Positions 1-64,000 are shown, counted from the first letter of the stretch. The stretch: DNA of 64,000 bases from an uncultured Planctomycetales bacterium (GCA_964464755.1 CAYXGZ010000006.1:17445-81444); one strand, 5' to 3'. Notes: a model not told the origin generated them from the letters alone. Made by a program: numbers and translations.

Positions 1-243
1 GTCGCCGTTGCCGTGGAACACGTAGAGCAACGGGTAGCGGCGGCCCGGCTGCACCCCCTCGGGGGAGAAGAGGTACGCGTTCATCCCCGTCGCGCCCTCG
101 ACCTCCACCGGGAACTTCGAGTACTTCCCCGGCGGGTTGACGGCCGGCGGCGACTCGTCGCCGCCCCCGCAGCCCTCCTGGATCGGGAGCTCGCCCGCCG
201 AGGCGAGGGACGCGGCGAGCAGGACGGCGGCCAGGATTCGCAT
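1..243 (-). CDS. secreted alpha/beta-hydrolase-like protein, N-terminal 81 codons only (gene runs off the left edge)
   Basis: Own minus-strand translation. ATG at 243 with GGAGG upstream gives MRILAAVLLAASLASAGELPIQEGCGGG... (signal peptide) and ends ...GRRYPLLYVFHGNGD, typical of esterase/dienelactone-hydrolase folds. Absent from the ORF track because there is no stop codon in the window. Confidence 0.45.
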   Translation of the reverse strand, partial: MRILAAVLLAASLASAGELPIQEGCGGGDESPPAVNPPGKYSKFPVEVEGATGMNAYLFSPEGVQPGRRYPLLYVFHGNGD

Positions 244-301
244 GCGGAGCGCCTCCGAATCGGAAACCGGGGACCCGGGACGGGTGTTATCTTAAGCGAT
301 C

Positions 302-1657
302 ATGAAACACCTGCTGCTGCTCCTCGTGTGCGCGCTTCCGCTGGCGGCCCAGGAGCCGGTTCCCGCGAAGTCGCCGGACGAGGCGTCGAACCTCGCCCTG
401 CCCCCGGGGCTGCCGGCGGCCGCGGAGGAGGCCCTCAAGAAGGGGCTGGCGACGATGGACGAGGCGCGCCGCAAGCCGGCGGACGCCGTGGACCTCGCCG
501 AGCAGGCCATCGAGTCCTTCCGCAAGGCGGAGCGGATGAACGGCAAGGCCTTCGCGCTCTGCTCCTACCACCTCGGCATCGCCCACCAGTGGACCAAGGA
601 GTACAAGGAGGCGCAACGCCGCCTCGAGCGCGCCCTCGAGCTGAACCCGAAGTTCCACGAGGCCCTCGTCGAGCTGGGCGACGTGTTCGCGTGGCAGAAG
701 TCCTTCCCCGCGGCGATCAAGACCTACGACCGCGCGATCGCGATGAAGCCCGATTTCGCCGTCGCGCACCTGAGCAAGGCCCTCTCCCTCTGCCGGACGG
801 GCGAGTTCGCGAAGGCGGCGGCGGCCTGCGAGAAGGCGGGCGAGCTCGATCCGAAGCTGGGCGCGGCGAAGGCCGTCGGGAGGATCTGCGAGCACGAGGT
901 CAAGGGGCCCGGGTGGGCGAAGACGTTCACGAAGGAGAGCGAGCACTTCCTCGTGATGACGGACGCGGACCAGAAATCCGCGGACTGGATCTCCGGGCAC
1001 GTGGAGCTCATCTACGCGAAGTACAACAAGGTCTTCCCGCCGATCCCGAAGGGCAAGGACAAGTTCCGCGTCATCCTCTTCGCGGACCACAAGGGGTACA
1101 TGGACTACGGCTCGCCCCCGGGGACGGGCGGCTACTACCAGTCGCTGACGCGGAAGCTCGTGCTGTACAAGCAGCCCAAGGACGCGGACACGATCCTCGT
1201 GACGTACCACGAGGCGTTCCACCAGTACCTGGACTACTACCTCAGCGACGCGCCGCAGTGGTTCAACGAGGGGCACGGGGACTACTTCGGGCCCATGACC
1301 TGGAACGAGAAGACGCGGCAGATGGACGTGCACACGAACTCGTGGCGCTTCGACCTGGTCAAGGCGGGGATCCGCGCCAACAAGGTCCAGTCGTTCCCGA
1401 AGATCATGACCATGACCCAGGGGGAGCTCTACGACAAGGAGACCGTGGGAATGAACTACGCCCAGTCCTGGGCGATGGTCTACTTCTTCTGGCACTACGA
1501 GAACGGCAAGTACGCCAAGTACCTGCAGGAGTACTTCAAGGAGCTCATGAAGGGCGAGGGGCTGCGAGGCGCCTACAACGACGTCTTCGGCAAGGCGCCC
1601 ATGGCCCAGATCGAGCAGGAGTGGCGGGACTACATCCTCGCCCTCAAGGCGGGCTAA
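302..1657 (+). CDS. secreted TPR-repeat protein with DUF1570 / peptidase-MA-like C-terminal domain
   Basis: Signal peptide MKHLLLLLVCALPLAAQ. TPR-like helical repeats (YHLGIAHQWTKEYKEAQRRLERALELNPKF...). HExxH motif (YHEAFHQY) in a DUF1570-type context. Confidence 0.8.
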   Translation: MKHLLLLLVCALPLAAQEPVPAKSPDEASNLALPPGLPAAAEEALKKGLATMDEARRKPADAVDLAEQAIESFRKAERMNGKAFALCSYHLGIAHQWTKEYKEAQRRLERALELNPKFHEALVELGDVFAWQKSFPAAIKTYDRAIAMKPDFAVAHLSKALSLCRTGEFAKAAAACEKAGELDPKLGAAKAVGRICEHEVKGPGWAKTFTKESEHFLVMTDADQKSADWISGHVELIYAKYNKVFPPIPKGKDKFRVILFADHKGYMDYGSPPGTGGYYQSLTRKLVLYKQPKDADTILVTYHEAFHQYLDYYLSDAPQWFNEGHGDYFGPMTWNEKTRQMDVHTNSWRFDLVKAGIRANKVQSFPKIMTMTQGELYDKETVGMNYAQSWAMVYFFWHYENGKYAKYLQEYFKELMKGEGLRGAYNDVFGKAPMAQIEQEWRDYILALKAG

Positions 1658-1703
1658 CCGGGGCTTGCCGGGGACCGATCCTCCCCCTATATTTTTCACC
1701 TTC

Positions 1704-2864
1704 ATGCCCAGCGCCACCTGCAAGTCCTGCACCACCGCGTTCGAGGTCGAGGGCACGACCGGCCCCTGCCCGCGCTGCGGCGAGGTCGTCACCGTCGACC
1801 TCTCCGTCAAGGTGCTCTGCTCCTGCGGCACGACGCTGAAGGCGCCGGCCAAGATGCGCGGTCGCGTCATCCGCTGCCCCAAGTGCACGAAGTCGGTCGC
1901 GATCCCGCGCGGGGACGAGGCGGAGCAGGCCCGGACCGTGAACGTCGCGGCGCACATCCTGCGCTGGGCCTTCGCGGCGGCGCTGGTCCCGCTGCTCGTC
2001 GCGGACCACCGGGCCGAGAAGAACATCCGGGACCAGCTGACGCGGGACGTCGGCAACCTCGTGACCTCGAAGGAGGACAAGGAGGCCGCGCAGGCGGCGA
2101 CGCGCCTGAAGGAGAAGGTGGCGCTGCTGCCCGCGAAGAAGATCGGGACGGCCCACCTGCCGATCGGGGCGACCGCGCCGTTCATCTACGCTGGCATCTC
2201 GCTGGCGGCCCTGCTCGGGTTCTGCCTCTTCGCGTTCCGGTCGAAGGGCTCCGACCCCCTGGGCGCGGCGGGGGCGGCGGCCGTGGCGCTGCTCGCCGGC
2301 GCGGGGGCGGGGCTGCTCGTCACCGTGATCTTCCCCGCGCCGGTGGAGATGCCGGGCGGGGCCAGGACGCTGGCGGCGGCGGCCCTGGCCGCCGTGCTCG
2401 CCGAGACGGCGAAGTCCTTCGCGGCCGTGCGCATCCTGCGCAGCGGCCAGCCGACCCGGGGCAGCGCGGTGACCCTGGCCGCGGTGGCCGCGGGCCTGGG
2501 CTACGGGGTGGGCGAGAGCGCGATGGTCTCGATCAACTGGCTGAACGGCTCGGCGTACGCGGGCTCCTACGTCATCCACTTCATCTCGACGCCCGCGCTC
2601 CACGCGGCCTGGGCCGGCATGGCGGCCCTGATCTTCTGGCGGAAGCGCGAGGGGCTGCGCTCGGATTCGTGGATGGGCACCTGGATCCAGGGCGCCGGCG
2701 CGGCGATGGTGCTGAACCTGCTCTTCGGGTGGTTCCTGGAAACCGACGCGCAGATCCTGTCGCTCGTGGCCGGGCTGGCGTCCTTCGGCGCGTTCCACGT
2801 CCTGCACTACCTGACCGAGGCGCAGGAGTTCGAGGAATCCGGCCCGACGACGATCCAGGTCTAG
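1704..2864 (+). CDS. zinc-ribbon-fused PrsW-like intramembrane protease family membrane protein
   Basis: ATG at 1704 preferred over the track start at 1665. N-terminus has two Cys pairs sets (CKSC...CPRC and CSC...CPKC). Multi-TM C-terminal part has PrsW-like motifs AETAKS, GLGYGVGES and HAAWAG. Confidence 0.65.
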   Translation: MPSATCKSCTTAFEVEGTTGPCPRCGEVVTVDLSVKVLCSCGTTLKAPAKMRGRVIRCPKCTKSVAIPRGDEAEQARTVNVAAHILRWAFAAALVPLLVADHRAEKNIRDQLTRDVGNLVTSKEDKEAAQAATRLKEKVALLPAKKIGTAHLPIGATAPFIYAGISLAALLGFCLFAFRSKGSDPLGAAGAAAVALLAGAGAGLLVTVIFPAPVEMPGGARTLAAAALAAVLAETAKSFAAVRILRSGQPTRGSAVTLAAVAAGLGYGVGESAMVSINWLNGSAYAGSYVIHFISTPALHAAWAGMAALIFWRKREGLRSDSWMGTWIQGAGAAMVLNLLFGWFLETDAQILSLVAGLASFGAFHVLHYLTEAQEFEESGPTTIQV

Positions 2865-2873
2865 CGCCCGGCC

Positions 2874-3878
2874 CTACGACTTCCGGTCCTCCTCGAACTC
2901 CAGCAGCTCGTCGAGCCGCTTGCGGAGGGCCGCGACGAACTCCACCCCCGGCGCCGCCTCCTTGCGGATCAGCTTCAGCAGCTCGACGGCGCGCTCGTCG
3001 CTCATCACGATCACGTCGAAGACCTGCTGGGCGGAGGCCCCGCCCTCGCGGGCGGGAGCGGCGGCGAAGTGGGCGTCGACCGCCTCGCGGATCGACTTGA
3101 GGGAGTCGTACCACCAGGGGCGGTGGTTCTCGATCAGGCGCTTGAGGTTGTCCAGGGCGGGCGCGAGCATCGTGGCGCGCTCGTGGTCCTTCAGGCGGGC
3201 GCCCTGGAGCAGGGCCTGGCGGGCGGCGGCCTCGTCGAGGTAGATCGCGCGGCCGACCTGCCAGGGCTCGTAGCCGTCCTTGAGGTCCGGGAAGATCTCG
3301 CGGGCCACCGAGGCGAGGCTGAGCGCGTCGATCTCGGTGCCGAGCTCCTCGAGGTCCTTGATCTCGTCGTCTGCCGGGACGATGACGATCGGCAGCAGGC
3401 GCGTGGGGGTCTCGCTGCCCTGGGGGACGGGGATCTCGGGCTCGGGGAGCGGTTCGACGGGCGCCTCGGCGCCGCGCTTGTGGGCCATCGCGGCGCGGAT
3501 CTTCTCCTCGAGAGCCTGCAGGTCGGCGTCCTGGCCGGGCGCGTAGCCCGGGGTGACGGCCTTCTTCGCGGCCTCCGCCGCCTCGGCGGCCTGCCGGCGC
3601 TCCTGCTCCTCGGCCTCCTTGCGCGCGGCCGCCTCGAGGGCCTCGCGGCGCTTCCTGCGCATGGCCTCGAGGCCGCCCCCCTCGATCAGGCCCTCCATGG
3701 AGTCGCCGAGGAAGCGCCGGGTCTCGGCGCTGCGGCAGTACATGATCTTCTCCATGATGGAGATGATCTGCGGCGTGCGGCCCGGGAGGTCCAGGACCTC
3801 CGCGAGGGCGGCCCGCGCCTCGTCCATGGTCCGGATGATGGGAGAGGGGCTCATGGCTGTGGGGTTCGGCTGACTCAA
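2874..3878 (-). CDS. hypothetical protein with central charged coiled-coil segment
   Basis: 334-aa ORF with GC3-rich codons. Central RRKRREALEAAARKEAEEQERRQAAEAAEAAKK segment. No domain recognised. Start could also be a downstream Met. Confidence 0.6.
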   Translation of the reverse strand: MSQPNPTAMSPSPIIRTMDEARAALAEVLDLPGRTPQIISIMEKIMYCRSAETRRFLGDSMEGLIEGGGLEAMRRKRREALEAAARKEAEEQERRQAAEAAEAAKKAVTPGYAPGQDADLQALEEKIRAAMAHKRGAEAPVEPLPEPEIPVPQGSETPTRLLPIVIVPADDEIKDLEELGTEIDALSLASVAREIFPDLKDGYEPWQVGRAIYLDEAAARQALLQGARLKDHERATMLAPALDNLKRLIENHRPWWYDSLKSIREAVDAHFAAAPAREGGASAQQVFDVIVMSDERAVELLKLIRKEAAPGVEFVAALRKRLDELLEFEEDRKS

Positions 3879-3955
3879 GTGTACCGCCCCGCCCGCGAAA
3901 CGGAAGGAATTCAGATTCGTCGGGGGTGTGGACGATGATGGGGTAGTCGGCTAAG

Positions 3956-4645
3956 ATGAACCGACACGAGGAGACCCCCTTGGGCGGAACTTTGTTCTTC
4001 ACGGTCCAGCAGGCGTCCAAGATCTGCGAGCTTCCCGAGCCCGCGATGCAGCAGTACATCCAGTCGGGGGAGCTGATCGCCTCCTTCAACCAGGCGGCGA
4101 TGAACTACCTCATCCTCCAGGACGACCTGATCGCGTTCATGAAGGGCCGGAAGATGTTCGCCCAGATGCAGAAGCTCCTGGTCCACCGGGTCCTCGTCGT
4201 GGACCGCGACCAGAACACGACCTTCATCCTCAAGACCGAGCTGGAGCGCGGCGGCAAGGTCATGGTCCGCATCGCCACGAGCACCAAGGACGTCGAGCTC
4301 TCCCTCGACGCGAACGTGCCGGACGTCATGACGATGCACCTCGCGGCCGTCCAGCGCCAGCAGGACAACCTCGCGGGCGTCCTCCGCCGCTGCCGCGAGA
4401 CGCGGCCCACGAAGCTCATCCTCTACCACAACCAGCCCGACGTCCTCGTGAAGAACGACGAGGCGACGCAGAAGCTCGTGAACTACCTGAAGGTCGACGC
4501 GCTCGTCAGCGTCGCCTCGGGGAACAAGGCCCTCATCATGAAGATCGAGGAGGCCCTGGGCATCGTCCGCCAGACCCGGGTCTACAAGCCGCCGTTCGGC
4601 GCCGCCCCGCCGGCCGCCCCGCCCCCTCCCCCGCCGCCCCGCTAG
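3956..4645 (+). CDS. HTH (excisionase/MerR-like) DNA-binding protein fused to a receiver-like domain, Pro-rich tail
   Basis: N-terminal FFTVQQASKICELPEPAMQQYIQSGELIA...LILQDDLIAFMK is an excisionase-type HTH. VLVVDRD...PDVMTMHL...KLILYHN follows a CheY-like strand pattern, with His where the phospho-acceptor Asp is expected. Confidence 0.7.
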   Translation: MNRHEETPLGGTLFFTVQQASKICELPEPAMQQYIQSGELIASFNQAAMNYLILQDDLIAFMKGRKMFAQMQKLLVHRVLVVDRDQNTTFILKTELERGGKVMVRIATSTKDVELSLDANVPDVMTMHLAAVQRQQDNLAGVLRRCRETRPTKLILYHNQPDVLVKNDEATQKLVNYLKVDALVSVASGNKALIMKIEEALGIVRQTRVYKPPFGAAPPAAPPPPPPPR

Positions 4646-4657
4646 TCGACCGGTTCC

Positions 4658-4686
4658 TTTCCACCCGCCGGGCACCGCCGTATAAT
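4658..4686 (+). promoter_or_regulatory. sigma70-type promoter TTTCCA-17 nt-TATAAT upstream of the SDR gene
   Basis: TATAAT at 4681-4686 is only 8 nt before the ATG at 4695, so the mRNA is predicted to be leaderless or nearly so. The -35-like TTTCCA lies at 4658-4663. AT-rich hexamers are rare in this GC-rich DNA. Confidence 0.45.
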
Positions 4687-4694
4687 CGGCGCCG

Positions 4695-5444
4695 ATGAAA
4701 CTCCCCGGCCGCGTCGCGCTCGTCACCGGCGGATCCAGCGGCATCGGCCGCGCCGTCGGACGCCGGTTCGCCTCCGAGGGCGCGAAGGTCTGCTTCGTCG
4801 GCCGCCGCGAGGAGCGCCTTCGCGAGGCCGCGGGGGCCGAAGGCGCCTGGTGCGCCGCGGACGTCCGGCGCCCCGCCGACTGCGCCCGGGCCGTCGAGGC
4901 CTGCGTCTCCCGCTTCGGCGCGATCGACATCCTCGTCAACGCCGCGGGAGTCATCGGCAACGACGGAATCCTCGACGCCAAGCCCGCGGAGTGGCGGCGC
5001 ATCATGGACTCCAACGTCGAGACCGTCTACGAGATGACCCGCGCGGCCGCCCCCCACCTCGCCAAGCGGCGAGGCGGCTCCATCCTGAACCTGAGCTCCG
5101 TGACCAGCCTGCGCCCCTTCCCCAACCTGCTCGCGTACTGCGCGAGCAAGGCGGCGGTCGACATGATGACGAAGTGCATGGCGCTCGAGTTCGCGCCGCA
5201 CGGCGTCCGCGTCAACTCGATCAACCCCGGCGTCGTCGTCACCGAGCTCCACACGGTGACCGGCGCCGTGGCCGACTACCCGGCCTTCCTCGAGCGGGGC
5301 AAGGCGACGCACCCGCTCGGCCGGGTCGGGTCCACCGACGACATCGCGGCCCTCGCGCTCTTCCTGGCGAGCGACGAGGCCTCCTGGATCACCGGCCAGG
5401 TCCACGTGGCGGACGGCGGCCGGCAGCTGCTCAGCGCGCGTTGA
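4695..5444 (+). CDS. short-chain dehydrogenase/reductase (SDR family oxidoreductase)
   Basis: TGGSSGIGRA cofactor motif, NAAG, and YCASKAA (YxxxK catalytic motif). Confidence 0.9.
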   Translation: MKLPGRVALVTGGSSGIGRAVGRRFASEGAKVCFVGRREERLREAAGAEGAWCAADVRRPADCARAVEACVSRFGAIDILVNAAGVIGNDGILDAKPAEWRRIMDSNVETVYEMTRAAAPHLAKRRGGSILNLSSVTSLRPFPNLLAYCASKAAVDMMTKCMALEFAPHGVRVNSINPGVVVTELHTVTGAVADYPAFLERGKATHPLGRVGSTDDIAALALFLASDEASWITGQVHVADGGRQLLSAR

Positions 5445-5454
5445 GGGGGAACCC

Positions 5455-5781
5455 ATGGTGACCATCGTGTTCGACAAGCCGAGGTCGATGAACCCCGAGG
5501 CGCTCGTGCGCGAGCTGCGGGGCTCCAGCCACTGCGCCGGCCTCGAGATCCTGCTCTGGGACGAGGAGATCACCGTCGAGGAGTCCAAGTCGGGCGACGA
5601 GCTCACGGTCAAGATCGACCCGTCGAAGCTGGAGATCAAGACGGAGGGCGCCAGCAAGGCGCTCGCCGAGAAGGTCGCGACCGCGCTGCAGGCCCAGGGC
5701 CTGCGCCGCCGCCCCCCGCCGGGCTCGGGCAAGGCGAAGAAGGCGCCCCGCCCGACCGCCCCGCCCCCCGAGCGGCCCTGA
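5455..5781 (+). CDS. small hypothetical protein with basic Pro-rich tail
   Basis: ATG at 5455 preceded by GAGGGGGA, 10 nt after the SDR stop. GC3-rich codons. No recognisable domain. Confidence 0.5.
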   Translation: MVTIVFDKPRSMNPEALVRELRGSSHCAGLEILLWDEEITVEESKSGDELTVKIDPSKLEIKTEGASKALAEKVATALQAQGLRRRPPPGSGKAKKAPRPTAPPPERP

Positions 5782-5784
5782 CGC

Positions 5785-7260
5785 CTACTTCGCCGGCCGC
5801 TTCAGCGTGAGCGGGTCCGGCAGCTCCAGGTCGACGACCGGCCCGAAGTCCTCCGGCTTCACCGCGTGCTGCCCGTCGCCCTTCTTCATCGCCTCGACGT
5901 CGCCGACGAAGAGCGCCACGAACTTCGAGGGCTGCATGTGCTCCTTCGCGCAGCGCCGCACGTCGGCCGCCGTCACCGCCGCGATCTTCTGGCGGTAGAC
6001 CGAGTAGAAGTCCTTCGGGTACCCGTTGAACTCCGCCGAGGCGAACGTCGACGCGATCCGCGCCGGCGTCGGAAAGAAGATCCCCGCGAAGCCCTCGAGG
6101 TAGAAGTTCTTCGCCGCGTCGAGCTCCTCGGGCGTGACGTCCTTCTCCTGCATGCGGGCGATCTCCTCGAGGCAGATCTTGCCCGCCCAGAGGCAGGACT
6201 CGCTGCGGCTCTGGTACTGGATCCGGAAGGCGCCCGTGTAGGCGATGCCGGGGCGGTAGTCGCTGCCCACGTCGTAGGCCAGGCCCTCGTCCGTCCGGAC
6301 GCGGGCGACGAGGCGCGAGCTGAAGCCGCCGCCGCCGAGGATGTACGACATGATGCGGATCGGGAACGCGTCCGGGTGGTCGATGCGGATGCCGAGGTGG
6401 GCCAGGGTCACGCGGCCCTGGTTGACCTTGCCCTTGGCCGGGATGAAGTAGGCCCCGGGGACCGGGACGTGCTTCGGCTCCGGCACCTTCACGGTCTCGG
6501 CCTTCGCGACCGGCCAGTTGCCGAACGCGGATTCCAGCTTGGCGAGCAGCTCCTCGCGCCGGAAGTCCCCCGCCACGGCCATGATCATGTTCGCCGGGTG
6601 GAAGAAGCGGGCGTGGAAGGCCGCCAGGTCCTCGCGGGTGATCGAGGCCACCGAGTGCGAGGTCGGGTGCCGGTTGCTCGGGAAGTCGCCGTAGAGGAGC
6701 AGGTTCGACTCGCGGGCCTCGACGGCCTGCGCCGCGTCGTTGCGGGCCTTGAGGCGCTGGAGGACCTGCGCCTTGGCGAGGTCGAGCCGGTCCTGCGCGA
6801 ACGCGGGGTTCGCCAGGAGGTCCGTGAAGACCGCCAGGCCCGCGTCGAGGTCCTTGCTCAGCACCGAGAGGCTCGCGGAGGCCTGCGTGTCGCCGACGCT
6901 GACGCCGGCCTGGGCGGCCAGGAACTCGAGCTCCTCGTCCACCTGCTCGGGCTTCCGGTTCTTCGTGCCGCCGACGCGCATCTGGCCGCCGACGAGCCCG
7001 GCGACGCCCTCCTTGCCCTCGGGCTCCCAGAAGGACCCCGCGCGGATGAGCACGCTGAGGTCGATTTTCGGGAGCGAGCGGTCCTCGACGGCGTAGACCA
7101 CCATCCCGCACTGCAGCTGGGCGCGCAGCGGGCCGGGGTCCGGCACCTTGAACTCGGGGGCCTTGAACTTCAGCTGGTCCGGGTGGGCCGGGACGTCCTG
7201 GGCCCGGCCGGGGAGCGCCGCGAGCAGGGCCGCGGCGGCGATCAGGATGGCGTGCTTCAT
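5785..7260 (-). CDS. M16 family peptidase, non-catalytic-type subunit
   Basis: Insulinase-like fold by sequence pattern. GVAGLVGGQMRVGGT replaces the HxxEH zinc motif. Signal peptide MKHAILIAAAALLAALPGRAQD. ATG at 7260 preferred over the GTG at 7275. Confidence 0.8.
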   Translation of the reverse strand: MKHAILIAAAALLAALPGRAQDVPAHPDQLKFKAPEFKVPDPGPLRAQLQCGMVVYAVEDRSLPKIDLSVLIRAGSFWEPEGKEGVAGLVGGQMRVGGTKNRKPEQVDEELEFLAAQAGVSVGDTQASASLSVLSKDLDAGLAVFTDLLANPAFAQDRLDLAKAQVLQRLKARNDAAQAVEARESNLLLYGDFPSNRHPTSHSVASITREDLAAFHARFFHPANMIMAVAGDFRREELLAKLESAFGNWPVAKAETVKVPEPKHVPVPGAYFIPAKGKVNQGRVTLAHLGIRIDHPDAFPIRIMSYILGGGGFSSRLVARVRTDEGLAYDVGSDYRPGIAYTGAFRIQYQSRSESCLWAGKICLEEIARMQEKDVTPEELDAAKNFYLEGFAGIFFPTPARIASTFASAEFNGYPKDFYSVYRQKIAAVTAADVRRCAKEHMQPSKFVALFVGDVEAMKKGDGQHAVKPEDFGPVVDLELPDPLTLKRPAK

Positions 7261-7264
7261 GGGA

Positions 7265-8869
7265 TTACTTTCCACCTTCCTTGGGGGGCGCGGCGGCGCC
7301 CTTGCGCTTCACCGTGAGGACGTTCTTGCCCTCGGGAACGTAGTACTTCGCGGCCGAGCGCCGGATGTCCTCGGCCGTCACCTTGTTCGCGTCCGGCACG
7401 ACCTTCATCACGTCGCGCCAGCTGTTGTGGATCTCGGCGAAGCCGAGGGCCGTCGCGACGCCGTCGTTCGTGTCGAGCTCGCGGACCATGTTGCCGAGCA
7501 TCTGGTTGCGGGCCTTCTGCAGTTCGCGGTCGGAGACCGGCTCCGTCTTCAGGCGCTCGATCTCCTCGAGCAGCGCCTTCTCCAGGTCCTCGAAGCTCAC
7601 GCCCTCGCGGGGCTGCGCCGAGATCTCCAGCGCCCCGCCGTACTTCAGGCCCCAGTAGGTGGCCCCGGTGGACAGGGCGAGCTTCTTGCCGTCGACCAGC
7701 GCCCGGTGCAGCCGCCCGGTGCGGCCCGAGAGCACCATCGCCAGCAGGTCCAGCGACGGCGCGTCCGCGTGGGCCTGCGCGGGGCCGTGCCACCAGATCT
7801 GCATCTGGGGCTGGGCGTCCGCCTCGGCCGCCATCCGGCGCTCGCCGACCTGGGCCGACTCGAGCGTCACCACCGCGGGCCGCTCCTTCTTGCGCTTCGG
7901 CAGGCGCCCGAAGTAGAGCTTCGCGAGCTCGCGGATCCGCTCCTTCTTCACGTCGCCGACGAAGATCGCCGTGCAGTTGTCGGGCGTGTAGTGCGTGTCG
8001 TAGTAGTCCTGCGCGTCGGAGTACGCGTACTGGTCGATGTCCGACATCCAGCCGATGACGGGCCAGCCGTACGGGTGGGACTGCCAGAACATCGACATGA
8101 AGGCCTCGTTGATGAGGCCCATGGGCGGCGAGTCCGTCCGCATCCGCCGCTCCTCCTTGACCACGTCGCGCTCGGGGTAGAACTCCCGGAAGACAGGGTT
8201 GAGGAAGCGGTCCGACTCGAGCCAGAAGAACAGCTCGACCTTCGAGCTCGGCAGGTCGACGAAGTAGCGCGTCCAGTCGTAGTAGGTCGACGCGTTGAGC
8301 CCGAGGCCGCCGTGGGCCTGGAAGATCTTCGAGAGGTGCTCGCCGACGGAGATCTTCTTCTGCTCGGCGACGAGGGCGTCGTACTTCGCGAGCAGGGCCT
8401 TGTAGGCCTCCTGGTCGGCCGCGTGGATCGTCGCCTTCAGGTTCCCCGAGGTGACGACGGTCGGCTCGCCGCGCCGCAGGGCCTCCAGGCCCCGGAGCTT
8501 CAGCGCGCGGACGTCGCCCATCACGGCCTCGATGGCCGCGTTGAGCTCCCGGTCCTTCTTCGGCTCCTTCGTCCCGATGGTGTCGGTGCCCTTGAACATC
8601 ATGTGCTCGAAGAAGTGCGAGAGGCCCGTAATGCCGGGGCGCTCGTTGACCGAGCCCACCTTCCAGTAGAGGGCGCAGAAGGCCCGCGGGGCCCCGGGCC
8701 GCTCCACCGTCAGGACCCTCATCCCGTTCTCGAGGACCAGCTCGTCGACGTCGAGGTTGATCCCGCCGGTCGGCGCCGCGTCCTGGGCCGAGGCCCGGGG
8801 GACGCCCGACTCCGGCCATCCGCCGGCGGCCGCGAGGAGCGCCACCGCGAGGGCTGCCACGATCCGCAT
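7265..8869 (-). CDS. M16 family zinc peptidase (catalytic-type subunit)
   Basis: HFFEHMMFKGT (inverted HxxEH zinc motif). Signal peptide MRIVAALAVALLAAAGG. Immediately upstream of its M16 partner. Confidence 0.9.
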   Translation of the reverse strand: MRIVAALAVALLAAAGGWPESGVPRASAQDAAPTGGINLDVDELVLENGMRVLTVERPGAPRAFCALYWKVGSVNERPGITGLSHFFEHMMFKGTDTIGTKEPKKDRELNAAIEAVMGDVRALKLRGLEALRRGEPTVVTSGNLKATIHAADQEAYKALLAKYDALVAEQKKISVGEHLSKIFQAHGGLGLNASTYYDWTRYFVDLPSSKVELFFWLESDRFLNPVFREFYPERDVVKEERRMRTDSPPMGLINEAFMSMFWQSHPYGWPVIGWMSDIDQYAYSDAQDYYDTHYTPDNCTAIFVGDVKKERIRELAKLYFGRLPKRKKERPAVVTLESAQVGERRMAAEADAQPQMQIWWHGPAQAHADAPSLDLLAMVLSGRTGRLHRALVDGKKLALSTGATYWGLKYGGALEISAQPREGVSFEDLEKALLEEIERLKTEPVSDRELQKARNQMLGNMVRELDTNDGVATALGFAEIHNSWRDVMKVVPDANKVTAEDIRRSAAKYYVPEGKNVLTVKRKGAAAPPKEGGK

Positions 8870-8917
8870 GTCCGAACCTCCGTTGATGTTCCCGTTGATA
8901 CGGCCCGGGACGGGCCG

Positions 8918-10108
8918 CTATTTGAGGACCCCGAGCTTCTTCCCCACCTTCGCGAACGCGGCCAGGGCCCGGTCCAGGTGCTCCCGATCGTGGCCCGCGC
9001 TGATCTGCACGCGGATCCTCGCCTGGCCCTTCGGGACGACCGGGAAGAAGAACCCGACGACGTAGATCCCCTCGGCCAGCATCTCCCGCGCGAAGTCCTG
9101 GGCCAGCTTCGCCTCGTTGAGCATGATCGGCACGATCGGCGTGGTCCCCGGCTTGATCGTGAAGCCGCGCGCCTGGATCTCCTTGCGGAAGTACGCCGTG
9201 TTCGCCTCGAGCTTGTCGCGCAGGCCCGTCGAGCCCGCGAGCAGCTCGAAGGCCTTCAGCGCCGCCCCGACGATCGGCGGCGGCACCGTGTTCGAGAAGA
9301 GGTACGGGCGCGAGCGCTGGCGCAGCATCTGGACGATCGGCGCCCGGCCCGTCGTGAACCCGCCCGCCGCGCCGCCCAGCGCCTTGCCCAGGGTGCTGGT
9401 GATCACGTCGATCCGCTCCCGCACCCCGTGCAGCTCCGGCGTGCCCCGCCCCGTCTTCCCGATGAAGCCCGTCGCGTGGCTGTCGTCCACCATCACGAGC
9501 GCGTCGTACTTGTCGGCCAGGTCGCAGATCTCCGGGAGCTTCGCGACGTCCCCGTCCATCGAGAAGACGCCGTCGGTCGCGATCATGCGGACCCGCTGCG
9601 CTTGCGCCTTCTTCAGCGCCTCCTCGAGCTCCGCGAGGTCGCCGTGCGCGTAGCGGTAACGCTCGGCCTTGCAGAGGCGGATCCCGTCGATGATCGAGGC
9701 GTGGTTCAGGGCGTCGGAGATGATCGCGTCCTGCTCGCCGAGCAGGGTCTCGAAGAGCCCGCCGTTGGCGTCGAAGCAGGACGTGTAGAGGATCGCGTCG
9801 TCCGTGCCGAGGAAGGCCGAGATCGCCTTCTCGAGCTGCTTGTGCAGGTCCTGGGTCCCGCAGATGAAGCGGACGGAGCTCAGGCCGTAGCCGTGCGTGT
9901 CGAGGGCCTTGTGGGCGGCCGCGATCACCTCGGGGTGCGAGGAGAGCCCGAGGTAGTTGTTCGCGCAGAAGTTGAGGACCTCGCCCTGGGCGACGCGGAT
10001 CCGGGCGGCCTGGGGCCCGAGGAGGACGCGCTCCTCCTTGTAGAGGCCCGCGTCGCGGATCCCCTGCAGCTCCGCCTCGAGGATCGGCCGGATCGACTTC
10101 TGCACCAT
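8918..10108 (-). CDS. kbl: glycine C-acetyltransferase (2-amino-3-ketobutyrate CoA ligase)
   Basis: Full-length match to the KBL pattern, from [29 protein letters not shown] to ...[10 protein letters not shown]. The PLP lysine context TLGKALGG is present. ATG at 10108 with a GGGAGG SD was chosen, because the track start at 10159 lies inside the predicted promoter. Confidence 0.9.
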
Positions 10109-10130
10109 GGAGCCCTCCCGTGAGGCGGGG

Positions 10131-10159
10131 ATTATAGCCGCGTCCCCGCGGGAGGTCAT
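10131..10159 (-). promoter_or_regulatory. sigma70-type promoter ATGACC-17 nt-TATAAT upstream of kbl
   Basis: On the minus strand, TATAAT occupies 10136-10131 and the -35-like ATGACC occupies 10159-10154. A GGGAGG SD and the ATG at 10108 follow. Confidence 0.45.
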
Positions 10160-10178
10160 GGATTCCGCCGGCCCCGGC

Positions 10179-11849
10179 CTACTTGTTGAAGAGGAACTCG
10201 CTGGAGTTCAGCAGGACCCAGAACGCGTCCTCGGCGCCCGACGGCCCCTTCGCGCAGACCGCCGAGAAGCGCGAGAGCTCCGAGGAGGTCGGCGGCCGCG
10301 TGAGCACGGCGAGGAACATCGCGCGCACCTGGTCCGACGGGTTCTTGTGCGTCGAGACGATGGACTGGAGCCGCCCGCCGCCGCCCCGGGCCGTCGCGAT
10401 CGTCGCGCGCTGGATCGCGGGGCTGTTCATCATCACGAGCGCCCCGGGGATCGTGCCCTGGAACTCCAGGATCTCCGAGCCCTCGTCGTCCCCGAAGGCG
10501 TAGCGGAAGTCCCGGAAGGCCTGCAGCAGGTCCCGGCCCCGCATCACGGAGCCCGGGTCGCCCCCGGTGGTGGCGGCCGTCACGAGGGAGTTCATGATCT
10601 GCTCGGGCGTCAGGCCGCGGACCGCGGCGACCGCGTAGTACTTCTCCGCCTGCGGGGCCTTCGCCCGCGCCCGGGAACTGAGCTGGTACGTGTCCGAGAG
10701 CGCGAGCTCCTTGAGCAGCCACTTCACGTCGTGGCCGTGCGCCACGAAGTCCCGGGCCAGCTCCGCGAGCAGCTCGGGGTGGCTCGGGGCGTTGCGCGAG
10801 TCGAAGCCGTCGATCGGGTTCACGAGGCCCCGACCGAAGAGGTGGCCCCAGTAGCGGTTCACGGCCGCCTTGGCGAATTGCGCGGTCTCCGGCGAGGTGA
10901 GCAGGCGCGCGTACGCGGCCCTCGGCTCCTCCTTGGGCTCCGGCCCGGCCTTGCTCCAGAGGAACGAGGGCTTGATCGGGCCCTTCTTGCTGTCCGGGAT
11001 CACGAGGCCGCCGCCGAAGCGGCCGCGCACGGGCCGGTCGTCGACGGTGAACGTGTAGTCCTTCTCGTCGCCCATGTTCTTCCGGCGCACGGAGAGCTGC
11101 GAGAAGAACGCGGCCATCCCGTAGAAGTCCTCCTGCGTCCAGGCGTCGAAGGGGTGGTCGTGGCACTGCGCGCACTGGATCTGCGTGCCGAGGAACACGC
11201 GGGTCAGCTTGCCCGCGACGGCCTGGGGCAGCTCGCGCTGGGCCTGGCGCTGGAGGCGCACGTAGAAGGCCGTGAGCAGGTTCTCCTCGGGGTCCGGCTC
11301 GGCGGCCTCGTCCTTCTTCTTCCCGCCCATCATCCCCCGGGCGAGCCCGCGCGGGTCGGGCATCACGCCCTTCGCCGCGATCACCTGGCGGACGAACTCG
11401 TCGTACGGGAGGTTCTTCTCGAGCAGCGGGCGCAGCGCCCGGTTCATGACGAGGCGGGCCGAGGCGACCTGGTTGTCGTCCTCGTGGCCGACGAGCGAGC
11501 CGGCCCACGTGGTCGCCCAGTGCTCGGCGTACTTCTCGGAGGCGAGGAGGGAGTCGACGAGCTTCTCGCGCTTGTCGGAGGCCCCGGACTCGAGGAAGGC
11601 CTTCGCGTCCTCGAGCGAGGGGATGCTGCCGACGAGGTCGAGGCTGACCCGGCGCAGGAACTCCGCGTCCTCGCTGCGCGACGAGGGGCTCAGCTCCTTC
11701 TCGGACCACTTCGCGCGGACGTGGTGGTCGACCAGCTTCCGGCCCGAGAGTCCGGCGGGGCCGCTCGGCGGGGCGGGAGGATCCTGAGCGAGGACCGCGG
11801 CGGACCCGAGCAGCAGGAGGGCGGCGGAGCTCAGCAGGCGCATGGTCAC
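10179..11849 (-). CDS. DUF1549/DUF1553 (PSCyt2/PSD1-type) domain protein
   Basis: Signal peptide. [10 protein letters not shown] motif. Architecture matches the paralogue at 18353-19942. Confidence 0.85.
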
Positions 11850-11925
11850 TCCCTTGGGGTTCGGCTACCGGGTATGAACCCGAGGGGGATGCGCGAAGTT
11901 GCGGGGAATCCGGAGGATTCCCCGA

Positions 11926-14655
11926 TCAGCGGTACTTCTCGATGATCGACCGGATGTAGGCGGACTCCGGATGCCCCTTGCGGATCGCCATCTCGAAATC
12001 GGAGAGCGCCTCGGGGATCTTCTGCTGCTTGATGCGCACCGCGCCCCGGTTGTACCAGACGGCCGGCATCGTGTCGTTCATGCCCAGCGCCAGGGTCAGG
12101 GCCACCTCCGCCTCCGCGTCCTTCCCCACCTGCGCGAGCATCGCGCCCTTGAGCTGGAGGCTGAAGAAGTGGTTCGGGATCAGCTTCTCGGCCGCCTCGA
12201 GGTCGGCGAGCGCCTCCTCGAAGCGGCGCACCCGGCCCAGCGCGCTGGCCCGGTTGACCCGGGCCATGAAGGACCCGGGCCAGATCTCGATCGCCTTCGT
12301 GAAGAGCTGGATGGAGCGCTGGAAGTCCTCGGGCTTCCCCGTCTCGTCCACGACGTTCGCCAGGACGACGTAGGCCAGCCAGCTGCGGCGGTCGATCTTC
12401 AGGGCCGCCTCGAGGTTCTGGATCGCGTCCTCCCTCCGGCGGAGGAGGCGGTACATGTGGCCCTTCATCGCGAGCACTTCGGGGAAATTCACCCGCAGCG
12501 CCAGGGCCTTGTCCCAGCACGCCAGCGCGGCCTTGAAGGTCGGGGCGCTCTCGAGGTCGAAGCGCGCGTACTCGTCGACCCGGACCGAGTAGAAGTGCGC
12601 GTCGCCGCAGAGCCGCCAGAGCTCCTCGTTCGTGTCGTCCTTGTCCAGGACCCCCTTGGCGGCGGCGACGGCCCCGACGTAGTCCCCCGCGCTGTAGCGC
12701 AGGTGGGCGAGGTAGACGGCGTCCTGCCCCTCGCGGGCCGACTTCGCGGCCGCCGAGAAGTCCTCCTCCGCGCCCTTCTTCAACGCCTCCATCTCGTTCG
12801 CCCGGGTCCCGGAGAGCCCCTGGGCCCCGCCCCCGTCCGTCATCATGTCCGAGTAGCGCGTGATCCGGAGGCGGCCCCGGGCCGCGAGGGCGGCCGTGTG
12901 GCCCGGCATGAGCTCGATCGCCTTCCCGTAGTCGGCCTCGGCCTTGTCGCGGTCGAGGCGGAACTGGTGGATGCGGCCGCGGTAGTAGTACGCCTCGCCG
13001 AGGTCCGGCGCGTCCTTGATCGCGCGGTCGACGTGCTCCAGCGCCGCGGTGCAACGCTGGCGGCTCAGCTCGAGGTCCGCGGACGGGCGGTAGAGGTCCC
13101 GCTCGGCCTGCTCGAGGATCTCCTTCGCCTTGGCGAGCTCCGGGGCCGCGGACTGCGCCCGCCGCAGCTTCGCCTCCTCCTCCTTGCGCTTGCGCTCCAG
13201 CTCCTCCTTCTGGCGGAGCTGCTCCAGGGCGAGCGCGTCGATGATCTTGCGGCACTCCTGGATCCGCTTCGGGATCCTCGAGTCGCCGGGGTCGAGCGCC
13301 ATGGCCTGGTTGTAGGCCTCCAGCGCGTCCGGGTAGCGCTTCGCCTGGAAGAGCGCGTCGGCCTTCAGCACGGCCTGCTGCGCGTGGCCCGATCGGTTCG
13401 ACGACGTCGCGGCGAAGTACGCCACGGCGAGGATCCCGACGAGCACCAGGGCCGCCAGCGGCGCGAGCGCGCGGTTGCGGCGGAAGCGCTTCGTGAAGCC
13501 CGTCCAGAAGGTCGGCGGCTGGGCGTGGACCGGCTCCCCCTTCAGGAAGCGGTCGAGGTCCTCCGCGAGCTCCCGCGCCGACGCGTACCGGGCCGCCGGG
13601 TCCTTTTCGAGGCACTTCAGGATCACCAGTTCCAGCCCGCGGGGCACGGCCCGGTTGATCGACGAGGGCGGGGCCGCGTCCTTGTTGACGACGTGCATGA
13701 TGGTCTGAAGCGGCGTCGACCCGGAGAACGGCGGGCGGCCGGTCACGAACTCGTACAGCGTCGCGCCCAGCGAGTAGATGTCCGACTTCGCCGTGAGCGG
13801 CTTCGACTGGGCCTGCTCGGGCGACATGAAGCTCGGGGTCCCGAGCGCCACGCCCGTGCGCGTCAGGTCGCTCTGGTTCTTCTGGCGGGCGATGCCGAAG
13901 TCCATGACGAAGACCTCGCCCTTCCCGTCGACCATGAGGTTCGAGGGCTTCACGTCGCGGTGGACGATGCCCTTGAGGTGCGCCTGGTGCAGGGCGAGGG
14001 CCGCGATGCGCGCGACCTCGACCGAGCGCTCGATCGTCATCTTGAGGTCGCTGGCGTTCTTGCCCTCGATGAACTGCATCACGAGGTACGGCCGCCCCTC
14101 CTCCTCGCCGAGGTCGTACATCGCCGTGATGTTCGGGTGCATGAGCGACCCGGCCGTCTGCGCCTCGCGGAGGAAGCGCTGGATGTCCTGGGGCGACGAG
14201 TCGCCGGTCAGCATCTTCACGGCGACCGCGCGGTTGAGGACCGTGTCCCAGGCCTTGTAGACCGCGCCCATGCCGCCGCGGCCGACGATCTTGAGGAGCA
14301 CGTACTTCCCGAGGCGCTTCTTGGGGTCCAGCGCGGCCTTCGCGACCTCGGCCGGCGCCTGCCCGGGATTCTCGAACGTGGAGGTCTTGCCCACCGTCGA
14401 GGACGCCGCCGTCGCCGGGGTGGTCCGCGACCGGATCACTTCCTCGAGCGCCTCCATGGTGACGTAGCCCCGGCGCATGAGGATCTCGCCGAGGCGCAGG
14501 GGGCGGCCCTGGGAATCCTGCGGGTTGCCCGCGCGGATCTTGAGGCACTCCTTGACCTGCTCCGGCGTGACGTATTTCTTCTCGATGAGCAGCTTGCCGA
14601 AGAGGAGATCCTCCTCGCGGCTGCCTTTCGCGTCCGACGCCGGTTGCTCGCCCAT
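11926..14655 (-). CDS. Ser/Thr protein kinase with N-terminal MshEN/T2SSE_N-like repeats, one TM segment and C-terminal TPR array
   Basis: Kinase motifs GRGGMGAVYKA, HRDVKPSNLMV, DFGIAR and SPEQ. A hydrophobic segment LAPLAALVLVGILAVAYF follows. The C-terminal half is long TPR-like repeats. Confidence 0.9.
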   Translation of the reverse strand: MGEQPASDAKGSREEDLLFGKLLIEKKYVTPEQVKECLKIRAGNPQDSQGRPLRLGEILMRRGYVTMEALEEVIRSRTTPATAASSTVGKTSTFENPGQAPAEVAKAALDPKKRLGKYVLLKIVGRGGMGAVYKAWDTVLNRAVAVKMLTGDSSPQDIQRFLREAQTAGSLMHPNITAMYDLGEEEGRPYLVMQFIEGKNASDLKMTIERSVEVARIAALALHQAHLKGIVHRDVKPSNLMVDGKGEVFVMDFGIARQKNQSDLTRTGVALGTPSFMSPEQAQSKPLTAKSDIYSLGATLYEFVTGRPPFSGSTPLQTIMHVVNKDAAPPSSINRAVPRGLELVILKCLEKDPAARYASARELAEDLDRFLKGEPVHAQPPTFWTGFTKRFRRNRALAPLAALVLVGILAVAYFAATSSNRSGHAQQAVLKADALFQAKRYPDALEAYNQAMALDPGDSRIPKRIQECRKIIDALALEQLRQKEELERKRKEEEAKLRRAQSAAPELAKAKEILEQAERDLYRPSADLELSRQRCTAALEHVDRAIKDAPDLGEAYYYRGRIHQFRLDRDKAEADYGKAIELMPGHTAALAARGRLRITRYSDMMTDGGGAQGLSGTRANEMEALKKGAEEDFSAAAKSAREGQDAVYLAHLRYSAGDYVGAVAAAKGVLDKDDTNEELWRLCGDAHFYSVRVDEYARFDLESAPTFKAALACWDKALALRVNFPEVLAMKGHMYRLLRRREDAIQNLEAALKIDRRSWLAYVVLANVVDETGKPEDFQRSIQLFTKAIEIWPGSFMARVNRASALGRVRRFEEALADLEAAEKLIPNHFFSLQLKGAMLAQVGKDAEAEVALTLALGMNDTMPAVWYNRGAVRIKQQKIPEALSDFEMAIRKGHPESAYIRSIIEKYR

Positions 14656-14723
14656 CCTGTATGCCTACTCCCTAGGACGCAACGGGACCCGGTCCGACAT
14701 CCGAATCCCGCGGAAATTATCGG

Positions 14724-15461
14724 CTATTCCCGCCCGTGGCGGCAGATCCCCCGCTTGGAGGGGGTCGCGACGAAATCGACCAGGCGGGCCACCTCGAGCA
14801 CCCCGGCGAACTCCGCCCGGACCTTCTCGATCGCCGCCTCCCGTTTCATCGGCAGCCGGAACAGGATGCGGTAGGCGTCCCAGAGCGCGTCCACCGTCGC
14901 GGCGGGGACGCCCCGGCGCGAGACGCCGACCGCGTTGAGGCCGACGAGCCGGGCCCGGTACCCCGCGGCGATGCAGTACGGGGGCACGTCCTGCGAGACG
15001 CCCGAGCCGCCGGCGACCATCGCCATCGTCCCGATGCGCGCGAACTGGTGCACGCCGCACTGGCCGCCGAGCAGCGCGTAGTCCCCCACCGCGCAATGTC
15101 CCGCGAGCAGCGCGCCGTTCGTCAGCGTGACGCCCGCGCCGATGTCGCAGTCGTGGCCCGCGTGGCTGTCGCTCATGAAGTAGCAGTCGGGCCCGACCCG
15201 GGTCCGCCCCGTGCCGATCTTCGTGCCGCGGTTCAGCGTCGCCCCCTCGCGGAGGACGCAGCGGGGGCCGATCTCGAGCGTCGTGCCCTCGCCCGAGTCC
15301 TTGACGTGCTGGGGCGCGCCGCCGAGCGAGACGAAGGAGTGGACCCGGCAGCCCTCGCCGAGCGTGACGCCCGCGTGCACCACGGCGAACGCGGCGATCT
15401 CGACCCCCGCGCCGACGACGGCGCCGGGATCGACGAGGGCCTGCGGGTGGATGCGGGTCAC
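14724..15461 (-). CDS. lpxA: acyl-ACP--UDP-N-acetylglucosamine O-acyltransferase
   Basis: Left-handed beta-helix hexapeptide repeats from the N-terminus (IHPQALVDPGAVVGAGVEIAAFAVVHAGVTLGEGCRV...). LpxA-type length and C-terminal helical domain. GTG start. Confidence 0.85.
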   Translation of the reverse strand: MTRIHPQALVDPGAVVGAGVEIAAFAVVHAGVTLGEGCRVHSFVSLGGAPQHVKDSGEGTTLEIGPRCVLREGATLNRGTKIGTGRTRVGPDCYFMSDSHAGHDCDIGAGVTLTNGALLAGHCAVGDYALLGGQCGVHQFARIGTMAMVAGGSGVSQDVPPYCIAAGYRARLVGLNAVGVSRRGVPAATVDALWDAYRILFRLPMKREAAIEKVRAEFAGVLEVARLVDFVATPSKRGICRHGRE

Positions 15462-15500
15462 CGGGGCGAATCTAAACCTTGGTAAGCAACCTGTAAACCC

Positions 15501-18188
15501 CTACCGCACGACCATCCCCACGGCGACGAGCCGGCCGTCCCGGCCCGCGAAGACGAGCTCCGAGACGCCGTCCCGGCCCAGGTCCGCGGCCAGCGGGGCC
15601 GCCGAGGGCGCGTCGCCGCCGAGGTACCACCAGCGCAGGCGGCCGTCCGCCTCGAGCACCGAGAGCTTGCGGTCGTCCGAGGCGACGGCGATGTCGAGCT
15701 TCCCGTCGCCGTCGAAGTCGCCCCACGAGGCCCGGTGGCGGATCGACTGGTCCGCGCGGTGTCTCCAGCGCTCCTCGCCCGACTCGGGATCGAGCGCCAC
15801 GAGCAGCCCCTCCTCCGTCGACACGAGGACCAGCGGCCCCGTCGCGACCTCCGTCGGGATCGCGCCGAGCGTCCGCGTCCAACGCCGCTCGCCGGAGCGC
15901 AGCGACCAGCACGACGCCTCGCCGCCCCCGGCGACGAGGAGCGCGTCGGAGCGCTCGTCCACGGTCCAGGCCGCCACGGGCGTCGGCAGGTCGAAGGCCC
16001 GCGTCGACTTCCCGTCGGTCACCACGACGCGCCGGCCCTCGGTGACCGCGACCGTCGAACCCTTCCAGGCGGCGGGCGGCCCCATGGGACGCGCGCCGAG
16101 ATCCACGGACCACGACTCGGCGGGCTTCAGCGCGAGCAGGTCACGGCCCGAATAGGCCTTGAGCGTGCCGTCCCAGGAGGCGACGACGGGATCCGGGATG
16201 CGATCGCCGTTGAAGTCCATGGGAGTCGCCCGCACGAGGCTCCGGGTGCCGGTGTCCATGTAATACCGCGCCGCGCCGTCGCGGCCCCGGAGACACAGGA
16301 AGCCCGCCGCGCCGACGCCCACGAGCAGGTCCGGCTTCCCGTCGCCGTCCGCATCGAAGACGACGGGCTGGCCGGGACCGAACTTCTTCGTCTCGTGCGT
16401 CCACAGGGCCCGGCCGTCCCGGCCGGAATGCGCGACGACCTTGCCGTCCTTGAAGCCGGCGACCACGTCGGGCACGCCGTCCTCGTCCAGGTCCGCGAGC
16501 ACGGGCTCGGTGTAGACCGGCTCCCCGCCCCGGGTGCGCCACACGAGCGCGTCCGCCAGGTCGACCCGCTCCCGGACGTCGAGGCGGTCGTCCACCCGGA
16601 ATTCGCGCCGCGCGAGCCGGTGCTGGGGACGGAAGAACTCCGCCCGGTATACCCCCTCGGAGACCCCGAGCAGCTCCACGGGCGACTGGAGCACGAGCTT
16701 CTGCGGCCCGTCGAGCCGGACCTCGCAGAGCGACGGCGAGGTCTGCAGGCTCATGCGTCCCGAGCGCGCCTCGAGCCGCTCGAGGCGGACCAGCTCGCCT
16801 CCGGCGGCGATCTCGACGGGCAGCTGCACGGGCCGGTACCCCGGCTTCGTGATGCGGAGCTCGTGCCGGCCCCGGGAGAGCGCGATCCGGGTGAGCGGCG
16901 TGACGCCCTCGGCGCGGACGCCGTCGATCCAGACCTCGGCCCCCGGCGGCTCCGTGCCCAGCGTCAGCTGCCCGGGCCTCCAGGCGAGGAAGACGCCGAA
17001 CGCGAGCAGGAGGCAGCCCGAGGCCAGTAGCGCGGAGCCGAGCGCCGGGCGGCGGCGGATCCACGACCGCGCGACGCGCCAGGGCGAGGGCCCCTTCGCG
17101 GTCACGGGCTGGCCCATCAGGTAGCGCTCGAGGTCGCGCGCGAAATCGGCGGCCGTCGGGTAGCGGTCGGACTTCTCCTTGGACATCGCCTTGAGCACGA
17201 TGCGCTCGAGGGGCTTGTCGATCGTCGGGTCGATCTTCCGCGGCGGCGTCGGGTCGTCCTCGATCACCTTGCGGAGCACGACGGCGGCCGTCGCCTCCAT
17301 GAACGGGAGCTGCAGCGTCACGGCGTGGTAGAGGACGGCGCCGAGCGCGTACACGTCGGAGCGCGCGTCGAGGTCCTTGATGTGCCCGCGGGCCTGCTCG
17401 GGCGGCATGTAGTACGGCGTGCCCATCGCGGTGCCCGTCGAGGTGAGGAACGTGATCGACTCGACCTCCTTCGCGAGGCCGAAGTCCATCAGGTGCGGCT
17501 CGTCCTGGGCGTCCACGACGATGTTCGCGGGCTTGAGGTCGCGGTGGATGATCCCCGCCCGGTGCGCGGCGTGCACGGCCTCGGCGACGCGGACCAGCAC
17601 GCGGACCTTCGCGTCGCGCGAGAGGCGCGGCGGGCGGTTCGCGTCGATCGTCCCGGCGAACTCGTCGACGAGCAGCTCGTCGAAGCTGCGCCCCTCGACG
17701 TACTCCATGGTGAAGTACGGCACGCCCTCGTGGATGCCGGCCTCGAAGATCTGCACGAGGTTGGGGTGGCGCACGCGGGCGGCGAGCTTCGACTCGCGCT
17801 GGAAGCGATGCAGGTCCTCCTCGGTGGCGATGTAGCGGTCGCTGAGGATCTTCAGCGCCACGACCCGGTCGAGCGACGTGTCGAGCACCTTGTAGACGGC
17901 GCCCATGCCGCCGCGGCCGATCTCCGAGAGGATCTCGTAGCGGCCGAAGGTGCGGCCCACGGCCAGGCCGGGGCGAGTGGCGGGCTCGAGGTCGGCGGTG
18001 GCCCCGACCTGCTGCAGCAGTTCCTGCACCTGCGCCGTCGTGGCGAGGCCCCGGAGCAGGAGCACCTGCCACAGGTTCATCGGCGGCGTGGACGTCTTCG
18101 CGGCGTGGAGGCACTCGTCGACCTCCCGGTCGGTGACGAGGCCCCGCGACACGGCGAGGCGGCCCAGTTCGAATTCCACTTCGGCCAT
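15501..18188 (-). CDS. Ser/Thr protein kinase with N-terminal MshEN-like repeats, TM segment, PEGA-like domain and FG-GAP/PQQ-like beta-propeller
   Basis: Kinase motifs GRGGMGAVYKV, HRDLKPANIVV, DFGLAK and PPEQ. Repeated DxDxDG motifs (DLDEDGVPD, DADGDGKPD, DFNGDRIPD, DFDGDGKLD, DLGRDGVSE). Confidence 0.9.
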   Translation of the reverse strand: MAEVEFELGRLAVSRGLVTDREVDECLHAAKTSTPPMNLWQVLLLRGLATTAQVQELLQQVGATADLEPATRPGLAVGRTFGRYEILSEIGRGGMGAVYKVLDTSLDRVVALKILSDRYIATEEDLHRFQRESKLAARVRHPNLVQIFEAGIHEGVPYFTMEYVEGRSFDELLVDEFAGTIDANRPPRLSRDAKVRVLVRVAEAVHAAHRAGIIHRDLKPANIVVDAQDEPHLMDFGLAKEVESITFLTSTGTAMGTPYYMPPEQARGHIKDLDARSDVYALGAVLYHAVTLQLPFMEATAAVVLRKVIEDDPTPPRKIDPTIDKPLERIVLKAMSKEKSDRYPTAADFARDLERYLMGQPVTAKGPSPWRVARSWIRRRPALGSALLASGCLLLAFGVFLAWRPGQLTLGTEPPGAEVWIDGVRAEGVTPLTRIALSRGRHELRITKPGYRPVQLPVEIAAGGELVRLERLEARSGRMSLQTSPSLCEVRLDGPQKLVLQSPVELLGVSEGVYRAEFFRPQHRLARREFRVDDRLDVRERVDLADALVWRTRGGEPVYTEPVLADLDEDGVPDVVAGFKDGKVVAHSGRDGRALWTHETKKFGPGQPVVFDADGDGKPDLLVGVGAAGFLCLRGRDGAARYYMDTGTRSLVRATPMDFNGDRIPDPVVASWDGTLKAYSGRDLLALKPAESWSVDLGARPMGPPAAWKGSTVAVTEGRRVVVTDGKSTRAFDLPTPVAAWTVDERSDALLVAGGGEASCWSLRSGERRWTRTLGAIPTEVATGPLVLVSTEEGLLVALDPESGEERWRHRADQSIRHRASWGDFDGDGKLDIAVASDDRKLSVLEADGRLRWWYLGGDAPSAAPLAADLGRDGVSELVFAGRDGRLVAVGMVVR

Positions 18189-18352
18189 GCGGACTCCGGG
18201 CGGTCCCCCAGATCCTGACGCGAAGGGAACGGGACGGACGGCGTGCCCGCTTCCCCTCTCTCTCCCCGAACCCTGCGGCCGGCGAAACCCCGGCCGCCCG
18301 ACCCACGTAGTTATATACTGGAGCGGGTCCCCGATTCCAGAGCGAGGTTGAG

Positions 18353-19942
18353 ATGCCGGTCGCGTTCCGCCTGCTGCCCGCCCTGCTCCTGTTCCCCCTC
18401 CTCGCCGGCGCCCAGGACGGCCCGCCCGCCCCGGCGCCCGTCGACGCCACCGAGCTCATCGACCGACGCCTCCAGGCCGAGTGGAAGAAGAACGGCTGGA
18501 TCGCCGCGAAGCCCGCCGACGACGCGGAGTTCCTCCGCCGCGTCCACCTCGACCTGCTCGGCGTCATCCCGCCCATCGACCTCGTCTCGCGCTTCCTCGC
18601 CGACAGGACGCCGGGCAAGCGCTCGAAGCTCGTCGCGGAGCTCCTCGACTCCGAGCGCTACGCCGAGAACTGGGCCGAGCTCTGGGAGGCCCTGCTCATC
18701 GGCTACGACGGCGCCGTGAAGAACGACTCGGGCGACTCGCTGCTGGCCTGGCTGCGCGACGAGGTCTTCTCGAAAAACCTCCCGTACGACGAGATGTTCC
18801 GCCGCCTGATCATGGCCAAGGGCAGCAACCGCGAGAACGGGCCCACGGTCTTCCTCTGGAAGCAGCTGCGCGCCGGCACCGGCGCCGTGGACGTGGCGAC
18901 GAAGGTCTCGCGGCTCTTCCTCGGCACCCAGATCCAGTGCGCCCAGTGCCACGACCACCCCTTCGACAAGTGGACGCAGGACGACTTCTACGGCGTCGCG
19001 GCCTTCTTCGCCCGGGTCCGCCAGCGCAAGGTCCGGCCCGACGACCCCCGCGACCAGGAGTTCGAGATCGTCGAGGACCGCCGCGGCGAGGCGGCCTACG
19101 GCGACGGCAAGGCCCGCAAGGTCGTCCCGCCCAAGTTCCTCGACGGCGGGGCCCCCGGCCCCTTCGAGGAGCGCCGCGTCGCCTTCGCGCGCATCGTGGC
19201 CCGCCCCGGCAACGCGCTCTTCGCCAAGGCGGCCGTGAACCGCGCCTGGGCCCATTTCTTCGGCCGCGGGATCATCCACCCCGTCGAGGAGATCAACGAC
19301 CGCAACCGACCCTCGCACCCGGAGCTGCTCGAGGAGCTCGCCGCCGAGTTCGCCGCGCGCCGCTACGACCTCAAGTGGCTCATGCGCTCGATCGTCGAGA
19401 CGAAGGCGTACCAGCTCTCGAGCCGCCGGCCCTCGGGCCGCGAGGCCCCGCCCGCCAAGTCGCACGCCCGGGCCCTCGTCCGCCCGCTCTCGCCCGAGGA
19501 GCTGCTCAACTCGATCATCGAGGCCACGGGCTCCGAGGAGCGCCTGCGGATGCAGGCGAAGCGCGCGGGCGGCAACCTGAACGTCGCGAACTTCAAGCGC
19601 GAGATGCTGCGCCAGTTCCGCTTCACGTTCGGCGACGACGAGGACGTCGAGAAGACGGACTTCGAGGGCACGATCCCCCAGGCCCTGATGATGATGAACA
19701 GCGAGCTGCTGAACCGGGGCATCGTGGAGCGCGACCTGCGGCTCGACCAGGTCCTGAGGACCCGCCAGGCGCCCGCGGAGCGCATCGACGCGATCTTCCT
19801 CGCGATCCTCTCGCGGCACCCCACCCCGCGGGAGTACGCCCGCTACGGCGGCCACGTCCAGGAGTCCAAGGACGAGCGCCGGCCGTACGAGGACCTCTTC
19901 TGGACCCTGCTGAACTCCTCGGAGTTCATGTTCTCGCATTAA
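18353..19942 (+). CDS. DUF1549/DUF1553 (PSCyt2/PSD1-type) domain protein
   Basis: Signal peptide and [10 protein letters not shown] motif. Followed by a DUF1501 gene, the canonical planctomycete pair. Confidence 0.85.
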   Translation: MPVAFRLLPALLLFPLLAGAQDGPPAPAPVDATELIDRRLQAEWKKNGWIAAKPADDAEFLRRVHLDLLGVIPPIDLVSRFLADRTPGKRSKLVAELLDSERYAENWAELWEALLIGYDGAVKNDSGDSLLAWLRDEVFSKNLPYDEMFRRLIMAKGSNRENGPTVFLWKQLRAGTGAVDVATKVSRLFLGTQIQCAQCHDHPFDKWTQDDFYGVAAFFARVRQRKVRPDDPRDQEFEIVEDRRGEAAYGDGKARKVVPPKFLDGGAPGPFEERRVAFARIVARPGNALFAKAAVNRAWAHFFGRGIIHPVEEINDRNRPSHPELLEELAAEFAARRYDLKWLMRSIVETKAYQLSSRRPSGREAPPAKSHARALVRPLSPEELLNSIIEATGSEERLRMQAKRAGGNLNVANFKREMLRQFRFTFGDDEDVEKTDFEGTIPQALMMMNSELLNRGIVERDLRLDQVLRTRQAPAERIDAIFLAILSRHPTPREYARYGGHVQESKDERRPYEDLFWTLLNSSEFMFSH

Positions 19943-20000
19943 CCGCGCAACTTTCCCCGGGGCGCGGGGTTTTCCGAATATCCAGCGATACGAGGACCGA

Positions 20001-21344
20001 ATGAGCCATTCCTGCAGGGATTGCGGCGAGGTGCCCGGCTTCCGCGGCGCCCGCTGGTCGCGACGGAACTTCCTCGGCGCGGCGGGCGGCGGCTTCCTCG
20101 GCTTCGCCGCGGCCTCGCAGTCCGAGCTCCTGGGCGCGCCCGACCTCGGCCTGCTCCTGCCCCAGGACGGGCCCGCGGCCGCCAAGGCCACCGCGAAGTC
20201 CGTGATCGTCGTCTGGCTGGCGGGCGGCCCCTCGCACATCGACACCTTCGACCCCAAGCCGGGCGTCGACAACGGCGGCCCGACCAAGGCGATCGCCACC
20301 TCGGCGGACGGCGTGCAGATCGCGGAGTACCTGCCGCTGGTCGCCTCGCAGATGAAGCACGCCTCGCTGATCCGCTCGATGACCTCGAAGGAGGGCAGCC
20401 ACGAGCGCGGCCGCTACCTGCTCCACACGGGCTACGCCCCGACCGGCACCGTCGTGCACCCCTCGATGGGCGCGATCACGGCCATGGAGACCGGCGCGAA
20501 GGACTTCGACCTGCCGAACTTCATCGCGATCAACAACCCGACCGAGGGCGCGGGCTTCCTGCCGCCCGATTACGCGCCCTTCGTCATCGACAACCCGAGC
20601 GCCGGCAACGACGGCCGCGTCGCCATCAAGAACCTCGCGCCCGCCAACGGCGACGACAAGCGCTTCCGCGAGCGCCTGAAGCTCCTCGAGGAGCAGGAGA
20701 AGGAGTTCGCCAAGGAGCGCTCGAGCGAGGAGACCGAGAAGCACAAGACGGCCTACGAGAAGGCCGAGAAGCTGATGCACACCCCCCTCCTCCGGGCCTT
20801 CAACCTCGGCGAGGAGAAGGAGGAGGTCCGCAAGGCGTACGGCTCCGACCGCTTCGGCCAGGGCTGCCTGCTCGCGCGGCGCCTCGTCGAGACCGGCGTG
20901 AAGTTCATCGAGATCGGCCTCGGCGGCTGGGACACGCACCAGGAGAACTTCCAGCGCGTCGGCGAGAACTGCCGCAAGCTCGACCCGGGCCTCGGCTCGC
21001 TGCTGAAGGACCTCGCGGAGCGCCGGCTGCTCGAGTCGACCCTCGTGCTCTGCCTCGGCGAGTTCGGCCGCACGCCCAAGATCAACAAGGACAACGGCCG
21101 CGACCACTACCCGAAGGTCTTCTCCGCCCTCATCGCCGGCGGCGGCGTCCAGGGCGGCCGCGTCGTCGGCGCCACCGATAAGGACGGCGTGGACGTGAAG
21201 GAGCGGCCCGTGTCGATCGGCGACCTGATGGCGACGGTGTACTCCTGCGTCGGCGTCGACGTGAAGAAGGAGATCTACTCGCCGCTCGGGCGCCCGCTCA
21301 AGTTCGTGGACAACGGCGCGCCGATCAAGGAGCTGCTGGCGTAG
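20001..21344 (+). CDS. DUF1501 (sulfatase-like) domain protein with Tat-like signal
   Basis: RRNFLGAAGGGFLGFAA twin-arginine-like leader. GGPSHIDTFDPKP motif typical of DUF1501. Confidence 0.85.
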   Translation: MSHSCRDCGEVPGFRGARWSRRNFLGAAGGGFLGFAAASQSELLGAPDLGLLLPQDGPAAAKATAKSVIVVWLAGGPSHIDTFDPKPGVDNGGPTKAIATSADGVQIAEYLPLVASQMKHASLIRSMTSKEGSHERGRYLLHTGYAPTGTVVHPSMGAITAMETGAKDFDLPNFIAINNPTEGAGFLPPDYAPFVIDNPSAGNDGRVAIKNLAPANGDDKRFRERLKLLEEQEKEFAKERSSEETEKHKTAYEKAEKLMHTPLLRAFNLGEEKEEVRKAYGSDRFGQGCLLARRLVETGVKFIEIGLGGWDTHQENFQRVGENCRKLDPGLGSLLKDLAERRLLESTLVLCLGEFGRTPKINKDNGRDHYPKVFSALIAGGGVQGGRVVGATDKDGVDVKERPVSIGDLMATVYSCVGVDVKKEIYSPLGRPLKFVDNGAPIKELLA

Positions 21345-21624
21345 GACGTTCCCGCAGCCCCGCCACGGCGAGGAACGCGGCCAGCAGTCCGACGCCGGAA
21401 CCGACCGGCCCCGCGGCGAAGGCCGCGAGCGCCAGGGCGAGCGGGACCAAGACCGGGACCGCCAGGGCCCTCGCCCCCCGCCCCCGGAGCCCCGCCGCGC
21501 GCAGCGCGAGCGCCCCGGCGAGGACGCCCCAGGCCCAGGGCCGGTGGGCGTGCAGCGCGGGGACGGCCGGGAAGACCGCGGCCGCGATCGAGGCCGCCAG
21601 AACCGCCAGGGAGTCCGGTCGCAC
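21325..21624 (-). CDS. possible small membrane protein (about 99 aa)
   Basis: GTG at 21624. Three hydrophobic stretches (LAVLAASIAAAVFPAV, WGVLAGALAL, VPVLVPLALALAAFAAG). GC3-rich codons. It would fill an otherwise empty 375-nt gap. No homology evidence. Confidence 0.25.
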   Translation of the reverse strand: MRPDSLAVLAASIAAAVFPAVPALHAHRPWAWGVLAGALALRAAGLRGRGARALAVPVLVPLALALAAFAAGPVGSGVGLLAAFLAVAGLRERPTPAAP

Positions 21625-21759
21625 GGCCCGATTAGACGGGATCGGGGGCCCTTCGCCAAGACCCCTTTCCCTGCCGGAATCGCTTGACGGCCAACGTCTA
21701 GGGTCTATACGATTTCGCGATTGCCCCTCCCGGGGCGGAACTCCATTGGAGATCCGGAG

Positions 21760-22896
21760 ATGAGGAAGCCTCTCCTGTCGGCGGCGGTGCTCGCGGCGGC
21801 CTTCGCCTCGGCGCCCCTCGCGAGCGACGCGCAAATCCACCAGCGCTGGAAGCTCGACTACTCGATGGAGAAGCCCCAGATCCACACGCACCGGGCCCCC
21901 ACCGGCGACCTCGAGGACTACTGGTGGTTCGCCTACACGCTCACGAACAACACCGAGCAGGTCGTCCCCCTCCTCACGGACATCGTCCTCTACGCCGAGA
22001 CCGGCAAGGACCTCCAGGCCGACCTCTCGAAGGTCGATCCCGAGCGCATCAAGTCCGCCTCGGAAAACTCGGCCCGCGCCGCGAACCTGAAGTTCGGCCG
22101 CTACGTGTCGAACGTCGTCGTCCCCGAGGTCGTCGAGCACGAGATCATCGCCTACCACGCGAAGATCGGGAACCGCTCCGCGGGCATCCTGCGGGAGTCG
22201 ATCGAGTCCCTGAAGGCCGGCGACGAGAAGGGCTCCCGGTACTACCTGAACCCGAAGGAGCTGCGGGCCCAGAAGTTCATCAAGCCCGGCCAGGTCCTCC
22301 GCGGGCTGGCGATCTTCCGCAACGTCGACCCCCGGTCGCGCTACTTCGAGGTCCAGGTCTCCGGCCTCTGGGACGTCCTGCGCATCGAGAAGTTCATCGG
22401 CGAGAAGGACGAGCTCGAGGACGTGAAGATCCACTACGAGAACCGCGTCCTGGTCACGCGCTACGACGTGCGCGGCGACGAGTTCGGCCGCGAGAAGGAC
22501 GTCGTCGTCCAGCGCGGCATCGCCGACTGGTCCATCCGCAACATCGGGCCGATCGCCTCCAAGGAGACGCTCGCGAACCTCGTCGAGACGCTGCTCACCG
22601 TCCTGAAGCGGTGGGAGGAGTGCGTGAAGACGAACGTCGCGCCCGCCGACCTCGAGAAGGAGATCGCGAAGTTCAACCTCTCGCCCCAGGACTTCAACAT
22701 CTCGGCCCGCGTCATCGGGCTGGCCCTCGGCAAGGACTTCGGCTACGACGTCTCCAAGAACCTCTTCGAGAACCAGGCCGCGGTCTGGCGCATCCACGAG
22801 TGGTGGGTGACGAACCGGAACCGCCTCGCGTTCAACGAGACGACGGGCCGCTTCGAGGTTCGCGAGGACATCCTGCCCGGCACCGTCCGCGACTAG
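21760..22896 (+). CDS. secreted hypothetical protein (378 aa)
   Basis: ATG at 21760 with GGAGA upstream. Signal peptide MRKPLLSAAVLAAAFASAPLASDA. Balanced, non-low-complexity composition. Strong terminator downstream. No domain recognised. Confidence 0.75.
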   Translation: MRKPLLSAAVLAAAFASAPLASDAQIHQRWKLDYSMEKPQIHTHRAPTGDLEDYWWFAYTLTNNTEQVVPLLTDIVLYAETGKDLQADLSKVDPERIKSASENSARAANLKFGRYVSNVVVPEVVEHEIIAYHAKIGNRSAGILRESIESLKAGDEKGSRYYLNPKELRAQKFIKPGQVLRGLAIFRNVDPRSRYFEVQVSGLWDVLRIEKFIGEKDELEDVKIHYENRVLVTRYDVRGDEFGREKDVVVQRGIADWSIRNIGPIASKETLANLVETLLTVLKRWEECVKTNVAPADLEKEIAKFNLSPQDFNISARVIGLALGKDFGYDVSKNLFENQAAVWRIHEWWVTNRNRLAFNETTGRFEVREDILPGTVRD

Positions 22897-22915
22897 CCTC
22901 CCGACGGAATCCCGC

Positions 22916-22951
22916 GGACCCCCGGGGCGACCCGGGGGTCCGTTTCATTTT
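22916..22951 (+). terminator. rho-independent terminator between convergent genes
   Basis: Perfect 11-bp stem GGACCCCCGGG/CCCGGGGGTCC (22916-22926 / 22931-22941) with loop GCGA, followed by GTTTCATTTT. The T-tract overlaps the stop codon of the convergent kinase gene. Confidence 0.7.
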
Positions 22952-24369
22952 CCGGCGGGCCAGCGGTGGCCACGCGCGATGGTGGCGCGCATGACGCGGC
23001 GGACCCGGGGCTTCCACTCCAGCGTCCAGGCCCGGTTCCAGCCCGCGTAGGCCCGGTAGAAGGCCAGGCGGTCCCCCACCGTCAGCGGCGCGGGCAGCGC
23101 GGCGTTGAGCTGCGCCAGATTGTGCAGGCGGCGCGACAGCGGGACCTCGCGGTAGAACGTCACGCGGTCCACGTCGATGACGAGGAACTCCGGGCCGACC
23201 TTCCGTTCCCGCACCAGGACGTTGTTCGCCTTCAGGTCGTGGTGGTAGACGCCGTTGGCGTGCAGGCCGCGGACGAAGCGAGCGAGGCGGCCGAGGAAGT
23301 CGCGGCGCTGCGCGACCGGGGCGCCGGGGAACTTCTTCGCGATGTGCCGGTCCAGCGTGTCCGCGTCCGCGATCCATTCCCCGAGCACGAGCCGGCCCTC
23401 GAGGGCCCAGAGCCGGGGCGTCGGGACGTGGCGGACCTCGAGCGCGTGCGCGTTCCTCCAGATCGCCCGGGCCTTCGGATCCTCCCGGACGAAGCGGCCC
23501 GCGTCGACCAGCCAGAGACGGCGGCGGCCGACGGCCTTCACCTCGCGGATCGGGTGCGCCCGGAGGATCGCCCGGGCCTGCTCGGGTTCGAGCGGCCGTC
23601 GCAGGAGCAGCCCGCCCGACTTCTGGAAGCCGGAGCCGGTGGAGAGGCAGCGCCCGGAGCGGCTCCGGGCGTAGCGCTCGCGGGCCGCCTCGAACTCCTC
23701 GCGCACGTCCAGGAGCCTCGCCTTGGGGACCCGGCCGCCGTGGTAGGCCTCGAGGAAGCGCACCTGGTCCGCGGGCCCGAAGAACGTGTGCAGCGAGTGG
23801 AGCAGGAAGCCCAGGCCCCGCGCCCGCTCGGACGCGGAGAGGTCGTCGTCGAGCTCGGCCCGGTGCACGTCGATGAGGTGCAGCACCGGCTCCGAGGGCG
23901 GTCCGGTGAAGAGGATGTTCCCGAGGTGGAAGTCGTCGTCCCGGACCCCGGCGTCGTGGACCCGGCGGACGAAGCGGCCGAGGGCGGCGAGCAGCGAGCG
24001 GCGCTCGGCGGGCGCGATGGGGCGCTCGACGGCGTCGCGCAGGACGCGGGTTCCGGGGATCTCCTCGGTCGCGACGAAGGAGCGCCCGTCGGCGACGCCC
24101 CAGGCGACGGGTCGCGGCGCGGGGATGCCGGCGGCCCGCAGGTGCTCGAGGATGCGGTATTCGTGCCGGGCCCGGTCGCGGAACAGGCGGCGCAGGCGCG
24201 CGGCCGGGCCCCGCGCCCGGAACTCCTTCACGTAGTAGACGGGCAATCCGGGGACCGAGATGCGGCGCACCGCCCGGGCCGAGTTCTCCTTGATGACCTC
24301 GGAGGGGTACGCCCCGCCGAGGATGCCCTCCGCCTTCCCGAGGAAGTCGGGATCTCCCTGCGCCTTCAC
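22945..24369 (-). CDS. tandem two-domain lipopolysaccharide kinase (Kdo/WaaP family)
   Basis: GTG at 24369 overlaps the upstream GT9 stop (GTGA). The first half has VHDAGVRDDDFHLGNILF...LIDVHRA. The second half has LHANGVYHHDLKANNVLV...VIDVDRV. The 456 nt upstream in the track ORF is read-through into the neighbouring gene. Confidence 0.8.
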   Translation of the reverse strand: MKAQGDPDFLGKAEGILGGAYPSEVIKENSARAVRRISVPGLPVYYVKEFRARGPAARLRRLFRDRARHEYRILEHLRAAGIPAPRPVAWGVADGRSFVATEEIPGTRVLRDAVERPIAPAERRSLLAALGRFVRRVHDAGVRDDDFHLGNILFTGPPSEPVLHLIDVHRAELDDDLSASERARGLGFLLHSLHTFFGPADQVRFLEAYHGGRVPKARLLDVREEFEAARERYARSRSGRCLSTGSGFQKSGGLLLRRPLEPEQARAILRAHPIREVKAVGRRRLWLVDAGRFVREDPKARAIWRNAHALEVRHVPTPRLWALEGRLVLGEWIADADTLDRHIAKKFPGAPVAQRRDFLGRLARFVRGLHANGVYHHDLKANNVLVRERKVGPEFLVIDVDRVTFYREVPLSRRLHNLAQLNAALPAPLTVGDRLAFYRAYAGWNRAWTLEWKPRVRRVMRATIARGHRWPAGK

Positions 24370-25367
24370 GGCCAGAGCTCCCTCGCGGCGGCGACGACCT
24401 CCGCGGCGGAGATTTCGTCCACGCGCCCCGGCCGGTAGAGGACGCGGCTCCTCGGGTTCCACGGGGCGTACACGGCGGGGTCTTTCGGCCCGAACAGGGC
24501 CACGCTCGGCGTCCCCGCGGCGCTCGCGAGGTGCAGCGGGCCGGAGTCGGCCCCGACGAAGAGCCGCGCGGCCCGGAGGAGCTCCGAGAGGTCGGTCAGC
24601 GAGGAGGTCTCCGGACCGAGTCGCGCGGCGCCGCCCGACGCGGCGACCACCTCCCCGGCGAGCGCCCGCTCGGACGGGCCCCAGGTCACGACCGAGGGGC
24701 CGGGCAGCCCGCGGGCCACCTCGGCGAAGCGCTCGGCGGGCCAGCGCTTGAGGCGGCCGGCCTCGCTCGTGCCGGGATGCAGCACGGCGTAGGCCCCCGG
24801 CGCGAGGCCCTCGCCCCGGAGCCACGCGGCCACGCGGTCGCGGCTCGACGCGGGCTCGGGGAGCTGGTAGCGGATGGCGCGCGGGAACACGCCCAGCGGC
24901 GCGAGCAGGCCGAGGAACTTCTCGACGCGGTTCTGCCTCGGCGTCGCCGGCTCGGCGCGCCGGTTGGAGAACAGCCAGTTCCCCTCCTTGCAGTAGCCGC
25001 GCGCGTAGCCGACGCGCACGCCCGCGCCGGAGAACCTCGAGTGCAGCGCGCCCTTCAGGTTGCCCTGGAAGTCGAGGACGACGTCGTAGTCCTGGCCGCG
25101 GATCCCGCGGAGGTACGTCCAGGCCTCGGCGAGCAGGTCCAGCCAGAGCCAGGGGCGGCGGCGCATGCGGTCCCAGCGCCGGCGGGGGTAGACGTGGACG
25201 GAGTCGACGGCCGGGTGGCCCTCGACGACGCCCGCGCAGCGGTCCTCGACGGCGAAGCCGAGGTGGACGGACGGGTAGGCCTCGCGCAGCGCGGACAGCG
25301 ACGGGAGCGTGTTGACCACGTCGCCGAGCGCGCTGAGGCGGACCAGGAGGATGCGCCGGGGGTTCAT
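24366..25367 (-). CDS. glycosyltransferase family 9 (LPS heptosyltransferase-like)
   Basis: N-terminal ILLVRLSALGDVVNTLPSLSALREAYP and C-terminal GADSGPLHLASAAGTPSVALFGP motifs of GT9. Confidence 0.85.
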   Translation of the reverse strand: MNPRRILLVRLSALGDVVNTLPSLSALREAYPSVHLGFAVEDRCAGVVEGHPAVDSVHVYPRRRWDRMRRRPWLWLDLLAEAWTYLRGIRGQDYDVVLDFQGNLKGALHSRFSGAGVRVGYARGYCKEGNWLFSNRRAEPATPRQNRVEKFLGLLAPLGVFPRAIRYQLPEPASSRDRVAAWLRGEGLAPGAYAVLHPGTSEAGRLKRWPAERFAEVARGLPGPSVVTWGPSERALAGEVVAASGGAARLGPETSSLTDLSELLRAARLFVGADSGPLHLASAAGTPSVALFGPKDPAVYAPWNPRSRVLYRPGRVDEISAAEVVAAARELWP

Positions 25368-25466
25368 CTCGCGGACGGAGCTGCGTCCAAGAGCATATCG
25401 GCGTACAGAGTACGGCTTTTCAATGCCGATTCCTATTGCGGACCTGGAGTGTTAGGATTCGACACG

Positions 25467-26267
25467 ATGGTCGTCCGTCTCGAAGGCTACGACACCGTCT
25501 ATTCCGGCCCCCACCTCGTGCTGGTCCGTCCCGCCTGGAGGCCCCTGCTCCTCGAGGCCCTCCTGGCCGACTTCCGGGACGTCCCGCCCGGGGCGCGCCG
25601 CCGGATCGCCGGTCGCACCGAGCATTTCTCCTACCTCCCCGCGGGGGCCCCGGACCGGATCCTCGTCCGGCAGCTCGCGCGGGGCGGCCTCGTCTCGTTC
25701 GCGGGCAACCTCCACCTCGGCCTGGGCCGGGTGCTCCGGGAGCTCGCCGCGGCCGACCGGGCCGCGCGCGCCGGGCTCCGCGTCCCCGAGATCGTCGCCT
25801 GCCGGGCCACGCAGGCGGGCGGCCCCTTCTGGCGCTTCACGCTGGCCGTGCGCGAGATCGAGGGCGCCCGCGACCTGCTCGCCGTCCTTCCGGAGGCCGC
25901 GCCCGCCGACCGGCACCGCCTGCTCGAGGACGTCGCGCTCGAGATCCGAAAGCTCCACGAGGCCGGCGTCTACCACGGCGACCTCAACGTGAAGAACATC
26001 CTCGTGCGCGGCCGCGAGGTCTACCTCGTCGACTTCGACAAGGCCGTCGTGCGCCCCGCGCGCGAGCCGGCCCGCGACGCCGCGAACCTGGCCCGCCTGA
26101 ACCGCTCCGTCGAGAAGCGGCTCCGCGACGTCGTCTCCCGCATCGACCGGCTCCGCTTCCTCGCCGCCTACGCGGGCGGCCGGGCGGGCCTGCCCGAGCT
26201 GGCCCGGCGCTGCGCCGCGGGCCTCGGCTTCCACCGGCTCTGGTGGTCCATCTCCGGGGCCCGATGA
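25467..26267 (+). CDS. lipopolysaccharide kinase (Kdo/WaaP family; KdkA-like)
   Basis: ATG at 25467, in frame with track ORF 24531-26267. KLHEAGVYHGDLNVKNILV...LVDFDKA catalytic motifs. Confidence 0.8.
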   Translation: MVVRLEGYDTVYSGPHLVLVRPAWRPLLLEALLADFRDVPPGARRRIAGRTEHFSYLPAGAPDRILVRQLARGGLVSFAGNLHLGLGRVLRELAAADRAARAGLRVPEIVACRATQAGGPFWRFTLAVREIEGARDLLAVLPEAAPADRHRLLEDVALEIRKLHEAGVYHGDLNVKNILVRGREVYLVDFDKAVVRPAREPARDAANLARLNRSVEKRLRDVVSRIDRLRFLAAYAGGRAGLPELARRCAAGLGFHRLWWSISGAR

Positions 26268-27241
26268 GGATCCTCGTGAAGGGCCTCAACTGGCTCGGCG
26301 ACGCCGTCATGAGCCTCCCCACCCTGCGCTCGCTCCGGGACCTGCACCCGAGGGCGACGATCGACGTGCTCACGAAGCCCGCGCTCGCGTCGCTCTACCG
26401 CGCGGCGCCCTACGTCGACGAGACGCTGCCCCAGGGCTCCTTCCTCGGCACCGTGCGAGCGATCCGCAGGGCGAAGTACGACGCGGCGCTCGTGCTGCCC
26501 CGCTCGTTCTCGTCCGCGTTCCTCGCCTTCAGCTCCGGCATCCCGCGCCGCATCGGCTACGCGTCCGGCGGACGCTCGGCGCTGCTCACGGAGGCGGTCC
26601 CGCGCGACCCGGCGCTGCTCAAGGCGCACCGGGTCCACTACTACCACCACCTGCTCGGGGCCTTCGGGACCCCGCCGCGCGCGGCCGGCCCGAAACTCGA
26701 GCTGCCCGAGGAGGCGCGCGCCTGGGCCGCGGAACGGCTCCCGGGCCCGGGGTCCTGGGTCGCCCTGAACCCGGGCGCGACCTACGGCGCCGCCAAGCAG
26801 TGGTTCCCCGACCGCTTCGTCGAGGTGGGCCGGACCCTCGCCCGCGACCACCGCGTCGCCGTGATCGGCGGCCCCTCGGAGGCCGCGCTCGGCCGCCAGG
26901 TCGCCGAGGGCATCGGCGAGCGCGCCGCCTGCCTCGCGGGTCGCACCGACCTGCCGCAGCTCGCCGCCCTGCTCGCCCGCTGCGATCTCCTCCTCACGAA
27001 CGACACCGGGCCGATGCACGTGGCCGACGCCGTCGGCACGCCGATCGTCGCCGTCTTCGGCCCCACGGACTGGATCAGCACCCCGCCGTTCGGGAAGCGC
27101 CACGAGATCGTACGGCACGAGATCGAGTGCAGCCCCTGCCTCCAGCGCGTCTGCCCGCTCGGCCACCACGACTGCATGAAGAAGGTCCGGGCCGACGTCG
27201 TCGCCGCGGCCTGCCGCCGCGTCCTCGGGGGCTCCCGATGA
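26264..27241 (+). CDS. glycosyltransferase family 9 (LPS heptosyltransferase II-like)
   Basis: ATG at 26264 overlaps the previous stop (ATGA). MRILVKGLNWLGDAVMSLPTLRSL and NDTGPMHVADAVGTPIVAVFGPT motifs. C-terminal Cys/His cluster. Confidence 0.85.
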   Translation: MRILVKGLNWLGDAVMSLPTLRSLRDLHPRATIDVLTKPALASLYRAAPYVDETLPQGSFLGTVRAIRRAKYDAALVLPRSFSSAFLAFSSGIPRRIGYASGGRSALLTEAVPRDPALLKAHRVHYYHHLLGAFGTPPRAAGPKLELPEEARAWAAERLPGPGSWVALNPGATYGAAKQWFPDRFVEVGRTLARDHRVAVIGGPSEAALGRQVAEGIGERAACLAGRTDLPQLAALLARCDLLLTNDTGPMHVADAVGTPIVAVFGPTDWISTPPFGKRHEIVRHEIECSPCLQRVCPLGHHDCMKKVRADVVAAACRRVLGGSR

Positions 27242-27999
27242 CCCGCCCCACGATCTCCGCCGTCGTCATCTGCTTCAACGAGGAGGCCGCGATCCGCGAC
27301 TGCCTCGAGTCGGTGAAGTGGTGCGACGAGATCGTCGTCGTGGACTCCAATTCCACGGACCGTACCGTGGAGATCGCGCGGGAGTACTCGCCCAAGCTCA
27401 TCCAGCGGCCCTGGCCGGGCTACATCGCGCAGAAGAACTTCGCCCTCGAGCAGGCGACGAAGGACTGGGCCTTCTCCATCGACGCGGACGAGCGCTGCAC
27501 GCCGGAGCTCCGCGCGGACATCGAGAGGGCGCTGGCGGCCTCGGAGGGCGTCAACGGCTACCGCGTGAAGCGCCACGTCCACTACCTCGGCCGCTGGATC
27601 AACCACGGCGGCTGGTACCCGGACTGGAAGGTCCGCCTCGTCCGCCCCGGCAAGGCGAAGTGGACCGGCGTCGACCCCCACGACAAGCTCGTGGCGGAGG
27701 GGACGACGCGCGACCTCGGCGGCGAGCTCGTCCACCTCACGTACCGCGACTTCGCGCACCAGCTGAGGACGATCGACCGCTTCGGCGACGTGGCGGTCGC
27801 GGAGTGGATGAAGGAGGGCCGCCGCCCCTCGCTGCTCAAGCTGCTCTTCCACCCGCCGATCAAGTTCCTCGAGTGCTGGATCTGGAAGCTGGGCCTGCTC
27901 GACGGCTGGGCGGGCTTCGTCATCGCGAAGGCCTCGGCCTTCTACGTCTTCACCAAGCACGTGAAGCACCGCGAGGCCTGGCGGGCGGCCCGGAAGTGA
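27238..27999 (+). CDS. glycosyltransferase family 2 (LPS core type)
   Basis: ATG at 27238 overlaps the previous stop (ATGA). ISAVVICFNEEAAIRDCLESV...IVVVDSNSTDRT and the DADE motif. Confidence 0.85.
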   Translation: MTRPTISAVVICFNEEAAIRDCLESVKWCDEIVVVDSNSTDRTVEIAREYSPKLIQRPWPGYIAQKNFALEQATKDWAFSIDADERCTPELRADIERALAASEGVNGYRVKRHVHYLGRWINHGGWYPDWKVRLVRPGKAKWTGVDPHDKLVAEGTTRDLGGELVHLTYRDFAHQLRTIDRFGDVAVAEWMKEGRRPSLLKLLFHPPIKFLECWIWKLGLLDGWAGFVIAKASAFYVFTKHVKHREAWRAARK

Positions 28000-29111
28000 A
28001 GATCCTCCTGCTCATCGAGAAGTTCGGCGCCGTCGGCGGCGCCGAGCGGCAGGTCGCGATGCTCGCCACCGCGCTCGCGGAGCGGGGCCACGAGATCCGC
28101 GTCGCGGCCGGCGAGGCCGGCGCCCCTCCCCCCGGCGTGGGCGTCGAGTCGCTCGGCACCCGGGGCCACGTCGAGTTCGCGGAGGCCGCGCTCCGCTACG
28201 CGAAGGAGCACCCGGCCGACGTCGTGCACTCGTTCGCGCGCACGCTTTCGCAGGACGTGCTCCGCCTCGGCGGCGGCGTGCACGCCGAGTACCTCCGCCG
28301 CATGGAGGCCGCCCGCTCGCCGATCGGCCGCTGGTTCAGCCGCTGGAATCCCAAGGAGCGCCGGATCCTCGACCTCGAGCGCCGCTCCTTCGAGCCCTCC
28401 GCGTCCCGCCTGATCCAGGCCGTGTCGGAGCAGGTGCGCGACGAGGTCGTGCGCCACTACCGCGTGGACCCGGAGCGGATCGTCGTGACGCGCAACGCCG
28501 TCGACACGGCGCGCTTCCACCCGGGGCTGCGCGAGCACCGGGCCGCGGTGCTGGCCGAGCTCGGCCTGCCCGCGGAGTCCTTCGTCGTGCTCTACGTCGG
28601 CGCGGGCTTCCGCCGCAAGGGCCTGGACCGCGCGATCGGCGCCATGGCCGCCCTGCCCCCCCGATCCCAGGCCGTCCTGCTCGTGGTCGGCGGCGGCTCG
28701 ACGTCCCGCTACGAGGCGCAAGCGGCCCGGCTCGGCGCGCCCGTGCGCTTCCTCGGCTCGCGGTCCGACGTCGAGCGCTGCTACGGGGCCGCGGACGCCC
28801 TCGTGCTGCCGACGCTCTACGACCCCTTCCCCAACGTCACCCTCGAGGCGATGGCCTGCGGCGTGCCGGTGATCGTGACCCGCGTCGCCGGGACCAGCGA
28901 GGTGATCCACGATGGCGTGGACTCCTTCGTCGTGGAGGACCCGGGCGAGCCGCGCGAGATCGCCGAGCGCCTCGCCCGCCTGATGCGGGGCCGGGAGCGG
29001 GACACGATGGGCCGGGCGGCCCGCGCGTCCGCGGAGCGCCGGCCCTTCCGCGCCGTCGTCGACGAGACCCTCGCCCTCTACGATCGCGCGCGCCGGCTCC
29101 CGGTTTTTTGA
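27996..29111 (+). CDS. glycosyltransferase family 4
   Basis: GTG at 27996 overlaps the previous stop (GTGA). C-terminal PTLYDPFPNVTLEAMACGVPVIVTRVAGTSEVI motif. Confidence 0.85.
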   Translation: MKILLLIEKFGAVGGAERQVAMLATALAERGHEIRVAAGEAGAPPPGVGVESLGTRGHVEFAEAALRYAKEHPADVVHSFARTLSQDVLRLGGGVHAEYLRRMEAARSPIGRWFSRWNPKERRILDLERRSFEPSASRLIQAVSEQVRDEVVRHYRVDPERIVVTRNAVDTARFHPGLREHRAAVLAELGLPAESFVVLYVGAGFRRKGLDRAIGAMAALPPRSQAVLLVVGGGSTSRYEAQAARLGAPVRFLGSRSDVERCYGAADALVLPTLYDPFPNVTLEAMACGVPVIVTRVAGTSEVIHDGVDSFVVEDPGEPREIAERLARLMRGRERDTMGRAARASAERRPFRAVVDETLALYDRARRLPVF

Positions 29112-29137
29112 CAAGGCCGCCGCCGGGCCTCTATATT
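29108..29137 (+). promoter_or_regulatory. near-consensus sigma70 promoter TTGACA-18 nt-TATATT for kdsB, overlapping the GT4 stop codon
   Basis: TTGACA at 29108-29113 and TATATT at 29132-29137. The ATG at 29149 is only 11 nt downstream, so the leader is very short. Confidence 0.5.
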
Positions 29138-29148
29138 CCGCCGGTCGC

Positions 29149-29895
29149 ATGTCGCCCACCCGCAAGAACCGCGTGCTCGTCGTCATCCCCTCCCGCTTCG
29201 GCGCGCTCCGCCTGCCCGGCAAGCCCCTGCTCGACGAGACGGGCAAGCCGATGGTGCAGCACGTCTGGGAGCAGGTCTGCCGGGCCCGCCGCGTGGACCG
29301 CATCGTGATCGCCACCGACGACGAGCGCATCCGCCGCGCGGCCCAGGCCTTCGGCGCCGAGGCGCTGATGACCTCGGCCTCGCACCCGAACGGGACCTCG
29401 CGCTGCGCCGAGGCGGCCGCGAAGCTCCCCTGCGACTGGGTGATCAACGTCCAGGGCGACGAGCCGGACCTGGACCCCGAGTTCATCGACCGGACGGTCG
29501 ACCTGCTCAAGGGCGCGGAGATGAGCACCGCCGCGACCCCGCACCTGCCGGAGTCCGAGGCCTCCAACCCGAACCGGGTGAAGGTCGTGACGGACAAGGA
29601 GGGCTGGGCGCTCTACTTCTCGAGGTCGCGCATCCCCTCCGCGGGCCCCTGCCTGCTCCACGTCGGCGTCTACGGCTTCCGCAAGGCCTTCCTCAAGAAG
29701 GTCGCGCGCTTCGTGCCGACCCCGCTGCAGGAACTCGAGCGGCTCGAGCAGCTCCGCGTGCTCGAGAACGGGCACCGGATCCGCGTCGCGGTCGTCGAGA
29801 AGCCGAACCCGGGCGGCATCGACACGCCCGAGGACTACGCGCGCTTCGTCGCGCGCTACCGCGAGTCGAAGTCGGGACGCAAGAACTGTCCTTGA
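29149..29895 (+). CDS. kdsB: 3-deoxy-manno-octulosonate cytidylyltransferase (CMP-Kdo synthetase)
   Basis: VVIPSRFGALRLPGKPL, ATDDERI, NVQGDEP and HVGVYGFR motifs. Length of 248 aa fits KdsB. Confidence 0.9.
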   Translation: MSPTRKNRVLVVIPSRFGALRLPGKPLLDETGKPMVQHVWEQVCRARRVDRIVIATDDERIRRAAQAFGAEALMTSASHPNGTSRCAEAAAKLPCDWVINVQGDEPDLDPEFIDRTVDLLKGAEMSTAATPHLPESEASNPNRVKVVTDKEGWALYFSRSRIPSAGPCLLHVGVYGFRKAFLKKVARFVPTPLQELERLEQLRVLENGHRIRVAVVEKPNPGGIDTPEDYARFVARYRESKSGRKNCP

Positions 29896-29922
29896 CCGCT
29901 TTCGAGGCGGCGTGATACATAG

Positions 29923-31915
<1,993 letters not shown>

Positions 31916-31928
<13 letters not shown>

Positions 31929-32863
31929 CGTTCGCCCTCGCGGGCGACGCGGAAGCCGCGGAGCTCCAGCGCCTCGCGCGCCGGCCCGTCCACGATCAGC
32001 GGGTTCGAGTGGTTCAGGTGGATGAAGCGGACCCGCCCCGCCCAGCGGCCGAGCCGCGCCTCGCTCTCCCCCGCCAGCGGGTGCGGCACCCTCGAGGCGT
32101 CGCGGTGGCCGAGCTCGTCGGTCGACATGAAGGTGCAGTCGAGGAACGCGAGGTCGCAGGACTCCACGTGGTCCTCGATGCGGCCCGGCGATCTCGGATC
32201 CGCGTCCCACTTCTCCCACTTGTCGATGTCGGGGATGAAGATCGCCGTGCGGCGCGGGCCGCGGATGCGGTAGCCGACCGTGTCGGTGAACTCGTCGCGG
32301 TGCGGGACGAGGAAGGACGACACCGTGACGCCGTCGCCGAGGTCGAGGACCGCGCCGGGGGCGAGCGGGCGCAGCTCGACGTGGCGGTCCTTGGCGAGCA
32401 GGCTCCAGGGACCGTTGGCGGCGAGGAAGGCCGTCATGCGCGGCGTGCCGTGGACCGGGACCGCGTCCGCGGAGAGCGTCTCCTTGCCGAGGTACATCAG
32501 GCCGGTGTAGTGGCCGATGTGGCCGTGCGTCAGGAAGATGCCGTCGACGGGCTTGCGGCGGGGACGCTCGAGGCCCGCGACGAGCGCGTGGATTTGCGCG
32601 GGCAGGTCCGGGGTCGCCTCGAAGAGGTAGGCCCGGCCGAGCGCCCGGTTCACGAGTCCGAGGCTGACGACTTTCTCCGGGCGGCGCCGGCCCTCGCGGA
32701 CGTCCGTACAGGGCGGCTTCGGGCAGCCGAGGTGCGGCATGCCGCCGTCCTGCGCGATGCCGAGGACGACGAGTTCCCAGCCGGCGGCCGGGGCCGGGGC
32801 GGGCGGGGTCGGCGCGCAGGAGACGGCCAGGGCGAGCAGCAGGGCCGCGAGGCAGGTGCGCAT
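31916..32863 (-). CDS. secreted MBL-fold metallo-hydrolase (PqqB-like)
   Basis: ATG at 32863, with frame checked against the stop at 31916. Lipoprotein-like signal MRTCLAALLLALAVSC. LTHGHIGHYTG metal motif. The remaining 5' part of the track ORF is run-through. Confidence 0.8.
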
Positions 32864-32874
32864 GGGGATCCCGA

Positions 32875-33825
32875 TCATACGGCGTGGTGGAGCGGCGCGG
32901 CGCTCGCGATCGCCTCGGCCTCGGCGAGGATCGCGGTCGGCAGCGCCGGCAGCGCCGTGGTCTCCTCGAGCTGGACGGGCGCGGTCGCGCCGACGATGAC
33001 GCTGGTCACCTCGGGACGGCGCAGGCACCAGGCGAGGGCGAGCTGGCCCGCGGTGCAGCCCGCGCGCGCGGCGAGGTCGACCCAGCGGCGCACGACGGCC
33101 TCGAAGTCCGGCTTGAGGTAGGCGAGGACGAAGCGGTTGTTCTTCTCGTCGGCGGCGCGGGATCCGGCGGGCCGGCCCGCGAGGTACTTCCCCGTGAGGA
33201 CGCCCTGGGCGAGCGGGCTCCAGACGACGACGCCGAGGCCCTCGGCGGCGCAGGCGGCGAGCACGCCGTTCTCGATGTTGCGCTCGAAGACGTTGTAGGG
33301 CGGCTGGTCGACGACGGGCTTGTAGCGGCGGGCGGTGGCGCACGCGGCGCGGATCTGTTCCGGGGTCCAGCACGAGACGCCCCAGTGGTGGACGAGGCCG
33401 CGGGCGACGAGGTCCTCCATCGCGGTCACGGTCTCCTCGAGCGGGACCTCGGGGTCGTAGCGATGGCAGTAGTAGAGGTCGACGTACGGCGTCTTCAGGC
33501 GCTCGAGGGAGGCGGCGCAGGACTCGAGGACGTGCTTGCGGGAGAGGCCGCGGTCGTTGGGGCCGGGGCCGGTGGGCCAGTAGACCTTGGAGGCGAGGAC
33601 GACGGAGGAGCGGCGGACGCCGTCGAGGGCGGCGCCGAGGGCGCGCTCGCAGGCGCCCTGCGCGTAGGCGTCGGCGGTGTCGAGGTGGTTGACGCCGAGG
33701 TCGAGCGCGCGGCGGACGACGGCGCGGGTGCGGTCCTCGTCGACGGCGCCGCCGTAGGTGAGCCAGCCGCCGAGGGAGACGCGGCTGATGCGGAGGCCGG
33801 TGCGGCCCAGGGCGCGATAGTCCAT
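32875..33825 (-). CDS. aldo/keto reductase
   Basis: MDYRALGRTGLRISRVSLGGW N-terminus and GVNHLDTADAY motif. ATG at 33825 chosen over the upstream track start. Confidence 0.9.
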   Translation of the reverse strand: MDYRALGRTGLRISRVSLGGWLTYGGAVDEDRTRAVVRRALDLGVNHLDTADAYAQGACERALGAALDGVRRSSVVLASKVYWPTGPGPNDRGLSRKHVLESCAASLERLKTPYVDLYYCHRYDPEVPLEETVTAMEDLVARGLVHHWGVSCWTPEQIRAACATARRYKPVVDQPPYNVFERNIENGVLAACAAEGLGVVVWSPLAQGVLTGKYLAGRPAGSRAADEKNNRFVLAYLKPDFEAVVRRWVDLAARAGCTAGQLALAWCLRRPEVTSVIVGATAPVQLEETTALPALPTAILAEAEAIASAAPLHHAV

Positions 33826-33884
33826 CGGCGGAGATTGTAGCGGAAGCTGCATGGGGCATGGAGCATTGGGATTGGAGGATTCCG

Positions 33885-33927
33885 GATGCCCGATGCCGGT
33901 ACCCAGATGTCGCATGCCGGATGCCGG
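33885..33927. repeat. 15-nt imperfect direct repeat (GATGCCCGATGCCGG / CATGCCGGATGCCGG), each a doublet of ATGCC(C/G)G
   Basis: The copies lie at 33885-33899 and 33913-33927, with 13 of 15 positions identical. They sit in the non-coding left border of the islet. Confidence 0.6.
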
Positions 33928-34067
33928 AGACGGGCTGTCGAGTGCTGGAAAGGTTAGGCACCAACGATCGGAGCCCACGGATCGGCTAGAACCTCCACCG
34001 GGCGACCTTGGATTCCAATACGCTCTGATGTCAAACAAAGGTACATTCTGGCGCAGGAGGAGGACTT

Positions 34068-35102
34068 GTGGCTTGGACTGAGCGCCGGTTCACCAAGGGA
34101 GAGATCGACAGGGCTGGGGACTTGTTCCGAATTGAGCAACCTCTTGAAGACGGATTGGTCAGAGCATACGAGGTTCTTGACAATTGGCGTTCAGCTCACA
34201 GCTTCCCCCTCAATGCGATGCAGATCTGGCTTCGGCGTAACGCACGGTCCGTAAGTAAGACTGCCCTGATCGCCCAGCGTCTCAAGCGCGTTGTCTCCAT
34301 CGTTTTGAAGCTACGGCGCTTCCGTGACATGAAATTATCTCGGATGCATGATCTCGGGGGCTGTCGCGCCGTGATGACGAACGTTGACGAAGTCCGAAGG
34401 GTCGAGGCGCAATTCAAGAAGTCTGAGAGCAGACACGAACTCGCAAGATGCGACGACTACATTTCGGCTCCTAAGGATGATGGCTACCGGAGCATCCACC
34501 TGGTGTACAAGTACAAGTCTCAACAAACGCCTGCCTATGACGACCAGCGTATTGAGATTCAACTGCGATCTAAGCTCCAGCACGCATGGGCAACTGCGGT
34601 CGAAACTGCGGACACCTTCAATCGGGAGAACTTGAAGGGTGGCCAAGGGTCTGAGGACTGGAAGCAGTTCTTCAGACTCGTGAGTGCGTCCTTTGCCGCA
34701 TTGGAGGGCACGCCAACCGTTGCCAACACGCCGGGCGACCCTAAAGCTCTCAGGGCGGAAATCGGCGCGCTCGACTACAGCCTCGGAGCTAGTAGGGTGT
34801 TAAACGCATTCCGAGTGATGGACTACTACAAGGAGAAGCACGGGCAAGATGGAGATAGGTTCTATCTGCTGGTGCTCGACTCTGAAACGAACCGAATTGA
34901 GGTCAAGAGATACCGCAAGGACGAGCAGAAGAAAGCGACCGCGGACTACCTAACTGAAGAACGTAGGATACGGGACAACCCCAAGGGCCAAGCGGTACTG
35001 GTGTCAGTAGACTCCTTGAGGTCTCTCAAGCGCGCCTATCCCAACTATTTCGGCGACACTACGTTCTTCCTCCAGCAATTCAAGCGCGTCATGAACTACT
35101 AG
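34068..35102 (+). CDS. RelA/SpoT-domain nucleotidyltransferase (small-alarmone-synthetase/toxSAS-like) with uncharacterised C-terminal domain
   Basis: GTG start with AGGAGGAGGA SD at 34055-34064. Synthetase-core motifs MHDLGGCRAV, DYISAPKDDGYRSIHLVYKY and RIEIQLRSKLQHAWATAVE. No HD, TGS or ACT domains. Residues from about 190 to 344 could not be placed. Confidence 0.85.
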   Translation: MAWTERRFTKGEIDRAGDLFRIEQPLEDGLVRAYEVLDNWRSAHSFPLNAMQIWLRRNARSVSKTALIAQRLKRVVSIVLKLRRFRDMKLSRMHDLGGCRAVMTNVDEVRRVEAQFKKSESRHELARCDDYISAPKDDGYRSIHLVYKYKSQQTPAYDDQRIEIQLRSKLQHAWATAVETADTFNRENLKGGQGSEDWKQFFRLVSASFAALEGTPTVANTPGDPKALRAEIGALDYSLGASRVLNAFRVMDYYKEKHGQDGDRFYLLVLDSETNRIEVKRYRKDEQKKATADYLTEERRIRDNPKGQAVLVSVDSLRSLKRAYPNYFGDTTFFLQQFKRVMNY

Positions 35103-35126
35103 CTAGAAGCCGCTGATCGCACGCGC

Positions 35127-35486
35127 CTACTTCTTGACCTGCTGTATGGCGCGCTGGATCAAGGCTTCGATCTTCGGCTGAATGCGCTCGACCAGCGCAA
35201 ACTGCGTCATGTATAGGCTGAAGACGATGTGATTCCCTTCCTCCGAGTCCATGTACTTGAGTAGGGCATCCAGGTACTTGGGCCGGAACTTCTCTTCCAT
35301 CACGTCGCCGTAGAGCTTGGCCAGTTCCATCGCTCCTTCGCGCGCGATTTGGCCGTGTTCGGCTTCATCGAGCTTTCCGACGAAAGCCGGAGTCGCCCGT
35401 AGCTTTGCGAACTGGCTCAACAACAAGTCTCGGTACATCTGCTCCATCCCGAGTTGCTGCATGAAGCTGGCCACGCGCGCATCCAT
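35127..35486 (-). CDS. small all-helical hypothetical protein (weakly DUF2059-like)
   Basis: ATG at 35486 with GAGGGAGGA SD; the track start at 35501 is a TTG. Lower-GC codon usage like its neighbour. The segment KFRPKYLDALLKYMDSEEGNHIV resembles the DUF2059 pattern. Family assignment is weak. Confidence 0.6.
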   Translation of the reverse strand: MDARVASFMQQLGMEQMYRDLLLSQFAKLRATPAFVGKLDEAEHGQIAREGAMELAKLYGDVMEEKFRPKYLDALLKYMDSEEGNHIVFSLYMTQFALVERIQPKIEALIQRAIQQVKK

Positions 35487-35507
35487 GTCATCCTCCCTCA
35501 AGGATCG

Positions 35508-35584
35508 TGGTACCCCCGGACGGGTTCGAACCGTCGGCCTGCGGTTTAGGAAACCGCCGCTCTATCCAATTGAGCTACGGGGGC
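35508..35584 (-). tRNA. tRNA-Arg (anticodon CCT), CCA encoded
   Basis: Minus-strand sequence GCCCCCGTAGCTCAATTGGATAGAGCGGCGGTTTCCTAAACCGCAGGCCGACGGTTCGAACCCGTCCGGGGGTACCA folds by hand into a cloverleaf. It has a 7-bp acceptor stem (G1-U72 wobble), D-arm GCTC/GAGC, anticodon stem GCGGT/ACCGC with loop TTCCTAA, and T-arm GACGG/CCGTC with loop TTCGAAC. Confidence 0.9.
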
Positions 35585-35593
35585 GCGACGGCG

Positions 35594-35599
35594 ATTATA
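35594..35599 (-). promoter_or_regulatory. -10 box TATAAT 9 nt upstream of the tRNA 5' end
   Basis: The minus strand reads CGTATAATCGCCGTCGC followed by the tRNA. I found no convincing -35 element. Confidence 0.4.
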
Positions 35600-35677
35600 C
35601 GAGGGCGTCACGAATCGCCGCTCCACTTCGGGCTAATTGCTAACTGCTGATTGCTTCCCTGCTCTTCCCGCTCGCTG

Positions 35678-36427
35678 CTACCCGGCCGCGCACAGCACTT
35701 CCGGCGGCTCGCCCACGGCCACGATCGCGCCCAGGTGGACGCTGCGCACCCCCGGCTCCGCGCTCACCGTCAGGCCGCCCGCCGCCGGCTTCAGCCGCGT
35801 CGGCCGGTTCGTCGCCAGCACCTGCAGCGCCAGCACCTCGCCCGCCTGCAGCGCGTAGCGGCCCGCCAGCCGCGCCTCCACGTAGCACGGGATCCTCGGC
35901 TCCTCGTGCATCCGCCGGCCGATGCCGTGCCCGCAGTACTGCCGCACCGGTTCCGCCCCCTCCGCCTTCAGCACCCGCTCGATGCGCTCCGACAGCACCG
36001 ACACGTCCGCCCCCGGCCGCGCCGCGTCCACCGCGTCCTTCAGCGCCTTCCCCGCCGTCGACACGAGCACCGCCGCCTCGCCCGGCAGCGTCCCGACCCC
36101 GTACGTGTGCGCCCAGTACGCGAAGTGCCCTTCGTCCGTGATCCCCAGCTGCAGCTTCAGCACGTCGCCCTCGGCCAGCGGGCGCGGCCCGGGCACGCCG
36201 TCGATCACCTCCTCGTTCACGGACGTGGTGATCGTCGCCGGGTAGCCCCGGTAGCCCTTGAAGGAGGACCGCACCCCGTAGGTCTCGACCAGGTCCGCCG
36301 CCAGCCGGTCCAGCGACGCGGTCGTCGCGCCCGGCTTCACGGCCCGCGCCAGGTCCCGCGCGATCTCGCGCAGCACCCAGGCCAGGTCCCGCATCCCGTC
36401 GAGCTCCTCCGGCGCGTAGACCGCCAT
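35678..36427 (-). CDS. methionine aminopeptidase-fold protein with substituted metal ligands (probable pseudo-enzyme)
   Basis: Collinear with type I MetAP (GYRGYP..., YCGHGIGRRMHEEP). The positions equivalent to E. coli D97, D108 and E235 read Q, Y and Q, and H79 reads D. Confidence 0.85.
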   Translation of the reverse strand: MAVYAPEELDGMRDLAWVLREIARDLARAVKPGATTASLDRLAADLVETYGVRSSFKGYRGYPATITTSVNEEVIDGVPGPRPLAEGDVLKLQLGITDEGHFAYWAHTYGVGTLPGEAAVLVSTAGKALKDAVDAARPGADVSVLSERIERVLKAEGAEPVRQYCGHGIGRRMHEEPRIPCYVEARLAGRYALQAGEVLALQVLATNRPTRLKPAAGGLTVSAEPGVRSVHLGAIVAVGEPPEVLCAAG

Positions 36428-36431
36428 GGGA

Positions 36432-37271
36432 TCAGCGCCGGCCCTGGCGGTACTTCGCCTGGTAGGACGTGAACCAGCTCGTCATGTACTCGAGCAGCTT
36501 CCGCTGCGCCGGGCTCAGCGCCCCGAAGACGATCCCGGTCGGGTGCCCCGTCGCGCCCGCGGCGGGCTCCTTCGACCACACGACCTGCCCCCCGGCCTCC
36601 AGCGTGTCGGCGAACTTCGTCAGGTGCAGGGTGAACTTCACGGCCGTCCCCACCGCGAGCTTCTCCGTCGCCAGCACCTGCGCGCCCTCGGCGTTCAGGC
36701 TGCTCACCGAGGCCAGGAGGTTGCGCGACCGGCCGATCCCCATGAAGCCCGACTTCGTCAGCGTCGCCGTGTAGTCGTGGACCGCGAAGTGCTCCTCGGG
36801 GGCCGCGGCCTCCCAGGGCGGCGCCGCCGTCGGCGCGGGCCGCGCCCGGTCCGACGGGTAGCGGTCCCGCACCGGCTCCGCCTTCCCCTGCGCCCCGCCC
36901 GCGAGGAACTTGTCGCGCTTGCCGATCGCCGTGAAGATCTCGTCCCACTTCACCCCGATCGTGATGCGCTGCTCGCCCTCCACCGTCGCCGTCTCCACCC
37001 AGCGCACGACGCCCCGCGCGTGGAAGAGGTCGTTCGTCGCCGTCTCGCGGATCTCCACCGTCAGGACCGTCCCCTTCTCGACCGCCTCGATGACGCCGAG
37101 CCGGGCCCCGCCCGAGCTCACGTCGAGCACCGCGATCGCCAGGTTGCGCCGGCCCCGGATGCTCCGCCCCTCCTCGACCCGGTAGCAGGAGACCGTGAAC
37201 CCCTCCGGCGTGCGCCGGTCGTGGCGCCGCGCGCTGCGGCCCGACGACGAGGGGGTGCGGTCCGTGGGCAT
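36432..37271 (-). CDS. tandem PilZ-domain protein (first domain canonical, second degenerate)
   Basis: RRHDRR (RxxxR) followed by DVSSGG (DxSxxG) in domain 1. Domain 2 keeps the beta-barrel pattern but lacks both motifs (SLNAEG). Confidence 0.8.
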   Translation of the reverse strand: MPTDRTPSSSGRSARRHDRRTPEGFTVSCYRVEEGRSIRGRRNLAIAVLDVSSGGARLGVIEAVEKGTVLTVEIRETATNDLFHARGVVRWVETATVEGEQRITIGVKWDEIFTAIGKRDKFLAGGAQGKAEPVRDRYPSDRARPAPTAAPPWEAAAPEEHFAVHDYTATLTKSGFMGIGRSRNLLASVSSLNAEGAQVLATEKLAVGTAVKFTLHLTKFADTLEAGGQVVWSKEPAAGATGHPTGIVFGALSPAQRKLLEYMTSWFTSYQAKYRQGRR

Positions 37272-37347
37272 GCCTCCATTCTAGCGATTTCGGGGAACCT
37301 GCGGCGCGGGCCCGCGTCCAAGCGGGCGTACCCTCAAGGAGGCCGCC

Positions 37348-39537
37348 ATGAAGCGCCGCTGGACCACCCCCGTGCTCGCCGCGTACCTCGTCCTCTACTC
37401 CGCCGCGATCGCGCTGGCGTGCCGCGTCGTCATCGACGAGGACCGTTTCCAGCAGCGCCCCGAGCGCGTGCAGGCGATCGTCCACAAGTCCTTCCGCGTC
37501 GCCGCGACGGTGAGGGACCAGGTCGCCGACGTCGTCGTGAAGCCCGTCTTCCACAACCCGAACCCCTACGTCGTCGAGGGGACCTACTTCCTCTCGATCC
37601 CCGCGGGCGCCCAGGTCCGCGACTTCAAGATGAAGGTCGGCGACAAGGTCATGGAGGCCGAGCTCCTCGACTCGACCAAGGCCCGGCAGATCTACGAGTC
37701 GATCGTCCGCCGCCAGCGCGACCCCGCGCTCCTCGAGCTCGTCGGCACCCAGATGCTCAAGTGCTCGATCTTCCCCATCCAGCCGCGCTCCGACATCGAG
37801 GTCACCGTCGGCTACACCACGCTTCTGGCCAACGAGGGCGGGCTGCTCTCGCTCGATGTCCCCTTCTCCAACCAGTTCGGCGGCAACTACCCGGTCCCGG
37901 ACATTTCCGTGGCCGTGGACATCGAGTCGAAGGCGGGCCTGAAGAACCTGTACTCGCCCACGCACGCCGTGGACATCCGCAGGAAGGACGACCACAAGGC
38001 GATCCTCTCCTGGGAGGCCCGCAACTACGACGTCCGCAAGTCCTTCAAGGTCTTCTGGCAGGTGAACGCCGACGAGGTCGGCTGTTCCATGCTCACGTAC
38101 CGCACGGGCGCCGAGGACGGCTACTTCCTCATGCTGGCGCAGCCGAAGGTCCAGGTCGAGGGCGCGAAGGTCCTGCCGAAGGACGTCGTGTTCGTCTTCG
38201 ACCGCTCCGGCTCGATGGCGGGCGAGAAGATGGCCCAGGGCAAGGAGGCGCTCAGCTTCTTCATCAACTCGCTGAACGACGGCGACCGCTTCAACATCGT
38301 GGACTTCTCCAGCGAGGCGTCGGCCCTCTCGGAGGGCCTCGTCGCCGCGACGAAGGAGGAGCGGGCCCGGGCGCTGAAGTACGTCGAGGCGATGAAGGCC
38401 GCGGGCGGGACGAACATCTCCGAGGCGCTCGAGAAGGGCCTCGCCCTGCTCGGCGACGACCCCGCGCGGATCCCGATGGTTCTCTTCGCGACCGACGGCC
38501 TGCCGACGGTCGGCGAGCAGCGGATGGAGAAGATCGTCGAGACGGCGCAGGCCAAGTCGGGCCGCGCGCGCGTCTTCGTCTTCGGCGTCGGGAACGACGT
38601 GAACACGCAGTTCCTCGACCGGCTCGCGGAGCAGTGCCGCGGGGCCCGGGACTACGTCGCGCCCGAGGAGAAGATCGAGGCCAAGGTCGGCGCGCTGTTC
38701 GAGAAGGTCTCCAACCCGGTCCTGGCCGACGTGGCCGTGGAGCTCGGGGGCGTGAAGGTGAAGGACGTCTACCCGAAGCGGATGCCGGACCTCTTCAAGG
38801 GCCAGCAGGTCGTCGTCTTCGGCCGCTACGAGGGCGGCGGGGCCGCTGGCCTCAAGCTCTCCGGCTCGGCGGGCGGCGAGAAGAAGGAGTTCCGCTACGA
38901 CGTGCACCTCGCGGCCGCCGATCCGAAGAACGACTTCATCCCGCGGCTCTGGGCCGCGCGCAAGGTCGCGTTCCTCGTCGACTCGATCCGCATGGGCGGC
39001 GCCGCGAGCAAGGAGGTGATCGACGAGATCATCGCCCTCGGCAAGAAGCACGGCATCGTGACGCCCTACACGTCCTTCCTGATCACGGAGGAGGACGGGG
39101 CGCCCGGCGAGATGGGCCTGCGCGCCGAAGAGAAGCTGCGGCGGCTGGCGGACGACGCCGCGAAGTCGGGCGGCCGGCACGGCGCGCCCGCGGCGCCGGC
39201 GGCCCGCGGGGCCAGCGGCGACCTGAAGGGCGACCGGGACGCCGAGAACGCGGAAGGCGCCGAGCGGGGCCTTTCCGGCGCCACGAAGTCCGAGGGCGGC
39301 GGCCGGCAGGCGAAGATGGTGGGCACGAAGACCTTCATCCTGCGCGAGGGCGTCTGGACGGATCTCACCTACGACCCCGCGATGAAGGACAAGATCGTGA
39401 AGGTCGAGTTCATGTCCGAGGAGTACCTGAAGCTGGCGGCCGCCGACGCCGACCTGGCCAAGTGGCTGGGCGCGGGCGAGCGGGTGCTGGTTGTCCTGGC
39501 GGACAAGGTGCTCGAGGTCGTCGTGACGGCGAAGTGA
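37348..39537 (+). CDS. VIT domain + von Willebrand factor A domain protein
   Basis: N-terminal TM/signal segment. VIT-like region (VEGTYFLSIPAGAQVRDFKMKVGDKVMEAELL). vWA MIDAS motif DRSGSM...GGTNISEAL...TDGLPT. Confidence 0.9.
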   Translation: MKRRWTTPVLAAYLVLYSAAIALACRVVIDEDRFQQRPERVQAIVHKSFRVAATVRDQVADVVVKPVFHNPNPYVVEGTYFLSIPAGAQVRDFKMKVGDKVMEAELLDSTKARQIYESIVRRQRDPALLELVGTQMLKCSIFPIQPRSDIEVTVGYTTLLANEGGLLSLDVPFSNQFGGNYPVPDISVAVDIESKAGLKNLYSPTHAVDIRRKDDHKAILSWEARNYDVRKSFKVFWQVNADEVGCSMLTYRTGAEDGYFLMLAQPKVQVEGAKVLPKDVVFVFDRSGSMAGEKMAQGKEALSFFINSLNDGDRFNIVDFSSEASALSEGLVAATKEERARALKYVEAMKAAGGTNISEALEKGLALLGDDPARIPMVLFATDGLPTVGEQRMEKIVETAQAKSGRARVFVFGVGNDVNTQFLDRLAEQCRGARDYVAPEEKIEAKVGALFEKVSNPVLADVAVELGGVKVKDVYPKRMPDLFKGQQVVVFGRYEGGGAAGLKLSGSAGGEKKEFRYDVHLAAADPKNDFIPRLWAARKVAFLVDSIRMGGAASKEVIDEIIALGKKHGIVTPYTSFLITEEDGAPGEMGLRAEEKLRRLADDAAKSGGRHGAPAAPAARGASGDLKGDRDAENAEGAERGLSGATKSEGGGRQAKMVGTKTFILREGVWTDLTYDPAMKDKIVKVEFMSEEYLKLAAADADLAKWLGAGERVLVVLADKVLEVVVTAK

Positions 39538-39555
39538 CCCGACCGCGATTCCGGG

Positions 39556-39590
39556 GGGCCCGTCCCGAAGGGGATGGGCCCCTTCCTTTT
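39556..39590 (+). terminator. rho-independent terminator after the VIT-vWA gene
   Basis: Stem GGGCCCGTCCC/GGGATGGGCCC (one G-U pair) with loop GAAG, followed by CTTCCTTTT. Confidence 0.6.
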
Positions 39591-39607
39591 CCCCGCGGGG
39601 GTTCTTC

Positions 39608-39635
39608 TTGTGCCCCCCGGCCCGACCGCTATAAT
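39608..39635 (+). promoter_or_regulatory. sigma70-type promoter TTGTGC-16 nt-TATAAT upstream of yajC-secDF
   Basis: TATAAT at 39630-39635 and -35-like TTGTGC at 39608-39613. It lies between the upstream terminator and the yajC start. Confidence 0.4.
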
Positions 39636-39672
39636 ACCGAACCGAATTTCCCCGTTTCCGGACGGAGTTTCC

Positions 39673-40065
39673 GTGATCGATCACCGACTGTTCCTGCTGC
39701 TCCAGGACGCGGCCAAGCCGGCCGCCGACGCGGGCGCCCCCGCGGCCCCGCAGGCCGCCCCGCCGATCTGGATGCAGATCGTCCCCTTCGTGCTCCTCTT
39801 CGCCATCTTCTGGTTCCTGATGATCCGCCCCCAGCGGAAGCAGGAGAAGGAGCGCCAGGCGATGCTCTCCGCCATCAAGGAGAACGACCACGTCCTGACC
39901 CAGGGCGGCATCTACGGCGTCGTCGCCTCCGTGAAGGACAACGAGGTCGTGCTCAAGGTCGACGAGAAGACCGGGACGCGGATCCGCGTCACCCGGCAGG
40001 CCGTCGTCTCCGTCGAGAAGGTCTCGGCGGGCGAGGGCGCGCGGGCGGAGGCCCTTCCCAAGTAG
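39673..40065 (+). CDS. yajC: preprotein translocase subunit YajC
   Basis: Single TM followed by FWFLMIRPQRKQEKERQAMLSAIKENDHVLTQGGIYGVV, the YajC signature. GTG at 39673 with a GGAG SD. The track start at 39574 lies inside the upstream terminator hairpin. Confidence 0.8.
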   Translation: MIDHRLFLLLQDAAKPAADAGAPAAPQAAPPIWMQIVPFVLLFAIFWFLMIRPQRKQEKERQAMLSAIKENDHVLTQGGIYGVVASVKDNEVVLKVDEKTGTRIRVTRQAVVSVEKVSAGEGARAEALPK

Positions 40066-40099
40066 CCCCGGACATCCCCGACATTTCAAAGACGGAGCC

Positions 40100-42868
40100 A
40101 TGCAGGACAACAAGCCCCAGCTGATCGCGGTCATCGTCCTCTGCCTGGTCGCGGGCTTCATCGTCGCGCCCGCCGACAAGGTCCCGAAGTGGCCGGACTT
40201 CCTGAAGACCGCGAAGATCGAGCCCGGCATCGACATCGCGGGCGGCGCCGAGCTGACCTACCGCGTCCTCTTCCCCGCCTCGTTCAAGGGCGACAAGAAG
40301 GCGGAGTGCCAGAAGGTCACCGACGTCCTGGAGAACCGCTTCCGCGCCAAGCAAGGCGTGCTCCAGGAGCCGCGCTTCACCGTCCGCGGCGAGGACCAGG
40401 TCACCCTCCAGATGCCCGGCATCGACCGGGACCGGCTCGAGGACTACAAGCGCCTCGTGACGACCATCGGCCGCCTCGAGCTCAAGGAGGTCGCCAGCAA
40501 GGAGATCCACGAGCAGTACAACGCCAGCGGGCAGGTGCCCGCGGGCTTCGAGGCCTACCGCACCGAGCGGCAGGAGCCCGAGCGCTACCCCTGGATCAAG
40601 GACTACACGATCGTCCACCAGGAGTCCGTGATCACCGGCGAGGACATCGCCCACGCCCAGCCCGAGGTCAACCCCGAGTCCGTGATGTCGGGCGCGCCCT
40701 CCTACGTGATCCACTTCGAGCTGAAGCCCGACGGCGCCCGCAAGTTCGACCTGGCCGCCGACCGCCTCTACAAGCAGGAGCCCAAGGGCAAGATCGCCAT
40801 CATCATCGACCACACGCTGAAGGCGGCCCCCGCGGTCCAGACCGACCGCTTCAACGGCAAGGGCCAGATCACCGGGAACTACGACCACGACGGCGCGTCG
40901 GAGCTCGCGTTCATCCTCAAGAGCGGATCGCTGCCCTTCGGCATCGGCCGCCTGGCGCCCGGCGGGAAGCAGATCGACAAGGAGCCCGAGGAGGAGAACT
41001 TCGTCGGCCCCTCGCTCGGCCAGGACTCCATCCAGCGCGGCATCTGGGCCTCGCTGATCTCGGCCCTCGGCGTCGCGATCTTCATGATCGCGTTCTACCG
41101 CCTCGCGGGCCTCATCTCGATCATCGGCCTCGCCATCAACCTCCTGTTCCTGCTCGCGGCGATGTCCATCTTCGGCGCCACCCTGACCCTGCCCGGCCTC
41201 GCGGGCCTCGCGCTGACCATCGGCATGGCCGTGGACGCGAACATCCTGATCTACGAGCGCATCCGCGAGGAGGTCGCCCGCGGCCGCTCGGCGGTCCAGG
41301 CCTTCGAGGCCGGCTACGAGCGGGCCTTCACGACGATCGTCGACTCCAACATCACGACGCTGATCATCGGCCTCGTGCTGTACTGGTTCGGCACCGGCCC
41401 CGTGAAGGGCTTCGCCGTGACCATGAGCCTCGGCATCCTCACGACGCTCGTCAGCGTCCTGTGGTGCTCGCGGGTCTTCCTCCGCCTCCTGGTCGACGGC
41501 GGCACGATCCGCGACTGGAAGATGGGGTCCTTCCGGCTGCCGACGCTCGACTTCGTCAAGCCGATGCGGATCTGCCTCGGCGTCTCCACCCTGATGGTCG
41601 TGCTCTGCCTGTTCGTGTTCTTCTCGCGCGGCGACAAGCAGTACGGCACGGACTTCAAGGGCGGCACGCGGATGCACTTCGCGTTCGCGGACGAGCAGAC
41701 CATCGACGACGTGCGCAAGGCGATCTCCGGGATCTCCACCGTGGTCGACGGCAAGAACGTCGCCAAGTACTCGGACGCCGAGATCCAGATCATCGCCGAG
41801 GCGGGCCAGGGCCTGGCCGCCGTGTCCAAGATCGGCAACAAGACCGCCCGCGAGTTCCAGATGCGGACGGCCTCCTTCGACGAGTCCGGCCTGCGCCGCG
41901 ACCTCCAGGAGGTCTTCAAGGGCAAGCTGAGCCACGAGCCCTTCGAGGAGCTCCGCGACCTGCCCGCCAACGACCGCGCCTTCGGCGGCCGGGGCCAGGG
42001 CCCCACCGGGCTCCTCGTCCACTTCCGCGCGGAGAAGTTCGACCTCGCCGCGCTCGACAAGGCCCTCGGCGAGCGCCTCAAGGGCGTGCTCGAAAAGGAC
42101 GAGGCCGACGGGCGCCCCTGCTACAAGCTCGAGGAGCGGCCGGCCCCCGCGGGCGCCAAGGAAGTCCTCCTGACGATCTCCCGGCCCGACGCCGACGCGC
42201 CGGACGGCCGCCTCATGCAGGTCCGGGAGGTGATCCGCAAGCTGGGCAAGGACGGGGCCGTCACGATCTCCAAGGACCCCTTCGTCTCCGTCGAGAAGAT
42301 CGGGCCCGCCGTCGCCGGCGAGCTGCGCGATGCGACCTTCTGGGCCATGATCTGGTCCTGGGCCCTGATGATCCTGTACGTCGCGGTCCGCTTCAACCGC
42401 GTCGCCTACGGCGTGGCGGCGGTCCTTGCGCTGGTCCACGACGCCATCATCGCCCTCGGCTTCACGTCCATCGTGGGCTGGCTGGTCCCGGAGACCTGGG
42501 GCGTCAGCTTCGAGATGAACCTGAACACGCTCGCGGCGATCCTCACGGTCATCGGCTACTCGGTCAACGACACGATCGTCATCTTCGACCGGATCCGCGA
42601 GAACCTCGGGACGATGAAGAAGGAGTCCTTCGGCGAGATCATCAACGCGAGCATCAACGGGACGATGTCCCGCACGATCCTCACCTCGTTCACGGTCTGG
42701 CTCACCTGCGTGATCCTGTACGTGTTCACGATGACCTCGGGCGGCGGCATCGCCTCCTTCGCGTTCCCGATGCTCATGGGCGTCTTCGCGGGCACCTACT
42801 CGACCGTCTACATCGCGGCCCCGATCCTGATGCTGTGGTTCAAGGGCAACCGCCCGCAGTCGGCCTGA
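40100..42868 (+). CDS. secDF: protein translocase subunit SecDF (fused)
   Basis: 922 aa. Two six-TM blocks with periplasmic domains. SecD/SecF motifs (GPSLGQDSI, LAGLALTIGMAVDANILIYERIREE, VIGYSVNDTIVIFDRIREN). Confidence 0.95.
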   Translation: MQDNKPQLIAVIVLCLVAGFIVAPADKVPKWPDFLKTAKIEPGIDIAGGAELTYRVLFPASFKGDKKAECQKVTDVLENRFRAKQGVLQEPRFTVRGEDQVTLQMPGIDRDRLEDYKRLVTTIGRLELKEVASKEIHEQYNASGQVPAGFEAYRTERQEPERYPWIKDYTIVHQESVITGEDIAHAQPEVNPESVMSGAPSYVIHFELKPDGARKFDLAADRLYKQEPKGKIAIIIDHTLKAAPAVQTDRFNGKGQITGNYDHDGASELAFILKSGSLPFGIGRLAPGGKQIDKEPEEENFVGPSLGQDSIQRGIWASLISALGVAIFMIAFYRLAGLISIIGLAINLLFLLAAMSIFGATLTLPGLAGLALTIGMAVDANILIYERIREEVARGRSAVQAFEAGYERAFTTIVDSNITTLIIGLVLYWFGTGPVKGFAVTMSLGILTTLVSVLWCSRVFLRLLVDGGTIRDWKMGSFRLPTLDFVKPMRICLGVSTLMVVLCLFVFFSRGDKQYGTDFKGGTRMHFAFADEQTIDDVRKAISGISTVVDGKNVAKYSDAEIQIIAEAGQGLAAVSKIGNKTAREFQMRTASFDESGLRRDLQEVFKGKLSHEPFEELRDLPANDRAFGGRGQGPTGLLVHFRAEKFDLAALDKALGERLKGVLEKDEADGRPCYKLEERPAPAGAKEVLLTISRPDADAPDGRLMQVREVIRKLGKDGAVTISKDPFVSVEKIGPAVAGELRDATFWAMIWSWALMILYVAVRFNRVAYGVAAVLALVHDAIIALGFTSIVGWLVPETWGVSFEMNLNTLAAILTVIGYSVNDTIVIFDRIRENLGTMKKESFGEIINASINGTMSRTILTSFTVWLTCVILYVFTMTSGGGIASFAFPMLMGVFAGTYSTVYIAAPILMLWFKGNRPQSA

Positions 42869-42888
42869 TCTTTCCGAGCGACTTTCCC

Positions 42889-42927
42889 GCGGCGGGGACG
42901 CATTTCGTCCCCGCCGCTTTTTTTTTT
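42889..42927 (+). terminator. strong rho-independent terminator after secDF
   Basis: Perfect 12-bp stem GCGGCGGGGACG/CGTCCCCGCCGC with loop CATTT, followed by a run of 10 T. Confidence 0.85.
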
Positions 42928-42989
42928 CGAAAGCCGGGTCCCCCGGTTGCCGATGTAACCCTTGGTCCCGGGTAATCAGGAGAGAGGGT

Positions 42990-43994
42990 ATGAGCTTCAA
43001 TCCGTCGTCCCCCGTCCCGTCCCCGCGCGGGTTCGCCCGCCGCGCCCTGGAGGTCCTCATGAGCGGCAAGGTCAAGGTCGCCGTCGCCATCGCCATCCTC
43101 GTCGCCCTCGGCTCCGTCGTGGGCTACGACCTGATGCGCGCCAAGCGGACGTCCGACACCGCCTCGACGCCGGACGCGTCCGGCCTCGTGGCCATCCCCG
43201 AGAACGCCCCCGAGTGCTCCACGCCCGACCTCGAGCGCGCCCTGCGCGACCTCGAGCGCGGAGGCTCGATCACGTCCGGCAGCGTCCCGGCCCCCACCGC
43301 GGCCCCGACGACCGCCCCGGCGCCCGCCCCCACCCTCCCCGGCCCCGAGTTCGCCGCCCCCGCCGAGGAGTACACCGTGCAGTCCGGCGAGCGCCTCTGC
43401 GACATCGCCGAGAAGAAGTACGGCGACGCCAACCTCTGGACGCTCATCGCCAACGCGAACCCCAAGGTCAACCCGAGCCGCATGCGCGTCGGCCAGAAGC
43501 TCGTCATCCCGACCCGCGGCGCCGGCGTCGAGACCGTCTCGGCCGAGCCCGCCGTCGAGAACGGCGTGAAGACCTACCAGGTCCGCCCCGGCGACGACCT
43601 CGGCAAGATCGCCAAGCGCCTCTACGGCTCGAACAGCGCCGAGATCCGCCGCCGCATCCACGAGGCCAATCCGGACGCCTTCGACAGCACCGGCGACCAC
43701 CTCGAGGTCGGCGTCAAGCTCGTCCTCCCCGAGATCGCCTCGCGCCCCGCGCCCCGCGTCGCCGCCGGCGAGCCCGGGTCCGACCACACGACGCGCAGCG
43801 TCGACCCCGCCACGGCGGGCGGCCGCACGCACACCGTGGTCTCCGGCGACAGCCTCTGGAGCCTCGCCAAGAAGTATAAGGGCTCGCGCTCCCTGAACGC
43901 CTTCCTCGGCGAGATCGTCTCCGCCAACCCGGACAAGCTGAAGTCCTCGTCCACCGCGCTCCGCGCGGGCTGGGTCCTGGCGATCCCCGAGTAG
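42990..43994 (+). CDS. membrane-anchored protein with three LysM domains
   Basis: AGGAGAGAGGG SD. One TM segment (VAVAIAILVALGSVVGY). LysM repeats begin at YTVQSGERLCDIA, YQVRPGDDLGKIA and HTVVSGDSLWSLA. Confidence 0.85.
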   Translation: MSFNPSSPVPSPRGFARRALEVLMSGKVKVAVAIAILVALGSVVGYDLMRAKRTSDTASTPDASGLVAIPENAPECSTPDLERALRDLERGGSITSGSVPAPTAAPTTAPAPAPTLPGPEFAAPAEEYTVQSGERLCDIAEKKYGDANLWTLIANANPKVNPSRMRVGQKLVIPTRGAGVETVSAEPAVENGVKTYQVRPGDDLGKIAKRLYGSNSAEIRRRIHEANPDAFDSTGDHLEVGVKLVLPEIASRPAPRVAAGEPGSDHTTRSVDPATAGGRTHTVVSGDSLWSLAKKYKGSRSLNAFLGEIVSANPDKLKSSSTALRAGWVLAIPE

Positions 43995-44088
43995 TCCGAC
44001 CCGCGATTCCGACGGCCTCCCGGCGACCCCGGGAGGCCGTCTCCGTTTCCGGCTTGCGCGGGGCCCGCCACCCCCCGACACTATCCCG

Positions 44089-44613
44089 ATGCCCCTCCGG
44101 TTCTCCTGCCCCGCCTGCGCCTACGGGGCCGACGTCCCGGACGAGTACTCCGGCGCCCCGCTGAGGTGCCCCCAGTGCGGCGCGGCCGGCGGAGCCCCCG
44201 CGGCGGCGACCCGCCCCTGCCCCTTCTGCGCCGAGGACATCCGCCCCGCGGCCCGCGTCTGCCGCCACTGCGGCGAGGTGCTCGACCGCAACCTCGCCAT
44301 CGCCAAGCAGAAGGAGCGCGTGCGCGAGGTCGAGCGGCGGCGCTCGCTCGTCCTGGCCGAGGTGCCGGGATCCCGCGCCGCGTTCGTCTGCGCCGTCCTC
44401 TCGATCGTCTCCGCCCCCGGCATCCTGCTCGGCGTCCTGCTCGGATCCACGGCGATTCTCCTCGGGGCCGCCGCGGTCCGCGACGCGAAGCGCTACCCGG
44501 ACCTCGAGGGCCTGCAGCGCGCCAAGCTCGCCGTCACGCTCGGCGCCGTCGGCATCGTCGCGAGCCTGCTCGTGCTCGCCCTCCTCGGGCCCCGCCTCTT
44601 CAAGGGGGCCTAG
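44089..44613 (+). CDS. double zinc-ribbon protein with C-terminal two-TM (DUF4190-like) region
   Basis: CPAC...CPQC and CPFC...CRHC Cys pairs. C-terminal hydrophobic helices. Confidence 0.7.
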   Translation: MPLRFSCPACAYGADVPDEYSGAPLRCPQCGAAGGAPAAATRPCPFCAEDIRPAARVCRHCGEVLDRNLAIAKQKERVREVERRRSLVLAEVPGSRAAFVCAVLSIVSAPGILLGVLLGSTAILLGAAAVRDAKRYPDLEGLQRAKLAVTLGAVGIVASLLVLALLGPRLFKGA

Positions 44614-46013
44614 TGTTCTTCGTCCCCGTCGACCGTCGCGTGAACGACCGGATCCCCTGGGGGATCTACCTCCTGCTCGCCCTGAACGTCCTCTCGTTCA
44701 TGGTCGTGTACTGGGGCTTCGACGAGTCGGAGGGCGGACGCGTCTCGCGGATCTTCGACCTGCACGGCGCGAAGGCGTCGGACCTCTCCGCCGCGCGCTG
44801 CATCACGCACATGTACCTCCACGCGGGGCCGTTGCACCTCGTGGGCAACCTGCTCTTCCTCGTCCTATTCGGGATGAACGTCGAGCGGAGGATCGGCGCG
44901 CCGCTGACCTTCGTCCTGTACCACCTGTCCGGGCTGGGCGCGGTGCTGCTCTTCGCGGCCTTCAACCCGGGCAGCGACGTGCCGCTCGTGGGGGCCTCGG
45001 GCGCGATCTCGGGGCTCGTCGGGATGTACCTCGTGCTGTTCCGGAACCGGACGGTCGAGGTGCTCTGGTACGCGGTGGTCGTCGGCGGCATCGTGCGGCT
45101 TCCGGTGGTGGTCATCACGGGCTTCTGGGCGGGCCTGGAGGTCCTCCAGGCGCTCCTGCTGAACCACTTCGCGACGGTGGCCCACTGGGCGCACGTGGGG
45201 GGCTTCGTGGCGGGCGCCGGGCTGCTCGCCGTGCTCGTGAAGGCGGGATTCCGGGGCCATCCGGAGACCGTGCCCCCGCCCGGCGAGGAGCCCCGCCCCG
45301 AGGACCGCTTCGAGGAGCTGAACTACATCCCCGTCGCCACCTCGAGGCTGGGCGTCGACTCCGCCCGGCCCGACACGGCCATCCGCCGGCGCTCCGGCGA
45401 GACGAGCTTCCTCGTCGCCAAGTCCTGGGGCCCCGTGACCCGCTCCCAGCGCGCCGTCCTCGACGAAGTGCTCCCGGGCTCAGGCCCCTTCGCGGTCCCC
45501 GCCTGCCTGGCCCGGGGCCTCGCGCCCGCCCAGGCCGAGGACCTGGCCGCGCGACTCGATCGGGCGGGACTGCCCGTGCTCGTCTACCCCGAGCAGTACC
45601 TGCTCGCGCCCGCGCCCCTCGTGATCTCGGAGTCCGCGGAGTCGACCCCGAACGGGCTGCGCGCCCGGGACGTCACCGGGCGGGTGCTCGAGATCCCTCC
45701 GGCGTCGGCCTACCTTCTCGCGGCGGGGACGTTCCGCCGCGACGGGGCCCCGGTTCGGGTCGTCGATCTCTACGCGACGGACCCCTGGGTCGCGCTGCGC
45801 TGGAGCGAGGCGGTGACCGGCGCGCCGGTGATCCCCATCGCGGGCGAGCTGCGGAAGGCCCTCCCGGCCGCGCCCTCCGCGTCGGCCTTCGACGCGCTGG
45901 TCGAGGGACGGCCCCCCGGCCACGAGGCGGAGTCGCTCGCGGAGCTGGACGGGTACCACCGCTGGATGCTGCAGGTGTTCGCCGGCGGGAAGTTCCGGAC
46001 GGGGACGGCCTAG
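44613..46013 (+). CDS. rhomboid family intramembrane serine protease with about 230-aa C-terminal extension
   Basis: GTG at 44613 overlaps the previous TAG by 1 nt. Rhomboid motifs HMYLHAGPLHLVGNLLFL, GASGAISG (catalytic Ser) and HWAHVGGFVAG (catalytic His). Confidence 0.85.
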   Translation: MFFVPVDRRVNDRIPWGIYLLLALNVLSFMVVYWGFDESEGGRVSRIFDLHGAKASDLSAARCITHMYLHAGPLHLVGNLLFLVLFGMNVERRIGAPLTFVLYHLSGLGAVLLFAAFNPGSDVPLVGASGAISGLVGMYLVLFRNRTVEVLWYAVVVGGIVRLPVVVITGFWAGLEVLQALLLNHFATVAHWAHVGGFVAGAGLLAVLVKAGFRGHPETVPPPGEEPRPEDRFEELNYIPVATSRLGVDSARPDTAIRRRSGETSFLVAKSWGPVTRSQRAVLDEVLPGSGPFAVPACLARGLAPAQAEDLAARLDRAGLPVLVYPEQYLLAPAPLVISESAESTPNGLRARDVTGRVLEIPPASAYLLAAGTFRRDGAPVRVVDLYATDPWVALRWSEAVTGAPVIPIAGELRKALPAAPSASAFDALVEGRPPGHEAESLAELDGYHRWMLQVFAGGKFRTGTA

Positions 46014-46231
46014 GACGCGGCGGGCCCGGAGGCCTTGGCAGCCTTCGCCTTCGCGGCGGCCTTCTTGTCGGCGGCCTCCGCCTTGCGGATCTTGAGGTTC
46101 ATCGCCTCGATCGCGCAGCAGAGATCGTAGATCCGCTCGTTCATCGCGTCCGCCTCGTCCTGGAGCTTGAGGTAGCGCTCGATGAGGAGGGTCTTCTCCG
46201 CTTCCAGGGCCTTCACGGCCTCGCCGCTCAT
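46010..46231 (-). CDS. small coiled-coil protein with Lys/Ala-rich tail
   Basis: 73 aa with GC3-rich codons and a heptad-like sequence. No domain recognised. Confidence 0.5.
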   Translation of the reverse strand: MSGEAVKALEAEKTLLIERYLKLQDEADAMNERIYDLCCAIEAMNLKIRKAEAADKKAAAKAKAAKASGPAAS

Positions 46232-46258
46232 GCCGGCATTCTACCAGACCGCCGACGT

Positions 46259-47260
46259 TCAAGGGAGCAGGTCGCGGGTGAAGGCGTCGAAGGGCTCGGC
46301 GACCGGCCGGTGGAAGCGGACGCGCATGCGGACGATGTCGGGCGCGCGGTTGGGCACCGGAAGGCTCACGCCCCAGGTCTGCACGGTCGGCAGCGGGGCC
46401 CAGGGTCCCGGTATCGCCCGGCCGGGGCATCCGCACCAGTCCGGCGGCTCGGGGTTCGCCCGGCGGAACGCGCGGCCGAAGCGGCCGGACGAGCTCTTGC
46501 CGTACACGATGATCTCGGCGTCCGGGGACAGCTCCACGAAGAGGTCGGTCGAGGCGAAGATCCGCTCCGCGAGCGCGCCCGGGACCGGGGCGGGCAGCTT
46601 GACCTGGACGACGCCGGCCTCGAGCCGGAACTCGACGCCCGCGTGCCGCCGCGACTCCCCCTCGCCGGGCCGCTCCCAGGTGAACTCGTGGTCGCAGAGC
46701 CACCAGGCCGTCCCGTGGATCCGCAACGACGCGCCCGCGACCTCGGGACGCCGCAGCAGCTGGAGGCCGGGGCCGTGCCGGAGGCAGCGTTCCGACTCGG
46801 ACGCATCGACGCCGCCGTGGAGCTCGGCGTCCCAGTCGACCAGCGCGGCGGGGCCCGAGACCTGGGTCTCGAAGATCCAGCCCTCCGGATCCCCCTCGGC
46901 GGGCCAGGGACGGCGGGAGACGCGGAACGCGGCCCCGGGGACGCGGAGCGAGGCCTCGGCGGCCGGGAGGTCGAGGCCGAGCTTCTCGCGGCGCTGGACG
47001 GCCTCCTGCTTCTGCACTTCCTCGACCGCCCGAACGGCCTCGAGGAGCTTCCCCGAACGGACCCGGACCTCGGGATCGTCCGACGCCACGCCCGCGCAGA
47101 GCGCGGCCTTGGCGCGGGGGCCCAACTCCCGCAGGGCGGCTTCCGCCTCGTCCCGCTCGGCGGGCGAATCGGCTCCGAGGCGGCGGACGAGGTCGGCGGC
47201 GGGATCGTCCTGGATCCCGAGCCCGGAAGCGATCGCCAGGAGCAGCAGCAGGCGGATCAT
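46259..47260 (-). CDS. secreted hypothetical protein with N-terminal HEAT-like repeats
   Basis: ATG at 47260; the track start is a TTG at 47290. Signal peptide MIRLLLLLAIASG. The segment SPAERDEAEAALRELGPRAKAAL...SDDPEVRVRSGKLLE is HEAT/PBS-lyase-like. Confidence 0.65.
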   Translation of the reverse strand: MIRLLLLLAIASGLGIQDDPAADLVRRLGADSPAERDEAEAALRELGPRAKAALCAGVASDDPEVRVRSGKLLEAVRAVEEVQKQEAVQRREKLGLDLPAAEASLRVPGAAFRVSRRPWPAEGDPEGWIFETQVSGPAALVDWDAELHGGVDASESERCLRHGPGLQLLRRPEVAGASLRIHGTAWWLCDHEFTWERPGEGESRRHAGVEFRLEAGVVQVKLPAPVPGALAERIFASTDLFVELSPDAEIIVYGKSSSGRFGRAFRRANPEPPDWCGCPGRAIPGPWAPLPTVQTWGVSLPVPNRAPDIVRMRVRFHRPVAEPFDAFTRDLLP

Positions 47261-47309
47261 GCGGGGTTCCCCGTCCAGATAGACGGACAACGGGCGGGGA
47301 GGTTCGGAA

Positions 47310-49754
<2,445 letters not shown>

Positions 49755-50836
49755 ACGCGGCGCTCCGCCGCTTCAGCTCCGCGCCCTTCTCCGCCCGATA
49801 GGCCGGATCGCCCGCGAGCCGGTCCAGGTTCCGGCCCAGCCCTTCCGCATCCCCGACCGCGTGGTAGAGCGCCCCGTCCCCCAGCACCTCGCGGTGGACC
49901 GGGATGTCGGAGGCCACGACCGGGCAGCCGAGGCTCGCCGCGTCGAGCGGCGGCAGGTGGAAGCCCTCGTAGATCGACGGCGAGGCCGATGCGACCGCGC
50001 CCCGGTAGAGGTCGGCCAGATCGGCCTCGGGGACGTACCCGAGCAGGCGCACGTTGGGGACCGAGGCCGCGTGCTCGAGGAGCCGGCCCGCCTTCCATCC
50101 GACGCCCCCGCACTGGAGGAGGACGAGGTCGGGGCGGGCGCGCATGGCCTCGAAGAGCACGGGCAGGTTCTTCCGGGGCTCGACGGTGTCCACGTTGATC
50201 ACGTAGGGGCGGTCGAGCCCGAGCCGCGCGACGACCTCGGGCCGCGGCGTCGAGGCGGCCAGCCGCGCGTTGGCCGCGAGCGGGACGACGGAGGCCTTCG
50301 GCGCGAGCTCCGGGAAGTGGTGGACGAGGCGGTCCCGCGTGAAGCCCGAGATGCACGCGATGCGGTCGGCCCGGAAGAGGCCCTGCTCCAGGCGGCCCGC
50401 CCCCAAGCGGTTCCGCCATCCCATCGACTCCGGATGGTCCCGCCACACGAGGTCCAGGAGCGTGACGACCTTCGGGAGGCGCGGGGGCAGGTTCCGGGGC
50501 AGGAAGTGGCTGGCGCTCCAGAGGACGTCGGGGCCCCAGGCCCGGACGTCGCGGCCCACCCCGACGAAGACCCTCCAGAGATCGGAGAGGAAGTTCGAGC
50601 CCCGGGCGAGGCGGACCTCCGCGCCGGGCCACTCGATCGGCTCGCCGGCAAAGATCTGGAGGCGGAGTTCCGGGTCGAGCGCCGGGAGGGCCTTCGCGAA
50701 CTCGTGGGCGAGGAAGCCGCGCCCCGTGGGGCGGTGGCCCATGCCCCTGGCGAAGATGGAGATATTCATCCGCGGGCCCGATTCCCCCGTGGTACAGTCT
50801 CGATCCGATCGCCGATCATACTCGATCGAATTCAAC

Positions 50837-51655
50837 ATGCGCGCGCTGGTCACCGGATCCACCGGCTTCGTCGGCACCCACCTCGTGCGCGAGCTGGCCT
50901 CGGCGGGCTGGAAGGTCGACCGCTTCCGGGGCGACGTGCGCGACCCCCGCGAGGCGCGGCGCTACCGCGGCGACGCCGTCTTCCACCTCGCCGCGCAGGC
51001 CAACCCCGGGCTCTCGTTCCGGGACCCCGCCGGCACCTTCGAGGTGAACGCCCTCGGGACGCTGCGCCTGCTGCGCGCCCTCGAGGGCTTCCGCGGCCGC
51101 GTGCTCGTGGTCAGCACCGGCGAGCTCTACCGTCCCGCCCGGAGGGCGCACCGCGAGACGGACCCCCTGCTCCCCCGCAACCCCTACGCGCTGAGCAAGC
51201 TGGCGGCGGAGGAGATCGCGCGGGCCCAGGACGGCCTCGACGTCGTCGTCGCGCGCCCCTTCAACCACACCGGGCCCGGGCAGCGGCCGCCCTACGTCTG
51301 CCCCTCGCTCGCGAAGCAGGTCCGGACGCGGCGCGTGATCCGCGCCGGGCAGCTGCGCTCGATCCGCGACTTCACCGACGTCCGCGACGTGGCCCGGGCC
51401 TACCGGCTGCTCGTGGAGCGCGGCCGCCGCGGCGAGACCTACAACGTCGCCTCGGGCCGGGGCCGGTCCATCCGGGAGATCCTCGACCTGCTGATCCGGC
51501 TCTCGGGCCGGAGCGTCCGGGTGAAGGTGGATCCCGCGCTGGTCCGGCCGCCGGACCACATGGTCGGGGACGCCGCGAAGCTGCGCCGGCACACGGGCTG
51601 GACCCCGAGCCTCCCCCTCGAGACGACGCTCCGGGACCTCCTGGGGTCCGCCTAG
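50837..51655 (+). CDS. NAD-dependent sugar epimerase/reductase (GDP-4-keto-6-deoxymannose reductase Rmd-like)
   Basis: ATG at 50837, in frame with track ORF 50270-51655. MRALVTGSTGFVGTHL, YALSK (YxxxK) and RPFNHTGPGQ motifs. Confidence 0.8.
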   Translation: MRALVTGSTGFVGTHLVRELASAGWKVDRFRGDVRDPREARRYRGDAVFHLAAQANPGLSFRDPAGTFEVNALGTLRLLRALEGFRGRVLVVSTGELYRPARRAHRETDPLLPRNPYALSKLAAEEIARAQDGLDVVVARPFNHTGPGQRPPYVCPSLAKQVRTRRVIRAGQLRSIRDFTDVRDVARAYRLLVERGRRGETYNVASGRGRSIREILDLLIRLSGRSVRVKVDPALVRPPDHMVGDAAKLRRHTGWTPSLPLETTLRDLLGSA

Positions 51656-51690
51656 GCGGGGCGCCGCGACCGCGATATCATCTCCCGATC

Positions 51691-53223
51691 ATGCAATTCC
51701 GCTGGAGCGCCATCTCGCAGCTCAAGCGCAACATCGTCATCAACATCGCCGGCAAGGTCTGGATCGCCGGGTTGATCGTCGTCATGATCCCCGCCCAGGT
51801 GAAGCTCCTCGGCCTGGAGGCCGTGGGCCTGCTGGGCTTCATCGCGTCGCTCCAGGTGCTCTTCACCGTGCTCGATCTCGGCCTCTCGTCCACCGTCACG
51901 CGGGAGGTGGCGATGGCTCCCCCCTCGAGCGGCGACCGCCGCACCGGGGAGCTCGTCCAGGCCCTCAGCTTCGTCTACTGGGCCACCGGCCTGGCCATCG
52001 GGCTGGGGATGTACGTCGCCGCGGAGTGGATCGGGCGGCGCTGGCTCCACTTCGAGAGCCTCTCGGACGACACCGCCGTGAAGGCCCTCCGCATCATCGG
52101 GATCTCGATGGCGGTCCGCTGGCCCATCGCGCTGTACTCCGGCGTCCTGGCGGGGCTGCAGCGGCGCGACCTGGTGAGCCTGCTCGACAGCGGCGCGGCC
52201 ACCTTCCGGCTGCTCGGCGGCCTCGTGGTCCTGCTGATCTCCCGCGACCTGCAGCTCTTCCTGGCCTGGACGCTGCTCGCCGCCCTCGTGGAGCTGGCCG
52301 CCTTCATGCTCGTCGCGTCGTCGTCGCTCAAGGGGACCTCGCTGGTCCCGCGCTTCTCGATCGCCCCGCTGAAGCGGATCTGGCGCTTCGCGATGGCCAT
52401 GAACCTGATCGGCCTGTTCACCATCGTCTTCACCCAGAGCGACCGGCAGGTCATCGCCAAGGTGCTGTCCGTCGAGGCGCTGGGCTGCTACTCGGTGGCG
52501 TACGGCATCGCGAGCCTGCTGGGCGGCGTGCCCGGGCTCGTGACCACCGCGATCTTCCCCACGCTCGCCGCCGACTTCGGCGCCGGGGACGAGGCGGGGT
52601 TCGTCCGCCGCTACGTCCGGGGCAGCCAGCTCATCATGCTCATGATCGCCTGGCCGGCCTTCGCGCTCATGTTCTCGGGCCACGACATCCTGCGGGCCTG
52701 GATCTCCGAGGAGATGGCCGGGCGCGCGGCGACCACGATGGCCCTGCTGGCGCTGGGCTTCCTGCTGAGCGCCCTGCACGTGATGGGCTACATCGCGGCG
52801 CTGGCGGCGGGCCGGCCCAACGTCTCGAACTGGGTCAACTTCTCGGCCATCTGGATCTACATCCCGGGCCTCTACTACTGCACCAAGACCTGGGGCGGCG
52901 TCGGCGCGGCCTCGGTCTGGGTCGGGCTCAACGCCTACGCGTCGATCCTCCTGCTGTCCGTGGTCCACGCGGGCATCCTCAAGCGGAGCGTGATCGCCTG
53001 GGCGGTCCGGGACGTGGGACCGATCATCGCCGCGGCCGCCCTGTCGGTCGCCGCGGCCAAGGGCCTCTCCCAGCTCGCGTTCCGGGGCAACGTCGTCGTG
53101 CTGGCGGCCCTCGGCGCGGTCGCGCTGGCGGCCTACGCGTGGTTCGGCCTCCGGAGGATCGGGACGGGCTTCCCCCTCCCGGGAGCGCCGGTCCTGGATC
53201 CGAAACCCAACGGGGGAGCGTAA
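51691..53223 (+). CDS. polysaccharide flippase (Wzx/MOP superfamily)
   Basis: ATG at 51691, in frame with track ORF 49690-53223. About 12-14 hydrophobic helices. N-terminal NIVINIAGKVW pattern typical of polysaccharide biosynthesis proteins. Confidence 0.8.
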   Translation: MQFRWSAISQLKRNIVINIAGKVWIAGLIVVMIPAQVKLLGLEAVGLLGFIASLQVLFTVLDLGLSSTVTREVAMAPPSSGDRRTGELVQALSFVYWATGLAIGLGMYVAAEWIGRRWLHFESLSDDTAVKALRIIGISMAVRWPIALYSGVLAGLQRRDLVSLLDSGAATFRLLGGLVVLLISRDLQLFLAWTLLAALVELAAFMLVASSSLKGTSLVPRFSIAPLKRIWRFAMAMNLIGLFTIVFTQSDRQVIAKVLSVEALGCYSVAYGIASLLGGVPGLVTTAIFPTLAADFGAGDEAGFVRRYVRGSQLIMLMIAWPAFALMFSGHDILRAWISEEMAGRAATTMALLALGFLLSALHVMGYIAALAAGRPNVSNWVNFSAIWIYIPGLYYCTKTWGGVGAASVWVGLNAYASILLLSVVHAGILKRSVIAWAVRDVGPIIAAAALSVAAAKGLSQLAFRGNVVVLAALGAVALAAYAWFGLRRIGTGFPLPGAPVLDPKPNGGA

Positions 53224-53225
53224 TC

Positions 53226-53945
53226 ATGTCCATGGCCGTGCTGAAGAACATGGACCAGGTCCGCGAGGCGCGGCGGGCCATGGTCGCCCGCGGCGCGTCC
53301 GCCATCGACGCGCCGTGGACGGCGCTGCTCCGCAAGCTGCGGCTGGTCGGCGGCGTCGGGATCGGCGACTACCTGAAGAGCTGGGACGTCTGGGAGTCCG
53401 TCCAGTTCCTCGAGCGGAACGTCCCGAAGGACGCCCCCATCCTGGACATCGGCTGCTACGCCTCGGAGGTCCTCGTCAGCCTCCACCGCGTGGGCTTCAC
53501 GAACCTGGCGGGGATCGACCTGAACCCGGCCCTCGACCGGATGCCGCACCAGGGCACGATCCGCTACCAGGTGGGCGACTTCCTGCGGACGCCCTACCCC
53601 GACGGCTCCTTCGCGGCGATCACGTCCATCTCGGTGATCGAGCACGGCTACGACGGCCCGGCCCTCTGCCGGGAGGCCTCGCGGCTGCTCAAGCCCGGCG
53701 GCTACCTCGTCATGTCCTTCGACTACTGGCCGGAGAAGATCGACACGACGGGCATCCGGATCTTCGGGATGACCTGGACCCTGTTCTCGAGGGGCGAGAT
53801 CCAGGACCTCGTCGCGGAGGCGGGCCGGCACGGGCTGAGCCCGGTGGGCGAGCTGAAGGCGGAGGCCCAGGACGCGCCGATCGATTTCGGCGGCAAGAAG
53901 TACACCTTCGGCTGGCTGGTCCTGAGGAAATCGGGAGGCCCATGA
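53226..53945 (+). CDS. class I SAM-dependent methyltransferase
   Basis: ATG at 53226. Motif I ILDIGCYASE, ITSISVIEHG and LLKPGGYLVMSF. Confidence 0.8.
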   Translation: MSMAVLKNMDQVREARRAMVARGASAIDAPWTALLRKLRLVGGVGIGDYLKSWDVWESVQFLERNVPKDAPILDIGCYASEVLVSLHRVGFTNLAGIDLNPALDRMPHQGTIRYQVGDFLRTPYPDGSFAAITSISVIEHGYDGPALCREASRLLKPGGYLVMSFDYWPEKIDTTGIRIFGMTWTLFSRGEIQDLVAEAGRHGLSPVGELKAEAQDAPIDFGGKKYTFGWLVLRKSGGP

Positions 53946-55042
53946 GGGTGCTGCTCGTCACGGGCTCCTACCCTCCCGAGCCCTGCGGGGTCGGCGACTA
54001 CACCCACCACCTCGCGAAGGCCCTGGCCGGCGTGGAGGGCCTCGACGTCGCGGTCCTGACGACGCGGGAGGACCGGCCCCCGGTCGAGCTGCCGGGCGTG
54101 AAGGTCTACCCCGAGGTCCCCCGCTGGACCCTGGGCTCGGCGCGGCTCGTGCGGCGGATCGTCGCGGAGCACCGGCCGGACCTCGTCCACGTCCAGTACC
54201 CGACGCAGGGCTACGACGGGATGCTGGCCGGCCTCCTGCCGGCGCTGTTGAAGTTGCGCGGCGCGCGGGTCGTCCAGACCTGGCACGAGTACTTCGCCTC
54301 CGGACTCCTCAAGGGGGTGTTCAAGGTCTTCGCCTGCGACGGGCTCGTCTACGTGCGAGCCGACCTGGCGGAGCGGCTGCCGGGCTGGGTCCGGCGCTCG
54401 CTGTCGTCGACGCCGATGGCCTTCGTGCCGAACGCGACGACGATCCCCCCGGTCGCCCTCGGCGCGGACGAGGTTCGGGCGCTCCGCGCCTCCCTCTCGC
54501 CCGATCGCTCGATCGTCTGCTACTTCGGCTTCCCGTATCCCCACAAGGGCGTCGACCGGCTCTTCGAGATCGCCGACCCGGCGAAGCACCACCTGCTGCT
54601 GATCTGCGACCTGGATCGCGGGAACGAGTACCAGGCCGGGATCCTGAGCCGCGCGCAGGAGCCCCGCTGGGCGGGCCGCGTCACCGTGACGGGGTTCCAG
54701 CCCGCGCGAAAGGTGGGCGAGTTCCTCGCCGTGGCCGACGCGGTGGTGTTCCCCTTCCCCGGCGGAGCCGGCTCGTGGAACACCTCGCTCAAGGCCGCCG
54801 AGGCGTCGGGCGCGTTCACGCTGGCCACGTCCGCCGACCCCGGCCTCCGCGGGCTCCAGCCCGGGACGAACACGTTCTACGCCGCCTGCGACGACCTCGC
54901 GGGCCTCAAGGAGGCCCTGGCGGTGCACGCGGGCCGGCGGATCGCGCCGCGGCTCGAGGATCCGTGGCGGGACATCGCCCTCGCCCATGAACGGCTCTAT
55001 CGCCGGGTCCTCGAGGGGAGGAGGGCCGATGCCGGCGCCTGA
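53942..55042 (+). CDS. glycosyltransferase family 4
   Basis: ATG at 53942 overlaps the previous stop (ATGA). MRVLLVTGSYPPEPCGVGDYTHHLAKAL N-terminus. Confidence 0.8.
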   Translation: MRVLLVTGSYPPEPCGVGDYTHHLAKALAGVEGLDVAVLTTREDRPPVELPGVKVYPEVPRWTLGSARLVRRIVAEHRPDLVHVQYPTQGYDGMLAGLLPALLKLRGARVVQTWHEYFASGLLKGVFKVFACDGLVYVRADLAERLPGWVRRSLSSTPMAFVPNATTIPPVALGADEVRALRASLSPDRSIVCYFGFPYPHKGVDRLFEIADPAKHHLLLICDLDRGNEYQAGILSRAQEPRWAGRVTVTGFQPARKVGEFLAVADAVVFPFPGGAGSWNTSLKAAEASGAFTLATSADPGLRGLQPGTNTFYAACDDLAGLKEALAVHAGRRIAPRLEDPWRDIALAHERLYRRVLEGRRADAGA

Positions 55043-56069
55043 AACGGGCCCGGGGCCGATCCGCCTCTCGGTCTGCATCCCGACGTACAACTTCGGCGCC
55101 TTCATCCGGGAGACGCTGGACAGCGTCATCCGGGAGGCCGGCCCGGCGACCGAGATCGTGGTCGTCGACGGCGCGTCCACGGACAACACGGGCGAGGTCG
55201 TGCGCGAGGCCCAGTCGCGCTTCCCCCGCCTCGCCTACCACCTCCTCCCCGCGAAGGGCGGCATCGATCGCGACATCGAGATCAGCGTGGAGAAGGCCCG
55301 CGGCGAGTGGTGCTGGCTGCTCTCCAGCGACGACGTGCTGGTGCCGGGCGCCCTCCGGCGCCTGGAGCAGGCGCTGCCCTCCGACACGGACATCTACCTT
55401 TGCAACCGGATCGAGACGGATCGCAACCTGGTCCCCGTTCGGGCCGACCGCTGGCTGGCGGGCCGGGCCGGCGACCGCAGCTTCCGCTTCCCGGGCCCCG
55501 AGGCCTGGATCGAGTACTGCCGGCTCGCGAAGTCCATCGGGGCGCTGTTCAGCTACATGAGCTCGATCATCGTCCGGAAGGCGGCCTGGGATCGCGCGTC
55601 GCACGGCGCGGAGTACCTGGGCACGAACTACGCCCACGTCGCGCGGCTCGTGAGCATCCTCCAGGGCGGGGGCCGATTGACCTGCCTCGACGAGCCCCGG
55701 GTGCTCTGCCGGGGCGAGAACGACAGCTTCCGGGACCGGGGGGTGCTGCGGCGCTACCTGATCGACTTCCAGGGGTACGACCGGCTCTCGCGCGGGCTCT
55801 TCGCCGACCCCGCGGTCCGGACGGCCTTCCGCGACGTCGTCCGGCGCGAGCACCGCTGGTACCTGCTGACGCAGGTCCGCCACGCCGCGGCCGTCTCGGG
55901 CCGGCCCTGGCGCGAGCTGGATTCGCTGCTCCGCAGTTATCGCTACCCGGCCTGGGAGCGCTTCCTCATCGACCGGCTGGGCTCCTCGAGAGTCGTCATG
56001 GGATTGGCCTTCCCGGCGCGGAGGGCCTACAAGCGGTGGCGCTCGAGGACGGCCCGGGCCCAGGGGTGA
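55029..56069 (+). CDS. glycosyltransferase family 2
   Basis: ATG at 55029 overlaps the previous gene by 14 nt. LSVCIPTYNFGAFIRETLDSV...IVVVDGASTDNT and SSDD motifs. Confidence 0.8.
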   Translation: MPAPETGPGPIRLSVCIPTYNFGAFIRETLDSVIREAGPATEIVVVDGASTDNTGEVVREAQSRFPRLAYHLLPAKGGIDRDIEISVEKARGEWCWLLSSDDVLVPGALRRLEQALPSDTDIYLCNRIETDRNLVPVRADRWLAGRAGDRSFRFPGPEAWIEYCRLAKSIGALFSYMSSIIVRKAAWDRASHGAEYLGTNYAHVARLVSILQGGGRLTCLDEPRVLCRGENDSFRDRGVLRRYLIDFQGYDRLSRGLFADPAVRTAFRDVVRREHRWYLLTQVRHAAAVSGRPWRELDSLLRSYRYPAWERFLIDRLGSSRVVMGLAFPARRAYKRWRSRTARAQG

Positions 56070-56146
56070 CGTTTTTTCGTGGCCGGGCTCGGCGGCTTAT
56101 GTGAGAGTGGCGGTCCATCGCCGCCGTCCATTTTTCGCACACCCGA

Positions 56147-57130
56147 ATGAAGACCGCGCTGGTGACGGGAGTCACGGGCCAGGACGGTTCCTACCTGGCC
56201 GAGCTGCTGCTGGAGAAGGGATACCGCGTCGTCGGCACCACCCGCGACGTCCGGACGGCCGCGCTGCCGGCGGGCCTCGGTTCCCGCGTCACCCTCGTCC
56301 CGATGAACCTCCTCGACGCGGCCGACGTGCGCGGGGTGGTCGAGTCGGCGGCCCCGGACGAGATCTACAACTGCGCGGCCTACTCCTCGGGCGCGGGGAT
56401 GTACGAGGATCCGGTCGGTCTCGGGGAGATCAACGGGCTCGCCGTCACCCGGCTCCTGGAGGCCCTCCGCGCGGCGCGGCCGCGGGCCCGCTTCTGCCAG
56501 GCCTCGAGCCGGGAGATCTTCGGCGAGGCGGCCCGGAGCCCGCAGTCGGAGCTCACGCCGCCCGATCCCCGGAGCCCGTACGGCGCGGCCAAGCTCTACG
56601 CCGACGCGATGGTCCGGATCCACCGCCGGCGCTACGGGACCTTCGCCTGCTCGGCGATCCTCTACAACCACGAGAGCCCGAGGCGCCGTCCCGAGTTCGT
56701 CACCCGGAAGATTACGCAGGCCGCGGCGGCCATCAAGCTCGGGCTGGCGAAGGACCTGGCCCTGGGCAGCCTCGAGGCCCGGCGGGACTGGGGCTACGCC
56801 GGCGACCACGTGCGCGCGATGTGGGCCATGCTGCAGGCGCCCGGGCCCGACGACTACGTCGTGGCCACCGGCGTCGCGCACACCGTGAGGGAGTTCTGTG
56901 AGGCCGCGTTCGGGCACGTCGGCCTGGACTACCGGGACCACGTGAAGGAGGACGCCGCGGCCCGGCGGCCCGACGAGCCGGTGGACCTGGTGGGCGACAT
57001 CGGCAAGGCGCGGAGCCGGCTCGGCTGGTCCCCCGCCGTGGACTTCGCGGCCCTCGTGAGGATGATGGTGGACGCGGACCTGCAGCTCCTTTCCGCCAAG
57101 ATGAAGGGCACCCACGATGCCAAAGTTTAA
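56147..57130 (+). CDS. GDP-mannose 4,6-dehydratase-like SDR (short paralogue)
   Basis: [35 protein letters not shown] and ILYNHESPRR motifs of the GMD family. 327 aa, shorter and diverged from the copy at 62674-63708. Confidence 0.85.
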   Translation: MKTALVTGVTGQDGSYLAELLLEKGYRVVGTTRDVRTAALPAGLGSRVTLVPMNLLDAADVRGVVESAAPDEIYNCAAYSSGAGMYEDPVGLGEINGLAVTRLLEALRAARPRARFCQASSREIFGEAARSPQSELTPPDPRSPYGAAKLYADAMVRIHRRRYGTFACSAILYNHESPRRRPEFVTRKITQAAAAIKLGLAKDLALGSLEARRDWGYAGDHVRAMWAMLQAPGPDDYVVATGVAHTVREFCEAAFGHVGLDYRDHVKEDAAARRPDEPVDLVGDIGKARSRLGWSPAVDFAALVRMMVDADLQLLSAKMKGTHDAKV

Positions 57131-58364
57131 GGCCGTCACCCGCTGCCGCATCTGCGGCCAGGAACGCCTGGAGCGCGTCCTCGATCTCGGCTCGCAGATG
57201 CTCACCGGGGTCTTCCCCCGGGAGCGCAACGCCGACGTCACGGTCGGGCCGCTCCGCCTCGTCAAGTGCACCGGGGGCGCCGAGGCCTGCGGCCTGCTCC
57301 AGCTGGAGCACTCCTACGACCTCGCCGAGATGTACGGGAAGAACTACGGCTACCGCTCGGGCCTCAACGCGAGCATGGTGGCCCACCTGCACGGCAAGGT
57401 GCGCGCGATCCTCGCCCGCGTCACGCCGGGCCCGGGCGACCTCGTCGTCGACATCGGCAGCAACGACGGCACGACCCTCGGGGCGTACCCGCGCTCCGGG
57501 CCCCAGCTCGTCGGCATCGACCCGACGGGCGTGCACTTCCGCCAGTACTACCGCGACGACATCCACCTGATCCCGGAGTTCTTCTCGCGGTCGCTCCTCG
57601 CCGCCAAGTTCCCGGGCCGGAAGGCGAAGGTCATCACGTCGTTCTCGATGTTCTACGACCTGGAGTCGCCCCGGGGCTTCATGGAGGAGATCCGCGACTC
57701 CCTGGCCGACGACGGGATCTGGGTCTTCGAGCAGAGCTACATGCCCGCGATGCTCCGGACGAACTCGTACGACACCGTGTGCCACGAGCACCTCGAGTTC
57801 TACGGGCTGCGGCAGATCAAGTGGATGACCGACCGGACGGGCCTGAAGATCCTCGACGTCGAGTTCAACGACGTGAACGGCGGGAGCTTCTCGATCACGG
57901 TCGCGAAGGCGTCGCACCCGGCGGCCCCCTCGCCCGCCGTGGACCGCATCCTCGCGGAGGAGCAGGCCGCCGGGCTGGACACCCTCGAGCCCTACCGGGG
58001 CTTCGCGGAGCAGGCCCTGGCCTCGAAGGAGGCGGTGCTCGAGTTCCTCGCCCGGGCGCGGAAGGACGGAAAGTCGGTCGCCGCGCTGGGGGCCTCGACC
58101 AAGGGCAACGTCCTGCTGCAGTACTGCGGAATCACGGAGCGGGACATCCGCTGCGTGGGCGAGGTCAACGTCGAGAAGGTGGGCGGCTTCACGCCGGGCA
58201 CCTGGCTGCCCATCGTGGCGGAGGCGGAGCTGCTCCGGAGCAACCCGGACTACCTCTTCGTGCTGCCCTGGCACTTCAAGCCGTTCTTCCTGAAGCTGCC
58301 CTCGCTGAAGGGGCGGAAGCTCGTGTTCCCGCTGCCGTCGCTGGAGGTCGTGACCCCGACCTAG
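57117..58364 (+). CDS. SAM-dependent sugar C-methyltransferase-like protein (zinc-ribbon N-domain + methyltransferase + C-terminal domain; TylCIII-type architecture)
   Basis: CRICG...CTG..CGLLQL zinc-ribbon. VVDIGSNDGTTL motif I. CHEHLEFYG...NGGSF matches the C-methyltransferase C-domain pattern. Overlaps the gmd-like gene by 14 nt. Confidence 0.7.
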   Translation: MPKFKAVTRCRICGQERLERVLDLGSQMLTGVFPRERNADVTVGPLRLVKCTGGAEACGLLQLEHSYDLAEMYGKNYGYRSGLNASMVAHLHGKVRAILARVTPGPGDLVVDIGSNDGTTLGAYPRSGPQLVGIDPTGVHFRQYYRDDIHLIPEFFSRSLLAAKFPGRKAKVITSFSMFYDLESPRGFMEEIRDSLADDGIWVFEQSYMPAMLRTNSYDTVCHEHLEFYGLRQIKWMTDRTGLKILDVEFNDVNGGSFSITVAKASHPAAPSPAVDRILAEEQAAGLDTLEPYRGFAEQALASKEAVLEFLARARKDGKSVAALGASTKGNVLLQYCGITERDIRCVGEVNVEKVGGFTPGTWLPIVAEAELLRSNPDYLFVLPWHFKPFFLKLPSLKGRKLVFPLPSLEVVTPT

Positions 58365-58371
58365 AGGCGAC

Positions 58372-59106
58372 ATGCTCCCCAAGACGGACCTCTACGGCGT
58401 CGGAGTCACGGCGGCGGACCCCGAGCAGATCGTCGCCGAGGTCCGCGAGCGGGTGCGGCTCCGCGGGGCGCCCATCGTCCTCGCCGCGGTGAACGCGCAC
58501 ACGTACTCCGAGGCGCGCCGCGATCCCGAGTTCCGGGCCGCGCTGGCCGCGGCCGACATCGCGTGGACCGACGGCGTCCCCGTGCAGTGGGCGGGCCGGC
58601 TCACCGGGCGCCGGGTCGGGCGCCGCATCCACGGGCACGACCTCATGGTCCGGCTCCTGAAGGAGCCCTGCTCGCACTACTTCTACGGGTCCACGCCCGA
58701 GGTCCTCGAGGACCTGCGGCGGGCCCTCCCCGGGGTGAGGATCGCGGGGACGCACTCGCCGCCCCACGCGAAGCGCGCGGCGCGGGCGGACGTCTCCATG
58801 ATCAACGACTCCGGCGCGGACATCGCGTGGATCGCGCTGGGGGCTCCGAAGCAGGAGCTCTGGGCCCAGCTCAACCGCGACCAGGTCCGGGTCCCCGTGA
58901 TCGCCTGCGTGGGCGCGGCCTTCGAGATCCTCGCGGGCCGCCGCTCGCGCGCCCCCCGGGCGCTGCAGGCGCTGGGCCTGGAGTGGGCCTGGCGGCTCTC
59001 CCAGGACCCCGCCCGGCTCTGGAGGCGCTACCTCTCGACAAACGGCGCCTTCATCTCGCATATTCTCAGCGGCTGGCTCGCCGGCCCCCGCGAAAGGACA
59101 CCATGA
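58372..59106 (+). CDS. WecB/TagA/CpsF family glycosyltransferase (GT26)
   Basis: AAVNAHTYSEARRDPEF...TDGVPVQWAGRL...IALGAPKQELW pattern. Confidence 0.8.
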   Translation: MLPKTDLYGVGVTAADPEQIVAEVRERVRLRGAPIVLAAVNAHTYSEARRDPEFRAALAAADIAWTDGVPVQWAGRLTGRRVGRRIHGHDLMVRLLKEPCSHYFYGSTPEVLEDLRRALPGVRIAGTHSPPHAKRAARADVSMINDSGADIAWIALGAPKQELWAQLNRDQVRVPVIACVGAAFEILAGRRSRAPRALQALGLEWAWRLSQDPARLWRRYLSTNGAFISHILSGWLAGPRERTP

Positions 59107-60209
59107 GCGCCCCGAAGATCCCCCTCGTCGACGTCGCCGCCGCCCACGCCGCCATCGGGGCCCCCCTGCCCGAGGCGATCCAGCGCGTGCTGGCCTCCGG
59201 CCGCTTCATCCAGGGCGAGGAGACGAAGCGCTTCGAGCAGGCCTTCGCGGCCTACTGCGAGACGACGGAGTGCCTCGCGGTGGACTCGGGCACGGCCGCC
59301 CTGCACCTCGCCTTCGTGGCCTGCGGCCTGAAGCCCGGCGACGAGGTCCTGACGACGCCCTTCACCTTCGTCGCCACCGGCACGGCGATGCTCCACGCGG
59401 GCCTGCAGCCCCGCTTCGCGGACATCGACCCCGTCGACATGAACCTCGACCCCGCGAAGCTGGAGGCGGCGATCACGCCCCGGACGCGCGCGATCGTGCC
59501 CGTCCACATCTTCGGCAGCCCGGCGAACATGACGGAGATCTGCCGGATCGCGAAGGCGCGCGGGCTGGTCGTCGTCGAAGACGCCTGCCAGGCCCACGGG
59601 GCCCGGCACCAGGGCCGCCGCGCCGGCTCCTTCGGCGACGCGGGCACCTTCAGCTTCTACCCCTCGAAGAACCTCGGGGCCGTGGGCGACGGCGGGGCCG
59701 TCGTGACGAGCACGCCCTCGGTCGCCGCCGCGGTCCGGCTTTCGCGCGACCACGGCCGGACCTCGAAGTACGAGCACGGCGTCGTCGGGTGGAACTACCG
59801 CATGGACGAGTTCCAGGCGGCCGCGCTGAACGTCAAGCTGCCCCGCCTCGAGGAGGGCAACGGGAGGCGCCGCGCGCTGGCCCGCCGCTACCACGAGAAG
59901 CTCCAGGGCCTGCCGCTCGTCCTGCCCCCGCAGGTGCCGGACGCCGCGTGGCACCTCTACGTGATCCGCACGCCGAAGCGGGACGCCCTGCGCGACCACC
60001 TGCAGGCCGCGGGGATCGAGACGGGCGTCCACTACCCCCTGCCCCTGCACCTGCAGCCCCCGTTCGCGTCCTGCGGCGGGAAGCGCGGGCAGTTCCCGCA
60101 CGCGGAGAAGGCGGCCGACGAGTGCCTCTCGCTGCCGATGTACCCCGAGCTGGGCGACGCGGGCGTGGACCGGGTCGCGGGCGCCGTGCGCGCCTTCCTC
60201 AGCGCGTGA
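59103..60209 (+). CDS. DegT/DnrJ/EryC1/StrS family sugar aminotransferase (perosamine-synthase-like)
   Basis: ATG at 59103 overlaps the previous stop (ATGA). FEQAFAAYCETTECLAVDSGTAALHLA and FSFYPSKNLGA (PLP lysine) motifs. Confidence 0.85.
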   Translation: MSAPKIPLVDVAAAHAAIGAPLPEAIQRVLASGRFIQGEETKRFEQAFAAYCETTECLAVDSGTAALHLAFVACGLKPGDEVLTTPFTFVATGTAMLHAGLQPRFADIDPVDMNLDPAKLEAAITPRTRAIVPVHIFGSPANMTEICRIAKARGLVVVEDACQAHGARHQGRRAGSFGDAGTFSFYPSKNLGAVGDGGAVVTSTPSVAAAVRLSRDHGRTSKYEHGVVGWNYRMDEFQAAALNVKLPRLEEGNGRRRALARRYHEKLQGLPLVLPPQVPDAAWHLYVIRTPKRDALRDHLQAAGIETGVHYPLPLHLQPPFASCGGKRGQFPHAEKAADECLSLPMYPELGDAGVDRVAGAVRAFLSA

Positions 60210-60783
60210 GCAGGTCGCCGAGCGAGGCGAGCCGGAAGTCCCCGTCGATCCCGTAGCCCGCGAAGCGCACGCCGGCGGCGCGGGCCGCCTCGAGGTCGTA
60301 GCGGGAGTCCCCGACGACCAGCGCGTCCGCCTCCCCCACCCCCAGCCGGCGGCAGGCCTCGTGGACCATGTCCGGATGCGGCTTGGCCCGGGGCACGTCC
60401 GTCCCGCCCACGAGGGCGTCCGGCTCGAGCGCCGCGGCCTTGAGGATCTCCCGGGCCAGCACGGCCGGCGTGTTCGTGATCACGGCCCGCCCGATCCCCC
60501 GCTCCGCGAGCCCCCGGAGGACCCGGGCGGCGTCGGGATCGACGCGGACCCCCGCGGCGTGGCGGTGGAAGTTCTCGGCGTAGTAGCGCTCGACGGTGGG
60601 CAGGTCGTGGCGCGGGAAGAAGCGCTCCACGTCGGCGGCGAGGCCCTGGCCCCACGAGGCGTGGAACTGCTCGCGGGTGACGACGGGGTAGCCCAGCTCC
60701 GAGGTCGCGCGGGCCATCAGCCCGAACCAGGCCTCGTAGGTGTGGACGAGGACCCCGTCCATGTCGAAGAGGACGGCCTTCAT
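60199..60783 (-). CDS. HAD-superfamily hydrolase (phosphatase)
   Basis: ATG at 60783. Motif I FDMDGVL, ITNTP, and KPHPDM...VVGDSRYD. The rest of track ORF 60199-62442 is run-through. Confidence 0.8.
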   Translation of the reverse strand: MKAVLFDMDGVLVHTYEAWFGLMARATSELGYPVVTREQFHASWGQGLAADVERFFPRHDLPTVERYYAENFHRHAAGVRVDPDAARVLRGLAERGIGRAVITNTPAVLAREILKAAALEPDALVGGTDVPRAKPHPDMVHEACRRLGVGEADALVVGDSRYDLEAARAAGVRFAGYGIDGDFRLASLGDLLTR

Positions 60784-60786
60784 GGA

Positions 60787-60821
60787 AACGAAAAGGCCCG
60801 GGAGGGTGGTCCTCCCGGGCC
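60787..60821 (-). terminator. rho-independent terminator after the SWIB gene
   Basis: 11-bp stem GGCCCGGGAGG/CCTCCCGGGCC (60795-60805 / 60811-60821). On the minus strand it is followed by UUUUCGUUUCC, which runs straight into the HAD ATG. Confidence 0.6.
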
Positions 60822-60836
60822 CCTGGATTCCGTGAT

Positions 60837-61094
60837 CTACTTGAGGTGCTTCGCCAGGATCTTGTTCATCTCGAACATCGAGACCTGCTTCTTGCCGAAG
60901 ACCTTGCCGAGCTTGTCGTCGGAGTTGATCATCCGGCGGTTGGCCTTGTCCTGCAGGTTGTTCTTCTTGATGTAGACCCAGATCTTCTTGACCACCTCGG
61001 AACGCGGGATCGCCTTGTCGCCCACGACCTCGGCCAGGGCGGCCGACGGGGTCAGCGGCTTCATGAACGCGCTGTTCGCCTTCTTCGCAGCCAT
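60837..61094 (-). CDS. SWIB/MDM2 domain protein
   Basis: 85 aa. LAEVVGDKAIPRSEVVKKIWVYIKKNNLQDKANRRMINSDDKLGKVFG matches the SWIB signature. Confidence 0.85.
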   Translation of the reverse strand: MAAKKANSAFMKPLTPSAALAEVVGDKAIPRSEVVKKIWVYIKKNNLQDKANRRMINSDDKLGKVFGKKQVSMFEMNKILAKHLK

Positions 61095-61217
61095 TCGCTC
61101 TCTCCTTTGAAAGTTTCGAGACGAGTGCCCCGGGAACCTCCCGGCGCCACGGGTAAAAAGCTATCTGAGTGGGGCCCCGGACGCAACGTTTACGAGGGTT
61201 TCCCCAGAGGGGAAATC

Positions 61218-62636
61218 CTAGTAGGCCCCCTTCCGGAGAACCACGGCGGGCAGGGTCCGGAGCAGGATGGCCGCGTCGAGCCAGAGCGACCAGCGGTCGA
61301 TGTACTCGAGGTCGAGGCGCATCCAGTCGTCGAAGCGGACCTCGTTGCGGCCGCTGATCTGCCAGAGCCCCGTGATGCCGGGGCGCATGCTCATGCGCCG
61401 GCGGTGCCAGGGCTGGAACTTCTCCACCTCGTAGTCGGGCAGCGGCCTCGGGCCGACCAGGCTCATGTCGCCCTTGAGGACGTTCCAGAGCTGGGGGAGC
61501 TCGTCGAGCGAGCTCTTGCGGAGGAAGCGGCCGAGGCGGGTGACCCGGGGATCGTCCTTGATCTTGAAGGCGGGGCCGTCGAGCTCGTTCTTCGCCTCGA
61601 GGGCCGCCCGCTGGGCCTCGGCGCCGCTGGCCATGGTGCGGAACTTGTAGAGCACGAAGGTCCGGCCGTTCCGGCCGACGCGCTGCTGGCGGAAGATCGC
61701 TCCGCCCGGCGAGCCGAGGGCCACCGCGAGGGCCGTCACGAGGAGCACGGGCGAGAGCAGGAGGAGCAGGAGCAGCGAGCCCGCGATGTCCCCCGCCCGC
61801 TTCACGAAGAGCTGGAACTCGCGGGGCGGCAGCGCGGAGAAGGTCAGGAAGTTCCGGTCGTCCACGGCCGTCGTCTCGAGGCGGCTGGCGATCTCCTCGA
61901 AGACGGGGAGGTTCAGGTGCACGACGACGCCCATCGCGTCGCACTCCCGGACGGCCTTGAGCACCGGCCCGAGGTCCGGCTGCGTCACGACGAGGAAGAC
62001 CTCGTCGACCACCTCGCGGCGGGCGATCTCCGGGACCTCGGCCAGCGAGCCCAGGACGCGGTAGCCCTCGAGCTCGCCGGGCGGGGACGCGCCCTCGGCG
62101 ACCAGCCCCTTCACCTGGAAGACGCGGCCCGGCCAGGCGTCGAGGCGCCGCGCGATCCGGACGGCCTCGTCGAGGGCCCCGCCGACGAGGACGAAGTGGC
62201 GGTCGTAGCCCTTGGAGGTGTAGTAGGCCAGCAGCGCCCGCGTGGAGAGCCGCAGCGGCAGGACCAACGCGAAATGCATCAGCCCGACCATCGCGACCAG
62301 CGAGCGGTTCACCTCGTGGCGCTTCACGAGGGCGAGGATCGCGAAGACGGAGAAGACGGCCAGGCCGTTCGACAGGAGCAGGCGGGCGGCGTGCTGGACG
62401 GCGCCGTGCTGCCGGAAGGAGCCGTAGGCGTCGCCGGTCCACGCGAAGGCGCTCCAGAGGGCCAGGAAGACGGGGAGCAGCCAGAGGACGTCGGCCAGCG
62501 GGCCGACCTGCTGCTCGAAGTGCGGCTGCAGCGCGGCGCGCAGCGCGTGGGCGAGGAGGAAGGCGCCCGCGCCGAAGCCGAGTTCCAGCCCGTAGTAGGC
62601 CAGGACCCGCCGCCGATGGTGGATGCGACCGATCAT
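61218..62636 (-). CDS. polyprenyl-phosphate sugar phosphotransferase (WcaJ/WbaP-type priming transferase)
   Basis: N-terminal TM block, central domain, and C-terminal Bac_transf motifs FRQQRVGRNGRTFVLYKFRTM and LDELPQLWNVLKGDMSLVGPRP. Confidence 0.9.
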   Translation of the reverse strand: MIGRIHHRRRVLAYYGLELGFGAGAFLLAHALRAALQPHFEQQVGPLADVLWLLPVFLALWSAFAWTGDAYGSFRQHGAVQHAARLLLSNGLAVFSVFAILALVKRHEVNRSLVAMVGLMHFALVLPLRLSTRALLAYYTSKGYDRHFVLVGGALDEAVRIARRLDAWPGRVFQVKGLVAEGASPPGELEGYRVLGSLAEVPEIARREVVDEVFLVVTQPDLGPVLKAVRECDAMGVVVHLNLPVFEEIASRLETTAVDDRNFLTFSALPPREFQLFVKRAGDIAGSLLLLLLLSPVLLVTALAVALGSPGGAIFRQQRVGRNGRTFVLYKFRTMASGAEAQRAALEAKNELDGPAFKIKDDPRVTRLGRFLRKSSLDELPQLWNVLKGDMSLVGPRPLPDYEVEKFQPWHRRRMSMRPGITGLWQISGRNEVRFDDWMRLDLEYIDRWSLWLDAAILLRTLPAVVLRKGAY

Positions 62637-62673
62637 GTCCCGGGTGTCCCGAGATTATACCGGCAATCCGGGA

Positions 62674-63708
62674 TCAGTCGTGGCGCGAGGGACGGCGGGC
62701 GCGGCCGGCGTCCTTGAGGATGCGCTCCTCCTCGGCGAGGACGAAGTCCGACTCGACCATCATCCCCACGAGCTTCCGGAAGGAGGTGCGGGGCCGCCAG
62801 CCGAGGACGCGGCGGGCCTTGCGGGCGTCGCCCTCGAGGTGGTCCACCTCCGCGGGGCGCAGGTAGCGCTTGTCGGTCCGGACGTACTTCCGCCAGTCCA
62901 GGCCCAGGGCGCGGAACGCCTCCTCGCAGAACTCGCGCACGGTGTGCGTCTCGCCGGTCGCGATCACGTAGTCGTCGGGCCGGCGCTGCTGGAGCATGAG
63001 CCACATGGCCTCGACGTAGTCGCCCGCGAAGCCCCAGTCGCGCTTGGCGTCGAGGTTGCCGAGGTAGAGCTTCTGCTGGAGGCCCGCCTTGATGCGGGCC
63101 GCCGCGCGGGTGATCTTGCGGGTGACGAAGGTCTCGCCGCGCCGGGGCGATTCGTGGTTGAACAGGATCCCGTTGGACGCGTGGATCCCGTAGGCCTCGC
63201 GGTAGTTCACGGTCTGCCAGTACGAGAAGACCTTGGAGCAGCCGTAGGGGCTGCGCGGGTGGAACGGCGTCGCCTCGGACTGGGGCGCGGGCGCCGAGCC
63301 GAACATCTCGCTGGAGCTGGCCTGGTAGAAGCGGGCCGGGGCCCCGCTCGAGCGCAGGGCCTCGAGGAGCCGCAGGGTGCCCAGCGCGTCGGCGTCCGCC
63401 GTGTAGAGCGGGTTCTGGAAGGAGACCATGACGTGGGACTGGGCGCCGAGGTTGTAGATCTCGGCGGGCCGGAGCTTGTGCACGAGCGCGGTGAGGGCGT
63501 TGCCGTCGGTCAGGTCGCCGTAGTGCAGGAAGAGGCGCGCGGCGGGGTCGTGCGGGTCCTTGTAGAGGTGGTCGATCCGCTGCGTGGTGAACTGGCTCGT
63601 GCGGCGGACGAGGCCGTGGACCTCGTAGCCCTTCTCGATGAGGAACTCGGCCAGGTAGGAGCCGTCCTGGCCGGTCAGGCCGGTCACGAGGGCCTTCTTG
63701 CGCGCCAT
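62674..63708 (-). CDS. gmd: GDP-mannose 4,6-dehydratase
   Basis: [41 protein letters not shown] and [20 protein letters not shown] form the canonical GMD pattern. Confidence 0.95.
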
Positions 63709-63744
63709 GAGGGAGCGGATTTTACCGGGATTCCGCGCCGGCGG

Positions 63745-64000
63745 CTACGCTTGGACGCGAAAAGCGGCCATCCACTCGGCGAGCATGGCGAGCGTCCAGA
63801 GCGCGCGGGAGCGGTCGACCCCGGCGTCGTGCTCGGAGAGCAGGCGGTCGATCTCCGGGGCCGCGAGCAGGCTCCGGATCGGGCCCCCGCGGAGCAGCTC
63901 GTCGCGGCGGGCCTTCAGCGGGCCGCGCAGCCAGGCGTCCATGGGAACGGCGAAGCCCTGCTTGCCCCGGGCCGCGATCTCCGGCGGGAGCAGGTCGCGG
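63745..64000 (-). CDS. asparagine synthase (glutamine-hydrolysing)-like protein, C-terminal fragment (gene starts beyond the right edge)
   Basis: The reading frame is open to the window edge. ...RDLLPPEIAARGKQGFAVPMDAWLRGPL... resembles the C-terminal K-x-GF-x-x-P...W segment of AsnB homologues common in glycan clusters. Confidence 0.5.
   Translation of the reverse strand, partial: RDLLPPEIAARGKQGFAVPMDAWLRGPLKARRDELLRGGPIRSLLAAPEIDRLLSEHDAGVDRSRALWTLAMLAEWMAAFRVQA

What the first reader, a model, noticed from the sequence alone, without database searches (positions are those of the whole stretch)
34068..35102. RelA/SpoT-type nucleotidyltransferase fused to an unplaced C-terminal domain: candidate single-gene toxSAS-like defence/toxin module
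Seen:
- The 344-aa product has an apparently intact small-alarmone-synthetase core. The motifs are MHDLGGCRAV (strand with the catalytic Asp), DYISAPKDDGYRSIHLVYKY (GYRS-x-H nucleotide motif) and RIEIQLRSKLQHAWATAVE (E-I-Q-x-R motif with the catalytic Glu).
- It has no HD hydrolase, TGS or ACT domain, so it is not a housekeeping long Rel.
- Residues from about 190 to 344 (...FYLLVLDSETNRIEVKRYRKDEQKKATADYL...VLVSVDSLRSLKRAYPNYFGDTTFF...) match nothing I can name.
- The gene has its own strong SD (AGGAGGAGGA), a GTG start, foreign codon usage, and sits next to a tRNA.

Established:
- Stand-alone RelA/SpoT enzymes on mobile DNA include the toxSAS toxins (FaRel, PhRel, CapRel). These make (pp)pApp or pyrophosphorylate tRNA CCA ends.
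- CapRel carries its own antitoxin/phage sensor as a C-terminal fusion.

Inference: this could be an analogous fused, autoinhibited enzyme with a different sensor domain.
Basis: partly seen in the sequence, partly recalled or inferred. Interest (0 to 1): 0.75.

Follow-up and report, generated by a model that had tools for sequence, protein, structure and literature searches.

The report
Fused CapRel toxin-antitoxin defence gene
The gene is a divergent but intact member of the already characterised CapRel family, single-protein anti-phage toxin-antitoxin systems that block translation by modifying tRNA. It sits on a tiny foreign DNA islet beside a tRNA gene, so it is a new example of a known kind, not a new kind of system.

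Summary
The ORF at 34068-35102 (+, 344 aa, GTG start) is real and carries an intact RelA/SpoT core.

- **Match to CapRel-SJ46:** the protein aligns over its full length with PDB 7ZTB/9ERV (phmmer E=1.4e-40, BLASTP 31% identity). An AlphaFold model (pLDDT 87) has CapRel as its top fold hit (TM 0.70).
- **C-terminus alone:** the last 155 residues on their own hit only CapRel.
- **Functional residues:** the ATP-site arginines, the G-loop tyrosine, the YXXY autoinhibition motif and all but one of the docking residues defined in CapRel-SJ46 are conserved (A341 is Ser here).
- **Shared profiles:** both proteins fall in PADLOC PDC-S33 and phrog_4773.
- **Foreign origin:** GC3 is 0.67 against 0.98-1.00 in host genes, on a ~1.7 kb islet next to tRNA-Arg(CCT).
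- **Distribution:** the family is patchy across many phyla and is found on temperate phages and plasmids.

The most likely function is a phage-triggered, self-inhibited tRNA pyrophosphokinase that acts by abortive infection. The trigger is unknown, because the sensor subdomain is the most divergent part. Verdict: new member of a known kind, low interest.

The parts
33830..35505 (.). Low-GC foreign islet of about 1.7 kb, between an aldo/keto reductase gene and tRNA-Arg. It carries two genes.
   Evidence: GC about 0.55 against 0.72 in the flanks. GC3 is 0.67 and 0.79 for the two islet genes against 0.98-1.00 for host genes. No att-like direct repeat and no integrase were found.
34055..34064 (+). 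Shine-Dalgarno-like AGGAGGAGGA, 3 nt before the GTG start.
   Evidence: Read directly from the sequence.
34068..35102 (+). Fused CapRel-family toxSAS gene (344 aa plus stop codon).
   Evidence: ORF. PADLOC PDC-S33 E=6e-121 over the full length. phrog_4773 E=3e-101. PDB 7ZTB/9ERV E=1.4e-40. Foldseek TM 0.70.
34068..34637 (+). N-terminal toxin (toxSYNTH / RelA-SpoT nucleotidyltransferase) domain, aa 1-190. It contains R71 (34278-34280), R100 (34365-34367) and the G-loop Y140 (34485-34487).
   Evidence: PF04607 at aa 70-176. R79/R116/Y155 of CapRel-SJ46 map to R71/R100/Y140. These positions are invariant in 40 homologues.
34638..34817 (+). Helical linker / anchor-1 region, aa 191-250.
   Evidence: Helices 196-213, 225-239 and 241-250 in the model. 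25% identity to SJ46. Entropy 1.62 bits.
34818..35006 (+). Pseudo-zinc-finger-like sensor subdomain, aa 251-313. It has beta-beta-alpha-beta topology and no cysteines.
   Evidence: Strands 263-271, 276-283 and 307-313 with helix 284-300. This is the most variable segment (entropy measured over aa 251-305: 1.97 bits) and is 22% identical to SJ46 over aa 251-305.
35007..35099 (+). C-terminal anchor-2 with the autoinhibitory YXXY motif: Y324-P-N-Y327 at 35037-35048.
   Evidence: LKRAYPNYFGDT matches LKKAYPNYFGST of 7ZTB. Y352/Y355 map to Y324/Y327. This is the most conserved segment, 0.89 bits.
35127..35486 (-). Co-resident 119-aa gene of unknown function (ATG start, MDARVA...), convergent with the CapRel gene. 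Probably unrelated cargo of the islet.
   Evidence: No Pfam or PADLOC hit. Only 4 other cluster representatives in 1.84 billion proteins. Absent from 160 CapRel-homologue loci.
35508..35584 (-). tRNA-Arg(CCT), the probable insertion landmark for the islet.
   Evidence: ARAGORN. Rfam RF00005, 68 bits.

Best explanation
The gene encodes a fused, single-polypeptide type II toxin-antitoxin system of the CapRel subfamily of toxic small alarmone synthetases. By analogy with CapRel-SJ46, the N-terminal RelA/SpoT (toxSYNTH) domain would transfer pyrophosphate from ATP to the 3'-CCA end of tRNAs. That blocks aminoacylation and translation. In uninfected cells the C-terminal region folds back, and its YXXY motif (Y324, Y327) inserts between R71 and R100 to block the ATP-adenine site. 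During infection, a phage-made protein would bind the variable pseudo-ZFD and anchor surface and hold the enzyme open. Translation would then shut down and the infection would abort. The gene arrived by horizontal transfer on a ~1.7 kb islet beside tRNA-Arg(CCT) in a high-GC, probably Planctomycetes-related, host. What is shown here: family membership, fold, conservation of catalytic and autoinhibitory residues, foreign origin, and carriage of the family by phages and plasmids. What is inferred: tRNA as the substrate, the closed/open switch, a phage-protein trigger, and abortive infection.
For: Sequence and fold:
- Full-length alignment to CapRel-SJ46 (7ZTB/9ERV) at E=1.4e-40, against 3e-9 for RelQ. 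BLASTP gives 31% identity, E=2e-47.
- AF2 model with pLDDT 87.3 and pTM 0.85. Its top PDB fold hits are 7ZTB and 9ERV (E=1e-23, TM 0.70 over ~358 columns), while RelP/RelQ cover only the core (TMq 0.40-0.45).
- The C-terminal 155 aa alone hit only CapRel in the PDB (E=1e-5), give BLASTP E=3e-11 against the SJ46 C-terminus, and match the C-terminal half of PDC-S33 at E=1.2e-37.

Residues and profiles:
- Residue map: A77/R79/R116/Y155/V338/L339/A351/Y352/Y355 of SJ46 correspond to A69/R71/R100/Y140/V310/L311/A323/Y324/Y327. The roles of these residues are taken from PMC9712102.
- Reciprocal profile test: CapRel-SJ46 itself hits PDC-S33 (7e-87) and phrog_4773 (1e-144). The window protein hits the same models at 6e-121 and 3e-101.
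- The conservation pattern matches the published one: the pseudo-ZFD is the most variable part and the YXXY anchor the most conserved (compare).

Origin and distribution:
- Foreign origin by GC3.
- At least 585 relatives in reference genomes of many phyla, 180 on IMG/VR viral contigs, and 108 plasmid records.
- Neighbours on viral contigs are repressors, Ant, ParB, endolysin and tail genes.
Against: - No biochemical or phage data exist for this protein.
- It is only 31% identical to the characterised enzyme, and only 22-25% in the sensor region, so substrate and trigger are extrapolated.
- A341 of SJ46 is Ser here, and Q94, otherwise invariant in the 39 homologues, is His.
- I could not inspect model coordinates, so the closed, docked state is not verified. 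The 9.8 A rmsd to the open crystal form is merely compatible with it.
- Chromosomal homologues mostly sit among housekeeping genes, with only occasional defence neighbours. In this sample, defence-island enrichment is weak.
Confidence: 0.8

Rival explanations
1. The architecture is the same, but the chemistry differs. The toxin domain would synthesise toxic (pp)pApp and deplete ATP, as FaRel and Tas1 do, or make (p)ppGpp, instead of modifying tRNA.
For: The RelA/SpoT fold supports all of these reactions, and the substrate cannot be read from sequence with these tools. Identity to the tRNA-modifying CapRel-SJ46 core is only 38.5%.
Against: The closest characterised relative by a wide margin is the tRNA pyrophosphokinase CapRel (E=1e-40). 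Nucleotide-producing RelQ and RelP score about 1e-9, and no FaRel or Tas1 structure appears at E<=10. CapRel is described as a translation-inhibiting toxSAS subfamily (PMC9712102).
Confidence: 0.1
2. It is a relic or domesticated gene. The islet would be a decayed mobile-element remnant, and the protein would no longer work in phage defence, being inactive or repurposed as a stress-responsive growth regulator.
For: No integrase and no att repeat remain. The gene sits among housekeeping genes, as most chromosomal homologues do. There are 19 departures from the >=85% family consensus.
Against: The ORF is intact and full length with a strong ribosome-binding site. All catalytic and autoinhibitory residues are kept. 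GC3 of 0.67 in a host at 0.98 indicates recent arrival with little amelioration. The departures from consensus are conservative, and one (G329) is shared with the active CapRel-SJ46.
Confidence: 0.07
3. It is a housekeeping small alarmone synthetase of the RelQ/RelP/RelV type that makes (p)ppGpp for the host's stringent response.
For: It contains PF04607 and has weak partial similarity to YjbM/RelQ.
Against: The NCBIfam YjbM equivalog scores 48 bits against a cut-off of 320. The protein has an extra 155-aa CapRel-type C-terminus. Its codon usage is foreign. Its distribution across phyla is patchy, the best database hit is only 49% identical, and the family is carried by phages and plasmids.
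Confidence: 0.02

Closest known systems
CapRel-SJ46 (Salmonella phage SJ46; PDB 7ZTB, 9ERV), the prototype fused CapRel toxSAS toxin-antitoxin defence protein
   Same: Single-ORF architecture: toxSYNTH domain, then helical anchor-1, pseudo-ZFD and anchor-2 with YXXY. R79/R116/Y155/Y352/Y355 and most docking residues are conserved. Both share the PADLOC PDC-S33 and phrog_4773 profiles. It is the top sequence and fold hit.
   Different: Only 31% identity overall, and 22-25% in the sensor region. The protein is 29 residues shorter: it lacks the 8-residue insert after the first helix of the core and has a much shorter beta-hairpin loop in the pseudo-ZFD. The residues that contact the SJ46 triggers (L270, L276, L280) are not conserved. 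The host is a high-GC environmental bacterium, and the gene is on a chromosomal tRNA-side islet, not on a P1-like prophage.
CapRel-Ebc (Enterobacter chengduensis) and CapRel-Kp
   Same: Same fused family. They show that the C-terminal region sets phage specificity and that triggers differ between homologues: T7 Gp0.4 together with FtsZ for CapRel-Ebc (PMC13423816, listed; chimera experiment in PMC9712102).
   Different: I did not compare sequences directly. The trigger of the window protein is unknown.
Bicistronic CapRel/ATcapRel (Mycobacterium) and PhRel/ATphRel (phage Phrann gp29/gp30)
   Same: Homologous toxin. The antitoxin is homologous to the fused C-terminal region (PMC9712102; PMC7229694).
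   Different: In those systems the toxin and antitoxin are separate genes. Here they are one polypeptide, and there is no adjacent antitoxin gene.
Housekeeping SAS enzymes RelQ/RelP (PDB 5DEC, 6EWZ and others)
   Same: Same catalytic core fold (TMt 0.65-0.79 over ~180-200 residues).
   Different: They have no C-terminal antitoxin/sensor region. They make (p)ppGpp, are non-toxic and are vertically inherited. Sequence similarity is only E~1e-9.

Membership tests
Fused CapRel (toxSAS subfamily; PADLOC PDC-S33) | RelA/SpoT (toxSYNTH) nucleotidyltransferase domain at the N-terminus. | tested here: met
   PF04607 E=1.5e-17. Core fold matches CapRel, RelQ and RelP.
Fused CapRel (toxSAS subfamily; PADLOC PDC-S33) | ATP-adenine-coordinating arginines (R79, R116) and the G-loop tyrosine (Y155). 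| tested here: met
   They map to R71, R100 and Y140, which are invariant in the 40-sequence alignment.
Fused CapRel (toxSAS subfamily; PADLOC PDC-S33) | C-terminal antitoxin region homologous to CapRel/ATcapRel: helical anchors plus a cysteine-less zinc-finger-like beta-beta-alpha-beta subdomain. | tested here: met
   The C-terminal 155 aa alone hit CapRel only (PDB E=1e-5), give BLASTP E=3e-11, and match the C-terminal half of PDC-S33 at E=1.2e-37. Model topology: E263-271, E276-283, H284-300, E307-313. There is no Cys in aa 251-344 (sequence).
Fused CapRel (toxSAS subfamily; PADLOC PDC-S33) | Conserved YXXY autoinhibition motif and docking-interface residues (A77, V338, L339, A341, A351). 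| tested here: met
   Y324-P-N-Y327; A69, V310, L311 and A323 are conserved; A341 is S313. The motif is invariant or >=90% conserved in the family.
Fused CapRel (toxSAS subfamily; PADLOC PDC-S33) | Single-ORF (fused) organisation with no separate cognate antitoxin gene. | tested here: met
   One ORF. The only islet neighbour is a convergent orphan that is absent from 160 homologue loci. Homologues are stand-alone.
Fused CapRel (toxSAS subfamily; PADLOC PDC-S33) | Falls in the same sequence profiles as the prototype (reciprocal test). | tested here: met
   The window protein and CapRel-SJ46 each hit only PDC-S33 in PADLOC, and both hit phrog_4773.
Fused CapRel (toxSAS subfamily; PADLOC PDC-S33) | [quoted passage not shown] | not testable with these tools
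   Biochemical property. Inferred from homology only (PMC9712102).
Fused CapRel (toxSAS subfamily; PADLOC PDC-S33) | N-terminal fragment is toxic and neutralised by the C-terminal fragment; activated by direct binding of a phage protein; confers phage defence. | not testable with these tools
   Requires expression and phage-challenge experiments.
Fused CapRel (toxSAS subfamily; PADLOC PDC-S33) | Closed (autoinhibited) conformation with YXXY docked in the ATP site. | tested here: inconclusive
   The model is confident and differs from the open crystal form by 9.8 A rmsd at TM 0.70. Coordinates could not be inspected.
Housekeeping SAS (RelQ/YjbM, RelP/YwaC) | Reaches the curated equivalog score; single-domain protein of ~200-260 aa. 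| tested here: not met
   NF053588 YjbM scores 48 bits against a cut-off of 320. The protein is 344 aa with an extra CapRel-type C-terminus.
Long RSH (Rel/RelA/SpoT) | HD hydrolase, TGS and ACT/RRM domains. | tested here: not met
   Only PF04607 was found. TIGR00691 scores 32 bits against a cut-off of 499.
Bicistronic toxSAS TA modules (FaRel, FaRel2, PhRel, PhRel2) | Adjacent co-oriented antitoxin gene. | tested here: not met
   No co-oriented neighbour. The adjacent ORF is convergent and is not associated with homologues.

The most novel reading that the evidence does not exclude
The sensor surface (anchor-1 plus pseudo-ZFD, aa ~225-305) is only 22-25% identical to CapRel-SJ46, has a much shorter beta-hairpin loop, and sits in a Planctomycetes-like host whose phages are essentially unknown. 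This member could recognise a class of trigger not yet seen for CapRel, for example a non-capsid phage protein or a host-phage complex. The co-transferred orphan 119-aa gene could modulate it.
Probability: 0.12. Interest if true: 0.5.

Novelty: new member of a known kind. Interest (0 to 1): 0.2.

Why it matters
It matters little on its own. It adds a deeply divergent, intact CapRel from an under-sampled, high-GC environmental lineage, where the best database relative is only 49% identical. It also illustrates that fused CapRel genes spread as minimal one-gene cargo into tRNA-side hot spots as well as on prophages. For annotation, the useful correction is that PADLOC's untested candidate PDC-S33 corresponds to the experimentally characterised CapRel family. 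Such genes should be labelled as fused CapRel toxSAS, not as 'GTP pyrophosphokinase' or 'hypothetical'. Its divergent sensor domain could serve in comparative studies of how pseudo-ZFD surfaces evolve new trigger specificities.

Tried and rejected
- **att repeat and integrase.** I looked for an att-type direct repeat of the tRNA 3' end at the left border and for an integrase. Neither was found, so the insertion mechanism remains unknown.
- **Empty site in relatives.** I looked via the flanking methionine aminopeptidase gene. The nearest relatives are only 57-66% identical. They keep the vWA-PilZ-map synteny but diverge immediately downstream and have no tRNA there. No clean comparison is possible.
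- **119-aa neighbour as partner or antitoxin.** It has no Pfam, PADLOC or meaningful PHROG hit. It is absent from 160 homologue loci. The family is tiny, and its one informative context has transposases and no RelA/SpoT gene. Rejected as a conserved partner.
- **RNA antitoxin or regulatory RNA in the islet.** Rfam finds only the tRNA.
- **Promoter and terminator scans.** Nothing above chance.
- **Exact-match look-up of the window protein.** No contig returned.
- **Literature search for 'PDC-S33'.** Nothing found.
- **Defence-island enrichment.** It could only be sampled, without a matched control: 140 neighbours from 35 genomes, reported as per-family counts.

Full report
**Observation**

It runs from 34068 to 35102 on the + strand, is 344 aa long, and starts with GTG. 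AGGAGGAGGA lies at 34055-34064, three bases upstream. The start is credible because the family consensus N-terminus, MxWxxPxYSKGQVDxAG, aligns with residue 1. Pfam detects a single domain, PF04607 RelA_SpoT (aa 70-176, E=1.5e-17), and no HD, TGS or ACT domain. NCBIfam models for RelQ/YjbM, RelA and SpoT score far below their cut-offs, for example 48 bits against 320. The composition claim also holds. GC falls to ~0.55 across ~33850-35600 in a ~0.72 background. Third-position GC is 0.672 for this gene, against 0.978-0.996 for five surrounding host genes. tRNA-Arg(CCT) lies at 35508-35584 on the minus strand.

**What the 'unplaced' C-terminus is**

A PADLOC scan gave one full-length hit, the single-gene 'phage defence candidate' PDC-S33 (positions 1-342 of 349, E=6e-121). 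PHROGs gave a full-length hit to phrog_4773 (E=3e-101).

A phmmer search of all PDB sequences returned 7ZTB and 9ERV ('RelA/SpoT family protein') at E=1.4e-40. The alignment spans query residues 5-336 and includes LKRAYPNYFGDT against LKKAYPNYFGST. The next hits, RelQ and RelP, were at ~1e-9 and covered only the catalytic core. Foldseek's descriptions give 7ZTB as 'the Salmonella tRNA pyrophosphokinase CapRel' and 9ERV as 'Salmonella CapRel bound to Bas11 Gp54'. The two source papers are PMC9712102 and PMC11578894.

An AlphaFold2 model built on 40 homologues is confident (mean pLDDT 87.3, pTM 0.85). Its best PDB fold matches are 7ZTB_B and 9ERV_A (E=1e-23, TM 0.70/0.71 over ~358 columns, 30% identity). 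RelP and RelQ reach TMq of only 0.40-0.45.

I tested the C-terminal 155 residues alone, to exclude the possibility that the catalytic core was carrying the match. CapRel was the only significant PDB hit (E=1e-5). BLASTP against the CapRel-SJ46 C-terminus gave E=3e-11 across the whole segment. The fragment matched positions 190-342 of PDC-S33 at E=1.2e-37.

The reciprocal test used the CapRel-SJ46 gene, fetched from phage SJ46. It hits the same single PADLOC model (E=7e-87) and the same phrog_4773 (E=1e-144). PDC-S33 is therefore the fused-CapRel family. The window protein scores higher on that model than the prototype does.

**Functional residues**

PMC9712102 defines the following residues in CapRel-SJ46:
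- the ATP-adenine-coordinating R79 and R116
- the G-loop Y155, where Y155A abolishes defence
- the YXXY motif Y352/Y355, which forms a 3-10 helix that plugs the ATP site in the closed state
- the docking residues A77, V338, L339, A341 and A351, whose substitution makes the protein constitutively toxic

A scripted pairwise alignment maps these to A69, R71, R100, Y140, V310, L311, S313, A323, Y324 and Y327. All are conserved except A341, which is Ser. R71, R100, Y140 and L311 are invariant, and A69, V310, Y324 and Y327 are at least 90% conserved, in the 40-sequence alignment.

The modelled C-terminal topology is strands 263-271 and 276-283, helix 284-300, strand 307-313, then short helices around the YXXY motif and a terminal helix. 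This matches the published description of a three-stranded sheet with a connecting helix and no cysteines. Residues 251-344 contain no Cys.

Identity to SJ46 by segment is 38.5% (aa 1-190), 25% (191-250), 22% (251-305) and 52% (306-344). Column entropy across homologues is highest in the pseudo-ZFD (1.97 bits) and lowest in the YXXY anchor (0.89 bits). This reproduces the published pattern, in which the sensor domain is the least conserved part.

Residues that contact the SJ46 triggers (L270, L276, L280) are not conserved. The beta-hairpin loop of the pseudo-ZFD is much shorter here. Trigger specificity is therefore expected to differ.

Nineteen positions depart from the >=85% family consensus. 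The changes are conservative and avoid the defined functional residues. One, G329, is shared with SJ46.

**Context in the window**

The gene lies on a ~1.7 kb low-GC islet between an aldo/keto reductase gene and tRNA-Arg(CCT). It shares the islet with one convergent small gene, 35127-35486 on the minus strand. I found no integrase, no att-like repeat, no known structured RNA and no convincing promoter or terminator motif.

The small gene is real. Four other ~120-aa representatives start with the same MDAR... sequence. The family is extremely rare, with no word-index hit other than itself among 5.8 billion proteins. It has no relative near any of the 160 CapRel-homologue loci. Its one informative context is transposase-rich, with no RelA/SpoT gene. 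I treat it as independent cargo.

The host is poorly sampled. Its methionine aminopeptidase has best hits of 57-66% identity, and one of them is labelled as a Planctomycetes MAG. Three relatives conserve the vWA-PilZ-map block but differ immediately downstream, and L169 has a phage integrase there. None has the tRNA. The site looks like a variable junction, but a true empty-site comparison was not possible.

**Distribution of the family**

- The word-index protein search found 5,430 homologues. Nearly all are 340-390 aa with full-length coverage, and the best non-self hit is only 49% identical.
- The reference-genome scan confirmed at least 585 relatives. The top 80 span Acidobacteriota, Proteobacteria, Bacteroidota, Cyanobacteria, Gemmatimonadota, Chloroflexota, Actinomycetota, Planctomycetota, CPR bacteria and several archaeal MAGs.
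- 180 relatives lie on IMG/VR viral contigs.
- 108 plasmid records carry one, 67 of them from E. coli.
- Among cultured phages, only SJ46 and a related coliphage carry a full-length copy.

In 35 IMG/VR loci, the two nearest ORFs on each side include repressors, anti-repressor Ant, ParB-like proteins, methyltransferases, endolysins and tail proteins. These are genuine temperate phages, and the gene sits in accessory positions.

In 35 chromosomal loci, the 140 nearest neighbours are mostly unrelated housekeeping genes. A few are defence genes, one or two members each: AbiLi, a type I specificity subunit, a type II methyltransferase, PDC-S13, PDC-S14, HmaC and HEC-09. Four are IS1595 transposases. 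Three individually inspected homologues are likewise solitary.

A tRNA lies within ~500 bp of the homologue in 6 of 60 genome loci. From the tRNA density in those same loci, roughly 1-1.6 would be expected. This rough estimate suggests that tRNA-side insertion recurs.

The family is not vertically inherited. It does not group with RelQ or RelV. It is associated with mobile elements. Its association with classical defence islands is modest in this sample.

**Mechanism**

By homology with CapRel-SJ46, the most likely mechanism has three steps:
1. The protein autoinhibits by docking its YXXY motif between R71 and R100.
2. A protein made during phage infection binds the pseudo-ZFD and anchor surface and traps the open state.
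3. The toxSYNTH domain then pyrophosphorylates tRNA 3' ends, which stops translation and aborts the infection.

Triggers known for other homologues are a major capsid protein, the small protein Gp54 of Bas11, and T7 Gp0.4 together with FtsZ. The trigger here cannot be predicted. The substrate, the switch and the defence phenotype are inferred, not shown.

The neighbouring tRNA gene is best read as an insertion landmark. It is not evidence about the enzyme's substrate.

**Comparison and novelty**

The protein passes every sequence- and structure-level membership criterion for the fused CapRel subfamily that could be tested. It fails the criteria for housekeeping SAS, long RSH and bicistronic toxSAS modules.

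It is a divergent new member of a known, experimentally characterised kind. The family is also already catalogued in PADLOC as a guilt-by-embedding candidate set and in PHROGs. What remains open is ordinary for this family: an unknown trigger and an unknown host phage.

Interest is therefore low (0.2). There is a small chance (~0.12) that the divergent sensor recognises a new class of trigger.

Noticed in passing
window 35127-35486 (-): A 119-aa helical protein (MDARVASFMQQLG...) shares the low-GC islet. It belongs to a very rare family: only 4 other ~120-aa cluster representatives in 1.84 billion proteins, and no Pfam, PADLOC or meaningful PHROG hit. One relative (L171) sits among transposases and unannotated small ORFs. 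Function unknown.
   Followed up: partly
window 33879-33928 (+), upstream of the CapRel start: An imperfect direct repeat, ATTCCGGATGCCCGA / ATGCCGGATGCCGGA, 35 nt apart in the 240-bp leader (D8). It could be an operator or a remnant of the insertion, or it could be chance.
   Followed up: no
L017, L019, L049, L054, L056, L058, L069, L070, L073: Nine of the 80 best genome loci carrying full-length CapRel-type genes (39-43% identity) are labelled as archaeal MAGs: Micrarchaeota, Woesearchaeota, Methanoperedens and Methanosarcinales. The passages of the toxSAS papers I read describe a bacterial distribution only, and PMC7229694 does not contain the word 'archaea'. I did not verify that these contigs are truly archaeal.
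   Followed up: no
L010, L012, L015, L023, L034, L058: CapRel homologues lie within ~70-500 bp of a tRNA gene in 6 of 60 genome loci, against roughly 1-1.6 expected. This mirrors the tRNA-Arg-side position in the window. L010 and L034 (both Longimicrobiales, both tRNA-Leu CAA) may be a single event.
   Followed up: partly
L167-L169, compared with window 35678-39537: The block VIT/vWA - PilZ - methionine aminopeptidase is conserved in the host's distant relatives, but the DNA just downstream of the aminopeptidase gene differs in every genome. L169 carries a phage-type integrase and hypothetical genes there. The junction appears to be a variable insertion site in this lineage.
   Followed up: partly
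PADLOC model PDLC04999 (PDC-S33); L166:2971-4089: The experimentally characterised CapRel-SJ46 hits PADLOC v2.0.0 only as the untested candidate 'PDC-S33'. The candidate name and the characterised system therefore refer to the same family. This is an annotation link worth recording.
   Followed up: yes
A2 neighbours: IS1595-family transposases (DDE_Tnp_IS1595 plus a Zn-ribbon domain) are among the two nearest ORFs on either side of the CapRel homologue for 4 of the 140 neighbour ORFs sampled from 35 chromosomal loci. This hints at one route by which the single gene moves.
   Followed up: no
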